Positions 1 to 64,000 of a DNA stretch of 64,000 bases are shown here, one piece after another; within the stretch, counting starts at the first letter, position 1; every line of letters begins with the position of its first letter. Location of the stretch: NCBI RefSeq assembly GCF_006345805.1, contig NC_043009.1, positions 24,676,001 through 24,740,000 of the forward strand. The letters run 5' to 3'. Made by a program: the position numbers and the translations under genes. This DNA is from Octopus sinensis (lineage: Eukaryota). The notes below the pieces were generated by a model that worked only from the letters and a program-made list of their open reading frames with translations, made no database searches and was not told the DNA's origin.

Positions 1-408
1 AAATTTTGTTTTCACTATAAAACACATATTCTTAGGTTTGTACCACCCACCTGAGACTCAACTACACTGTAGCTGAAAAATATAGATACCTCATAAGTAA
101 TATAAACGTCCTAAATTCAGTGGCGGCGTTAATGAAGATGTTACGCGTTAATTTAATTGTTAAACTTATCTTTATTAATGTATATCGAATTATACATAGA
201 TATACGCTAGATTTACAAAATATAAGAGTTAGAACTTGTGATCTGCTCGCGGACCATTCTCCTTGTAATTTTTTGCCCACCACACTAAAAAGATTCCTAA
301 CCCCTAAAATAAAGTGTAAATTTTCGTTAGTGGTGAACCGTTAATTTTTTGAAATTACATAAGTAGCTATGATGCTAGTAGATACAGTCGATCGCTTGGC
401 TTCACCAA

Positions 409-433
409 TGATAATAATACTAATAATAATAAA

Positions 434-526
<93 letters not shown>

Positions 527-542
527 ACTGCTGCTGCTACTA

Positions 543-613
<71 letters not shown>

Positions 614-620
614 GCTACTG
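409..620. repeat. Compound trinucleotide microsatellite (AAT)/(ACT)n/(GCT)n
   Basis: Direct reading; it produces the poly-L/S/V ORFs at 341-665. Confidence 0.95.
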
Positions 621-626
621 ATGCAG

Positions 627-1167
627 TACCAGGCACTGGCCCTCATGGCTCTTGATCTTATCTAATATGAAATGCTATAATGTACATTGTTTTGTCTTGG
701 TATAAAAGATGGGCTACAGCAAACATTCTGCTCGATACTACAGATTTGCTTATCAGCTCTTTGACCTTAACCAGTTGAGCATGTCCCTTAGCGGCTGACG
801 ATATGTGTATCCCTGATCGCGTGCAGAAGTAGTGTGAGGAGCATCATACCCATATATTGAGAGGAATTCTTTGGGATTTGAATAATTCGCCTCAGGAAAC
901 ATGGTAGTTTCGTTCAACATCCTTAAATAACCCTTATTCAAGGACCGTTTCAGCAGGATGGGCTACTCGATGTGACGGAAATAGTAACAGGGCCCCACCC
1001 GCTGGGTCATGCGCTGTTTATCTTGATTTGAGATCATCCTGTCGCACTCATATGGCTGTGATGCATGTGCCTGGTGTACCCTCATCAGATGGGTAGTCAT
1101 AATATGTATACTGGGATTCGTATATTTTACCCCAGTGTCACTTTGATGGCATGCACTGCTCTCTCAA
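627..1167 (+). mobile_element. ~540-bp interspersed element 'X', copy 1 (non-autonomous retroelement-like, AAT-type tail)
   Basis: Colinear over its whole length with 3970-4510: starts TACCAGGCA, ends CCCCAGTGTCACTTTGATGGCATGCACTGCTCTCTC, then (AATC)/(AAT)n. No ORF. Confidence 0.85.
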
Positions 1168-1185
1168 TCAATCAATCAATCAATC

Positions 1186-1219
<34 letters not shown>

Positions 1220-1246
1220 GTAATAATTATAATAATAATAATAATG

Positions 1247-1281
<35 letters not shown>

Positions 1282-1628
1282 TTATTCTTTTAATAACATA
1301 TCATTAAAGAAAGAGAAAATGTTCATAAATATTGAGACCTCAGGATTGAGATCGCTAAGATGTGGCAGCTACGAGAGTCTAATATAAATGTTATCCCTTT
1401 TGTGATCGAAGCATTGCGCTCAATACCATCCAATCTGGAAAAAAAAACATTTGTAAAACATTAGAAATGCCCTACAATCTAGGTGGATTGTATTACTTGG
1501 AATTGCACACATATTGCGTGTCTGTCGGAAGACCTTGTTGTGACTCGACAAACAATACAAACCCCCCAGTAGACAAAATATTTTCAATCAACAACCTCAA
1601 GACATTGTCTACTGTGCGACGTCTATCA
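1282..1628 (+). mobile_element. 5'-truncated Dong/R4-clade (RLE-type) non-LTR retrotransposon 3' end
   Basis: Manual translation: KY*DLRIEIAKMWQLRESNINVIPFVIEALRSIPSNLEK (1327-1443), then after a frameshift VLLGIAHILR (1490-1519). This matches the KYxDL..EI..MW..VIP.VIGALG.IP / VLLGTA.ILR C-terminus of R4/Dong ORFs. (AAT)n on both sides. Confidence 0.75.
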
Positions 1629-1648
1629 TAATGATGATGATGATGATG

Positions 1649-1716
<68 letters not shown>

Positions 1717-2667
1717 CTTTTATTTGTCGGAAAAGCTGAAGACAGCAAAAGTGAGATACTTGCACCAGGATTTACAAAGAAAGGTGAGAGACATCATAAA
1801 ATATATAAAAGTTTAAAGGTATATACCTGTGTACACGTGTGTACGCATCTATATAAGTATATTACACACACACATACACACATACACACACACATACACA
1901 GAGGCTCATATACACATGTTTGTAGGGAGATGAATAATACAAAGTACAATGAAGTGCACAATAATTAAAACAATAAATAATTAAATGAAAATGAAACGTG
2001 AAAACCGCAGTATCTTGCCTGTCAACTATCATTTTTACTTTGAATATGTTACATAGATGGCTATTTTAATCTCATACTGCTTCAACTGCGTAAACTGGAT
2101 TATTGATTTAGCCTCGGTTAACGGAATATTATTAGATAAGTACAATAGCGTCTCGTGCAATAGGTTTCCATTTAGTTTCCTTCTAATTATTTCGCATCTC
2201 GAAGCCTTGGCTTACAGGATTACATGATAGAAAACCTAGTAATTTTGAATCAAAATTACTAAAACACTCAACCATGAATTTGGAATTAATTACATACGCT
2301 TTTTTACGTGTAGCAAAACACGGAGTCATTTTTACATACAATAACAAGACGAGGAGGCCGTTAAAAGAACTGAATATATTTCGATGTATCTCGAGACGGT
2401 CATTACATCAATAAAAATCTCTTTGGTTCTATTTCACTTATTTGGTTTGTTAGTCACCGATACGTGAAACATCTAACCAATTAACTAATCAATTTGACTA
2501 ATCATTTGGTATTAACGCCCTGATCATCGATCATTAACGCTGTGATCATCGATGTCTACTCCGAGTCTGCCTGCGGCCTGTCTCTCTCTTGGTTTAGACG
2601 TTTTACGCTTATACTTTTATGGACGAGAGTGAGAATGCATGTGTGAAGATGCTGGAGAAAGAGTGCT

Positions 2668-2717
<50 letters not shown>

Positions 2718-3054
2718 CAGGTGGGGGTATATAAATTATATTAACTGTGTCAGGAGTTCGATATCTGAAGCATGTTCACATAATACTAGGAGAACCAGGC
2801 ATAACTAAAACAAACACAGAAAGTGCATAACGTGGAAACTTCAAGCCGTCATAACATCGATACACACAGCAGAAATTGTATTAATCGGCTCAGAATACAA
2901 TCTACTTTTGGTTGTTTGAACCTGTTGAATAGATAAAACGCATTCTCATAAAGGAACAAAAGAAATATGCGGTTGCACACAACTAAGGCCGAGGATGGAC
3001 AATGAATCTCGGGAAGGCGAGGACAAAAAATTACTTTTGAAAAACAAGACAGAA

Positions 3055-3069
3055 TTACTACTACTACTA

Positions 3070-3106
<37 letters not shown>

Positions 3107-3338
3107 GCTGCTGCTGCTACTACTACTACTACTAGAGGTACTGCTGCTGTTACTATTACCAGTAGAACACAAAGGCAATAATAATAACAACAATAATAAT
3201 GATAACAATAATAACAATAATAATAATAATAATAGTAGTAGTAGTGATAATAATAATGGTGATAATAACAACAATATTAATAATAATAGTAGTAGTAGTA
3301 ATAATAACAACAACAACAACACCATCAACAACAACAAC

Positions 3339-3372
<34 letters not shown>

Positions 3373-3387
3373 GTAGTAGTAGTAGTG

Positions 3388-3447
<60 letters not shown>

Positions 3448-3619
3448 GTAACAATAGTAATGTCCATGACGATGACGATCATGGTTATGATGATGATGAT
3501 TGTTGTTACTTTATTGCAATCACTATTCCATACTCATTTTTTTGATGTTTCCTCAGATTTTCACCTTTGGTGGTTCCCAAAGAGTCGTTCCCTTATAGCC
3601 AATAAATTTGTTTTCTAAC

Positions 3620-3678
<59 letters not shown>

Positions 3679-3800
3679 TGATAAAAATAACAATAATAGT
3701 AATGATAATAATCATAATAATAGTAATGATAATAATAGTAATGATAATAATAGTAATGATAATAATAATAGTAATAATTATTATACTTAATAACAATAAC

Positions 3801-3832
<32 letters not shown>

Positions 3833-3969
3833 TGATAAAAATAACAATAATAGTAATGATAATAATCATAATAATAGTAATGATAATAATAGTAATGATA
3901 ATAATAGTAATGATAATAATAATAGTAATAATTATTATAATAATAACAATAACAATAATAATAATAATA
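3055..3969. repeat. Compound trinucleotide block (ACT/AAT/AGT/GAT) with an internal ~154-bp direct duplication
   Basis: GATGATAAAAATAACAATAATAGTAATG... occurs at 3677 and 3831. Interrupted by unique sequence at ~3500-3615. Confidence 0.9.
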
Positions 3970-4510
3970 TACCAGGCAGAGGCTCTCATGGCTTCTGACC
4001 TTAACTGATTGGAAGTGTTATCATGTACATTGTTTTGTCTTGGTATAAGAGATGGGCTACAGCAAATATTCTGCTCAATATCACAGATTTGCTTGTCAGT
4101 TGTTTGACCTTAACCAGTTGAGCATGTCCCTTAGTGGCTGACGATATGTGCATCTCTGATCACGAGCAGAAGTAGTGGGGGAGCATCATAGCCATGTGTT
4201 GAGAGGGATTCTTTGGGTTTGAATAGTTCACCTCTGGAAACATGGGTGGTTCTTTCAACATCCTTAAACAACCCTTATTCAGGGACCGTTTGAGCGGGAT
4301 GGGCTACTCGACCTGAAGAAAATTCTAACTGGGCCCCACCTGCAAGGTCATGTGCTGTTTATCTTGATATGAGATCACCATGTCGCGCACATATGGTTGT
4401 GATGCATGTGCCTGGTGTACCTTTATCAGACGGGTAGTCATGATGGGTATATTGGACTTCGTATATTTTACCCCAGTGTCACTTTGATGGCATGAACTGC
4501 TCTCTCACTC
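3970..4510 (+). mobile_element. Element 'X', copy 2
   Basis: Same start and end as 627-1167; preceded by (AAT)n, followed by (AAT)n(GAT)n. Confidence 0.85.
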
Positions 4511-4584
<74 letters not shown>

Positions 4585-4627
4585 CTTCAATAACCACAAT
4601 ATACTTTTATACTTCTACTCTTTCATT

Positions 4628-4825
4628 TGTTTCGGTCATTTCGCTGCAAACATGCTGGAGCAGCGCCTTGAAGGGTTTCCTCGAAAAAAATGAACCCAAG
4701 GACTTATTCGTTGTAAGCCCAGTACTTATTTTATCGACCTCTTATACCGAAGTGCTAAGTTACGGGGATATAAACTAACATCAGTTGTCAAGCGATGGCG
4801 AGGGGATAAGCACAGACACACATCT
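4628..4825 (-). mobile_element. SINE family A, 3' module
   Basis: CTAAGTTACGGGGA...GTTGTCAAGCG core shared with 8462-8620 and (reverse complement) 13908-14100. Confidence 0.7.
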
Positions 4826-5113
4826 AAATATATGTATATATATATATAATACAAAATGGGACAAGTACGCAAAACATCCAGATAGACGATACAAAAAAAA
4901 TCAAGGACGGGTCATTCGAAGCTTTTTGTCCTCAGTCAACAACCGGATCATCTTCGCAATTTCGGCTGATTAATCTTGAGATTGCTCCAATCTGGCCATC
5001 CCCAAGGAAAGACTAAACTAAGAGCATTAGATTCCTTGGAAAAAAGAATCGAATGTATACGGAAACAAGGACGGAAAACAGACGATGTTACACGAATATC
5101 AATAGAAAAATAC

Positions 5114-5171
<58 letters not shown>

Positions 5172-5309
5172 GCAGGATATAACAACAGGTGTCTTTCGAT
5201 TAGGGACGAATTGAATTCAGATGGCGTGTGTGGAAATGAAGCCTTACGGCAGAAATACAAAACTTTCACACACACACACAAGCTTTCACTAACACCCCCC
5301 CACACACAC

Positions 5310-5349
<40 letters not shown>

Positions 5350-5572
5350 TCTTTAACTCTACTCTGATTCGTCTACATGATTCTTAAGTCTCTGTGGGAT
5401 CGTAACACGAATGTAGCACTTCAGGTTCGTTTTATAATTATAATTTGAATAGACCTTAATCAAACAGTCATTAAAAATATGTAACTCCTACCAAATGTGT
5501 TGTGTACTCATCTCATCTGTTTGATCACTCAGTCGTTTATATATATATAATATATACATGTATGTATGTATG

Positions 5573-5663
<91 letters not shown>

Positions 5664-6422
5664 GCGTACGAAACGGTGAATAAGCTACACGGGTTACGAT
5701 ATACAATGTCGTCATAACGAAATTGTGTTCTTTTAGCCTTCTAGGTCTGGGTTCTTGTGTTGTTTATCGTGTCTCTTTAACACTGATGCTGCTACTAAGA
5801 ATTGTAAGGATGCGCAATGAAGATCCCATAGATTGCGTTTTACAAGCATTACATTTGTTTTTCTAAATATTTTTCTGGAAGAATTTCAAAACTAACTGTG
5901 TAGAATTTGAGTTTTCAGAACGAAAACTGGACAGATAGTGTAATGTCACGAGATTTAATTAACAGAGTTAAAAAAAAGTCATTAAATAGACAGATAAGAA
6001 GACTATACGCGTAAAGTAGTGATTGATAAGATAAAATATATTCGAAGAAGTTTAAACAAAATAATGCTAAATCTACCCTAAATAGTATCATTAAACTATA
6101 ATCATTAGCACATGGGCCATTATCAAGAATATCGTAGCGATATTCTTGAAAATGGAATAAAGAAGATAATGTTGGTTTAGACATGAAATTTCGATAATAA
6201 ATGGCCATATGTAGTGTATAAAATAGCCCAAGGGATTTTGGTGGAAACTATATAACCCGTAAAAACAAGGGGGAGGAGGAATTATCTTTGAAGAATTTCT
6301 GCAGAGCGTAGAACAGTGTATCATGGTACGTGATGTATAATGTATAATCTGTGTTTAAAGAGATTGGGGACGCTGGAATAGTTGTGACGGAACTAGACTT
6401 GGCACCAGGTGTACAGAAGTGA

Positions 6423-6495
<73 letters not shown>

Positions 6496-7199
6496 TATAT
6501 ATATGTATACATATATTTACATGTATGATATGTATATATATATAAACATATATATTATACATACATATATTTACATGTATAATATGTATATATATATATA
6601 TACATAAACATACATATATGTACAGACATATGTATATATATATACATATGTATATATACATATATGTACATATATATATATATACATATATATATATGTA
6701 TGTGTATACATGTATATATATGTGTGTGTATATATATGTGCATGTGTGTGTGCGAGCGTGCGTGTTTGTATGTACAGGCGAATTATATATAGCACTTTAA
6801 GAACATTCACCACCATATAGATGTTTTCCTAGGTGGATAGGTAGTTAAACTAAGATAGATAGATAGATAGTGAGAGAGAGAGGAAGAGAGGGGGAGGAGC
6901 GTATGTGTGTGCGTGTGAGTGTGTGTGCGCGTGTGTGGTTGTGTGTGTGTGTGTCTGTGTGCGAGAGAAATATTTTGGGTGTGAATACAACTTAAAAACT
7001 AACGTCTGATATACTCTAATCGTCTCATCAAATTTATACAGATTAATCCAATTGATCAAATTATTGAAATATATATGGCAAAATCAGTGAAAATATGCTA
7101 AAATATGTTTGGTGGATATTATTTAAATCGGAAGAATCAGAAGGTCTTATATTGCAAGTATAATCTATACAGAAAAATACCTATTACTTTTTCGGTGAT

Positions 7200-8455
7200 C
7201 GCTCTCTCGTGTCTCAATTCCCGTAATGTTTTGTTTGGTATGAGGAGATCACAGGCCCAGCAGTATTATAGAGTGGCTGTGTACTGGAATACGGATGGGA
7301 GACTTCTGAGGATCGAGGATCTCATCCTGCGTGCCATATCGATTTTATTACCGATGAATGATCCAGCTGAGTCGTGTCAGCTGTAAATCTTAAGTCTCTG
7401 ATATTAATGGATATTGTGAAGAGTTTTCCTGAAGGAAGGAGAGAGCATGGTTTTTTGAGCGCGAGTGGTTGTTTGAGTGCATGAGTACAATTTTTCACCC
7501 TCATTTATCAGTACATTGTTTTTCTTCACCAATTCTCTTACAGCATGCAGATCAGACTGCAGATCATCTTCTATAATGACGAATTTTAAAGCTTGGAGTC
7601 ATCTGCAAAATTCTTTATTTTACTGTGCATGATGACTCTTGAAATGTCGCTTATATAGACTCTAGAATCGGACCAAAACAGTCTCTTGCAGAACACTGCT
7701 GGAGAATTTTGCTGCGCTTGAGTGGACTTGATTGATAACAACTTGTTTGGTTCTGTTCACCAGAAAATACCTTATCCAGCACATTAGCTTACCATGGATT
7801 TCAGTTATGGATAATTTTAAGAGTAAGATGTTGTCGATTCTGTTTCAGGCTTCTCTGAAATCAAGCTGTATAACATCCGTACTCGACCCTGTTACCAAAA
7901 CTTTAAGCATATCATCAATGTTAAGTAAACACTGTGATGGGAAGTCGGTGATGCAGGGAGAAGCGATGCTGGTTGCGATTTAGGAGATTGATACTCTCCA
8001 AAAATCTATATATCCTTGATCAAGCTACGTTTTCAGATACTTTGAGGATGCAAGATGTGAGTGAGAACGAGCAATACGTAGTTGAGAAAGACCTGTTTCC
8101 GTTTTAGAAAAGAGATCGGCGCAAGGGATTCAATTTATATCCTCAGTCTAAAGATTTGATCCTGAGGTTGGTTAGAGGGAATGCCAGTTGCTTTCTGTAT
8201 CTTTTCAGGACACCAGCAGGATACCTATCCGGGTCCACATCAGAAAATGCTTAGTTTCATTTATTGCTGTGATTATGTCTTGCGAGGTGAAAATTATGTC
8301 CAGTATAATACGCAAGGAATTGAGTTCGTTGACAATTCTTACGCTGATATCAGTGAGATCACTAAAACCAGAGCAATATTGTTACTGCAGGACTTACGCC
8401 AGTTCTTTAACATCATGGTAGAGAATTCTGTAATCAAATCTCAGTGAACTAACAG
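7200..8455 (-). mobile_element. Decayed CR1-group LINE, reverse-transcriptase region
   Basis: Minus-strand translation across stops and frameshifts: DIIFTSQDIITAINETK, PAGVLKRYRKQLAFPL, RFLESINLLNRNQH, GSSTDVIQLDFREA*NRIDNILLLKL..IHGKLMCWIRYFLVNRTKQVVIN, FADDSKL (~7589-7609), LQSDLHAVRELVKKNNVLINE (7502-7565), PHTKQNI. Order and spacing fit a CR1/L2 RT. Not in the ORF track. Confidence 0.85.
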
Positions 8456-8461
8456 GTGAGA

Positions 8462-8691
8462 CAGCGGCCTTGCTGAAGCACCCCCTTTAGTTGAACAAAT
8501 TGACCCCAGGGCTTATTCTTTGTAAGCCTAGTTCTTATTTTAACAGCCTCTTTTGTCGAACTGCTAAGTTACGGGGACATAAACACATCAACTTTGGTTG
8601 TCAAGCGACGGTGGGAAGACAAACACACACAAACACACACACACACAAACACATACACACACACACACACACACAACACACACACACACAC

Positions 8692-8745
<54 letters not shown>

Positions 8746-8902
8746 ATATACAATGGGTGTTTTTCAGTTTCCGTCTGCCAGCTCCACTCACAAGAATTTG
8801 GTCGGTCTGAGAAGAAGACACATGCCCAAGGAGCCTCGCAGTGGGACTGAACCCGGAGCTATGTGATTGTGAAGTAGGATTTTTACCACACAGCCACTCC
8901 TT
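8462..8902 (-). mobile_element. Full-length SINE family A: tRNA-like head, CORE-like body, internal (TA)/(CA) microsatellite, 3' module
   Basis: Minus strand: A-box-like TGGCTGTGTGGTAA, B-box-like GGGTTCAGTCCC, then CCTTGGGCATGTGTCTTC. Resembles described octopus tRNA-derived SINEs (OR-type); family not assignable without alignment. Confidence 0.8.
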
Positions 8903-9192
8903 CGCCCAGCTTCTTAACACACAGTCACTCACGGGGTCGTGTTAGATGTTTTTTTAATTACCCAGTTTTCCTCTGCAGCCATGTTGTCGTTGAAGTATGT
9001 TTTGATACCGTTCTGCAAATGGTATTTTTCCAACTCAAATCTCCTTATTGCTGTTAATTTTTAATGATGTTGGTGGAAAATTTAATCGCAAAGTTTATGG
9101 AAGTAAAGATTTTTCAAGTGAACTGAAGTCAGTACCTTATTTTGGATCAAGGCCAGCAACTTTTGAGAAGAGGACATCAATAACATATGAGC

Positions 9193-9268
9193 ACGGGCAT
9201 ATGGCTTAGTGGTTAAGAGCGCGGGCTACTAACCCCAAGATTCCGAGTTCGATTCCAAGCAGTGACCT
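9193..9268 (+). mobile_element. tRNA-derived SINE head
   Basis: A box TGGCTTAGTGG, anticodon-like arm GGG-CTACTAA-CCC, B box GAGTTCGATTCC; no convincing acceptor stem; runs into (AAC)n(AAT)n. Confidence 0.75.
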
Positions 9269-9269
9269 G

Positions 9270-9367
<98 letters not shown>

Positions 9368-9408
9368 TAATAATAACATAGGAAAATACCTTAGGAATGA
9401 GAACCCAA

Positions 9409-9454
9409 GACACCTGAAGAAGGCTGGGAGGTATATCAGCCGAAACGTTGTGTT
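9409..9454 (+). ncRNA. Minimal type-I hammerhead ribozyme motif (Penelope-like)
   Basis: Stem I GACAC(9409-13)/GTGTT(9450-54); core CTGAAGA (9414-20) plus an extra A; stem II GGCTG/CAGCC; GAAA (9442-45); palindromic ACGT helix III; cleavage triplet GTT (9447-49). Confidence 0.65.
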
Positions 9455-10112
9455 AACAACAAACAAGATGAGGACAAATACCTATCTAATGTAAATAATC
9501 AATAACAGTGTTCAAGCGCTACTTATATAAGTGTTTTCCCCCCGAAAGGATAAATGGAAAATTTAAGCCGGTAGTATTTGAACTCAGAATGGAAGTAACA
9601 TAACTAAATACCGTATGACATTTACTCGGTCATTTTACTGTTTTTGCCCCATCGACAACATGAAAGTATCCGTAACAACAATAACCTCACCACCAACAGC
9701 AACAATGATAATAATATAGATAACAGTAACACTCATACAAACTAGCAGACGCATGAGATAAAAAGAAAATAGGATAAGAATAAAAGAAGAAAAAAAATGA
9801 AGAAGAGAGGAAATGTAATCACAAACTTATATGAAATCTTTGGAAAAGCTACATCGATAGGAAGATATCGCATGAATGCCATATTCTATAGATCGTATCG
9901 GGTAAGAATTTGGAACAATGAGAGTTAGTGAAAGAGAAAAGTTCTGCTATATAAACGTTGTGTCTGTCTGCTAAGTCTTATGATTAAAGATTTTCTATTC
10001 CAGGATTCCGCATAATAAAGTTGGATGGCGAGCAGATCAGATTAAACCGGAAGCAATGAATGGTGCTTGTTTGAAAAACCTTCTATCTTGATGTAATATG
10101 TGTATGTGTGGG

Positions 10113-10146
<34 letters not shown>

Positions 10147-10217
10147 ATATATATATGTTTATATATATGTACAAATGAGTATTATACATACATATATATA
10201 TATACAAATGAGTATTA

Positions 10218-10262
<45 letters not shown>

Positions 10263-10336
10263 GAGTATTATACATACATATATATATATACATATAGCTA
10301 TCACTACGTATACAATATATATGGTATACATGTGTG

Positions 10337-10378
<42 letters not shown>

Positions 10379-11331
10379 CAGTCACACATAATCATATAAT
10401 ATAAAGCGCCCATTTTCCTTTCGAGACTTCGATTCGCAGTACCAAAAACATTCATTGCGAACGATGGCAAAGACCAGTTCTTTCTTTTCTTTATATATAT
10501 ATATATATATGGTTTTGTATTTTTTGTTTGTTTATTTTTTTATTTTCTTTCTTTCCTTTTTTTCTCTCTTTCTTCGTTCTCTTCTTTTATCCAATACCAA
10601 GATTGGGCTTGGAGGTCACTTAATCAACGTTAGGGGTCTACTGGCCGTTAACTGTTTCGATGGATTTGAAATAGGAGCAGAGTTTCTGATAAACAACATC
10701 AACAAACTGACAACAACAACAACAACATGAGCAACAAAAACAAAGAAAATGACAACGCAACGAACAAAAATATAACAAAAAAAAGAAACAAAATACAAAC
10801 CAAAAACAAACATGAAGGCAAAGCGGAGCACAAAGCATAAGCTGTACAATACATTCTCTTCACGTTTTGTTGGTATAGATTGCCAATTGTTCGTCCTCTT
10901 GTGATTCTGTCTGGAATATATTGTATGAAATAATGTTGTTGCTAGTGTTCTTGCTGTTATTACCATCATCATCATCATCATCATCATTATTAATAGTAGT
11001 AGTAGTAGTATTTTATTATTATTTCATTCTTTTTCTTCTTATTATTATTATTATCATTAATATTATTAATATTTGTTGTTGCTGTTGTTGTTGCTGTTGT
11101 TGTTATTACAGTTTAACTTGTTCCCCCCACCCATTCTTCTTTCATTTTGTTCATGGTGTTGTTGTTATTCGTATGCGCCGTCCTTCATTCGAGTTTTTCC
11201 TTTTTCTTGTTTATGTGTACGTATACATACATGCACGCACGTACACATTCATATACACAGGTGCATACAAATATACATATGTGCACACACACACTTGTAT
11301 GTATGTATGTATGTATGAATCTATCTCTCTA

Positions 11332-11444
<113 letters not shown>

Positions 11445-11449
11445 TATAT

Positions 11450-11452
11450 ATA

Positions 11453-11496
<44 letters not shown>

Positions 11497-11526
11497 ATGT
11501 ATGTATGTATGTATCTATCTATCTAT

Positions 11527-11587
<61 letters not shown>

Positions 11588-11596
11588 GAGAGATAT

Positions 11597-11636
<40 letters not shown>

Positions 11637-11946
11637 GGAGAGAGGGATACATACATACATGCACACACACACACACATATATATATCTACAAATGCATAT
11701 ACATATATATATATATACGCAATTTATAAAAGTATACATATTAAATATATATATGTACAATATATATATATATTGTACACACACACACATACATATATAT
11801 GTATATATATATATATAATAATATATATATATATATATATATTATATTATATATATATATATATATATACTACATACATACATACATATATATTATATAT
11901 ATATATATGTATGTATATGTATGTATGTATGTATCTATCTATCTAT

Positions 11947-12007
<61 letters not shown>

Positions 12008-12209
12008 GAGAGATATATAGATAGATAGATAGATAGATGATAGATAGATAGATAGGGAGAGAGGGATACATACATACATGCACACACACACACACATATA
12101 TATATCTACAAATGCATATACATATATATATATATACGCAATTTATAAAAGTATACATTTAAATATATATGTACAATATATATTATATTGTACACACAAC
12201 ACATACATA

Positions 12210-12210
<1 letters not shown>
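11450..12210. repeat. ~420-bp direct duplication of a compound microsatellite block
   Basis: Same irregular succession (TATG)(CTAT)(CT)(TA)(GATA)GGGAGAGAGGGATAC...CGCAATTTATAAAAGTATAC at an offset of 419-420 bp. Confidence 0.85.
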
Positions 12211-12258
<48 letters not shown>

Positions 12259-12270
12259 TATATTTACAGT

Positions 12271-12320
12271 GTATATTTTACCCCAGTGTCACTTTGTTGG
12301 CATGCACTGCTCTCTCACTC
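12271..12320 (+). mobile_element. Element 'X', 50-bp 3'-terminal fragment
   Basis: GTATATTTTACCCCAGTGTCACTTTGTTGGCATGCACTGCTCTCTCACTC followed by (AAT)n. Confidence 0.8.
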
Positions 12321-12330
12321 AATGATAATG

Positions 12331-12383
<53 letters not shown>

Positions 12384-12882
12384 TATTATTATTATTATTA
12401 TTATTATTATAATCCTTTCTACTATAAGCACAAGGCGAGAAATGTGGAGAGATAGGACTTAATATTCGACCCCGAAATTATAGGAGAAGGAAAACAAGAG
12501 GGATATAAAGGGAAACGGAATAGAGTGCCCAGTAGAATTGTTACAAAAGGTTTGCTTCCTTAGCACAGTCAGAATAATCAAGAAAATATTAGATATTTGA
12601 ATAGAACAGATAGTATGGTAGCGTAGGCTGCAGGCAGACAGCCCGCTATGCATGCAAAACTCCAGCAGTTATAATAAAAACTTGAGGTAAAAAGAAATAG
12701 CAATATCGAAAGTATTATAGTATGCTTTGAAAAGTTCAATAAAATGTACAAATCTAACACATAAAAATTGCCTTGCAATGTTTATAGAGTATTCCTCGAC
12801 ATATCATCGTTCACCTATCGTTGTTTATTATTTAGGCTTACGTCGATTCCTCCATGGTGTTGTTTTGAATTTATAATAAAAT

Positions 12883-13185
12883 AATTGCAGCGTGGAATTA
12901 AGTTTAATTTGTCAAAATATTTTCGTCGCTAAAATCCGCGACCTGTTCACTGACAAAAATCCGTGCCTCATCTCATTCAGCACGGACTTTTGTCAGTGAA
13001 CAGGTCGCGGTCTTAAAGCGACGAAAATATCTTGACAAATTAAACTTAAATGTTGAAGTGAATCGAACGGCTTTTGTGTGTTTCTTAAATGGCTTACAAA
13101 CACCTTCCACGCTGCAATTGTTTTCGTTCCAGCACACGATCTCAGATCAAATCACTTGCTATGCGAGTACATCTCCGTAATATAA
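12883..13185. mobile_element. Inverted-repeat element, probably two inverted copies of a Penelope-type terminal repeat
   Basis: Arms 12898-12966 and 12980-13049 with a 13-nt loop; outer pair AATTGCAGCGTGGAA (12883-97)/TTCCACGCTGCAATT (13105-19). Each arm has hammerhead-like topology with a degenerate core. Confidence 0.65.
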
Positions 13186-13213
13186 TAAAATAAATATATA
13201 GAAATTATAAAAA

Positions 13214-13586
13214 TAACAAGAGCTTACAGAGAGCGCAAACCTCCGCCAAGGCAACACCAACGTCCTCTCAACGATTAGACAGAGGTAATTTTTTAAATGA
13301 GAATATCTGAAATAAACTCAACTGCTCTCGCAAACGAGAATACTAAAAATGAGCAAGACTGAACTCACAAAATAAGTAAAAAAGCAGGAAAAGTAATTCA
13401 GAATCCTTGTCCGGTACCGAATCGATACCAAAATCTAATCAGTTCTTGCCAGTCACGAGGCCAAACATCCTTGAAAGTTTCATCCGAATCCATTTGGGGT
13501 TCTTGAGATATCTTGTCCACGGACAAACAAACGAACAAATACGATTGAAAGCAGTACCTCGGCCTCCGCTAAGGCAGAGGTAATAA
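13214..13586 (+). mobile_element. Non-autonomous Helentron/Helitron2-type (HINE/DINE-like) element
   Basis: Subterminal ACCTCCGCCAAGGC (13239-52) echoed by the 3' hairpin CCTCCGC-TAAG-GCAGAGG-TAA (13563-83); internal AGTTTCATCCGAATCC and GGACAAACAAAC motifs typical of this class. Confidence 0.65.
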
Positions 13587-13826
13587 TAAAAAATATACGG
13601 TACAGTATTTTTTCTACTTCGCGGATTTTTGCCTATGGCGGAGTGTCTTCGAACGTAACATCCGCGATATTCGAGGGATTATAGTATAAAACTATTTTGC
13701 TATTTGTTAAAAATTAATCACTGTATGTGCTTATAGAAGTCATTGTGATTAATAATACGATGATCACTATTTTATGAATAGATACGGCAACGTTTTGTCA
13801 TTTAAATTAATAAAATTGTTACATAT

Positions 13827-13894
<68 letters not shown>

Positions 13895-13907
13895 TGTGTG
13901 TGTGTGT

Positions 13908-14100
13908 GTGCCTGTGCTTTCCCCCAACATTGCTTGACAACAGATGCTGGCGTGTTTACGTCCCCGTAACTTAGCGGTTCTGCAGAAGAGACCGATAGAA
14001 TAACTACTGGGCTTACAAAGAATAAGTCCTGGGGTCGATTTGCTCGAGTAAAAACGGTGCTTCAGCATGACTACAGTCAAATGCCTAAAACGAATAAAAG
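13908..14100 (+). mobile_element. SINE family A, 3' module after (TA)n(TG)n
   Basis: GCTTGACAAC...TACGTCCCCGTAACTTAGCGGTTC...GACCGATAGAATAA...GTCCTGGGGTCGATTTGCTCG. Confidence 0.8.
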
Positions 14101-14853
14101 AATATATTATACCATATTGCAAGGTGTGATATAATCTCCCGGTAATTAGTATAATATCTCGCTGAGAATAAAAGGGAAGAACAGATCCTGCCAAGCCGGG
14201 ATTGGCGAATATGGTCAGGTAGTCAGTCATATAGTTCAGGTGTGACGTTAGCAGCATGCCGTGTCATCGTTCGTCAATTCCTCGAAAACGGTTGATTGGA
14301 ATGAATGTGGATATGATCTTTAACCTCTTCTTCCTCGCTTGTGAAAAATGTAAAGTTGTATTTCTTTCGTTATCCTTAAATGAATTCAGAAACAAAAGGA
14401 CAGAAAAAGTTGACTGAAGTCGTTGTGCGGTGTGGAATATCTGACGTTTCGGATAAAGTTCTTCTTCAGTGTATAGCTGACAGAAAAGAATTAGAAGAAA
14501 CACAACAGCCTAAAACCAGTCTTCCTAAATTCTATTTTATATCTTTAATACATTATTGTCATGTGTAACACGGTTACGGATTCACTCCATCTTACGTGTA
14601 ATTTTGTGGTTTATATTTGTTATGTCTTAACTCACGTTACAAAACATATTCCTGTATTCGCATTGTCATTTCAAAATTAAAATCGATACTCACGCTTATA
14701 CAGCAGAGATATATCTCTGCTGATTTTACAGAATGTTTTCCGATTCCTACTAAATTTCTGAAATATTTTTCGGCAACAATCCAACATTCCCGGAGAGTAA
14801 ATTATACAGAACCAAAAATATACTAAAATCTCTCTCCCCCTCTCTCTCTCTGT

Positions 14854-14892
<39 letters not shown>

Positions 14893-14898
14893 TATATT

Positions 14899-14934
<36 letters not shown>

Positions 14935-15059
14935 TAGATAGATAGATATAGGTATAGGTTAGAGGTATATACGTATATGAATATGTATTCATACATATGT
15001 ATAGATATATATATATATATAACAAGTGTATATATATATGTATATATATGTATATATTG

Positions 15060-15151
<92 letters not shown>

Positions 15152-15170
15152 TTATATATACACACACATA

Positions 15171-15213
<43 letters not shown>

Positions 15214-15225
15214 TAATATACTATA

Positions 15226-15291
<66 letters not shown>

Positions 15292-15887
15292 CTATATATA
15301 TTGTTCTGATTCTGCATCTATATATTTGAAATCTGGAATTTCCAAAGTAAAAAAGAAATACACCATAATCGTTTATGGTGTGATTGTGATTGAATTAAAT
15401 CTAATATTTCAAAAATAGACAAAAAATATTATAAGAACCAAACTTAAATGTAAATTTCTGTTATTTTAGTTTCATGACTAATAACTATATAAAGCAATGC
15501 TTGTAATACTAAATCATAACACATCGCATTATAACTGGAAGGATATTTGACTCTTTCCCATATTAGGAAACACGAATACAAAACGCTTTAATATACATCA
15601 TCTCTGAAAATAAAATATTTTGACGACTTAGGAAAAAACAAAAAAAAAGTGTCTTTATTAGAAAGAAAACCGTCAGTCGAATCGTAACAGAACGACATAT
15701 CTTCCTTTGAAATTACTAGACGTAAATTACTGGGTTTATTTTCATACGAAACTGTTTTTTTTTCCTTAGTTGTTCGAGTAGGCCCATACGTACATATATA
15801 CATACTCACACATACATGCATACATACATACATACATACATACATACATACATACATACATACACACATACATACATACATACATAC

Positions 15888-15995
15888 AAAAATAGCATGT
15901 TGGTGTTGAAATTCGAATGAAGGAGACTTGGATTTAGGTTAGAAACCGGTTCTTTCTCTATTCGCAAGAAATCTTGAAATAAACAGAATAACGAC
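15888..15995 (-). mobile_element. ~110-bp module 'Y' embedded in (CATA)n
   Basis: Reverse complement aligns with 46175-46285 and 46336-46410 (TTATTCAGTTTTATTTCAAGATTTCTT..AATAGAGAAAGAAC..GTTTCTAACC.AGATCCAA). Confidence 0.7.
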
Positions 15996-17794
15996 ATACA
16001 CATACAGATTACAAGTTCAAGTTTCTATCAGTAAATATTGAGACACTGGGATATATATATAGCACACTCCCTAAATACAAATCTTGTGAAATGAGGCTTT
16101 GCAAAACCAGAAAGGATATTCCTAATATTTACACGGTATCATTTATAGCGCTATATGATTCGAAATCCACCAATTAAAATTTAAAAAATGGGAATACAGA
16201 CAAGGAAAGCACACATACATAGCTGAATGGGTGGAGGTGTGTGTGTGTATGTTTGTGTATGTACACCTTTATATATATATTTATATATAGACCTATATAT
16301 GTATATGTATGTATGTATATGCAAGGTTATGATTCACCTCATTGCTGATGGACATGTGCTAGTCTTTAGGTGGGGGTGTATATAGAGTGAGTGAGAGACA
16401 AAGGGATGGAGACAAAAACACAGACAGACAGACAGAGAGAAACGCAACATATATTATGTAGTTCAGGATTTTTTTTTTAAATCGTAAAGTAAACTGTTAA
16501 CAAAGGACACATACGTGTATAGACTCACTCACGCTCAAAGACATGAGACATACACACACACACCTATATGTGTGTGTGTGTGTGTGTGTGTGTATACATG
16601 TGTTCATACCTTTGGATGTGTGAGCTTATGTGAGTGTTCTCGTGAATATGCGTGTATTCATGCAACTAATACAGGTGCGCAGAAGGAAAAATGCTTGCAG
16701 ATATGCATATATTTATTTGCACGTTTAAATGCATTCTCCTATTTTAAACCAATCACCTGTATTAATCCAGGCACCTGGAGCTACGTGGTTAAAATGCTTC
16801 GTATTGACCAGTGTCGGCTAACATGTGCGTGCATGCGTATATATGTGTCTGTATGTGTGCGTGCAAGTGCATATATGTATGTGTATGCGTGACTGAAAAA
16901 AACTGTGCCGCAGGGCGGTCATTTATCCAATGTCAAAGAAAAGCCATTAGGCTTGTCTTTGGTATTATTGTTCGGTTCGTTACCATATTCGAAGTTAGAA
17001 CAGTTCTTCTCTGACTCAGGTTTTCCAGTATGCCTCTGGCTATAGTTACCGATTGGCTGTTTCGTGCGTGATTGAATTATCATTGCTTGTGAACAACTGT
17101 TTAACGCGTCAGCTTTATGCAAATTCTCGTGTATAAGAACAAGAGATTGAGTGAAATATAAAAGACGCAAAACAAAGGAGACACACTCTGAAAGACTGAG
17201 TAATTAACGTAGAACGAGAGAATGAATTTAAGAATGATATTCCCCTCCCCTCTTGCTGGATGGTTGTCGCCGTTGATTTTATGTAATCACGATTTGGTCA
17301 ATGCAAAATGGAATAGTTTCGTATTTGCTATCTAGCTACTTGTGTTATTGACAGCTTTTTCTCAGAGACAAGCAATAAAGAAACCTTGAACAAAACTCTT
17401 GTTGGCGCATGATATTATACCATAGACCTAACAAATATATAGGTTTTCCTGAGTTTTATTTTTTATGTTAAAAACAATATGTTACTTTAATTGCATGTTC
17501 GAAACATGTTCCTTTTACATTTCTCTGGTAGATTTGCGCAGTTATGGCTTTGGTTTTGGGTTGATGAAATTCGTTTGATAAGACTCTTCGTTTGACTTGA
17601 TTCCCACTACATAGCAACGTGGGCAAGAAATTTCTGCTGCATTTCTGACCCAACGAATGTCTTGTAATTGAATTTTATGGAGAACAGCTGCGCGGAAAGT
17701 CGTCACATATACATACATTCATACATACATACATCTATCTATATAGATACAATATATATACATATATAATAAATAATAATGCATAATATATATC

Positions 17795-17827
<33 letters not shown>

Positions 17828-18012
17828 ATATATATATATGTGTGTGTGTGTATTATATTATATATTATATATATACGTATTTATACATATATAGTATCAA
17901 CATAGATAAATACATGAACACACACACGCGTTGTTTTTTTGTGCTTTCTTCGATTTTTGTGGGGGGGTGATTAATTTAACATATATGTGCGTTATATATA
18001 TATATATATTAT

Positions 18013-18046
<34 letters not shown>

Positions 18047-18579
18047 ATGTTTTTTCTCACACAGCTTGATAATTAGTGCACACTTGTCCACGTGACCGAA
18101 ACGTAGCGGTTCGGCACAGAAGAGTCGATAGAAAACCGCAACAAAAATCTTGAACTAAACATTGGGCTCAAATACGTTTTACATGCTGTAACTAGAAGAA
18201 GAAGCATTGCCAGTTGCCGACCAGCTTGCTCATATTTGCCCACTTCCTTTCAAGTGTTACAGTTCAAAGCAAGTGGTAAAAGGCGATTCCAGACAGCCGA
18301 AGTTGCAAGCATTCAAACCACATAACTTCTTTAAGGATACCTTCCTAATTCCAGTCAAGTCTTGGCAGTCTTGTAAACGGTCATTGGCTCTACCTTTCAG
18401 GCCTTCTCAGAAATGGTCAAAGCTACCCTTGATCCATAAATTTAACCTGTGGCTTGTCTTTCTTGATTGCCATCGTCTCCGTTGACGACATCAAACAGTG
18501 AAATTTATGTTATCTATGATGGATCTTCCTTTCTCTTCCATCAGTTTACTTGATTCAGTCTTTGATCTGCGACCATGCG

Positions 18580-19150
18580 AAGGCACTATCTTGAACGATT
18601 TTAGTCAAATGGTTCGATCCTACTACTTATTTTTTAAAGACCTAATACTTATTCTATGAGGGGTCGGTGTTCTGTCAATTTGCTATGTTAAATTACAGAG
18701 ACGTACACATACTAATAAAGGTTGTCAAGCGATGACGGAGGACACAAACACACTCACACACACATGCATACATATAGGCATACATACATCATACATACAA
18801 ACAAACATACATACATGCACACATACATATATATGCATATGTACACGTATGTCTACATCTATCTATTTATCTATCTATTTCTATATATGTATATATATGT
18901 GTGTGTGTGTGTGTGTGTATACAGATGTATATATACACGTGTGTGTGTATGTGAGGGCGTGTGCGTGTGTATGTAAGTACGTATGTATGCATGTATACAC
19001 AATGGACATCTTTTATTTTCTGTCCACCAAATCCAGATCCCAAGACTTCTGTCAGCCTTAAACTATAATAGACTTACCCATGGTGCCAGGAGGTTGGACT
19101 GAATCCAGATCGATATGGTTTCTAATCCGACTTCCTACCGCACAGCCAGG
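18580..19150 (-). mobile_element. Older full-length SINE family A with internal CA/TA/TG microsatellite
   Basis: Degenerate head at ~19000-19150 and 3' module at ~18580-18750, same order as 8462-8902. Confidence 0.65.
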
Positions 19151-19799
19151 CAATAAAACCCCACGAAATTGACTGAAATGTAATTGAGTATATCAACCCC
19201 GTTATTTGAGTCGAAATCTATATTACTAACAACGGTAGAATGAAATGCAAATTTGGTTGGCATCAGTGAGATTTGAATTCAGGAAGCAAATCGGTGTAAA
19301 TAAATAAAGTTTAGAATATTGACTGAAGGCTTTAACGATTACGTTAATCCACTATAATTAACATGTCGACTGAGAGCGGGAGTTGGGGGTGTTTAGATTA
19401 ACAAGAGAAACATTGTGATATTTGAAAGATACTGGCAAAACTCTGAATATCGATGAGTTATAATTACTAACAAGGAAACTACTAAAAACGACAAACCAAC
19501 ATATTCAGAATGTCTATATGTGAGTGTACCTATTTATGTGTCTATATAACATATAAATATATATATACATATATTCCTGTATATGTTTATGTGTCTAGAA
19601 ATATATGTATATATATGTATATGCATAATTCATATATATATATACGCACACACACACATATATACACACATTTATTCACATTATATTTTACTTAAATCTA
19701 CATATATATATATTCCTGTATATATCTATGTGTCTCGAAATGAATGTATATATGTATATATATACCCATTTATATATATATATATAATATCTATATATA

Positions 19800-19859
<60 letters not shown>

Positions 19860-20247
19860 ATATATATACATACATTCATTCATATATATATTTTACTTAA
19901 ATCTACATACGAACAAACATATATATGCTATATGATTGTGCAAATCTAAACTATATGTATACATACATATATACATGTATACATATGTGTGTGTGTGTGC
20001 GTGTATGTGTGTGGGTTATACGAATGTATAAATCTATCTTACATGTGTATATAATTGTCAATAATTCAATAGAATATAGAAGTTATTGATTTTTGTGTAT
20101 GTTACGACAAACAGAAAGCCGTCAAGCATACACTTACATACACACACACACATACATGCAAACACAAACACACTACAAACGCATACATACTAACGATCTG
20201 CTTCTTTTGATACCTACGTTCGGTCTTTTGATCTTTCACACAAGCCT

Positions 20248-20281
<34 letters not shown>

Positions 20282-20561
20282 GCATACTCACACACACATA
20301 CAGAAGTTAAGTATATATCTGAATCTAAGTTTTAAATTGCAACGATTTGTAAAACGCTTTCACATTTTGTTATAAAAAGCTTAGTATCTTTGAGGTCATT
20401 CATGACACTCTACTTTATCTCTTTTTTATTTCTTCTTAGCTTTCATTCGCTGAAATATAATTTTTGCTACTAACTGGTTGTCAACGTGGTTTTTCCAACG
20501 CTTACTTTGCTGACATGGTTCAAATTTACTTTCAGACATGACCTATATGCTCGATTCTAAA

Positions 20562-20607
<46 letters not shown>

Positions 20608-20812
20608 AACACACACACACAACACACACACACGCATATATATATATGTACATGTGTACGAATATGTGTATGTGGATGTATTCGTGTGTATGTGTGTGTG
20701 CGTGAAACTTTTGCAAGGAATTTTAGTTATACCATGATGCAGTATTTTTTACATTTTGCGAACTTATGTCCACTTATGTATGGGCGAATAAACAATTATC
20801 TGTAACTATTTA

Positions 20813-20871
<59 letters not shown>

Positions 20872-23028
20872 TTGTTATTTCGAATCCGCTTGGAAGTGTT
20901 TTGATCTGAAGCCGTGTGAGGAAGGCGATATTGTTATATTTAAGAAGACGTCTTATCTTCACATATCTTTCATTTCCCAAGCAATTCTCCGTTACGATAT
21001 AGTCACTAGAATTTATAGTTCGAACTACTTCCCTAACGGCAGATATTGTAAGGGAGATAATCATTTCTAGATTAATCACGGCAGAATTAGAGGTTTGAAT
21101 TTAACAGAGATGTGTTACGATAAAGATACACGTAATATATACATTTAATATCTTTTAGTTTTCTTTTCACACTCATAGAAACGATTATCTGTTATGTGCA
21201 CCACCATTTCATCCTTATTTGAAACAATTAGCATAGTTTCACCCGACGTAAATTCAACACTCATGAAATGCTTCTGTTTTTTTCCGTAGGCTCTTAATAG
21301 TTCAAAATTTGAATGAGAAAAGATAAAAGCTGACAGTTTTCTCAATGGATACTCATTCTACTTCTTAAACGCTTGATTTTCAGTATATAAATGATATTTT
21401 TAATCTGTTATAAAATTACCATGGTAACAAACGTGCAAACTGATAAAGTTTTTGTGATTTTTAAGACATCTTTTCAAGGGTTCAAAATATAAGAAGCCAG
21501 AGGCTTCTTATACCTACAGTTTTGCATGGGAGAGCTGAGGGAGAAAACTCTTCCTTAGATATGATGTCTAAGATGGAGTTATGCATTGCGGAGGATTTTT
21601 GAACCTTCGCATCACGAATAACAGCTGACTGTAACGAATTCAACAGCGGCAAGAGATCATGTGCCGCTTGCTCCATGCGACACTGCACGACCAATTGAAA
21701 CAGATGACGAAGAGAACCGATATCAGTCCCAGAAACAACGGGGAGAAAACGGAACGCCATGGTTTCACATCGTGTAGCTCAGCGTAGAACACTTTGAAAA
21801 GCATCCTCGAAGTGATGAAGAAGATGAACGGCAACGATGACTGACAACTCCAGCTACGCCTTGCAATGCACACGTAAATGGGATGGCACAAACGAAGAAT
21901 AAAACATTCGAAAATGAATAGTAGCCGATAATAACGAGTGTGGACGATATGATGAAGAGGATACTTCGCACTTGAAAAAACTTAAATGTATAACTCATGA
22001 AGTAGAAAACTGCAGAACTGCTCTCAACAGCAAGTTATAGAAGAAAAAACTAAGCAACTATACTTCAAACAGCATCTACCGTTTTAAAAGAAAGATATAC
22101 TAATGTATGAGCACTATTTCGAGGTCGATGAATGTCTAATATATCGTTATATTTCGGGATGGTCATTTTTTTTTCTTTTTTGTTTTTGCCAAATAAACAC
22201 ACACACACTATATACTCGTTCTACACTCGTTTATTACTGTTCTTATTTTACCTGATGTCCATTGACTGGAATTGTTTCGTCACACATTACAACTTCTTCA
22301 GCGACCCTTTCAATCCACGTATATCCTTCTGTTACAGTTAGTCCATTCTCCAGAAATATAACAACATCTGTTTCACTTCAGGAAACACACGGTTTCATGT
22401 CTGGAATCTTGCAACACAAATTCTAAAACGAATATCTAAACATTTTCTCTGAAATCGCAATGAATTTTGTGCACAAACACCGTTAAACTAGATTGATTCA
22501 ACCATCGCAGACAAATGTGTTAGCAGAGGTTTCAATGCGAAACGTATATCTGTATATCGAAAGCAAAACCGAATTGACAGGCCGTTTGGTATCCGACAGA
22601 ACACTCATATGTTACACAATGTCAAATAGATAAATTAATTGATGAAAATATAGTATATTCTTAGTGTAACATGACATTTCGTTTCGTATTCCTATTCAAA
22701 ACGAAACAACATATACACACACACGCGGGCGCGCACTCAGATGCACACAAATGTGTGTCTGTATGCGTATGTGTGTGTTCGCGTGCGTGCGTGTGTTGTT
22801 CAAGGGGGCAGCTTGCAGTTTGACGTAGATTTCGTTATTGTTGGTAAGAGTAGAGACCGTATCATTGGCTCTTAAAAGGAAGCTTTCTCATAGAGTTTTC
22901 TATCACATAATATATATACAAAGATGTAAATATTAACGCAAAGCATATAAGACATTATTGTAATTGCTACTCACATGCAACATGCAGCAGACTACTTGTC
23001 AATTCAATACTCACATAGGAGTAAAGTC

Positions 23029-23074
<46 letters not shown>

Positions 23075-23410
23075 AATATACATGCATACATGTATAGTAC
23101 ATATGTGAATATCTATATACTTCCGTCCACATATGCATGCATACGTGCATATAGGAAGAGATACATTTCAAAGACGCATTTCACATGTATACATACAAAA
23201 AAAAATATGATGAAAGAAATATCAAACAGTGGAACCATCTAGGGATGAATCTTCATCTTGAGACATCAAACGTATTTCAAGAAATATTCTTCGAACTGAT
23301 AACATTAGAAACTGCAGTGATTATTCATTCTCATATACTAGTTCATTATTGTAGTAGTTGTGTGTCTATTGATTTATTCTCTTATGTATGAATGTATGTA
23401 TGTGTATATA

Positions 23411-23457
<47 letters not shown>

Positions 23458-23644
23458 ATATATATTCGTACTGAGGTGCACAGATATACATAGATGCATA
23501 AATATGTTTAATCAATACAGCTAAATAATACTAAACGCATATAAGGTATATATATGTATATGTACATATATATGTATGTATATATATGTACACACACAGA
23601 TATACATTCTCAAACAACACGTTTACGCAAAGTCTCCACCAACT

Positions 23645-23742
23645 AAATTGCACTGTTATTCAAATATCTATACACATACATAGATGCATCCATATGTGTA
23701 TGTATATGTATGTGTATAGATATTTGAATAACAGTACAATTT
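23645..23742. repeat. 38-bp-arm inverted repeat with a 22-nt loop
   Basis: AAATTGCACTGTTATTCAAATATCTATACACATACATA versus the reverse complement of 23705-23742; one mismatch. Confidence 0.85.
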
Positions 23743-23829
23743 TTATATATGTAGGTACATAGCTATATATTTCTATTGATGATTGTAGCAATTTTCTACT
23801 CTTTTTCAGACTCGCTCTCACTATATATT

Positions 23830-23870
<41 letters not shown>

Positions 23871-23950
23871 ATGTGACCGCCATTCAAAACGTGACCGCGT
23901 GTGTATCGTTGGCGACTTTTCCTTCGTCTTCCCTTCCTTGAATCTTTTCC

Positions 23951-24090
23951 TATGTTGCTGACGAAGATCTCCGCTCGAAACGTTAAATTTTCCTTCTTTC
24001 TTTCGTTTCTCTAGCGTTGAATAACACTATACATGTTCCATGTTCTCGCGTTGTTGTGTTTTCTCTTTGTGTCTTCATGTTTGGATTAAC
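23951..24090 (+). mobile_element. Penelope-type terminal-repeat relic with a degenerate hammerhead
   Basis: CTGACGA-A-GATC-TCC-GCTC-GAAA-CGT-T (23958-84); stem I is broken. The T-rich downstream part resembles the reverse complement of 38015-38140. Confidence 0.5.
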
Positions 24091-24171
24091 TTTATACATA
24101 TATATAGATAGAGAGAGAGAGTGCAAAAAAATTATGAGCCTTAGACTGTATTTGTATTTAAATGAACCTAT

Positions 24172-24224
<53 letters not shown>

Positions 24225-24574
24225 TATATATATATATATATATACTTATATATATATATAAAGAGAGAGAAAGAGAGAGAGGGAGAGAGAGAAATAGATA
24301 GAAGGGTGGATAGATGGATAAATAGATACTTGCGTACGAATAAATGTATGTTCGTATGTACATACATACAAATATACCAGCATATATGTGGTTATAGAAG
24401 CATAGTGATATAAGCCGTGCCTAGTAATACACAACAACTGTTTCGTCCAATCTTGTTTCGTCCAACTGTTTCGTCTAATCCTCCACGTGAACTAAACATG
24501 AAACTCCTTTCTTCCCTAAGTGTGTTCTTTACTGGTATTTATGTCCATATCTGTATGTTTCTGTGTATGTATGT

Positions 24575-24635
<61 letters not shown>

Positions 24636-25179
24636 ACTCGCAAATTTACAATTCATTCGCTTATCCTGTTAGTCTTTGAATTATTTCTACATTGAAGAAT
24701 TTTAATCGAAATGAACAACACCAGTACTCATCTTTTTTCAATCTGACACTTGCTCTCTCGGACTCTATGCCGAACCGCTATGTCACGTAAACACACCAAC
24801 ATCAGTTGTTAAGGATTGGTGCGGGACATAAACACACACACATGCACACACAAACACACACACACATAAAGCACACTCACAGACGCATACATACATGAAC
24901 GCCATACATCTCTCTCTCTCTACACACACACAGACATACATTCTCAAACAACACGTTTACGCAAAGTTTCCACCAACTGAATTCGTTTTCTAGGCATGAT
25001 TAAGCAGGAACTATTGTAAACGACGACCAAATTTCCATACAGTGGAATTGAACCCGAACCTACTGGCTTGCGAAACAGCGTAGTTACCCACCACCAGTCA
25101 TTCTTCTACCTCTAGCTGCATCTTCGTTTCTTGTACTGTATTCCTCAGAATACATATTCCTGTTTATTTTCGCTCCACA

Positions 25180-25312
25180 TGGTTTCTTTATAAGTAAAAA
25201 CCAAAATTTGTGTCCCACTGCGTGTTACCTTGGGCGAGTGTCCTCTACTATAGCCTAGGGTCGATCATAGCCTTGTGGGTGGATTTGGTAGAGGGAATAC
25301 TGAAAGCCCGTC

Positions 25313-25317
<5 letters not shown>
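25180..25317 (+). mobile_element. SINE family A head/body fragment
   Basis: CCCACTGCGTGTTACCTTGGGCGAGTGTCCTCTACTATAGCC...GTGGATTTGGTAGA...AAGCCCGTCG, then (TA)n. Confidence 0.75.
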
Positions 25318-25352
<35 letters not shown>

Positions 25353-25679
25353 GAAATATTAAAAATACTAAGTCTCTCTAAAAGAGATTACTGCAGCGTT
25401 CCTGGAAATTAATAGTTATCGCCATACTAATATGGCATTCTTATAAAAATAAGAAAAAAGCTGTCCGCTTATTAGGTCCATGAGGCCATCGCCTTAAGTT
25501 AGCTATTCGATACACAAACTGTATCCATATAACCTTCGAACAAGGGAGGTCAGTCGCTCCACACTACTTGACCGACAGCTACAGACGCGTTTCAGGGCCC
25601 TTTGTCAATGTAGCGTAGTCAGACCCAGTAGGTGTCGCTTCTGACTATCTCTGTTCGAAGGTTTTATTTACATATACAT

Positions 25680-26504
25680 ACATATATATATATATAAACG
25701 ACAGTTTGTCTGTCTGTGTGACTGTGTGTCTGTCAGGTTGTACCCTCACCCTGACCACGGCTTTCAACCGATTCTGATGAAACTTGACACACACATAGCC
25801 CAATGTCATAATTCAAAACTAACGCAGTGAAAATTTTGAAAAGTTCCCCGGGTTCTGAAAAAAATCGATAAATTCGACATGGAGTCGAGAATCTAAACTT
25901 TTTATATGCAACACATTTTCTGTTGTAGTTTTCTCAACTTGCAATCGATTTTCACCAAACTCATGGTGAAGCTTAATGTTACCATAAGAAACTTAATTCT
26001 GACGTTAGTTTTCCATGCAATACCGTACCATCAGAAAAAATCTATAAAATCATGCCATTTTGGGAAATCGCGTTCAAATTCAAGATGACAATTTTTCGAC
26101 AATATCTTTCACAAATTGGCAGGAATTTTTTTTAAATTCACAGCGAGCATCATGTTTGCTCCAAGGAGCTATATGGCCCTTTGTATTCCAATAGGATACT
26201 TTATTACTGGAAAAAATCGGTTAATTATATCATATGTGGCACACATATTAAACACAAACCACAGACTATCTAGGGGACGCAACTCGACCTTTTTAACTCT
26301 CTTGGGAGGCGCAAGGATGTTTTCATGTTTTCGCCCAAAGGGACACCTAGGAACATCGTATACACAGAAGTATTCGAGTGAAGAGAAGACATTGCAACCT
26401 ACACATGCGCCTTCGTTCCCTAGAGGGAAAGGACTAGATTGGGATTAGTCGTTGCCTACTAGGTGCTCTTACATACCAGGGCAACACCGGGCTATGCTGC
26501 TAGT
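25680..26504 (+). mobile_element. Non-autonomous Helitron-like element
   Basis: 3' end has the imperfect hairpin CCAGGGCAACACCGGG (26476-91) and then CTAG-T (26500-04). The 5' part has (TA)n, GTCTGTCTG, and AACCGATTCTGATGAAACTTG, the last echoed as ATCGATTTTCACCAAACTC. The 5' boundary is approximate. Confidence 0.7.
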
Positions 26505-26609
26505 ATATATATATATATATCTGTATGTGTGTGTATTTGTGTGTGTGTGTATGTGTGTGTATGTGTGTGTGCGTGTGTATGTATATATATGTGCGTGTGC
26601 GTGTCTTTA

Positions 26610-26790
26610 TGTCTGTGATTGCTCCCCGACCACCGCTTAACAACGGGTGCTGGTGTATTTACGTCGCAGTAACATAGCGGTTCGGCAATGGGAGAACGGT
26701 AGAATAGGTACCAGACTTACAAAACAAAATCTTTTCAAGGCACTGCTCCAGCATGGTCACAAACAAATGACTGAAGCAAATGAAAGATTA
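26610..26790 (+). mobile_element. SINE family A, 3' module
   Basis: ACCGCTTAACAAC..TTTACGTCGCAGTAACATAGCGGTTCGGCA...GCTCCAGCATGG...AAATGACTGAA. Confidence 0.7.
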
Positions 26791-26949
26791 AAAAATGGAA
26801 TACTTAATTTCGAAGTGAATCAAATTGTGAAATAAGATTTCCGTTGACGTACATATGGGCAGGTGGTTAAGAGACTGATTTTGTGTCTAAATTTGATATA
26901 CAAAACGTTTATGGATGACCATAATCTCTCTCTGTTTCTCTGTCTCTCC

Positions 26950-27010
<61 letters not shown>

Positions 27011-27123
27011 GCATATAAATATATATATATATATCAGTAATGCAATACAAAGTATTGCCTTCCAGTAAAAAGTAGCCCGTGAGTAAATATCGGTACTTAG
27101 TTGTGCCATTTATTTACTAATTG

Positions 27124-27213
<90 letters not shown>

Positions 27214-28469
27214 GTTTATTCCTTTATTCTTTTAACTGTTTCAGTCATTTGATTGTGGCCATGCTTGAGTACGACCCTTTAATCGAAGAAATCTATGCCT
27301 AGACTTTATCTATATAACCGTGGTGCTTATCCTATCGGTTATGATAACTAGTGGGACTGAAGTGGTTGGGAAACAAGCTTCTTACCACACAGCAACGCCT
27401 GCACCTTTATATATTACGTATATTTTAAGTAAGTGTATGTGTGTGTGTGTTTCTTCCATTTGTGTGTGAGTAAGTGCGTATGTATGCTTAACTTATACGT
27501 ATATGCATTTACATTTTCATATATACAATGTGGTGCCCCAGGTTGGCCCACAGTCTATAAAAAAGAGACAAAAGAAAGATGCACACATGTGTATATCTAT
27601 CCATCTATCTATCAATCTATCAATATATATATATATATATAATATATGATGTGTGTGTGTGTGTGTGTGTTTTGGATTGTCCGCGGTTTGCTTCCGTGTC
27701 CGTAACTTAGCAGTTCAGTAAAAGAGATGGATAGAGAAATTTTAAAAGAACATACTGAGGCCTCTATATATGAAAGACAACTTTGTGATTACACATTTTC
27801 AGTGCGGTGACACAGAATGGAACACAATCCATCGAAGGAAACAATTAATGGAGAGAAAAAGATAAAGGATGAAGGATATAAATCACCGAGAAATAGCTAT
27901 CACGTGAACGATTGTGAAATTGCAATAAAATTTGTTGAAACGAGCGAATTTTTGCTCAGTATTTTCTCTGAATTGAAAAATGTCCTCAAATATCACTTTG
28001 CTTGTTTCGAAAACCTACGTCACTATGACAATTGAATACTTACATTTTCAGGATTCCGCAAAATAACTCAGGAAGAAATTAAAAATAAGCGTGTCAACAT
28101 TTTTCATATCTCCAGCTGGATACGATCAAGTAATTAAATGTAATTAAACAACTTTAAGTGTGTCTCACTTGTCAAGCAAAAGCCCCATTATATATTCAAC
28201 TTAATTATTATTCTAATAACTAATTTTTGCAATTTGCATTATAATTAAGATGATGAGAGTAAAAATAATTATGATATGCATATAAATATAAACATATTTG
28301 TATATGCATGTATATCCATCCATCCATATGTATATATATGTATATATGTATAAACACATAAAATATATATATCATATGTATATATATATGTATATATATA
28401 TATAACTATATATAAATATATATAAATATACACGTATATAACTACATATATATATGTTGATATGTACAT

Positions 28470-28504
<35 letters not shown>

Positions 28505-28511
28505 ATGTATT

Positions 28512-28552
<41 letters not shown>

Positions 28553-29259
28553 TATGTGTATACGTGTGTTTACTGCTTGCTCTTTCTCCCTCTCTTTCTT
28601 ACTTTATATATATATATATATATTTATATGTGTGTGTGTGTGTGTGTATGTGTGTACGTGTATATATGTATATAAATATATATATATGTATGTATGTATG
28701 TATGCATGTATACGTGTATGTATGTATATATGTATTTCTATATGTATTATGTGCAATTAACAGAAAGCAATCAGCGAAACGACACATACCGATAAAGATA
28801 ATAAGAAAAGTAATAATAATAATAACAACAACAAAAACAACGACAGCAACAACATCAGCAACGACAACAACACCGACTGCAACAACATAGGAAGACTAAA
28901 CGGCAACCTGTTACTTTCAGTAACGTAGATTCTGAAAGGCGAAATCACATCAAAGGAAGTTAATGCATCCAATTATATGCTTCCATATATGTGACAGTGT
29001 GTGAGTGTGAGTGTGGGTGCAGCTGTGTGCGCGCTTGTGTGTGTGTGTGTGCGTGTGTTTGAATGTGCGTATGTATTTCTGTGTGTAGGGGTGTGTTAAT
29101 GAATATACATTTGTGTTTTTGTTTATACACGTATATCCGCTTTACAGAGACACAAACAGACACGTATACCGAGTGGTATATGGATACACGAAGAATGGCA
29201 TTCCCCTTCAGAAACTCACAGAAATAAACATACCATATGCATGCACACACGTATACCCC

Positions 29260-29331
<72 letters not shown>

Positions 29332-29499
29332 ATATATATATATATATGTATGTATATATATCTATATATATATGCATGCACATAACTACATCCATGCATA
29401 CATGCACATATACACACGCAGTCACATACTTATGTATGTATGTATGTATATATATATATATAATATAAATTTTATATGTGTGTATGTGTGCGTGTTTGC

Positions 29500-29532
<33 letters not shown>

Positions 29533-29995
29533 AAAATGCACAGTAGGAATGGAAGGAATGATACAAAATAAATAATAACTAAATAAATATCTGTATCTCA
29601 GTTGGCGGGTATGTATGTTGTTTGTATATTTGTATATATAGATGTGTATATATATATATATATATATATATTTGTATACCACTGTATATGTATATATCTA
29701 TCTACAATTATGTGTGTTGTGTGTGTGTGTATGCACGAGTGTTTGTGTATACATCTATATGATTGTTCGATTTTGTATGTATGTATAGTATATAATATAT
29801 CAAGACTTGAAATATGAAAATAGCAAAAACAAACACAAACCAAGAAGATTATAAAAATAATAATATATACACACACACACACGTTCACACACACTCACAC
29901 TCACTCACACATACACACACGCACACACATGTTTTATATATTATGTATATATATTCCTAGTATTTATTAAAAAATATGTGTGTATGTACATATAT

Positions 29996-30065
<70 letters not shown>

Positions 30066-30342
30066 GCGCATCAGATCGGTGGTTTCGGTGTTTGTGGTAT
30101 CATGAAATCATAAAATATAATTTCTGGCAATAATCGTTAAAACGTAATTAGAGCTAAAGTACATGAGATAAGATGAAATGAGATGAAATGTTATGTGTGG
30201 TTGGAGCAAATGCTTTGGAATTAGCTTTTTACTGATAACATGCTGCTCTTTTAATATAAATGTCTGAAGGAAATGGTTTATACATGCGAGAGACAGAGGC
30301 AGAGAAGTTAAAGTGAATAAGCTTGATATGATATTATGAACG

Positions 30343-30405
<63 letters not shown>

Positions 30406-30727
30406 TATATATATAATATATATATATATGAAATAGTAAAGTAATATAATGTGATGTGTGTTATGTATGTATGTATATGGTGTGTGTTTATGTATATATG
30501 TATGTAATGTGTGCAGAATTTGTTGGTACAACGATTTACATCATATATAATCTTATATAGGTGTGATTTACGCATTCGTATAACTACGCGCATCTACGTA
30601 TGTATATTTCTATGTATGTACCTATCTGTTATCTATATTCCCATCTGTCTATCCATTAGCCTGTCTGTCTCTCTTTTTGCCTGTTTGTTCTTCTGTCTGT
30701 CTGTATGACTCTCTGTCATTCTGTCAC

Positions 30728-30812
<85 letters not shown>

Positions 30813-31137
30813 TTATCTATCTATCTATTTATCTATCTATCTATCCATACATATCTATATAGAAACATAGTCACTAGACGCATGTGTATGTATGTATGTA
30901 TGCATGTATGTACGTACGTATGCTCACGGCCACAGGGTTAAAACATGTAAAAGAATAAAAGAATAAAAGAATATATATACGAACGTATGATAGCGCTAAT
31001 TGAACTTTATGAACATTACAAAATATTTTTTTATTATAACATTGCAAAAATATTTTTAAAAAAATACAGTAACTAAAAACGTGAAAACCAAATCATATAA
31101 CTTTATTCAACTGATATATCATATCTACCTGTATATA

Positions 31138-31222
<85 letters not shown>

Positions 31223-31251
31223 ATATATATATTATATAATATATATAATAT

Positions 31252-31282
<31 letters not shown>

Positions 31283-31291
31283 TAATATATA

Positions 31292-31342
<51 letters not shown>

Positions 31343-31343
<1 letters not shown>

Positions 31344-31497
31344 GTGGCTGTGTGGTAAGTAGCTTGCTAACCAACCACATGGTTTCGTGTTCTATCCCAC
31401 TGCGTGGCATCTTGAGCAAGTGTCTCCTGCTATAGCCCGGCCGACCAATGCCTTGTGAGTGGATTTGGTAGACGGAAACTGAAAGAAGCCTGTCGTA
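31343..31497 (+). mobile_element. SINE family A head/body
   Basis: TGGCTGTGTGGTAAG...TATCCCACTGCGTGGCATCTTGAGCAAGTGTC...GGATTTGGTAGACGGAAACTGAAAGAAGCCTGTCG, then (TA)n. Confidence 0.8.
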
Positions 31498-32351
31498 TAT
31501 ATGTATATGTATATATGTATGTATATATATACATATATATATATGTATATATAGGTAGATAGATAGATAGATTGATCGACAGATAATACATGTGCATCTA
31601 TGCATGTATGTGTGTACGTATTTGCGTTTTTGGGTTGTCTTTGCATTATCATTTGAATGCACAATACTACCGTATGAGAAAAAAAGCCGGATACAAAGAA
31701 AAAAAAAACAAAAAAGAAAGAATATGAAAGAAATGATAAAATATCATGACCTAGCTAAATCGGAAGCAAAAGACGGGCGAAAAACGTTATGTATTCTGTG
31801 CGGCGTAGTTACGATTCTGCCAGTACGGCACCTTTGTAGCAGCAACAAGAAGAACAATATTAATAACAGTAGTAGTAATTGAAGTAGCAACATCAGCTGT
31901 ACTGGTTGTAGCAGCAGCAGCAGTAGTAGTAGTAGTAGTAGTAGTAGTGTAGTAGTAGTAGTAGTAGCTGCAGTAGTAGCAGTAATAGCTGTAGTAGTAG
32001 AAGTAATAGTAGGTGGAGGAGGAGGAGGAGTTGTATAAAACCGAACGGCGTATTCATCATATCAAAGAAGCATACATGCATAAACATAAAAAAAACTGTC
32101 GCTTACACAAGATTCGCACAGTTTCCGTCCACCAAATTTCGTCTCTGACAGATGAGGTTTATATAAGGTGCCGCACAGAGCATCTGAATTTTAAACCATG
32201 GACTGACAAAGCAAAATACTTAAGCGCATAACCAAAATGATCACCCCCTTTTTTTTGTTTAATAATCACATGATTAAGACATAACCATGGCAATGTTTTT
32301 AAAGAAATGCATTGTGAGCATCATTTCCATAATTTGTTGGTCTATGTGGTC

Positions 32352-32430
32352 GCAGCTTGGCCGAATGGTCAAGGAGCGCGCTTTGTACTCATGAGGTCTT
32401 GAGTTCCATCCAACTTTATGGCATTTTGTC
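32352..32430 (+). mobile_element. tRNA-like SINE head
   Basis: A box TGGCCGAATGG, degenerate B box GAGTTCCATCC; no cloverleaf. Confidence 0.45.
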
Positions 32431-33024
32431 GGGTGTTTTTTTTCACCTGCTCCTCCTCCTCCTCATCATTATCGTCATCTTCACGACCATCCTCGTCGTC
32501 GTCATCATCATTATCATCATCACCATAATCATGAACAGCAGCTGCAGCAGGCCCTGGATATCATTTTCCTGAGGCTTTGGCACCGTAGGAATTGTTATCC
32601 GTTTACCATGGCGTAATACTGGCCGAGGTCACACCACCACCCGTGAACGGGATGTCAGTCCTGACTGAACAGGAGCAACTTGAAGCATTTATCTCAAGGA
32701 CTGGTATTGAAACCACGTTCTTGTGATCATGAGTGCAACAACTAACACACCTTTACTGAATGGAATTCCGTTAAAGGGAATTGTAAAGACGTTTATTGGA
32801 TGGATTACGCCTCTAATTCCAATGTAAATCCTTCTTAAGCAGTGTATGCTGCTGGTCATGTCTGAAGATTAATAGTGAAGAAATCTGTGGAATACTCAGC
32901 CACATATATATTCCATGCTAAATTATTAACTCAATAATTCAGTTGATCAAATAACTGAACTGTCATCGTCGAAACCGACTGAGATCCATATGATTTTGTT
33001 TAATATAAATGATCTGTAAGATAG

Positions 33025-33230
33025 CAAGCTGACATTAGTCGTTAGTAGGCCGAACAAAATGCTTAGCGGCATTTTGTCCGTTTTTATGTTCTGAGTTCAA
33101 ATTCCGCCAAGATCAAGCTTACCTTACATCTTTTCGGAATCGATAAAATAAGTACCAGCTGGTTACTTGGTTCGATGAAATCGACCTAAGCCATCTCCAT
33201 AAATTGCTGGCCTTGTGCCAAAACATGAAA
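33025..33230 (+). mobile_element. SINE family B (tRNA-headed)
   Basis: AAATGCTTAGCGGCATTT..GTTCTGAGTTCAAATTCCGCC..GATAAAATAAGTACCAG..AAATTGCTGGCCTTGTGCC. Confidence 0.75.
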
Positions 33231-34134
33231 GCAATATATATGATCGAACACAATGCTGTAGTGTTGCATTACTGAATGAATTGCCTTGCATTTTATCTTT
33301 ACAATCGATTGTTTAATAAATCTGGTAAAATCTAATCCTTTATCAACACACACGTATGAAACCAACAAAACTATTTCTTTTCCATCCATTGATATTCGCC
33401 CAGTAGAATTCGTAAAGTGTTTTAAATAGCAGACAACGTCACGACGATGGTAGAGCGTGATCTTAAAATGGCGGTGTATGAGTAAACTACGCTCTTATTT
33501 CAACTAATATATTATCGACGTATATCATTCATTGCTTTCGCTAATAAGAAATTAATAACATTTTTTATCTTCTACAATAGCTCGTTATCATATCAGAGAT
33601 GTTACAACGTAATGGTTATAAAACGTTCTCTCTTAGCAACCTCATTCATTCCTTTAAATATATCTGACAAGATTGAAGGAGACGGTGATAAACATAATTT
33701 TCGCCATCGCTGCCAACATAACACAGTGTGAATAATTCGTGACACGGAAATAAAAGCAGTGATTTAAGGGATTGCAAAATGTTCGTATTCAATTCGTTGA
33801 ACAATGTGTTGAAGCACAAAGGTTGTCCTTCTCGTGTGTCTTTCATATACTTCTATAATGTTGAACAAATGTACGTAAAGTGCGTATGTATAGGTTGGTA
33901 CTGAGTTGCATATACAGAACATATACGTTACAGAACGTATACAAAAAGACGGGGATAATTTTGATATGCATTGACTCATACTAGATCAAAACACCAAACT
34001 TATACACATACAAACATATATCGATACATTCAGACACAAAGACAAATAGACACGCACATATATGTATATTGGTTATTATATCTATAGGTATAGGTGTATA
34101 TGTATGTAAGCGTACAAAACACCGCTAGTATATA

Positions 34135-34219
<85 letters not shown>

Positions 34220-34807
34220 ATATATTATACATATATATATATATACATCATATATATATATATATATATACATATATATATACATATATATAAATACACA
34301 CTATATATACACATGCATAGGTGGGTACAGAACGTCACCAACAGTAAACAACATGAAATGCGAAAACAAATGAGTTCAAAACAAGCGACGTGAGAAACAA
34401 ATAGAAAACCGGACAAGTAACATAAAGAACGACCCTTCATCAGTTTTCGGCTGTCTACACACACATGTATTTATATAAACGCATGCATGCGCGTGTGTAT
34501 ATGTAGTCAGACACATAAGCGCATATATTTATATACATACATACACACACATGCTTATCATCCATATTCATCTATATCTATCTATCTATCTATCTATCTA
34601 TATATATATATATCTATCTATCTATCTATCTTTCTATCTATCTCTCTCTCTATATATATATGTCTATCTATATCTAGCTATCTAGCTAAGTATATATATA
34701 TATTGTCAATAATAAAAGGGTAAAATTAATTAATTATTTAATTATTATTGATTAATAATTTTACCAAGTAGTGTTCAGTATGTAAAAAGACCAATTATGG
34801 TATATTT

Positions 34808-35311
34808 AAAACATTACGTTATATAATTAGAGTTCAGTAAAAAAATTTACTTTACCACACACCGAACTTTTAGAAATAGCAGCCAAAAAGGTTAGCTATT
34901 TCCTCTACTATGAGAAAAGTCTCTCAGACAATGTATACTCAAAAATAATTCACGTAGGCATAGAAGGAAAAATAACGAAAGGTTACACGTACATCGATTA
35001 CTTGAGAACGCCGTTTTTGGATTAGTTGGATATTGAGATCAACATTTCCGTCATCAGCCCAAAATTTCTTTAGGTTTGAATTTGAGAGCACTAAAAATCG
35101 AACATACCCGTCTGATATGAGTAATCCCAGACAAATCATCTTCGACTTTTCCCTCTATACCTATGGGAATTATTTTTGAGTATACATTGTCTGGGAGAAT
35201 TTTGTTATAGTAGAGGAAATAGCAAAACTTTTTGGCTGCTATTTCTAAAAGTTCGGTGTGTGGTAAAGTAAATTTTTTTTACTGAACCCTAATTATATAA
35301 CGTAATGTTTT
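34808..35311. mobile_element. MITE/foldback element with ~165-bp terminal inverted repeats
   Basis: Left arm 34808-34971 (AAAACATTACGTTATATAATTAG...) is the near reverse complement of 35147-35311; ~175-bp spacer. Confidence 0.85.
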
Positions 35312-35315
35312 TTTT

Positions 35316-35352
<37 letters not shown>

Positions 35353-36025
35353 GTATACAACACACAAACACAATGACATGCATGCATATATGTATGTGTC
35401 CGCCTGCCTGCTTGCATATGTGTGTCATTGCAAATGAGTGATAGGTAGAAAATGAACAGATATAGAATCAGAACAGGCACATCGAAGTGTAGCGACAGTC
35501 TCATGCACTGTGTATGTATTCATGAAAAGAGACATTAGAAAACAGATCTGCAACTACTCTACGTCGTGTTCATAAATGTGTATAAACCACAGCAATATGG
35601 CGTCAACAGTCATGTCTACGTTATCGCCATACGGACCATTCATTTGGAACTGCACTGATCGTCCGTCCTGGCTTCGTTTTATCATGAGCTATTTGTACAT
35701 CGTATTTTTTTTTCGGGTATATTAACAACCTTCGTCCATATTTTGTCAACATACGTGCCTAGTTTATCAGCATACGGCGCAATGATTGCGTAAGAGGCTC
35801 GATGAAGAAGTACCTGGCTTTATAAAAGTGATGGGTTTGCTCTGTTCGGCTAATGCAGTTGGTGTCGGTGAACCACCATGGCTGGAGTCCAATGATTGCA
35901 AGAAGTGTGAAAGAAATTATATTTATACACTCATACACTCACACACACACACGTTTGTATAAATAAATATTGGTATATATAATTATATATATCATATATG
36001 TGTGGTGTGTGTGTACTTATATTTG

Positions 36026-36073
<48 letters not shown>

Positions 36074-36435
36074 GTATATAATGTGTGTATGATATATATA
36101 TATACATATATTGTATGTGTACATATAACATATATATATATAGATATATAGATATATATATATATATGCATACATACATACATATATATACACGCAAAGA
36201 CTCATATACACACATACTTATACATACATACATATACATACAACATACATACATAATCATACATATACATACATACAACATACATCACACTACATACATA
36301 CATACATACATACATCATACATACATACATACATACATACATACATACATACATACATCATACTACATACATACATACATACATACACAGTACATACATA
36401 CATACATACATACAACATACATACACATACATACA

Positions 36436-36469
<34 letters not shown>

Positions 36470-37122
36470 CATATATATATAAATAAATACAGGCAGCGTA
36501 GCAACCTTCGAAGTGATCTTTTTAAATAATTTTAAATTTGACATCAGCAATGTCGTCATCCGCCTCCATGTTGTTCGCCTCCAAACCCCTTCTCCACATC
36601 CACCTCCTCATCCTTAACATCCTCCCCGTCCACCACCTCCTGCTTCCCCTCCTCCTTCTCTATATCCGCCTCCTCCCCTTCTCCCTCCTGCCGATTATCT
36701 CTTCTTCCACATTATCTTAATGAACGTCATCGTGTCTCGTCACTTTGCTCACATCTTTATGATGATGATAATGATGACAATCCGGATGATGACGACGATG
36801 ATGATAAAAATAGTCTGCTTCCACTTCCTCCTCTTCTTCCTCACCATCATCATCATCATCATCATTATCATTGTAATCATCATAATTTGTAATCTCAGTA
36901 ATATATTATGCAATAAAGTTCATGCTAACACTATGACGAAAGATACTACCACACCACCACCACTGCTACTACCATTACCACCACTGCTATCACCAGCACT
37001 ACTACTACTACTACTACGCCCCCCCACCATAACCACTACCACCACCACCACTACCACCGGTGATGCTGCTGCTGTTATTACTACTACTACCACTACCACT
37101 ACCACCACCACCACCATCACTA

Positions 37123-37154
<32 letters not shown>

Positions 37155-37781
37155 AATCTGAACCAAAAATCAGCCTTCAGTGTATTTGCTTGATCTGGTG
37201 AAAATAGCAGTCAGTTATCACTTAAATCGCACATTTCCTGAAAACAAATGGAAATCACTTACTAGTGTAATCCACATGCAGAATCTGAAAGAATATATGG
37301 CACTGTCACGGTAGGAACGCCATTGCACTTATATCTGCATTATCAGCGATGACTTAGTTCACCATGGAGCGCTACGCAAGACAACAACAACAATAGTAGC
37401 AGCAAGAATTAAGAACAACAGCTACTACTACTACTGCTGTTGCTGCTACTGCCATCATCCCCACCAAAATACTGCGACCACGCTGGGGTACCACATTCAG
37501 AGAAAATTCTTAGTGGAATGAATCGCCCCCGCCTCCCACCAGTACTTTAAGCGTGCTACTCATCACAGCAGTTCGACAAAAAGAGGCTGATAGGGAGGTA
37601 AGAAAACCAACAGCGGTTGTCAAATGATGCTGGTGGATAAAGACAGACACGAAAAAGGCATACATACACACACACAAACACTCCCAGAGACACATACACG
37701 CACATACACACACAAACACATACGCACAGACGCATAAAACATATATACTATATATATTATATATATATATATATTATATAT

Positions 37782-37833
<52 letters not shown>

Positions 37834-37969
37834 ATATATATATATATGATGGGCTTCTTTCAGTTTCCAACTTTGAAGGATACCTGACCGAGGTGTCACG
37901 TAGTGGGACTGACTGAGAACCATGTGAATGGGAGGCAAATTTCTTGACACGCTGTTCGCCTGCGCCTAT

Positions 37970-38002
<33 letters not shown>

Positions 38003-38014
38003 GGAGAATTCACA

Positions 38015-38140
38015 AAAAATAACAAAAGACGAAGACAGGTGGTGTAGAAAACAAACAGATGTATTAGTATTAGTATAACGCTCGGGAATTGAAAAGGTTT
38101 TTAACGTTTCGAGCCTACGCACTTTCACAGAAAGGAACAC
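38015..38140 (-). mobile_element. Penelope-type terminal-repeat relic
   Basis: Minus strand TTT-CTGTGAA-AGTGCGTAGGCTC-GAAA-CGTT-AAAAA; the hammerhead-like core lacks one A. Confidence 0.45.
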
Positions 38141-38184
38141 AGAAAGAAAAATGTGTGTAGTGGCTAGCGATCTTTCATGGCCAA

Positions 38185-38271
<87 letters not shown>

Positions 38272-38824
38272 ATGTATATACATATATTACATATATACAA
38301 GGAAAGAGGGCGTCAGAAACAGTTATGACGCCGACGCTTCGATACCTGGCATGAATTATCATGATGCACGTACATCTTTTCCATCAATGAGATGGTTCCG
38401 GTCATCATAATCATCATCATCATCATTTGCATCACCGTCAGAATTACAATAATAAAACATGTTGCCAAAGAAGTAGGACGATACTGTTTAGATTTTCATT
38501 CTTCTCCTTACCCTCCATGACCGTAAGGGTCAACTCAGAATCGTGTGGTCGGCAATTCATAGAATTGTAGAATATCTGGAATTGCTGCCTTCTTTGTTTA
38601 AACAATCCACATATGGTACCACTGTATGACTTTTGCCGTGCGGCAGGTGTGAATGAATATTTTTAATAATACTGTCTCTATGTGGTCTGAAGCCGGACTA
38701 TACATCATTAATTGCTCTATTCTTCCAACTCTCGCCAGTATTTTATAAAATGCATTTATTCTTCTAGCAAAACTTCAATGATTGTGAAACTCATAATTGT
38801 AAAGACGTATATTAGCAATAGAGC

Positions 38825-39045
38825 TCGCATGGTTGGCTTGCTTCAATCATTGGACTGCGGCCATTCTGGGGCACCGCCTTGAACGGTTAAGTCGAACATA
38901 TCGCCTCCAGTACTTTTGTTTGTTGGCTTTTATTTTATTAAAATCTGGTAATTATTCTATTGGTCTATGTTGCCGAACCACTAGACTATACGGATGTAAA
39001 CAAACCAATACCAGTTGTCAAGCATTGGTGGGGTGAAAATCAATC
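38825..39045 (-). mobile_element. SINE family A, 3' module
   Basis: ACTGCGGCCATTCTGGGGCACCGCC...GCCGAACCACTA...CCAGTTGTCAAGC. Confidence 0.7.
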
Positions 39046-39198
39046 GTAAAAGGCACACACGTGTATGTGTCTGTGTGTGCGCGCGCGTGTGTGTGTGAAT
39101 GAATGTGCGTCTATGTACGCATAAGAAAAAAAGGTAGTTTAAAAACTACACTTGGAACCACCCCAAGTTTGAATCTATAGTTTTACTGGATTGGGTAG

Positions 39199-39282
<84 letters not shown>

Positions 39283-39434
39283 TTTAAATGTCTGTCTGTC
39301 CATCTACCTATCTATCTTATCTATATATACAAATATAATTGAGGATAGCATTTTAAAAATAATCTCATTCGTGACCAGCATATAAAAAATACACCTATTT
39401 ACGTACATCTTCTTCTATATATATTATAATATAT

Positions 39435-39482
<48 letters not shown>

Positions 39483-40809
39483 ATAACATGAAATACAATT
39501 ATAATTAAGGGCACATATATTTCTATGCTTATAGACGTTACATCCATGATATTTTGAAGTGGTTAGACGTGTGTAATAGATATGTATAAAGGTGATGTGA
39601 AAACTGGAGTGATTTTTGGATTCCTGCCAGTAACCTTCTCGCTACAATCGATACTCACACCAAAACTTGTGTGTTCTCGGTTCAAATACATTTTCTACCC
39701 CTATTTCCGACAAATTCAGAAACATTATACCACAAACACTGATTTTATCTGGGTTATTGATTTGAAAGTAAGTTACCCTCAATATCTGTATCTAGACTCA
39801 AGACAGTTGCTTCTTAAAGATCCGCCACCACCCATAATAAAAAGAAACATCACAATTTTACATTGTAAAAGGATGGTGATTTGTAGTATTAAACAGTGAC
39901 CTTTTTGAATGGCGCCCGTGATTCTTAGGAATAAATGTGATTGACCCTTACGGGAAGGAATCTGATGCAGGTTGGCCTTAATGTCTTAATAGCTTTCGTG
40001 AGCCGTTTTTTGAGTCGAATGCTTAAAATAAACTCAACCTGGCTTTTCTTCCCAATGACCAAGAAAATAATTCGACTCTACTTCTTTATTCCCCCCCCCC
40101 CCAAGAAAAAACAATGAGGACAATTAGAGGAAATCTAGAAATGTAAAGTGCTATAATTTTTGCAGCATTTGTACAAAGAGAAACGGCAATAGGTTGAAAA
40201 ACGTATGCTTATTGCCAGCGGAAAGGCGGTTGTTGTACGATGCCTGCATTCATTCATGTTTCTGGCAATAATAAACAGAAATCAATGAAGTATTTTGCTG
40301 ATGCATGTATCACTAACTTCATTGTATTTATTGAATAATCCCTCTAGTATTGTCATTCTACTTTATATGACAGTAAATAAGAATCTGTAAGCGAATATCT
40401 TTCAGTTGAAAAGACATCACTGCAATGTGATGAGGGAACATCGCGAAATATAAACATAGCACATGTAATATTTAGAGCAACAATGGAACCGATTCCTTCC
40501 ATGATCGGTTGCAGGAACTGAAGCAAAATAAGCTTACCATTTATTTCCCACAGCAATTCGTGTGTCGGTAGCAATTATACTATATGCAGTTGTATACATC
40601 CGATATCATTTCTCTTTTCGTTTGCAAGCATTAACTATTCATAAAGTCTTTAGCTTCATAGACGTTTATATTTATATTATTTGCTGGATTTAAGTCAAAG
40701 ATAATTCCTTCAGACTTGTGCAAAGACCACATGAAACATGGATATAAAAGGTTATAATGAAATGTCATACCATTCTTTGAATATGATGTTATACCTGTAA
40801 AATTCTACC

Positions 40810-41010
40810 TGCCACAAGGGTAGTCATTTTGGAAGAAGGAATGAGTCAATTACATCGATTCCAGTGTTTCACTGATATATACTTTAACGATCCTGAAGGG
40901 ATGAAAGGCAAAGTCGACTACAGCGGAATTTGAACTCAGAACATAAAGATAGACGAAATACCGCAAAGAATTTCGCCCGGTGTGCTAACGTTTCTGTCAG
41001 GTCACCATCT
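40810..41010 (-). mobile_element. SINE family B
   Basis: GGATGAAAGGCAAAGTCGAC..GCGGAATTTGAACTCAGAAC..GACGAAATACCG..TGCTAACGTTTCTG. Confidence 0.8.
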
Positions 41011-41157
41011 GAATAATAATAATAATAACAATAATAATATAATATAATAATAATAATTATTATTTTATTATTATTATTATTATTATATTATTATTATTAT
41101 TTTATTATTATTATTCTTATTATTATTATTATCATTATTATATTTATTATTTGGGAC

Positions 41158-41389
41158 GAGGTAAGTCCTCCAGAAGTTATAGAGAAATAAACAGAAGAGT
41201 GACATAATTGCCTGGTGAAATTAGTTGAACGGTATTTCGGCATCTAGTGTGCATTCTACAGGTTCAAAAATTACATGTCAGTCTATTTTTTTCTTTTTTT
41301 AAGATTATATGTGACTGAGGTAACTCCTCCAGAAGTTATGGCACTCTTCGGTTTATTTCTCTATAAATTCTGGAGGAGTTATCTCAGTC
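41158..41389. mobile_element. Small foldback element: ~45-bp inverted arms plus an internal third copy of the terminal motif
   Basis: 41158-41203 versus the reverse complement of 41341-41385; GACTGAGGTAACTCCTCCAGAAGTTAT repeated at 41313. Confidence 0.7.
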
Positions 41390-41728
41390 CTCGTCGAGGC
41401 CTAGGTTTTTTTCCAAGATCATGTCATACCTCCCCTCCACTGATCCTCTATAGAGTAATTTAGTGGCATTTCAGTCGTGCAACTTCGATCCTGGACGGCA
41501 GAGGTGCTTGAGGGCAACGCGACACTCGTGTTACCATTCGCTCTTACTCGGCCTCTTTTTGATCCACGATTGCAGTTCGGCCAAAGAATGAGCGCCCCAC
41601 AAATGGCAACCACACCTGTTCAACGTCGTCTAGAAGCGCTGGAGATGTCGCAGTCTCGCGCATATCTGCGCATCATTAACCGCAGCATGCTCAGCCATCC
41701 TTTTAGCGGGTTTTGGCAGCAAACGGAT
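41385..41728 (-). mobile_element. Diverged internal fragment of the same Tx1 family
   Basis: Aligns with ~43110-43472 (TACCTCCCCTCCACT; GGACGGCAGAG..CAACGCGACACTCG; GGCCTCTTTTTGATCCACGA; GAGATGTCGCAGTCTC; CAGCAAA.GGAT). Confidence 0.85.
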
Positions 41729-41767
41729 AGGGAGATGTACCGATAGACAAAGAGATTGAGAAATAGA

Positions 41768-41885
41768 TAACTTTTTATTGTGGCCACACAGGGCTAAACA
41801 CAGAATAAAAATGGACGAAATACAATGTAGAGTTTTTTTCTTTTCGAGGTGGGATGGGTGAGACACAAAGAAAAAAAAAACCTTC
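41768..41885 (-). mobile_element. Isolated Tx1 3' UTR end
   Basis: TTTATTGTGGCCACACAGGGCTAAACACAGA...GTAGAG.TTTT..TTCGATCAATAGGGATC parallels 42180-42400. Confidence 0.7.
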
Positions 41886-42085
41886 GATCAATAGGGATCT
41901 GTGGGTTGTGTGGTGTATAAAAATATAATATATATATATATATAAATAAAGTTCACAGTTTAGGTGTAGCCTGGAAAGAAAAACCTACAAACTCAGACAG
42001 TTCGAAAATGAACACAGGATAAGTCGCCTTACCTCTCGTTGTCTCTTTTGGTTACAGATTTACCCATAAAATAGTGTCGTCTTTC

Positions 42086-42094
42086 ATAGATAGG

Positions 42095-42143
<49 letters not shown>

Positions 42144-42179
42144 GGATAGATATATAGATAGATAGATAGATAGAGATAG
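42086..42179. repeat. (GATA)n array at the 3' junction of the Tx1 element
   Basis: Direct reading. Confidence 0.95.
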
Positions 42180-44635
42180 TTTCTTTATTAGCCACACAGG
42201 GCTGCACACAGATAGAACAAATTACAAGGTAGAGCTTTTCTTTTGAAGGTATTAAGAAAAAAAAAAAAAAAAAAAGGGAAGGGGGTTTCGATCAAAAGGG
42301 ATCGTAAAAGGAGAGAACGAGGACAAAAAATGGGGGGTTAAAAAAAAGGGGGGGGGAGGAAAAAAAAATGATCAATAGGGATCGTTATCACAAATGTCAA
42401 TATGAAGTGTAAAGGGGAGGACAGGTGAGGTTTCCCGTGGAAAGAAAAGCTGCGAAAAGACCACGGTAACCTCGTCAATGAAGTCACATTTTATATTTCT
42501 TTTTTTTTTTTTTTTTTTGCAAATAAGCAACTCTCTGTTTTCGATTTCTGGTTCATAGGACTATGCTCAAGGTGCTTCGTCATTCATACGTGCCATTCTT
42601 GCTACATTCACCATCTTTTTTTAAAACATTCGCTAGACAAAACTTGCCTCTCTACTCTCACTTTCCTTTTCAAGTGGTACTTGAAGAATTGATGAGAGAT
42701 TGACCAGAGAGAAAGTGTTTGTCTCCAATCCTTTCAGACGCGTCCACCAGATACATTCTTTCGCCATAGCCACAAGGATGATGAAAATAGCTCTTCCTTC
42801 CCGTTTGAAGGAAGGAGGCGTGACAATATGACGATAGACTCAGCTGATAAACCGACTCGTCCCACACGTGACAGCAGTTGTTCGACATAAGCCCACAGGT
42901 CGGAAATTGTTGGACACTGAACGAGTGCGTGCAGAACGGTTCGTCGTCGCTCTGACCGCATCTCGGCAGGTCGGCCCCGTGTTTCTCGAGCCGTGTCTGT
43001 AGAGCTTATCCCGAACGGGTACGCTTCTCGGTAGCACTGCCAGGCCAGGGATCTCTGGAAGTTGTCCATGGGCCCTGGCCCGAAAGTCGTCCCGACAGGC
43101 GGGTCAGGTACTCTCCTCGTCGACGTCCAGGTTCGCCCCGAGCTCGTCGTCGTACCTCCCCTCCACTAAACCCCTATAGAATGCTTTGGTTGTGTTGAAG
43201 TCACTTAAGGTCGACCCAGGACGGCAGAGTTGCTTGAGAGCAACGCGACACTCGCGGTGCCATTCGCCCTTCCTCGGCCTCTTTTTGATCCACGACTGCA
43301 GTTCGGTCATGGAGACGAGCTGGCGGAAAGCGTGCCTCAAAACGGGACCACACACACTGTTCACCGTCGTCTACATAGAGCCAGAGATGTCGCAGTCTCA
43401 GCGCGTGTCTGCGCATCATCAACCACGGCATGCCCAGCCCTCCTTTTAACGGGTGTTGACAGCAAATGGATCGCCTGACCATCGGGACGCATCCTTTCCA
43501 CAAGAAGCGAAAGAGGATGCGTTGTAGTTTGGTGATGGTAGGGTCGGGACAAGGTACGACGGTCAGGCGGTAGTAGATGACGGACGCGATGTACGTGTTC
43601 GCCACCTCCGCTCGACCTTTTAGGGACAGTTTCCTCTCGGCCCATTGCCGGGCGAGAGTGACCACCCTACTCGTTATCTCGTTCCAGTTCTTCTCCACTT
43701 GGAGGTCCGGACCAAACCAGACCCCGAGCAACTCAACCGGGCCGTCGGTCCAGCGTCCCACGACGGAGGCGCTGGTGGACGGCATGGGCTGCTTCTCTCA
43801 GGTGCCTAGTCGCAAGCCCACTGACTTTCCCGGTTGATTTTCGCTCCTGTCACCGCTTCGTAGTTTTTCAGTGTCTCGCCGACCAGCTCGATGTGCTCGT
43901 GGCTAGACACTATGACGGTGACGTCGTCCGCGTATGCAGACACGCTCGTCCCGCATCCCAATTCTCGCGGGATGCCCCTTAGAGTCGCCAGCTTCCGCAG
44001 TAGTGGCTCAAGAGTCAATACGTATAGAAGCGCCGAGAGGGGGCATCCCTGACGGACCGAACGTGCAATGTCGAAAGGTCTCGATAGATGTCCATTTACG
44101 CGAATTACCGAACGGATGCCTCTGTACAAGGCAGCTATCCAGCCGCGGAAGACGGGACCGAAACCAGCCGCTCTCAGGACTGCCTCCAAGTATCGATGGT
44201 CTACCACCCTATCAAAGGCTTTTGATTGATCCAAGTTGATCAGGGCCCCACCCATGCCAGGTTCGTTAACTACTCTGTCTATGATGTGCGCATCAGATGG
44301 AGGTTGTCATGGATGGTCCGGCCTGGCACGGCGCATGTTTGCGCCTTGTCGACCAGTTTCTCGATGACAAGCGCCAACCTCTTGGCTAGCACCTTGGCCA
44401 AAATTTTTCAAGTCTGCATTAAGCAGAGTGATGGGCCTAAAGTTTCTATTACATTTCCTTGTTTAGATCTTTCTTCCAGCAGTGTTACGGCTCCTCGGCT
44501 CACAAAACCAGGAATGCTCCCGTTTTGCTGCCAGTTGCAGTACACCGCCGCCAGAGATCTCCAAACAAGTCTGGCATACAATTGTAAAGCTCGTAGGGTA
44601 GACCATCCAAACCGGTGATTTGTCCCTCGAGCATT
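42180..44635 (-). mobile_element. 5'-truncated Tx1/L1-clade non-LTR retrotransposon (RT, C-terminal Cys/His region, 3' UTR), multiply frameshifted
   Basis: GLDGLPYELY; frameshift-corrected FRPITLLNAD.K..AKVLAKRL; LDQSKAFDRV; VRQGCPLS; AYADDVT; LLGVWFG; LSLKGRAEVAN; GGLGMP; TVLHALVQCP. AATAAA-containing 3' end at ~42180-42192. Confidence 0.95.
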
Positions 44636-44683
44636 GATAGATAGATAGATAGATAGATAGATGGATAGATAGATGAATAGATG

Positions 44684-44715
<32 letters not shown>

Positions 44716-44733
44716 TACTATATAGATAGATAG

Positions 44734-44772
<39 letters not shown>
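44636..44772. repeat. (GATA)n array at the 5' junction of the Tx1 element
   Basis: Direct reading; same orientation as 42086-42179. Confidence 0.95.
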
Positions 44773-44833
44773 GCTGGCAAATTGACTATCAATTCAAAGA
44801 AAAACACAAACATGGCATCGTAGGCCAAAAACA

Positions 44834-44868
<35 letters not shown>

Positions 44869-45293
44869 TATATATATATATATATATAACCTTCGTCTTT
44901 TATAGTGGAAAGCTATCTTTAATTGCCAACCTTTTCACCTCGATTCTGAATGCTAGGAATATAAGGATTATGCAAAAAATCTAACATTGTTCCTCCGTAC
45001 GGTTGTCCACAATTTTGTGGAATTGGTTTAAAAATTCCTTACAGACAAAGGTACAATTATTTGTTTGTATTAACGCTATGTGTTTGTGTGTTTGTGTGTG
45101 TGTGTGTAAGTCTGTATGAATGTGTGTGTGTGTGTGTGTGTATTATAAAGGCATTAACTTTCCGTGAATTAGATGTTGGTACACATGAAGGGATACGTTT
45201 GCAGCACAGCGAAGACTACAGTAGGATTATGTGGCTCTCTTTCTCAGTTTCTCTATGTTTGTCTCTCTCTTCATCTCTCTTTCTCCTTTCACA

Positions 45294-45337
<44 letters not shown>

Positions 45338-46140
45338 ACACGAAGATATGTATGTACATACGTGTATGTTTATGTATATGTTAGAATGTTTACATATATA
45401 CTTACCACAATTACAACTTAGAAGACCTTTGCGTTACAAGAAACGTATCTGTTACAAAAGATGTCAAGACGCTTTAGCTCCACGCCTACATTCTCTCTCG
45501 GATTTTGCTGCTATTAACATTGGAATTCCTCACATAGATTATATAAGCATTACGGACATATCCCGGTTCTCTTGCATTGGCTGACGTAATCTACCGATTA
45601 GGCTTCATGTTTTGTGGGGGGTTTGTTGTTGTGGGTGTTATAATCTTGTTGATTTCGATAAAAAGACTGCTGAATGTTCTCGGATACAGCGTGCAATTCT
45701 GTGATTGGCTATGCATATTTCTCTGCTTCTAGTGCATCTCTTTTGGTAAGCAATCGTTGGTACCAGCATCGCTTCGTGGTTAAGATGCTCGCTTTGCATC
45801 TTCGTTTCGATTTTCCTTATACAATACCTTGGGCACGTGCCAGATTCTGTTGCTCCGAAACAATTAATGCCGTGTGAGTGAATTTGGTAGTTCCAATCTA
45901 TGGGAAAGCCTGTCGTACACAGACACACACATACACATGTATGTATATATACACACATATATACATTTATATATACATACATATATATGTATGTACATAC
46001 ATATAAAAATGTATACGTGCATGTATGTTCACATATCACCACAGGCTCTCCCGCCGTTAAACAGCGTGTGAGAGATCTAGAATTTGTGCGCGCACGCGTG
46101 TGTGCATGTGCGTGTGTGTGTGTGTGCATGTGTGTGTGTA

Positions 46141-46171
<31 letters not shown>

Positions 46172-46174
46172 TGT

Positions 46175-46410
46175 GTCAGTATTCAGTTTTATTCCAAGAT
46201 GTCTTGCCAACTGCGAAAAGCGCCAGTTTCTAACCCAGATCCAAAAGCTTCTACATCGGAATTTCAACTACCCGAATTTTTAAATCTGTATGTATGTATG
46301 TATGTATGTATGTATGTATGTATGTATGTATGTATGTCATTATTCAGTTTATTTCAAGATTTCTTTCAAATAGAGAAAGAACAAGTTTCTAACATAGATC
46401 CAATCTTCCT
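46175..46410 (+). mobile_element. Two tandem copies of module 'Y' separated by (TATG)n
   Basis: 46175-46285 and 46336-46410 align with each other and with the reverse complement of 15888-15995. Confidence 0.7.
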
Positions 46411-47070
46411 TGGCCTGGCGTGCTAACGATTCTGTCAGCTCGCCGTCTTAATAATAGTAATAATAACAATAATCTTTTCTACTAAAGACACAAGGCCTAT
46501 GATTTGAGGGGAGGGGACAAGTCGATTACATCGACCCCAAAGTTTTGCCGGATACTTATTTTATCAACCCCGAAGAAGGAAAGGGAATGTTGATGCCGAC
46601 GGAATTTGAATTCACAACATGAAGACGGACGAAATGCCGCGAAGCATTTTGTCCGTCATGTTAACGGTTCTGTCAGCACGCCACCCTAATAATGATGACC
46701 CTTTCTACTATAGGCGCAGGGCCTCAAATCTGGTGCGAGTGGACTAGTCCATTACATCAACCTCAGTGCTTCGCTGGTACCTAATTTATCGTCCCCGAAG
46801 GATAAATAACAAAGTCAACCTGGACGGAATTTGAACTCAGAATGTACGAACGAACGAAATACCGTTAAGTATTTCGTCGAGTGTGGTACCGATTCTGCCA
46901 GACCAGCGCCTTAATAATCCTTTTCTGTTATAAGTACACGGCCTGAAGTTTTGTGGGAGGGGACTAGTCGATTACATAGACCCCAGAATTTCACTGAATC
47001 CAAAAGGATGACAGGCATTGTCGATTACGGCAGAATTTGAACTAGGGACGTGAGGACGGGCGAAATAATA
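46411..47070 (-). mobile_element. Head-to-tail cluster of SINE family B (three near-complete copies plus one head fragment)
   Basis: GTCGATTACAT.GACCCC / GGAATTTGAA.TCA / GACGAAAT recur at ~220-bp spacing, separated by TAATAAT. Confidence 0.8.
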
Positions 47071-47326
47071 ATTACAGCTACAATAAGATTTCTTCCTACT
47101 ATAAATACTACTACTACTACCACTACTACTACTACTACTACTACTAATAATAATTAATAATAATAATAATAATAAAATATAATAATAATAATAATAATAC
47201 TAATAGTAGTACTACTACTGCTGCTGCTAACGACTACTTTTACTACTAGCCACCATTACCCACCACCACTACTGCTACTACTACCACCGCCACCACTACT
47301 ACTACTACCACTAACCACCACCACCA

Positions 47327-47426
47327 NNNNNNNNNNNNNNNNNNNNNNNNNNNNNNNNNNNNNNNNNNNNNNNNNNNNNNNNNNNNNNNNNNNNNNNNNN
47401 NNNNNNNNNNNNNNNNNNNNNNNNNN
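47327..47426. other. Assembly gap (100 N)
   Basis: Exactly 100 N, so probably a placeholder of unknown size. Confidence 0.99.
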
Positions 47427-47508
47427 TGTTGCTTCTTTCTCGTATATATATATATATATATATATATATGTGAATATCTCATGTTTATCTACCTATCTAT
47501 CTATCTAC

Positions 47509-47610
<102 letters not shown>

Positions 47611-48513
47611 ATCTATCTATGTATCTAGATAGATAGATAGATAGATAGATAGATATTTATATTATCTTCTAATTATGATATATATTCATTTATTCAAATG
47701 CGATTTAAGGGATTTTTTCATTCATAATATACAACATAATGCCTTGTATATACACGTGTGTGTGCTTATGTGCGCGCATGTCTGTGCGTGTGTATGTGAG
47801 TGTATATGCGTATGTGAATGTGTGCGTGTGTGTATACAGATATACAAACAGAAAATATATACTTACTTTTTCTATCACGGAACAGTGCAATATATATATT
47901 TATATATATATATATATGTATATATATGTGTGTGTGTGTGTACGTATGTATGTATGTATGTGTGTGTGGGAATGTGTGTATATATATTTATAAATATATA
48001 TCTGTATATATATATGTATGTATATATATATATATTATATATATTATATATACTATATATATATATATGTATATATATTATATATACTATATATATATGT
48101 ATATTATATATATATACATATAATATATATATATATAAACACAAATATATTATATGATCTAATATATATATATGGATGTATGCATACGCATACACATGAA
48201 CTTTATTATTCAGCATAACTTGGAAAACAATAACAAGCAACAACACCAACAGCATCAAGAAAAATGTAACTCTTCTGTGTAGAAAGTTAAAAATTGTCCA
48301 TGTTGTCATGCGTCTCTGGCTACCAATACTTTTCCTACACCACTCGTAGACATTGAAGATTAATGAGGTATACATTGATTCGAATGTATGAAAGAAGAGT
48401 GGAAAAGCTTTCTCTTTGAAAACACCAGTTGAGATTTCAAAAAGGAACGGAAATTACCAACCTTACAAATGTTTAAAGTAGTGCGTATCATAAAAATAAT
48501 AATAATAATAATC

Positions 48514-48550
<37 letters not shown>

Positions 48551-48577
48551 TTAATAATACTATTAATAATAATAATA

Positions 48578-48614
<37 letters not shown>

Positions 48615-48633
48615 TAATAATAATAATAATAAT

Positions 48634-48772
<139 letters not shown>

Positions 48773-49002
48773 TAATAATAACAACAACAACAACAACAAC
48801 AACAGCAATATGGTTATACTTTCGCAATCTGCTTTCTTCGATATTTCAACCAAGTCCGAATGAAATTCTTTGTTCAATCGTGTTTGAAAAGATCTTCTGC
48901 TCCGAAGATGTCACTAAGAATAGATGATTTGTATCCACAAGAATTACAACACTATGATCATTATCATTGTTGTTGTTGCTGCTGCTGTTGTTGCTGTTGT
49001 TG

Positions 49003-49069
<67 letters not shown>

Positions 49070-49188
49070 AATTATCATCCTCAACATCATCACTCCAATA
49101 CGTCAATTGATAACGTTCCCTCTCAAAAAATGTTATTCTGCTATTACTAAAATAAAGATGATAATGACTTTGATAACGGCGATGATTA

Positions 49189-49236
<48 letters not shown>

Positions 49237-49247
49237 CATTATCATTT

Positions 49248-49303
<56 letters not shown>

Positions 49304-49369
49304 ATATTGGTGGTGATATTAGTGGTGATATTAGTGGTGATGTTGATGGTAATGATAATGATGATGGTA

Positions 49370-49408
<39 letters not shown>

Positions 49409-49689
49409 GCTTTCAGAAGGTCGTTGGGCCAAAAAGAACCGATAATATTATTCAAGGTCTTTAGTTGCTGCTTTACTTTGCTGACTGCCTTGAAGAACTG
49501 AAACAAACGCTCGATTCGAACAGGACTTGAACTCGGAACATACATAGCTGCCATCGATTAAATACATCAAAACACTCTTTCTGATGGTCTAATATTCTAT
49601 TTTTGATGTTGCAACATGTTTGATGGATATTAAGACATTTCGAGAACAGATTCACACGATGATAATGAGACGTAATAAATATCGACTTT

Positions 49690-50010
49690 GCGATACCATA
49701 GACTGGCACTCCGTCGTTGACGACGACGCGGGTTCCAGTTGATCCAATCATCGGAACAGCTTGCTCGTGGATTTAAAGTGCATGTGGCTGAGCGCTCTAT
49801 AGATATGTGTACCCTTAACGTTGTTCTTAGGGAAAGTCAGGCGTGACAACGAATGGGGCAAAGTTGGCCCTCTGAAATATAGGTATTACTAATTTTTCTC
49901 AGATGATCGTCAGGAAGAATGTGAAATAAAGTGTCTTGCTCAAGGACACAAAGCCCTGCTCGAAATCGAACCCATGATCTTACGATCATTTACCACTAAG
50001 CCAGTTTCAC
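49690..50010 (-). mobile_element. SINE family C (tRNA head, CORE-like body)
   Basis: Minus strand TGGCTTAGTGGTAA (A box), GGGTTCGATTTCG (B box), GTGTCCTTGAGCAAGACACTTTA, ending AACTGGAACCCGCGTCGTCGTCAACGACGGAGTGCCAG. Confidence 0.75.
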
Positions 50011-50044
50011 ACGGCATCATAAACATCGAGGAAGAAAAGCATTA

Positions 50045-50450
50045 AGGCGAGGGAAGCTGGCTGAAACATTAGCACGCCGGGCGAAATGTTTAACGGCATT
50101 TCGTCTGCCGCTACTTTCTGAGTTCAAATTCCGACGAGATCGACTTTGCCTTTCATCCTTTCGGGGTCGATAAATTAAGTACCAGTTACGCAATGGGGTC
50201 GATATAATCGACTTAATCCGTTTGCCTGTCCTTGTTTGTCCTCTCTGTGTTTAGCCTCTTGTGGGTAGTAAAGAAATAGGTATTTCGTTTGTCTTTACGT
50301 CCTGAGTTCAAAATGCGCAGAGGTCGACTGTGTCTTTTTTCTTTCGGGGTCCATAAATTAAGTACAAGTTCCGTACTGGAGTCGATCCAATCGACTGGTC
50401 CCCTCCCCCAAAATTTCGAGTCTTGTGCCTAGATTAGAAAAGATTATAGG
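50045..50450 (+). mobile_element. Dimeric SINE family B: first monomer has a Tx1-like tail, second has the alternative tail
   Basis: A box ~50058-70, B box GAGTTCAAATTCC 50120-32; tail CTGTGTTTAGCCTCTTGTGGGTAGTAAAGAAA 50245-76; second headless monomer ends CTTGTGCCTAGATTAGAAAAGATTAT. Confidence 0.85.
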
Positions 50451-50554
50451 TAGCATTACCTTGATTACCAAGAGAAGATTATCTCCTCTCAGTTCTGTGC
50501 CTCGGGTCTGTAAATGCGTATGGCTTCGTACTTCTTTTAATGTATGTGTTTATC

Positions 50555-50760
50555 ACTGATACCCAACACCGCTTCACGAACAGTGTTGGTTTGCTTACGT
50601 CCCCGTAAGTTAGCAACTGGGCTATAGTGTCCGATAGAATATTTGGCAGGCTTAAAAAGCCATAATTAGTTGGATTGATTAGTTCGAGTAAAACTCTTGA
50701 AGGCGATACTCCAGCATAGCCGCAGTCTAATGACTGAAACATGTAAAAGATTAAAAAAAC
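50555..50760 (+). mobile_element. SINE family A, 3' module
   Basis: TACGTCCCCGTAAGTTAGC...CTCCAGCATAGCCGCAGTCTAATGACTGAAACATGTAAAAG. Confidence 0.7.
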
Positions 50761-50939
50761 GTACCTTTTTGGCTGACTTTAAGCATATTCCTTTTACCGA
50801 AGCAAACACCTCATACACCTTCTCGTTAAACTTCTATAGAAAGGGTCAACATTTATCCAGGACCATTGTGCGATTTACAGAGGATTGTGAGAAACTTACA
50901 GCATTTTACTTGCCAGGTGCTCCAGCCTGGTGAACGCAT

Positions 50940-51140
50940 AACATTTCAGCTTCCGAATTACTCAGTCAAATGTGATGCTTATTCATTCTCGTGGTTTTAA
51001 ATGAATCATGCACTATGTCATACCTTTAAAATTTCAACGATGTGATATTGAGTAGGTGTGAGAAACCGGATTTGACCGCTGTGATCGTAAATCAGGTAGA
51101 ATACTTTGACCGGATATGGTCAGGTTAAATGCTAAGGATT
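50940..51140. mobile_element. Possible decayed piggyBac-like MITE
   Basis: Degenerate TTAA-type ends (TAACATTTCAGC.../...GTTAAATGCTAAGGATTA); the terminal repeats are poorly preserved. Confidence 0.3.
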
Positions 51141-51589
51141 ACTTATTCTTCAAAGAAAGGATCTGCGTTTAAACGTGTCTGGCCAACGGTGGCTACCTCT
51201 ATTTAAATTCAAGGATTTTTGCAGCAGCCTCAGTACAAGGTTAAACGTGGCATACCTAGCTCTTTGCACAGACAGGAATTTGTTTTTTTTCCGTTTTCGA
51301 GAAAAGTAAAAGATGTACCAACATACTCTGATGTGTAATGGAGCAAAGCATGATGGTCAGGAAGTAGCGAGTTATGTACGCAATACATACATTCGTCCTT
51401 TCTGTCCAACCTTTCTGGCTAGAGCCATTGCTCGACATTTCTGTGAGTCAGGCTTTGACTCACAGACAACGTTCTAGATCTGCTCTAAGTGGAACTTTTA
51501 AATCTCAACGGAATACGAAAGGACGAAAGGCAAACCTCACTTAGATGTAGGAGGAGGAAGAGGAGAGGGAGGAAGAAGTAGAAGATTTG

Positions 51590-51599
51590 TTGAAGGGAA

Positions 51600-51636
<37 letters not shown>

Positions 51637-51836
51637 GGTGGTGGTGGTGGTGGTGGTGGTGGTGGTGGTGGTGGTGGTGGTGGTTTTGGTGGTGATGGTG
51701 GTAGTGGTAGTGGTAGTGGTAGTGGTAGTAGTAGTAGTAGTAGTTAGTAGTAGTAGTAGTGGTGGTGGGGTGGTGGTGGTGGGTGGGGGTGGTGGTGGTG
51801 GTTTTTTGGTGGGTGATGGTGGTGGTAGTGGTAGTG

Positions 51837-51880
<44 letters not shown>

Positions 51881-51955
51881 GGTGGTGGTGGTGGTGATGG
51901 TGGTGTGGTGGTGGTGGTGGTAGTAGTAGTGCTGGTGGTGGTAGTAGTAGTAGTG

Positions 51956-51998
<43 letters not shown>

Positions 51999-52095
51999 CG
52001 GCGGTGGCGGCGGTGGTAGTGGTGGTAGGAGGAGGAGAAGAAGAAGAAGAAGAAGAAGAAGAAGAAGAAGAAGAAGAAGAAGAAGAAGAAAAAGA
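51590..52095. repeat. Compound (GTA)n/(GGT)n/(GAA)n microsatellite
   Basis: Direct reading; source of the poly-V/G/E ORF 51587-52126. Confidence 0.95.
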
Positions 52096-52799
52096 AGTTA
52101 ATATTGATAAATGGAAAGAGAAGTAGAATGCAGACTTAAGTGTACAAGACGATTGTTGTGGGTAAGTGAGATTCTCTTAAACCTTAAATAAAACTACAAC
52201 AAATTTAAACTATTATTTATACATACTTGACTCTTACGTGTGTGTTATGCTTGCGCTTGTGTAAATATGTGTGTGGGAGAGAGCAAACCTATATGAGTGT
52301 GTATATGTGTGTATGTGTTAATACGTTTGTCGTTGTGTTAGCAGACGTGCATTTTTGTGATGTGTGTATATTGTATATGAACAATACTTTTGTTTGTTTT
52401 GATTTCTCAAATTAACCTATTTCGTCTCTTTTATATTGTCTTATATATAGTTATCAATGGACGCCCATGTATTTATTTCTTTCACGTTTCCTAATTCATT
52501 TAGCCGTATTTCTTTTATAACAGCAACGATAAAAATGGTAAATCTCAGCCACATTCTTGAACAGTGATAAGAAATGTTAGGGGGCGTCGTCTGGGGAAAA
52601 AGGGGCGGCAGAACAGCAAAAATTCTTTGAACCCAAATAAAATTCTTTATGGTAAATTTTATTTAACCCTTTAAAAACAAAGCTGCTGGGAACCAGTTCT
52701 GGTTTTATAGTATGGAATTTTTGTTTTAAAAGGATCTAAATTAAACTCATCCAATGAAATTCCATGTTACTTTATGTTCCAAGCACCATCTTAAGAAAC

Positions 52800-53690
52800 C
52801 TTTTTATTATAGTCGCAAGGCTTGAAATATTGGCGCACGAGGCCTAGTCACGAACATCAATTTTAGCATTCAAATAGTACTTATTTATCGACCTCGAAAG
52901 GATGAAACGCAAACTCGAGTTCGCGACGATTTGAACTTAGAAATAAAGATGGACGGAATGCCTTTAAGCACTCTGTCTGGCATTATAACGTTTCTGTCAG
53001 ATACAGCCTTTAAACACTACTGTAAATAAAGGTTTCAAATTTGGCATAAGACTAATAATTTTGGTGGCGGTGTTACTCGATAACATTGACCATAGTGGTT
53101 AACTGGTACTTTATTGACATCAAAGTCAACTTCGGCTGAATTTGAACTCAGAACATAAAGATGGGAGAAATACCGCTAAGCATTTTGTCTGAGACGTTAA
53201 CGCTCTACCAGCGCGCCACATTTAAACACTATTTTAAACACTATTTTAATAATTTCAAATTTTAGCACAACGCCAGCAATTTCGAGGAAGCGGGTAAGTC
53301 TATTAAATTGACTCCAGTGTTTAACTGGTACGTAATTCATCAGTCCGAAACGGTGAACGGCAGAGTCGATCCCGGCGGTATTTGGACTCCGAATGTGAAG
53401 TCGAAAGAAATACCGTTAAACATTTTCCCCGGCGCTGTAACGATTCTGCCACCTAACTGCCTTACACTATTTTAATAATCTTTTCTAGTATACGCACAAG
53501 GCTTGACATTTTTGGAGTAGGGTTTAAGTCGATCACATCGACCCCAGCACTTCAATGGTACTTCATTCATCGACACCCCCAAAGGATGAAAGGCGAAGAC
53601 GATCTCGATAGAATTTGAACTCAGAACGTAAAGACGGACGAAATACCGATAAGCAATTTTCCCAGGTGCTAACGATTCTGTTTGCTCTAA
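52800..53690 (-). mobile_element. Head-to-tail array of four diverged SINE family B copies
   Basis: Copies at ~52800-53008, 53030-53220, 53252-53463 and 53478-53685; the spacers share ACACTATTTTAATA-like sequence. Confidence 0.8.
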
Positions 53691-53692
53691 AG

Positions 53693-53933
53693 CAGTGGTT
53701 CCCAAACTTTTTCGGGCTACTGCTCCATTGACACCAAGGCCACATTCCTAGTGCTCCCACTCCAACTAACCATCATAAACATAGATCTCTTTTGTTATTT
53801 TTACATGAATGCAACCCCATTAATTTTCCCAGTTTTTACATGAATCGTTATCCCATTATCCCCCCACTTCAAAGCCCCTTTGAATTTCCCACCGCCCTCA
53901 ACGGGGCAACACCGCCCACTTTGGGATCGTTAG
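53693..53933. mobile_element. hAT (Charlie-like) MITE with a decayed 3' terminal repeat
   Basis: 5' CAGTGGTTCCCAAACTTTTT preceded by CTCTAAAG (8-bp Charlie-type target); 3' CCCACTTTGGGATCGTTAG matches about 10 of 16 positions. Confidence 0.6.
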
Positions 53934-54291
53934 GAAGGAGACACACAAAAAAGAAACAGAAAAGCAAAGGACCACTGATGTGATCACAGAAGTGTGACGA
54001 AAGTACTCTGGTCGAAATACAATTAATATGAAATAAAGCTGAAGCAAGTGAACACCAAATATATAGTGCGTGTGTTTTCATTGGCTAAACTGGCAACATG
54101 ACCATCTCCAAATACAAAAATATCTATTCCAACACACGAATTCACCTCAAGAATCTTGCAAAACGAATATATAAACGTGGCTGTGTGGCAGGCGCATGAG
54201 TGGCTGTGTGTATATACATATAATTACATGTATGCATGTAATTGTAGGTCTAGCCATGAATTCTCTAGGCCTGTCTTTCTTTCGATATATA

Positions 54292-54390
54292 TAGGAGTAT
54301 CTGTGTGGTAAGAAGTTTGCTTTCCAACCACATGGTTCCGAGTTTAGTCCCATTGCGTGGCCCTTTGGGCAAGTGTCTTCTATTATAGCC
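54292..54390 (+). mobile_element. SINE family A head/body
   Basis: CTGTGTGGTAAGAAGTTTGCTTTCCAACCACATGGTTCCGAGTTTAGTCCCATTGCG..TTGGGCAAGTGTCTTCTATTATAGCC. Confidence 0.75.
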
Positions 54391-54677
54391 TGATGAAGGG
54401 ATTGCTCTTTAAGTTGCCTCTCTTATTCCTCTATTTTTTTCTTCCGTTCTTCGAAAAAAAGGTCGTTTTCCATGTTTGTGTTTTTTATGTTCGCGATTCT
54501 CATTATGTTAACGTTTTTTTTTTACGTTCTGTACACATATATTCATGTATATATACATATATATGTAGGCATGTACACGTATGTATGTACATGTGAATAT
54601 AATATATATATATACGTGTGTGTGTGTGTGTGCGTGTGTGTGGGTGCATATATTTATATTTATATATATATTATGTA

Positions 54678-54733
<56 letters not shown>

Positions 54734-54807
54734 ATATGTATATATATATATAATATAATATATGTATATATATTATATATATATATATATTATATATATA
54801 TATAATG

Positions 54808-54855
<48 letters not shown>

Positions 54856-55161
54856 ATATGAAATATATATGTGTGTGTATGTGTGTGCGTGTATATATGT
54901 ATATATATATTTCAGCGGTAGCAGAAAGTTTATTGTTGTTGTCGGTGGTGGTAGTGATAGTGTCGAGGGTGGTGCTTCGAGATTCTTATTCCTAAATACT
55001 CATGCAGAGGATAGTGACTGGAGATATTACGTATTTTTTTATTTTTATATATGTTGACTTGTATTGTTTAGTCGGTTGTTCGTATTCTTCTTTCTTTTTT
55101 TTCTTTTTCTTTGTGTCAATGAATGATAAAAGAGAACTATAAGTCACCTACACGCACCGAA

Positions 55162-55262
<101 letters not shown>

Positions 55263-55939
55263 CGTGTGTGTGTGTGTGCACGTACGTATGTATACGTATG
55301 TATATATGTTTGTATATATATATGCAGGTTTCTTCTTTTCGTTTAAAAAATGACAAAGGACTTAAACATTTATGTATAAACTCACACAAACACACGTTCA
55401 CAAACGCTCTCACACACAAACACTTACATACACACACACAAAAACACATGAATATACACACTAACACACTCATATACACATACGTATGTCTGTATGTACG
55501 GGTGGACGGATGTATGGATCGACATGTTGTGTGAGTACGTGTGTATGTTTGTATGTGTGTGTGTGCGGGTGTTTCTGTGTGTCTGTGTGAAAAGATTAAG
55601 TTTATTCATTGTGAAAGGGAGGAAGGAGGAATTTTAATCTGCAACATTTTTGTACGTTTCTCTGATAAAACAGGAAACGGATATTAAGGATTTCCCAACA
55701 ACAAACACACAAACAGCAAACGCCACACCAACAACGCCAGCAGCATCAGCAGCAGCAGCAGCAGCAACAACAACAACAACAACAACGGCAACAATAACAA
55801 GAACAACAAAACAAGCCAAATCCTATGTGAAGCGTTTAGCCTGATGTCAAAAATTAAAGGGCGGGTATCCCTCCACCCATTTGTTAGAAACGGTAGTTAG
55901 ATACCCTTCTAAATCAGCTGGAATGCCTCAAAATATGTA

Positions 55940-56175
55940 TTTATTTCTTTATTGCCCACAGGGGGCTAAACATAGAGGGGACAAACAAGGACAGACAAAC
56001 AGATTAAGTCGATTACATCGACCCTAGTGCGTAACTGGTACTTATTTAATCGACCCCGAAAGGATGAAAAGCTAAGTCGACTTCGGCGGAATTTGAATAC
56101 AGAACGTAACGGCAGACGAAATACGGCTACGCATTTCGCCCGGCGTGCTAACGTTTCTAGCAGCACGCCGCCCTA
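55940..56175 (-). mobile_element. SINE family B monomer ending in the Tx1-like tail
   Basis: Well-preserved body; tail TTTCTTTATTGCCCACAGGGGGCTAAACATAGA at 55944-55976 (as read on +). Confidence 0.85.
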
Positions 56176-56569
56176 AAATATATATCTTCAATCATAACTC
56201 ACATGAAGGTTCGAGTAGGGCTTGGCAACAACAAAAGCAAGTAATAACAGCTACTTCAGTCTGTGAAGCCTTGGTTTCCACAATTTATTTCGTTCTACTC
56301 CATGTACAGAACCAGCCGGATGTAAAAGACTTGCTTTAAAATTTTAGCCATATTCCTAATACATACATACATACGAGGTGGCTGCCCCCTCGTTATCGAG
56401 TATGGCCATTGCACGAAGCTTAATCAATGTTGTTATCGTGCAATGCCTGTGCAAGAATTTTTTTTTTTTAAGTGGGGAAAGGCTGTGCACTGAGTCGATC
56501 CCACTCACTAAGCAACATTAGCCATAATCCGAAAAGAAGAACAAGTCAACATCATCGGTAACCACTGAG

Positions 56570-56990
56570 CCGCAGGTTTTATGTTGAAGTTATCCCAGTT
56601 ACCTGAGTTACCTTCTCCTAGAAGGATGCCCTAACAAAGGCTAGGGGTCCTTCACTCCCAATGGTTTAACCTCGCGGTCGGGAATTCAGTCCGGTTATTT
56701 CTATGATACAGCTTTAAGATATTTATTACATAGCCGTTGACTCTCAGGAGTTCCTCCGCCCTTTGACGGGTTTTGTTTTTCATCCAGCTGGGTGTCCAAT
56801 AAACACCCTCCACACCAAGCAATTCCTGCTGTACTCTTTCGCCACAACTTTCTCTCACTTTTTCTTCTGTTGGCCTGCTCGTTTAGCCAGCGGGGTTGCG
56901 TCATTTGAAGGCTAAAACAATGCGAAGCGCATTGTGACCAGCGATGTGTTGCAACATCTGATAGCCTGGGCGATCACGTTGATCACGTTG
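56570..56990 (-). mobile_element. GC-richer island, possibly the 5' non-coding part of an RTE-like retroelement
   Basis: Composition and abrupt ends suggest an interspersed repeat; no ORF; only one copy here, so the assignment is tentative. Confidence 0.3.
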
Positions 56991-57490
56991 ATATATATGT
57001 ATATGTATGTATGTATGTATATAATTAAGAGAAATAACCTGTATTAAGCAATTCAATAGTGAAAGACATCTATATTATATAGAAAATATTTAAATATAAT
57101 TTATATAATGTTTTTCACTGAACTCGGAACCATATGGTTGGTAAGCAAGCTGGATGAAGGTGTTGTCTTACAGGTACGACAGCTCTTTGCGTGTGCTCGA
57201 ACTTAACGTCATGATTTATGCAAAAGTCAAGGAAATGCAGCCAGAAGTGGATGAATAAAAATATTAGGTAAATCCAGCCTCTTCAGTGTAAATCCGTCTT
57301 CAGTGTGGGGAATTAGGTATATGTGTGTGTGTGTGTGTATTTGTGTGTGTATCTGTTTACGCCTAAACAATGTACGTTTCGGGAAAGGATCTTCAGTTTT
57401 AAAATACAAGTTAAAACACAATTATAAACCACTGGGTTGTATTATAACTTGCGTTCTTTTCGAATTAATAAAACGAATGACACAAATACA

Positions 57491-57521
<31 letters not shown>

Positions 57522-58204
57522 TACACACACACACGCATACACACACACGTATATAAACACATATCTATATATACACGTGTTTATATATACAAGAAGATAT
57601 ACTTCCGTCAGGTCACGTGTGTGTATGTGTTTTCAATGTAGTTTCTCATGGAGAATTGAATTTGCGTTTAGTTTGCCTTATTTGTCTTTGATGAGTGTTG
57701 TTGCATGTAAAACGTTTTGAAATTGTGTCGTTATTTAAAATTCATCGCACAGATGTTTGTTTTGCTGTTCCAATATACACTTTATTAAATTTATGATTCC
57801 AAAGATAGATTCGGTCAAAAAGTTCAAAAATAAATAATGATTAAAAATGATATCAAATATAGCAAGGAGAATGTATATATATATGTGCGTGTGTGTGTGT
57901 GTGTGTTGCGAGTGTGAGTGTGTGTTGTGTGTGTGTGTGTGGTGTGTGTGTGCGTGAAGAAGTTTTAAGAAAAATATGAGAGAATCGAAAAATGAATACG
58001 AACGATAAAAGATATATTACCTTGAGAGAGGTAGTTCGTGATTGATACGAAGAGGAATTTATTCACGCAGATATGCATAAATGTATGTGTATATATATAT
58101 ATTTACGTGCATATATATATGTGTGTGTGTAAGACTGTATAGATGTATAAATATATATATACATATATATATATAAACACATACGAATACTTATATATAT
58201 ATGT

Positions 58205-58240
<36 letters not shown>

Positions 58241-58386
58241 CATAAAACAAATATAAACATACATATATTTACACACAGGAAGAGAGGGAGAGGGAGAGAA
58301 ATTGATAGATTGGTAAACAGATAATATATGTGTGTATATAGATATAACATATATAGAAGTAAAAATGTGATGCCTATGTACACACA

Positions 58387-58430
<44 letters not shown>

Positions 58431-58466
58431 TATATGTATATATATGTATACATATATATATACATA

Positions 58467-61400
58467 ATCAAGGAATGGCCATAATAGGCATTCACCCACT
58501 AGAAATAACAGCCAAAGCTTCAACCGCAAAATAACATTAATCCGCAAACCAGGAGAAAATTAAAAAAACATTTACCCTGTAATTTCTTATTATCGGCAGC
58601 AAAATAAGCCGCCGATTTCCATTACGGAATTAACCAGAAAATTCATAATTATCAATATAGGGTGGCAAAAAATTTCGTAGAATTTATTGCACCAGCGGCC
58701 TAGTGGGAAAAAAATTAAATAGTTAGACCATTTATAAGTTCAACATCACAATCAGGGAATGGCCATAATAGGCCATTCACCCACTAGAAATACGCCAAAG
58801 CTTCAACCCGCAAAAAACATTAATTCCGCAAACCAGGAGAAAATTAAAAAAACATTTACCCTGTAATTTCTTATTATCGGCAGCAAATATAAGCCGCCGA
58901 TTCCATTACGGAATTAACCAGAAAATTCAATTAATCAATATAGGGTGGCAAAAAATTTCGTAGGAATTTATTTGCCACCAGTGGCCTAGGGGGAAAAAAA
59001 TTAAATAGTCATAGACCATTTATAAGTTCAACATCACAATCAAGGAATGGCCATAATAGGCCATTCACCCACTAGAAATAACAGCCAAAGCTTCAACCGC
59101 AAAATAACATTAATTCCGCAAACCAGGAGAAAATAAAAAAACATTTACCCTGTAATTTCTTATTATCGGCAGCAAATATAAGCCGCCGATTCCATTACGG
59201 AATTAACCAGAAAATTCATAATAATCAATATAGGGTGGCAAAAAATCGTAGAATTTATTTGCCACCAGCGGCCTAGTGGAAAAAAATTAAATAGTCATAG
59301 ACCATTATAAGTTCAAAATCACAATCAGGAATGCCAATAGGCCATTCACCCACTAGAAATAACAGCCAAAGCTTCAACCGCAAATAACATTAATTCCGCA
59401 AACCAGGAGAAAATTAAAAAAAACTTTACCCTGTAATTTCTTATTATCGGCAGCAAATATAAGCCGCCGATTCCATTACGGAATTAACCAGAAAATTCAT
59501 AATTAATCAATATAGGTGGCAAAAAATTCGTAGAATTTATTGCCACCAGCGGCCTAGTGGGAAAAATTAAATAGTCATAGACCATTTTAAGTTCAACATC
59601 ACAATCAAGGAATGGCCATAATAGGCCATTCACCCACTAGAAATAACAGCCAAAGCTTCAACCGCAAAATAACATTAATTCCGCAAACCAGGAGAAAATT
59701 AAAAAAACATTTACCCTGTAATTTCTTATTATCGGCAGCAAATATAAGCGCGCGATTCCATTACGGAATTAAACAGAAATTCATAATTAATCAATATAGG
59801 GTGGCAAAAAAATTTCGTAGAATTTATTTGCCACCAGCGGCCTAGTGGGAAAAAAATTAAATAGTCATAGACCATTTATAAGTTCAACATCACAATCAAG
59901 GAATGGCCATAATAGGCCATTCACCCACTAGAAATAACAGCCAAAGCTTCAACCGCAAAATAACATTAATTCCGCAAACCAGGAGAAAATTAAAAAAAAC
60001 ATTTACCTGTAATTTCTTTATTATCGGCAGCAAATATAAGCCGCCGATTCCATTACGGAATTACCAGAAAATTCATAATTAATCAATATAGGGTGGCAAA
60101 AATTTCGTAGAATTTATTTGCCACCAGCGGGCCTAGTGGGAAAAAAATTAAATAGTCATAGACCATTTATAAGTTCAACATCACAATCAAGGATGGCCAT
60201 AATAGGCCATTCACCACTAGAAATAACAGCCAAAGCTTTCAACCGCAAAATAACATTAATTCCGCAAACCAGAGGAAAATTAAAAAAACATTTTACCCTG
60301 TAATTTCTTATATCGGACAGCAAATATAAGCCGCCGATTCCATTACGGAATTAACCAGAAAATTCATAATTAATCAATATAGGGGTGCAAAAAATTTCGT
60401 AGAATTTATTTGCCACCAGCGGCCTAGTGGGAAAAAAATTAAATAGTCATAGACCATTTATAAGTTCAACATCACAATCAAGGAATGGCCATAATAGGCC
60501 ATTCACCCACTAGAAATAACAGCCAAAGCTTCAACCGCAAAATAACATTAATTCCGCAAACCAGGAGAAAATTAAAAAAACATTTACCCTGTAATTTCTT
60601 ATTATCGGCAGCAAATATAAGCCGCCGATTCCATTACGGAATTAACCAGAAAATTCATAATTAATCAATATAGGGTGGCAAAAAATTTCGTAGAATTTAT
60701 TTGCCACCAGCGGCCTAGTGGGAAAAAAATTAAATAGTCATAGACCATTTATAAGTTCAACATCACAATCAAGGAATGGCCATAATAGGCCATTCACCCA
60801 CTAGAAATAACAGCCAAAGCTTCAACCGCAAAATAACATTAATTCCGCAAACCAGGAGAAAATTAAAAAAACATTTACCCTGTAATTTCTTATTATCGGC
60901 AGCAAATATAAGCCGCCGATTCCATTACGGAATTAACCAGAAAATCATAATTAATCAATATAGGGTGGCAAAAATTTCGTAGAATTTATTTGCCACCAGC
61001 GGCCTAGTGGGAAAAAAAATTAATAGTCATAGACCATTTATAAGTTCAACATCACAATCAAGGAATGGCCATAATAGGCCATTCACCACTAGAAATAACA
61101 GCCAAAGCTTCAACCGCAAATAAACATATTAATTCCGCAAACCAGGAGAAAATTAAAAAAAACATTTACCCTGTAATTTCTTATTATCGGCAGCAAATAT
61201 AAGCCGCCGATTCCATTACGGAATTAACCAGAAAATTCATAATAATCAATATAGGGTGGCAAAAAATTTTCGTAGAATTTATTTGCCACCAGCGGCTAGT
61301 GGGAAAAAAATTAAATAGTCATAGACCATTTATAAGTTCAACATCACAATCAAGGAATGGCCATAATAGGCCATTCACCCACTAGAATAACAGCCAAAGC

Positions 61401-62446
61401 TTCAACCGCAAAATAACATTAATTCCGCAAACCAGGAGAAAATTAAAAAACATTTACCCTGTAATTTCTTATTATCGGCAGCAATATAAAGCCGCCGATT
61501 CCATTACGGAATTAACAGAAAATTCATAATTAATCATATAGGGTGGCAAAAAATTTCGTAGAATTTATTTGCCACCAGCGGCCTAGTGGGAAAAAAATTA
61601 AATAGTCATAGACCATTTATAGTTCAACATCACAATCAAGGAATGGCCATAATAGGCCATTCACCCACTAGAAATAACAGCCAAAGCTTCAACCGCAAAA
61701 TAACATTAATTCCGCAAACCAGGAGAAAATTAAAAAAACATTACCCTGTAATTTCTTATTATCGGCAGCAAATATAAGCCGCCGATTCCATTACGGAATT
61801 AACCAGAAAATTCATAATTAATCAATATAGGGTGGCAAAAAATTCGTAGAATTTATTTGCCACCAGCGGCCTAGTGGGAAAAAATTAAATAGTCATAGAC
61901 CATTTATAAGTTCAACATCACAATCAAGGAATGGCCATAATAGGCCATTCACCCACTAGAAATAACAGCCAAAGCTTCAACCGCAAAATAACATAATTCA
62001 GCAAACCAAAACAACAAATCAGCAAACAGGAGAAATTAAAAAAACATTTACCCTGTATTTATTATCGGCAGCAAATATAAGCCGCCGATCATTACGGAAT
62101 TAACCAGAAATTCATAATTAATCAATATAGGGTGGCAAAAAATTTCGTAGAATTATTTGCCACCAGCGGCCTAGTGGGAAAAAAATTAAATAGTCATAGA
62201 CATTTATAGTTCAACATCACAATCAAGGAATTGCCATAATAGGCCATTCACCACTAGAAAATAACGCCAAAGCTTCAACCGCAAATAACATTAATCCGCA
62301 AACCAGGAGAAAATTAAAAAAACATTTACCCTGTAATTTCTTATTATCGGCAGCAAATATAAGCCGCCGATTCCATTACGGAATTAACCAGAAAATCATA
62401 ATTAATCAATATAGGGTGGCAAAAAATTTCGTAGAATTTATTTGCC
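58467..62446 (+). repeat. Tandem array of a 291-bp monomer, forward block (~13.7 units)
   Basis: ATCAAGGAATGGCC recurs, e.g. at 60477 and 60768; units differ mostly by 1-bp indels. Confidence 0.97.
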
Positions 62447-63730
62447 TAGTATGGCCATTCCTTGATTGTGATGTTGAACTTTAAATGGTCTATGACTATT
62501 TAATTTTTTTCCCACTAGGCCGCTGGTGGCAAATAAATTCTACGAAATTTTTTGCCAACCCTATATTGATTAATTATGAATTTTCTGGTTAATTCCGTAA
62601 TGGAATCGGCGGCTTATATTTGCTGCCGATAATAAGAAATTACAGGGTAAATGTTTTTTAATCTTCTCCTGGTTGCGGAATTAATGTTATTTTGCGGTTG
62701 AAGCTTTGGCTGTTATTTCTAGTGGTTGAATGGCCTATTATGGCCATTCCTTGATTGTGATGTTGAACTTATAAATGGTCTATGACTATTTAATTTTTTT
62801 CCCACTAGGCCGCTGGTGGCAAATAAATTCTACGAAATTTTTTGCCACCCTATATTGATTAATATGAATTTTCTGGTTAATTCCGTAATGGAATCGGCGG
62901 CTTATATTTGCTGCCGAGAATAAGAAATTACAGGGTAAATGTTTTTTTTAATTTTCCTGGTTTGCGGAATTAATGTTATTTTGCGGTTGAAGCTTTGGCT
63001 GTTATTTCTAGTGGGGTGAAGGCCCTATTATGGCCATTCCTTGATTGTGATGTGAACTTATAAATGGTCTATGACTATTTAATTTTTTTTCCACTAGGCC
63101 GCTGGTGGCAAATAAATTCTACGAAATTTTTGCCCACCTATATTGATTAATTATGAATTTTCTGGTTAATTCCGTAATGGAATCGGCGGCTTATATTTGC
63201 TGCCGATAATAAGAAATTACAGGGTAAATGTTTTTTTAATTTTCTCCTGGTTTGCGGAATTAATGTTATTTTGCGTTGAAGCTTTGGCTGTTATTTCTAG
63301 TGGGTGAATGCCTATTATGGCCATTCCTTGATTGTGATGTTGAACTTATAATGGTCTATGACTATTTAATTTTTTTCCCACTAGGCCGCGCGTGGCAAAT
63401 AAATTCTACGAAAATTTTTGCCACCCTATATTGATTAATTATGAATTTTCTGGTTAATCCGTAATAATGGAATCGGCGGCTTATATTTGCTCGATAATAA
63501 GAAATTACAGGGTAAATGTTTTTTTAATTTTCTCCTGGTTGCGGAATTAATGTTATTTTGCGGTTGAAGCTTTGGCTGTTATTTCTAGTGGGTGAAGGCC
63601 TTATTTGGCCATCCTTGATTGTGATGTTGAACTTATAAATGGTCTATGACTATTAATTTTTTTCCACTAGGCCCGCTGGTGGCAAATAAATTCTACGAAA
63701 TTTTTTGCCACACCTATATATGATTAATTA
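62447..63730 (-). repeat. Same 291-bp monomer, inverted block (~4.4 units)
   Basis: Reverse complement of the forward unit, from TAGTATGGCCATTCCTTGAT to ...GATTAATTA, then (TA)n. Confidence 0.97.
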
Positions 63731-63837
63731 TATATATACATATATATACATGTATATACATATATATATGTAGATACATACATTCGTACATATATATATA
63801 TATAATATATATAAAAGATATGTGTGTGGGTGGGTGT

Positions 63838-64000
63838 GATGCGCAATGGCCTAGTTGTTAGGGCACCGTACTCGCGGTCATAGTATCGCGGTTTCGATTC
63901 CCAGGCTGGGAATTGTTAGTGTTTATTGAGCGAAAACACTAAAATCTTCACGATGCTCCAGCAGGGGGTGGTGGCAAACTCTGCTGTACTATTTTACCAC
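63838..64000 (+). mobile_element. tRNA-derived SINE head and body (runs off the window)
   Basis: A box TGGCCTAGTTGTT, B box GGTTTCGATTCCC. Confidence 0.6.

What the first reader, a model, noticed from the sequence alone, without database searches (positions are those of the whole stretch)
58467..63730. 291-bp tandem monomer that folds into five nested stems
Seen in the clean unit 60477-60767: A GAATGGCC/GGCCATTC (60483-90/60497-504); B CCCACTAG/CTAGTGGG (60506-13/60715-22); C TTAATTCCG/CGGAATTAA (60548-56/60637-45); D ATCGGCAGC/GCCGCCGAT (60604-12/60621-29, 8 of 9); E GGTGGCAAA/TTTGCCACC (60674-82/60700-08) extended by AAATT/AATTT. B encloses C (which encloses D) and E, so all are compatible; much of the G+C lies in stems and the linkers are A-rich. 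Units are almost free of substitutions. Known: metazoan retrozymes form tandem arrays of similar-sized structured monomers, but I find no CUGANGA hammerhead core on either strand. Inference: a structured RNA or ssDNA unit amplified as a concatemer (rolling-circle-like), perhaps an unrecognised ribozyme or circular-RNA element, not a plain satellite.
Basis: partly seen in the sequence, partly recalled or inferred. Interest (0 to 1): 0.85.

Follow-up and report, generated by a model that had tools for sequence, protein, structure and literature searches.

The report
Hairpin-rich 291-bp satellite repeat array
A 5.3-kb block of about 18 near-identical 291-bp non-coding repeats really does fold far better than chance, but nothing marks it as a ribozyme or RNA gene, so it is best read as satellite DNA rich in internal inverted repeats.

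Summary
A 291-bp monomer is repeated 13.8 times head-to-tail (58466-62446).

The monomer folds much better than dinucleotide shuffles (z -6.0 to -7.7). It is also an outlier among non-microsatellite 291-nt windows of the same region.

The fold is equally strong on both strands and with DNA or RNA parameters, and the stems are almost purely Watson-Crick. It therefore does not point to an RNA.

Negative results:
- No Rfam family matches, even at E up to 10.
- No hammerhead core on either strand.
- No tRNA and no open reading frame.
- No relative in any collection I could search.

Copies differ mainly by scattered 1-bp indels that look like long-read error, so covariation cannot be tested.

Best reading (about 0.55): a recently amplified, non-coding satellite array with monomer-level and array-level dyad symmetry, a pattern already described for beetle satellites. 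A TE-derived array is the main rival. A retrozyme-like structured RNA with an unknown processing motif stays possible but unsupported (about 0.07). Interest is modest.

The parts
58467..62446 (+). Direct sub-array: 13 full monomers plus one monomer cut at unit position about 229.
   Evidence: TRF period 291, 13.8 copies. BLAST monomer coordinates, 89.7-100% identity to the clean unit.
62447..63731 (-). Inverted sub-array: 4 full monomers plus a 112-bp partial monomer. It reads as the reverse complement of the direct sub-array.
   Evidence: TRF period 289, 4.5 copies, reverse-complement consensus. BLAST minus-strand hits 62467-63731. Long inverted-repeat pairs between the two blocks.
62434..62470 (.). 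Inversion junction, ...GAATTTATTTGCC|TAGTATGGCCATTCC.... Forward unit position about 229 (3' arm of hairpin E) is joined to the reverse complement of position about 22 (loop and 3' arm of hairpin A) over a shared GCC. It is not a symmetric fold-back.
   Evidence: Read directly from the sequence against the consensus.
60477..60767 (+). Reference monomer, identical to the array consensus. 291 bp, 34.7% GC, no open frame.
   Evidence: Consensus equals this unit. At least 4 stops in every frame. Fold z -6 to -7.7.
60483..60504 (.). Hairpin A: GAATGGCC / GGCCATTC, 8 bp, 6-nt loop.
   Evidence: Pair probability 1.0.
60506..60722 (.). Long-range stem B: CCCACTAG (60506-13) / CTAGTGGG (60715-22), extended by CCGC (60535-38) / GCGG (60710-13). 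In a multimer the same arms pair just as well across the unit border.
   Evidence: The trimer fold shows cross-unit pairing of B.
60548..60645 (.). Long-range stem C: TTAATTCCG / CGGAATTAA, 9 bp (12 nt at 92%). It encloses helix CAGG/CCTG and hairpin D.
   Evidence: Pair probability 0.88 (plus) and 0.97 (minus).
60604..60629 (.). Hairpin D: ATCGGCAGC / GCCGCCGAT, 8 of 9. The odd position is an A.C mismatch on plus and a G.T wobble on minus.
60674..60708 (.). Hairpin E: GGTGGCAAAAAATTTC / GAATTTATTTGCCACC, 16 nt at 88%. Its inner T.G wobble is possible on plus only.
   Evidence: Pair probability 0.99.
61923..62221 (+). Variant monomer with a 21-bp internal duplication (61984-62027). It is the only clear structural variant among the copies.
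   Evidence: TRF row 61984-62027, period 21. 89.7% identity with 30 gap positions. Alignment A1.
58380..58466 (.). Left flank: (AC)n then TA/TG microsatellite, running directly into unit position 1.
   Evidence: TRF and sequence.
63729..63813 (.). Right flank: (TA)n/TACA microsatellite that starts where the last inverted monomer stops, at unit position about 181. The two flanks together read as one TA/CA-rich tract.
   Evidence: TRF and sequence. Apart from microsatellite, the flanks share no similarity with each other or with the rest of the window.

Best explanation
The locus is a short, recently amplified array of non-coding satellite DNA in a microsatellite-dense metazoan genome.

**Anatomy.** The 291-bp AT-rich monomer carries three local GC-rich palindromes (A, D, E) and two or three longer-range inverted repeats (B, C and a small inner helix). 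It sits inside a TA/CA microsatellite tract.

**Inferred mechanism, not shown.**
- The monomer was multiplied at the DNA level to at least 18 nearly identical head-to-tail copies. Candidate routes are unequal exchange or replication slippage, or rolling-circle copying of an excised circle followed by reintegration.
- A break or template switch inside hairpins E and A then flipped part of the array. This gave a direct plus inverted ('macro-dyad') arrangement.
- The inverted repeats act, if at all, as DNA: as hairpin or cruciform-prone sites, or as protein-binding dyads that favour breakage, template switching and homogenisation.
- No specific RNA product is required by any of this.
For: - Head-to-tail array followed by an inverted sub-array.
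- No ORF, no tRNA, no Rfam family at gathering score or at E up to 10, and no hammerhead core.
- The fold is equally significant on both strands and with DNA parameters.
- The stems are almost all Watson-Crick. One wobble favours each strand (D on minus, E on plus), so there is no strand preference.
- Copies differ by 0.55% substitutions and about 2.5% scattered, mostly singleton indels. Of the deletions, 79% lie in base runs, which is the profile of long-read error on near-identical copies. That points to recent amplification or homogenisation.
- The inversion breakpoints lie inside two of the palindromes, with 3-nt microhomology.
- Precedent: Tribolium satellites have numerous short inverted repeats (under 10 bp) within monomers, plus kilobase direct and inverted sub-arrays (PMC13081366).
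Against: - A z-score of -6 to -7.7 from five to seven separate, mutually compatible helices is stronger than anything non-microsatellite in the same window. It is the kind of value seen for selected RNA structures.
- Long-range stems B and C cannot form as cruciforms in duplex DNA. They need a single strand.
- Linkers on the plus strand are strikingly A-rich and G-poor (A 84, G 5 of 147), and the array has the strongest A-skew in the window.
- The plus strand has no run of four or more T, while the minus strand has six. It also carries a tRNA-type A-box/B-box-like pair at canonical spacing. These are compatible with a transcribed plus strand.
- Genome-wide copy number and location are unknown.
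Confidence: 0.55

Rival explanations
1. The array is the internal tandem-repeat module of a mobile element, or it arose from one. Candidates are a Helentron/HINE-type or MITE-type non-autonomous DNA transposon, or a tRNA-derived SINE whose body was tandemly amplified. On this reading the inverted repeats are remnants of transposon ends or Rep/transposase recognition hairpins.
For: - HINE elements carry short satellite-like arrays preceded by a microsatellite, and have a 3' palindrome (PMC7492417). Here a microsatellite abuts the first monomer.
- Hairpin A is followed 5 nt later by CTAG, which resembles a Helitron 3' end (hairpin then CTRR). This resemblance is from memory.
- Stem C is bounded by TTAA on both sides.
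- An A-box/B-box-like pair is present: 11 of 5000 shuffles give one, a post hoc test.
- Short collinear words are shared with the SINE head at 63830-64000 (note).
- SINEs and a LINE lie in the same window.
Against: - No conserved left or right flank, subterminal inverted repeat or target duplication could be found. The flanks match nothing but microsatellite.
- No solo or partial copy of the unit exists elsewhere in the 64 kb.
- Similarity to the neighbouring SINE is not above shuffles.
- ARAGORN sees no tRNA-like fold.
- Only one locus is available, so element ends cannot be defined.
Confidence: 0.2
2. The plus strand is transcribed (possibly by Pol III read-through) into multimers of a structured 291-nt RNA. 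These are processed to monomers or circles by an unrecognised self-cleaving motif or by host RNases, and are copied back into DNA as concatemers. That would be a retrozyme-like element without a hammerhead.
For: - Size (291 bp), low GC (35%), tandem organisation and a highly self-paired predicted fold match the description of metazoan non-LTR retrozymes (PMC7229834).
- z is -7.7 on plus, with high pair probabilities and low ensemble diversity.
- A/C-rich, G-poor linkers give a cleaner fold on plus than on minus.
- The plus strand has no T4 terminator and carries the A/B-box-like pair.
Against: - The defining hammerhead is absent: no CUGANGA or CNGANGA on either strand.
- No ribozyme of any Rfam class matches at E up to 10.
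- The fold is just as significant on the minus strand and as DNA.
- There is no covariation and there are no homologues.
- An inverted sub-array is not expected from simple concatemer integration.
- The promoter-box match is post hoc, and the B box has 2 mismatches.
Confidence: 0.07
3. Part of what is seen is an assembly artefact. The inverted sub-array, and perhaps the copy number, would come from a chimeric or palindromic long read in a poorly polished repeat. The true locus would then be a simple one-directional array.
For: - The copy differences have a long-read error profile: deletion-biased 1-bp indels, 79% of them in base runs. This shows the region was not well polished.
- The scaffold carries a 100-N gap.
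- A near-spacerless inverted repeat of about 1.2 kb is expected to be unstable in vivo (general knowledge).
Against: - The junction is not a symmetric fold-back. Unit position about 229 is joined to the complement of position about 22, whereas a missed-adapter read would give a perfect palindrome.
- Direct plus inverted sub-arrays were confirmed in raw HiFi reads in other satellites (PMC13081366).
- The inverted block ends in its own microsatellite flank.
Confidence: 0.1

Closest known systems
Satellite DNAs with multi-level dyad symmetry (Tribolium madens TmSat1/TmSat2 and relatives; PMC13081366)
   Same: Tandem non-coding monomers carry numerous short inverted repeats. Arrays are built of a direct and an inverted sub-array of kilobase size, and some arrays adjoin microsatellites.
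   Different: - No sequence relation is shown or expected; sequence similarity to the Tribolium satellites was not tested.
- Only one 5.3-kb euchromatin-like locus is seen here, not megabase (peri)centromeric blocks.
- The stems here include long-range nested pairs that give a branched single-strand fold with z about -7, not just short local dyads or one monomer-long hairpin.
- Conservation of the inversion site across arrays cannot be checked.
Metazoan non-LTR retrozymes (tandem 150-450-bp repeats with a type I hammerhead; PMC7229834)
   Same: Monomer size, low GC, tandem arrangement and a predicted highly self-paired monomer.
   Different: No hammerhead core or any other known self-cleaving motif is present. 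No evidence of RNA or circles is available. An inverted sub-array is present.
Helentron/HINE-borne satellite-like arrays (Crassostrea Cg_HINE, Drosophila DINE-1; PMC7492417)
   Same: A short dispersed-type array lies next to a microsatellite, with palindromes present.
   Different: No left or right flank modules, subterminal inverted repeats or 3' palindrome outside the array could be identified. In place of a right flank, the array runs into its own inverted copy.
Penaeus vannamei PVS1 satellite/microsatellite combination (Bagshaw and Buckholt 1997, as cited in PMC13081366)
   Same: A satellite associated with microsatellite in a microsatellite-rich invertebrate genome.
   Different: PVS1 has units of about 150 bp interspersed with (CCTAA)n. 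Here the units are 291 bp and uninterrupted, with microsatellite only at the two ends. The host of this window is not identified.

Membership tests
Metazoan non-LTR retrozyme | Short tandem repeats of about 150-450 bp with low GC (<45-50%) | tested here: met
   291-bp period, about 18 copies. 34.7% GC. Criterion taken from PMC7229834.
Metazoan non-LTR retrozyme | A type I hammerhead ribozyme (CUGANGA ... GAAA core with helices I-III) in each monomer | tested here: not met
   No CTGANGA or CNGANGA on either strand of the consensus dimer. No hammerhead or other ribozyme family at E up to 10.
Metazoan non-LTR retrozyme | Expressed as monomeric linear and circular, highly self-paired RNA | not testable with these tools
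   Self-pairing is predicted (z -7.7). No transcriptome is available.
Satellite DNA | Head-to-tail tandem array of a non-coding monomer with high intra-array homogeneity | tested here: met
   0.55% substitutions, with at least 4 stops in every frame.
Satellite DNA | Many copies or loci in the genome (abundance, often heterochromatic or centromeric) | not testable with these tools
   Only this 64-kb window is available, and it holds no second locus.
Satellite DNA with macro-dyad symmetry | Array composed of a direct and an inverted sub-array | tested here: met
   13.8 copies on + followed by 4.5 on -. An assembly artefact is not excluded.
Satellite DNA with macro-dyad symmetry | The same conserved inversion site recurring at many arrays | not testable with these tools
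   Only a single junction is seen.
HINE / Helentron-borne tandem repeats | Left flank with subterminal inverted repeat, complementary IR and microsatellite. Right flank with subTIR and a 3' palindrome. | tested here: inconclusive
   A microsatellite adjoins the array, but no conserved flank or subTIR was detectable from one locus. The right-flank position is occupied by the inverted sub-array.
Known structured RNA families (Rfam 15, including all small self-cleaving ribozyme classes, SRP, RNase P/MRP and snRNAs) | Covariance-model match at or near the gathering score | tested here: not met
   0 matches at gathering score in the whole window. The best matches in the array are gltS and snoRNA noise at 14.9-23.5 bits against cut-offs of 39-50.
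tRNA-derived SINE | tRNA-like head with A and B boxes and a cloverleaf-compatible fold | tested here: inconclusive
   A-box-like CGGCCTAGTGG (1 mismatch) and B-box-like AGTTCAACATC (2 mismatches) lie 43 nt apart; 11 of 5000 shuffles give such a pair, a post hoc test. ARAGORN finds no tRNA-like fold. Similarity to the neighbouring SINE is not above shuffles.

The most novel reading that the evidence does not exclude
The plus strand is a Pol III-type read-through transcript. It has an internal A/B-box-like promoter and no T-run terminators. The transcript is made of 291-nt branched RNA modules that are cut or circularised by a self-cleaving motif not yet in Rfam, and are re-integrated as concatemers. 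That would be a hammerhead-less counterpart of animal retrozymes.
Probability: 0.06. Interest if true: 0.85.

Novelty: new member of a known kind. Interest (0 to 1): 0.3.

Why it matters
If it is only a satellite, it adds one more example of monomer-level and array-level dyad symmetry occurring together. It also places an inversion breakpoint inside the monomer's own hairpins. That bears on how non-B DNA shapes satellite arrays.

If instead the fold reflects a selected RNA, it would be a retrozyme-like circular or multimeric RNA element that lacks every known ribozyme. That would point to a new self-processing motif. The sequence alone cannot decide between these, and the deciding experiments are simple.

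Tried and rejected
**Known RNA families.**
- Rfam at gathering score on the whole window: 0 hits.
- Rfam at E up to 10 on 57500-64000 and on a clean dimer: only microsatellite-driven miRNA noise in the flanks, and gltS/snoRNA noise in the array.
- Hammerhead core regexes on both strands: none.
- ARAGORN: no tRNA or tmRNA.

**Coding.**
- Six-frame translation: at least 4 stops per frame although 291 = 3 x 97.

**Homologues.**
- Exact-word scans with four different 22-26-mers: viral contigs, metagenome contigs and prokaryotic genome contigs. All returned 0.
- blastn 'distant' against plasmids and phages: no match.
- A trick search with the longest pseudo-ORF (59 aa), meant to catch gene calls on related repeats: nothing.
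- Full-text search of papers for six sequence words: 0.
- Other copies in the window by nhmmer and blastn with word size 7: none.

**Covariation.**
- Among the 17 copies: 0 compensatory pairs and a covariation term of +2.04. This has no power, because the variation is noise.

**Relation to neighbouring elements.**
- Homology to the neighbouring SINE: Smith-Waterman score not above shuffles.
- Flank symmetry, TSD or TIR: only microsatellite similarity.

**Other origins considered from the sequence.**
- CRESS/nanovirus-type origin (TATTAC nonanucleotide in a hairpin loop), CENP-B box and parvovirus-type terminal hairpin were checked by eye in the sequence. Each was dropped for lack of the motif or architecture.

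**Host identity.**
- The LINE RT ORF's best relative is 77% identical, on a 722-bp contig of assembly GCA_024449705.1. I could not resolve that organism.
Full report
**1. What is there**

The window is eukaryotic and extremely rich in microsatellites: TRF returns 174 rows, mostly di- to tetranucleotide arrays. It has about 26-50% GC, one 100-N scaffold gap and a fragment of a non-LTR reverse transcriptase at 43201-44255 on the minus strand.

At its 3' end TRF finds a 291-bp period from 58466 to 62446 (13.8 copies, 94% matches). Immediately after it comes a 289-bp period from 62445 to 63731 (4.5 copies), whose consensus is the reverse complement of the first. The majority consensus of all copies is identical to that clean unit.

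The junction reads ...GAATTTATTTGCC|TAGTATGGCCATTCC.... Forward unit position about 229, in the 3' arm of hairpin E, is joined to the complement of position about 22, in hairpin A, over a shared GCC. Because the two positions differ, this is not the symmetric fold-back that a missed-adapter read would produce.

Both outer ends run straight into TA/CA microsatellite (58380-58466 and 63729-63813). Joined together, the two flanks read as one microsatellite tract. They share nothing else with each other or with the rest of the window.

**2. The copies**

Seventeen full monomers differ from the consensus by 27 substitutions, 82 deleted bases and 43 inserted bases. Twenty of the inserted bases belong to one 21-bp duplication in the monomer at 61923-62221. 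Of the deletions, 79% fall in runs of two or more identical bases, where 63% would be expected. Almost all variants are singletons.

This is the profile of unpolished long-read error laid over essentially identical copies. The array is therefore young or strongly homogenised. Its internal variation also carries no evolutionary signal: RNAalifold finds 0 of 58 pairs with a compensatory change and a positive covariation term, and all deviations break pairs on one side.

**3. The fold is real and beyond chance**

Two further helices are also present: CCGC/GCGG extending B, and CAGG/CCTG inside C.
- With RNA parameters the plus strand folds at -74.1 kcal/mol, against -41.5 +/- 4.2 for dinucleotide shuffles (z -7.7). 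The minus strand gives -90.6 against -62.0 (z -6.0). Circular folds give z -6.7 and -5.9.
- With DNA parameters, z is -6.6 (plus) and -7.7 (minus).
- Perfect stems of at least 8 bp number 4, against a mean of 1.04 in 1000 shuffles.
- GC-rich stems number 3, against a mean of 0.07, and no shuffle reaches 3.
- As a local yardstick, 81 other 291-nt windows have mean z -1.57 (sd 2.7). Every window below -5 is a self-complementary microsatellite. The monomer has no microsatellite, so it is an outlier among complex sequence.
- Stems A, B, C and E have pair probabilities of 0.88-1.0 on either strand.
- In a trimer, the arms of B pair just as well across the unit border. The 'closing stem' therefore depends on the register chosen.

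**4. Does the fold point to RNA?**

Not by itself. The helices are Watson-Crick dyads and are equally good on both strands and as DNA. The only two non-canonical positions cancel out: D has an A.C mismatch on plus that becomes a G.T wobble on minus, and E has a T.G wobble on plus only.

No Rfam family is matched in the array, either at gathering score or at E up to 10 with lax filters on a 580-nt dimer. This covers all curated self-cleaving ribozyme classes, SRP, RNase P/MRP and snRNAs. Neither strand contains CUGANGA or the looser CNGANGA. ARAGORN finds no tRNA-like gene. Every reading frame has at least four stops.

Some features lean towards a single-stranded plus-strand species:
- Stems B and C are long-range (201 and about 80 nt enclosed), so they cannot form as cruciforms in duplex DNA.
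- Paired positions are 51% GC and unpaired ones 19%.
- Unpaired bases on plus are A 84, T 35, C 23, G 5.
- The array has the highest A-skew in the window.
- The plus strand has no run of four or more T, whereas the minus strand has six.
- The plus strand carries an A-box-like CGGCCTAGTGG and a B-box-like AGTTCAACATC, 43 nt apart. Only 11 of 5000 shuffles give such a pair.

I found the promoter-like pair after looking for it, and the B box has two mismatches, so I treat it as a lead only.

**5. Relatives**

None could be retrieved.
- Four different 22-26-mers give no exact match in viral, metagenome or prokaryotic genome contigs.
- blastn finds nothing in plasmids or phages.
- The longest pseudo-ORF finds no called protein anywhere.
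- Six sequence words occur in no paper of the library.
- No second copy, full or partial, exists in the other 58 kb of the window.

The collections on hand hold little animal DNA, so this absence says little. It does mean the decisive covariation test could not be run.

**6. Comparison with known kinds**

*Metazoan non-LTR retrozymes.* These are defined as 150-450-bp, low-GC tandem repeats that each carry a type I hammerhead and are expressed as highly self-paired circular RNAs (PMC7229834). This repeat meets the size, GC, tandem and self-pairing criteria. It fails the defining one, the ribozyme, so it is not a member.

*Satellite DNAs with dyad symmetry.* This kind is established. In Tribolium madens the dominant satellites have numerous short inverted repeats within the units, and arrays made of direct and inverted sub-arrays of kilobases. 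Those sub-arrays were confirmed on raw HiFi reads, and one satellite is joined to (AC)n microsatellite (PMC13081366). The present locus shows the same two levels.

*Helentron/HINE elements.* These carry short satellite-like arrays preceded by a microsatellite and followed by a palindrome (PMC7492417). The microsatellite is present here, but no flank modules can be recognised from one locus.

**7. Verdict**

The most economical reading is a young satellite array whose monomer is rich in inverted repeats, and whose inversion breakpoint lies in two of those repeats (confidence about 0.55).

The alternatives, with rough confidence:
- a TE-derived array, about 0.2
- an assembly artefact for the inverted part, about 0.1
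- a retrozyme-like structured RNA with an unknown processing motif, about 0.07

The last reading is the interesting one. The in silico evidence neither requires it nor excludes it. RNA, circle and cleavage assays, plus a genome-wide and cross-species survey, would settle it.

**Host**

The host is not established. The microsatellite density and two tRNA-derived SINE families (52884-53660 with 56009-56137, and 63830-64000) indicate an invertebrate. From memory the SINEs resemble those abundant in octopus genomes, but I could not test this.

Noticed in passing
window 52884-53660 and 56009-56137: A diverged (72-86%) repeat family of about 230 bp: three adjacent copies plus one solo copy. The minus strand carries a tRNA-type B box (GTTCAAATTCCGCCG). 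It is probably a tRNA-derived SINE. From memory it resembles an abundant octopus SINE.
   Followed up: partly
window 63830-64000: Head of a second tRNA-derived SINE (ATGGCCTAGTTGTTAGGG ... GGTTTCGATTCCC), cut by the window end. ARAGORN and Rfam do not call it. It shares short collinear words with the satellite (GGCCTAGT, GTCATAG, GGTGGCAAA...TTTNCCAC), but the alignment score is not above shuffles.
   Followed up: yes
window 60711-60721 and 60754-60764 (each monomer): A Pol III A-box-like CGGCCTAGTGG and a B-box-like AGTTCAACATC lie 43 nt apart on the plus strand. The plus strand also lacks any T run of 4 or more, while the minus strand has six. 11 of 5000 shuffles give such a box pair, a post hoc test.
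   Followed up: partly
window 62434-62470: The inversion junction of the array falls inside hairpins E and A, with a 3-nt GCC microhomology. With a loop of about 80 nt, the two sub-arrays could form an inverted repeat of about 1.2 kb.
   Followed up: partly
window 61984-62027: A 21-bp tandem duplication (CAAAACAACATAATTCAGCAAAC x2) inside one monomer. It is the only clear structural variant in the array.
   Followed up: yes
window 43201-44255 (minus strand): Fragmented non-LTR retrotransposon reverse transcriptase (RVT_1, E 2.5e-16). Its best relative is 77% identical, on a 722-bp contig of GCA_024449705.1.
   Followed up: partly
window 1-58000 and 47327-47426: Extraordinary microsatellite density: (TA)n, (AC)n, (AAT)n and (TATC)n arrays up to 900 bp every few hundred bases. 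There is a 100-N scaffold gap. Self-complementary microsatellites give fold z-scores down to -17, which is a trap for structure scans in this genome.
   Followed up: yes
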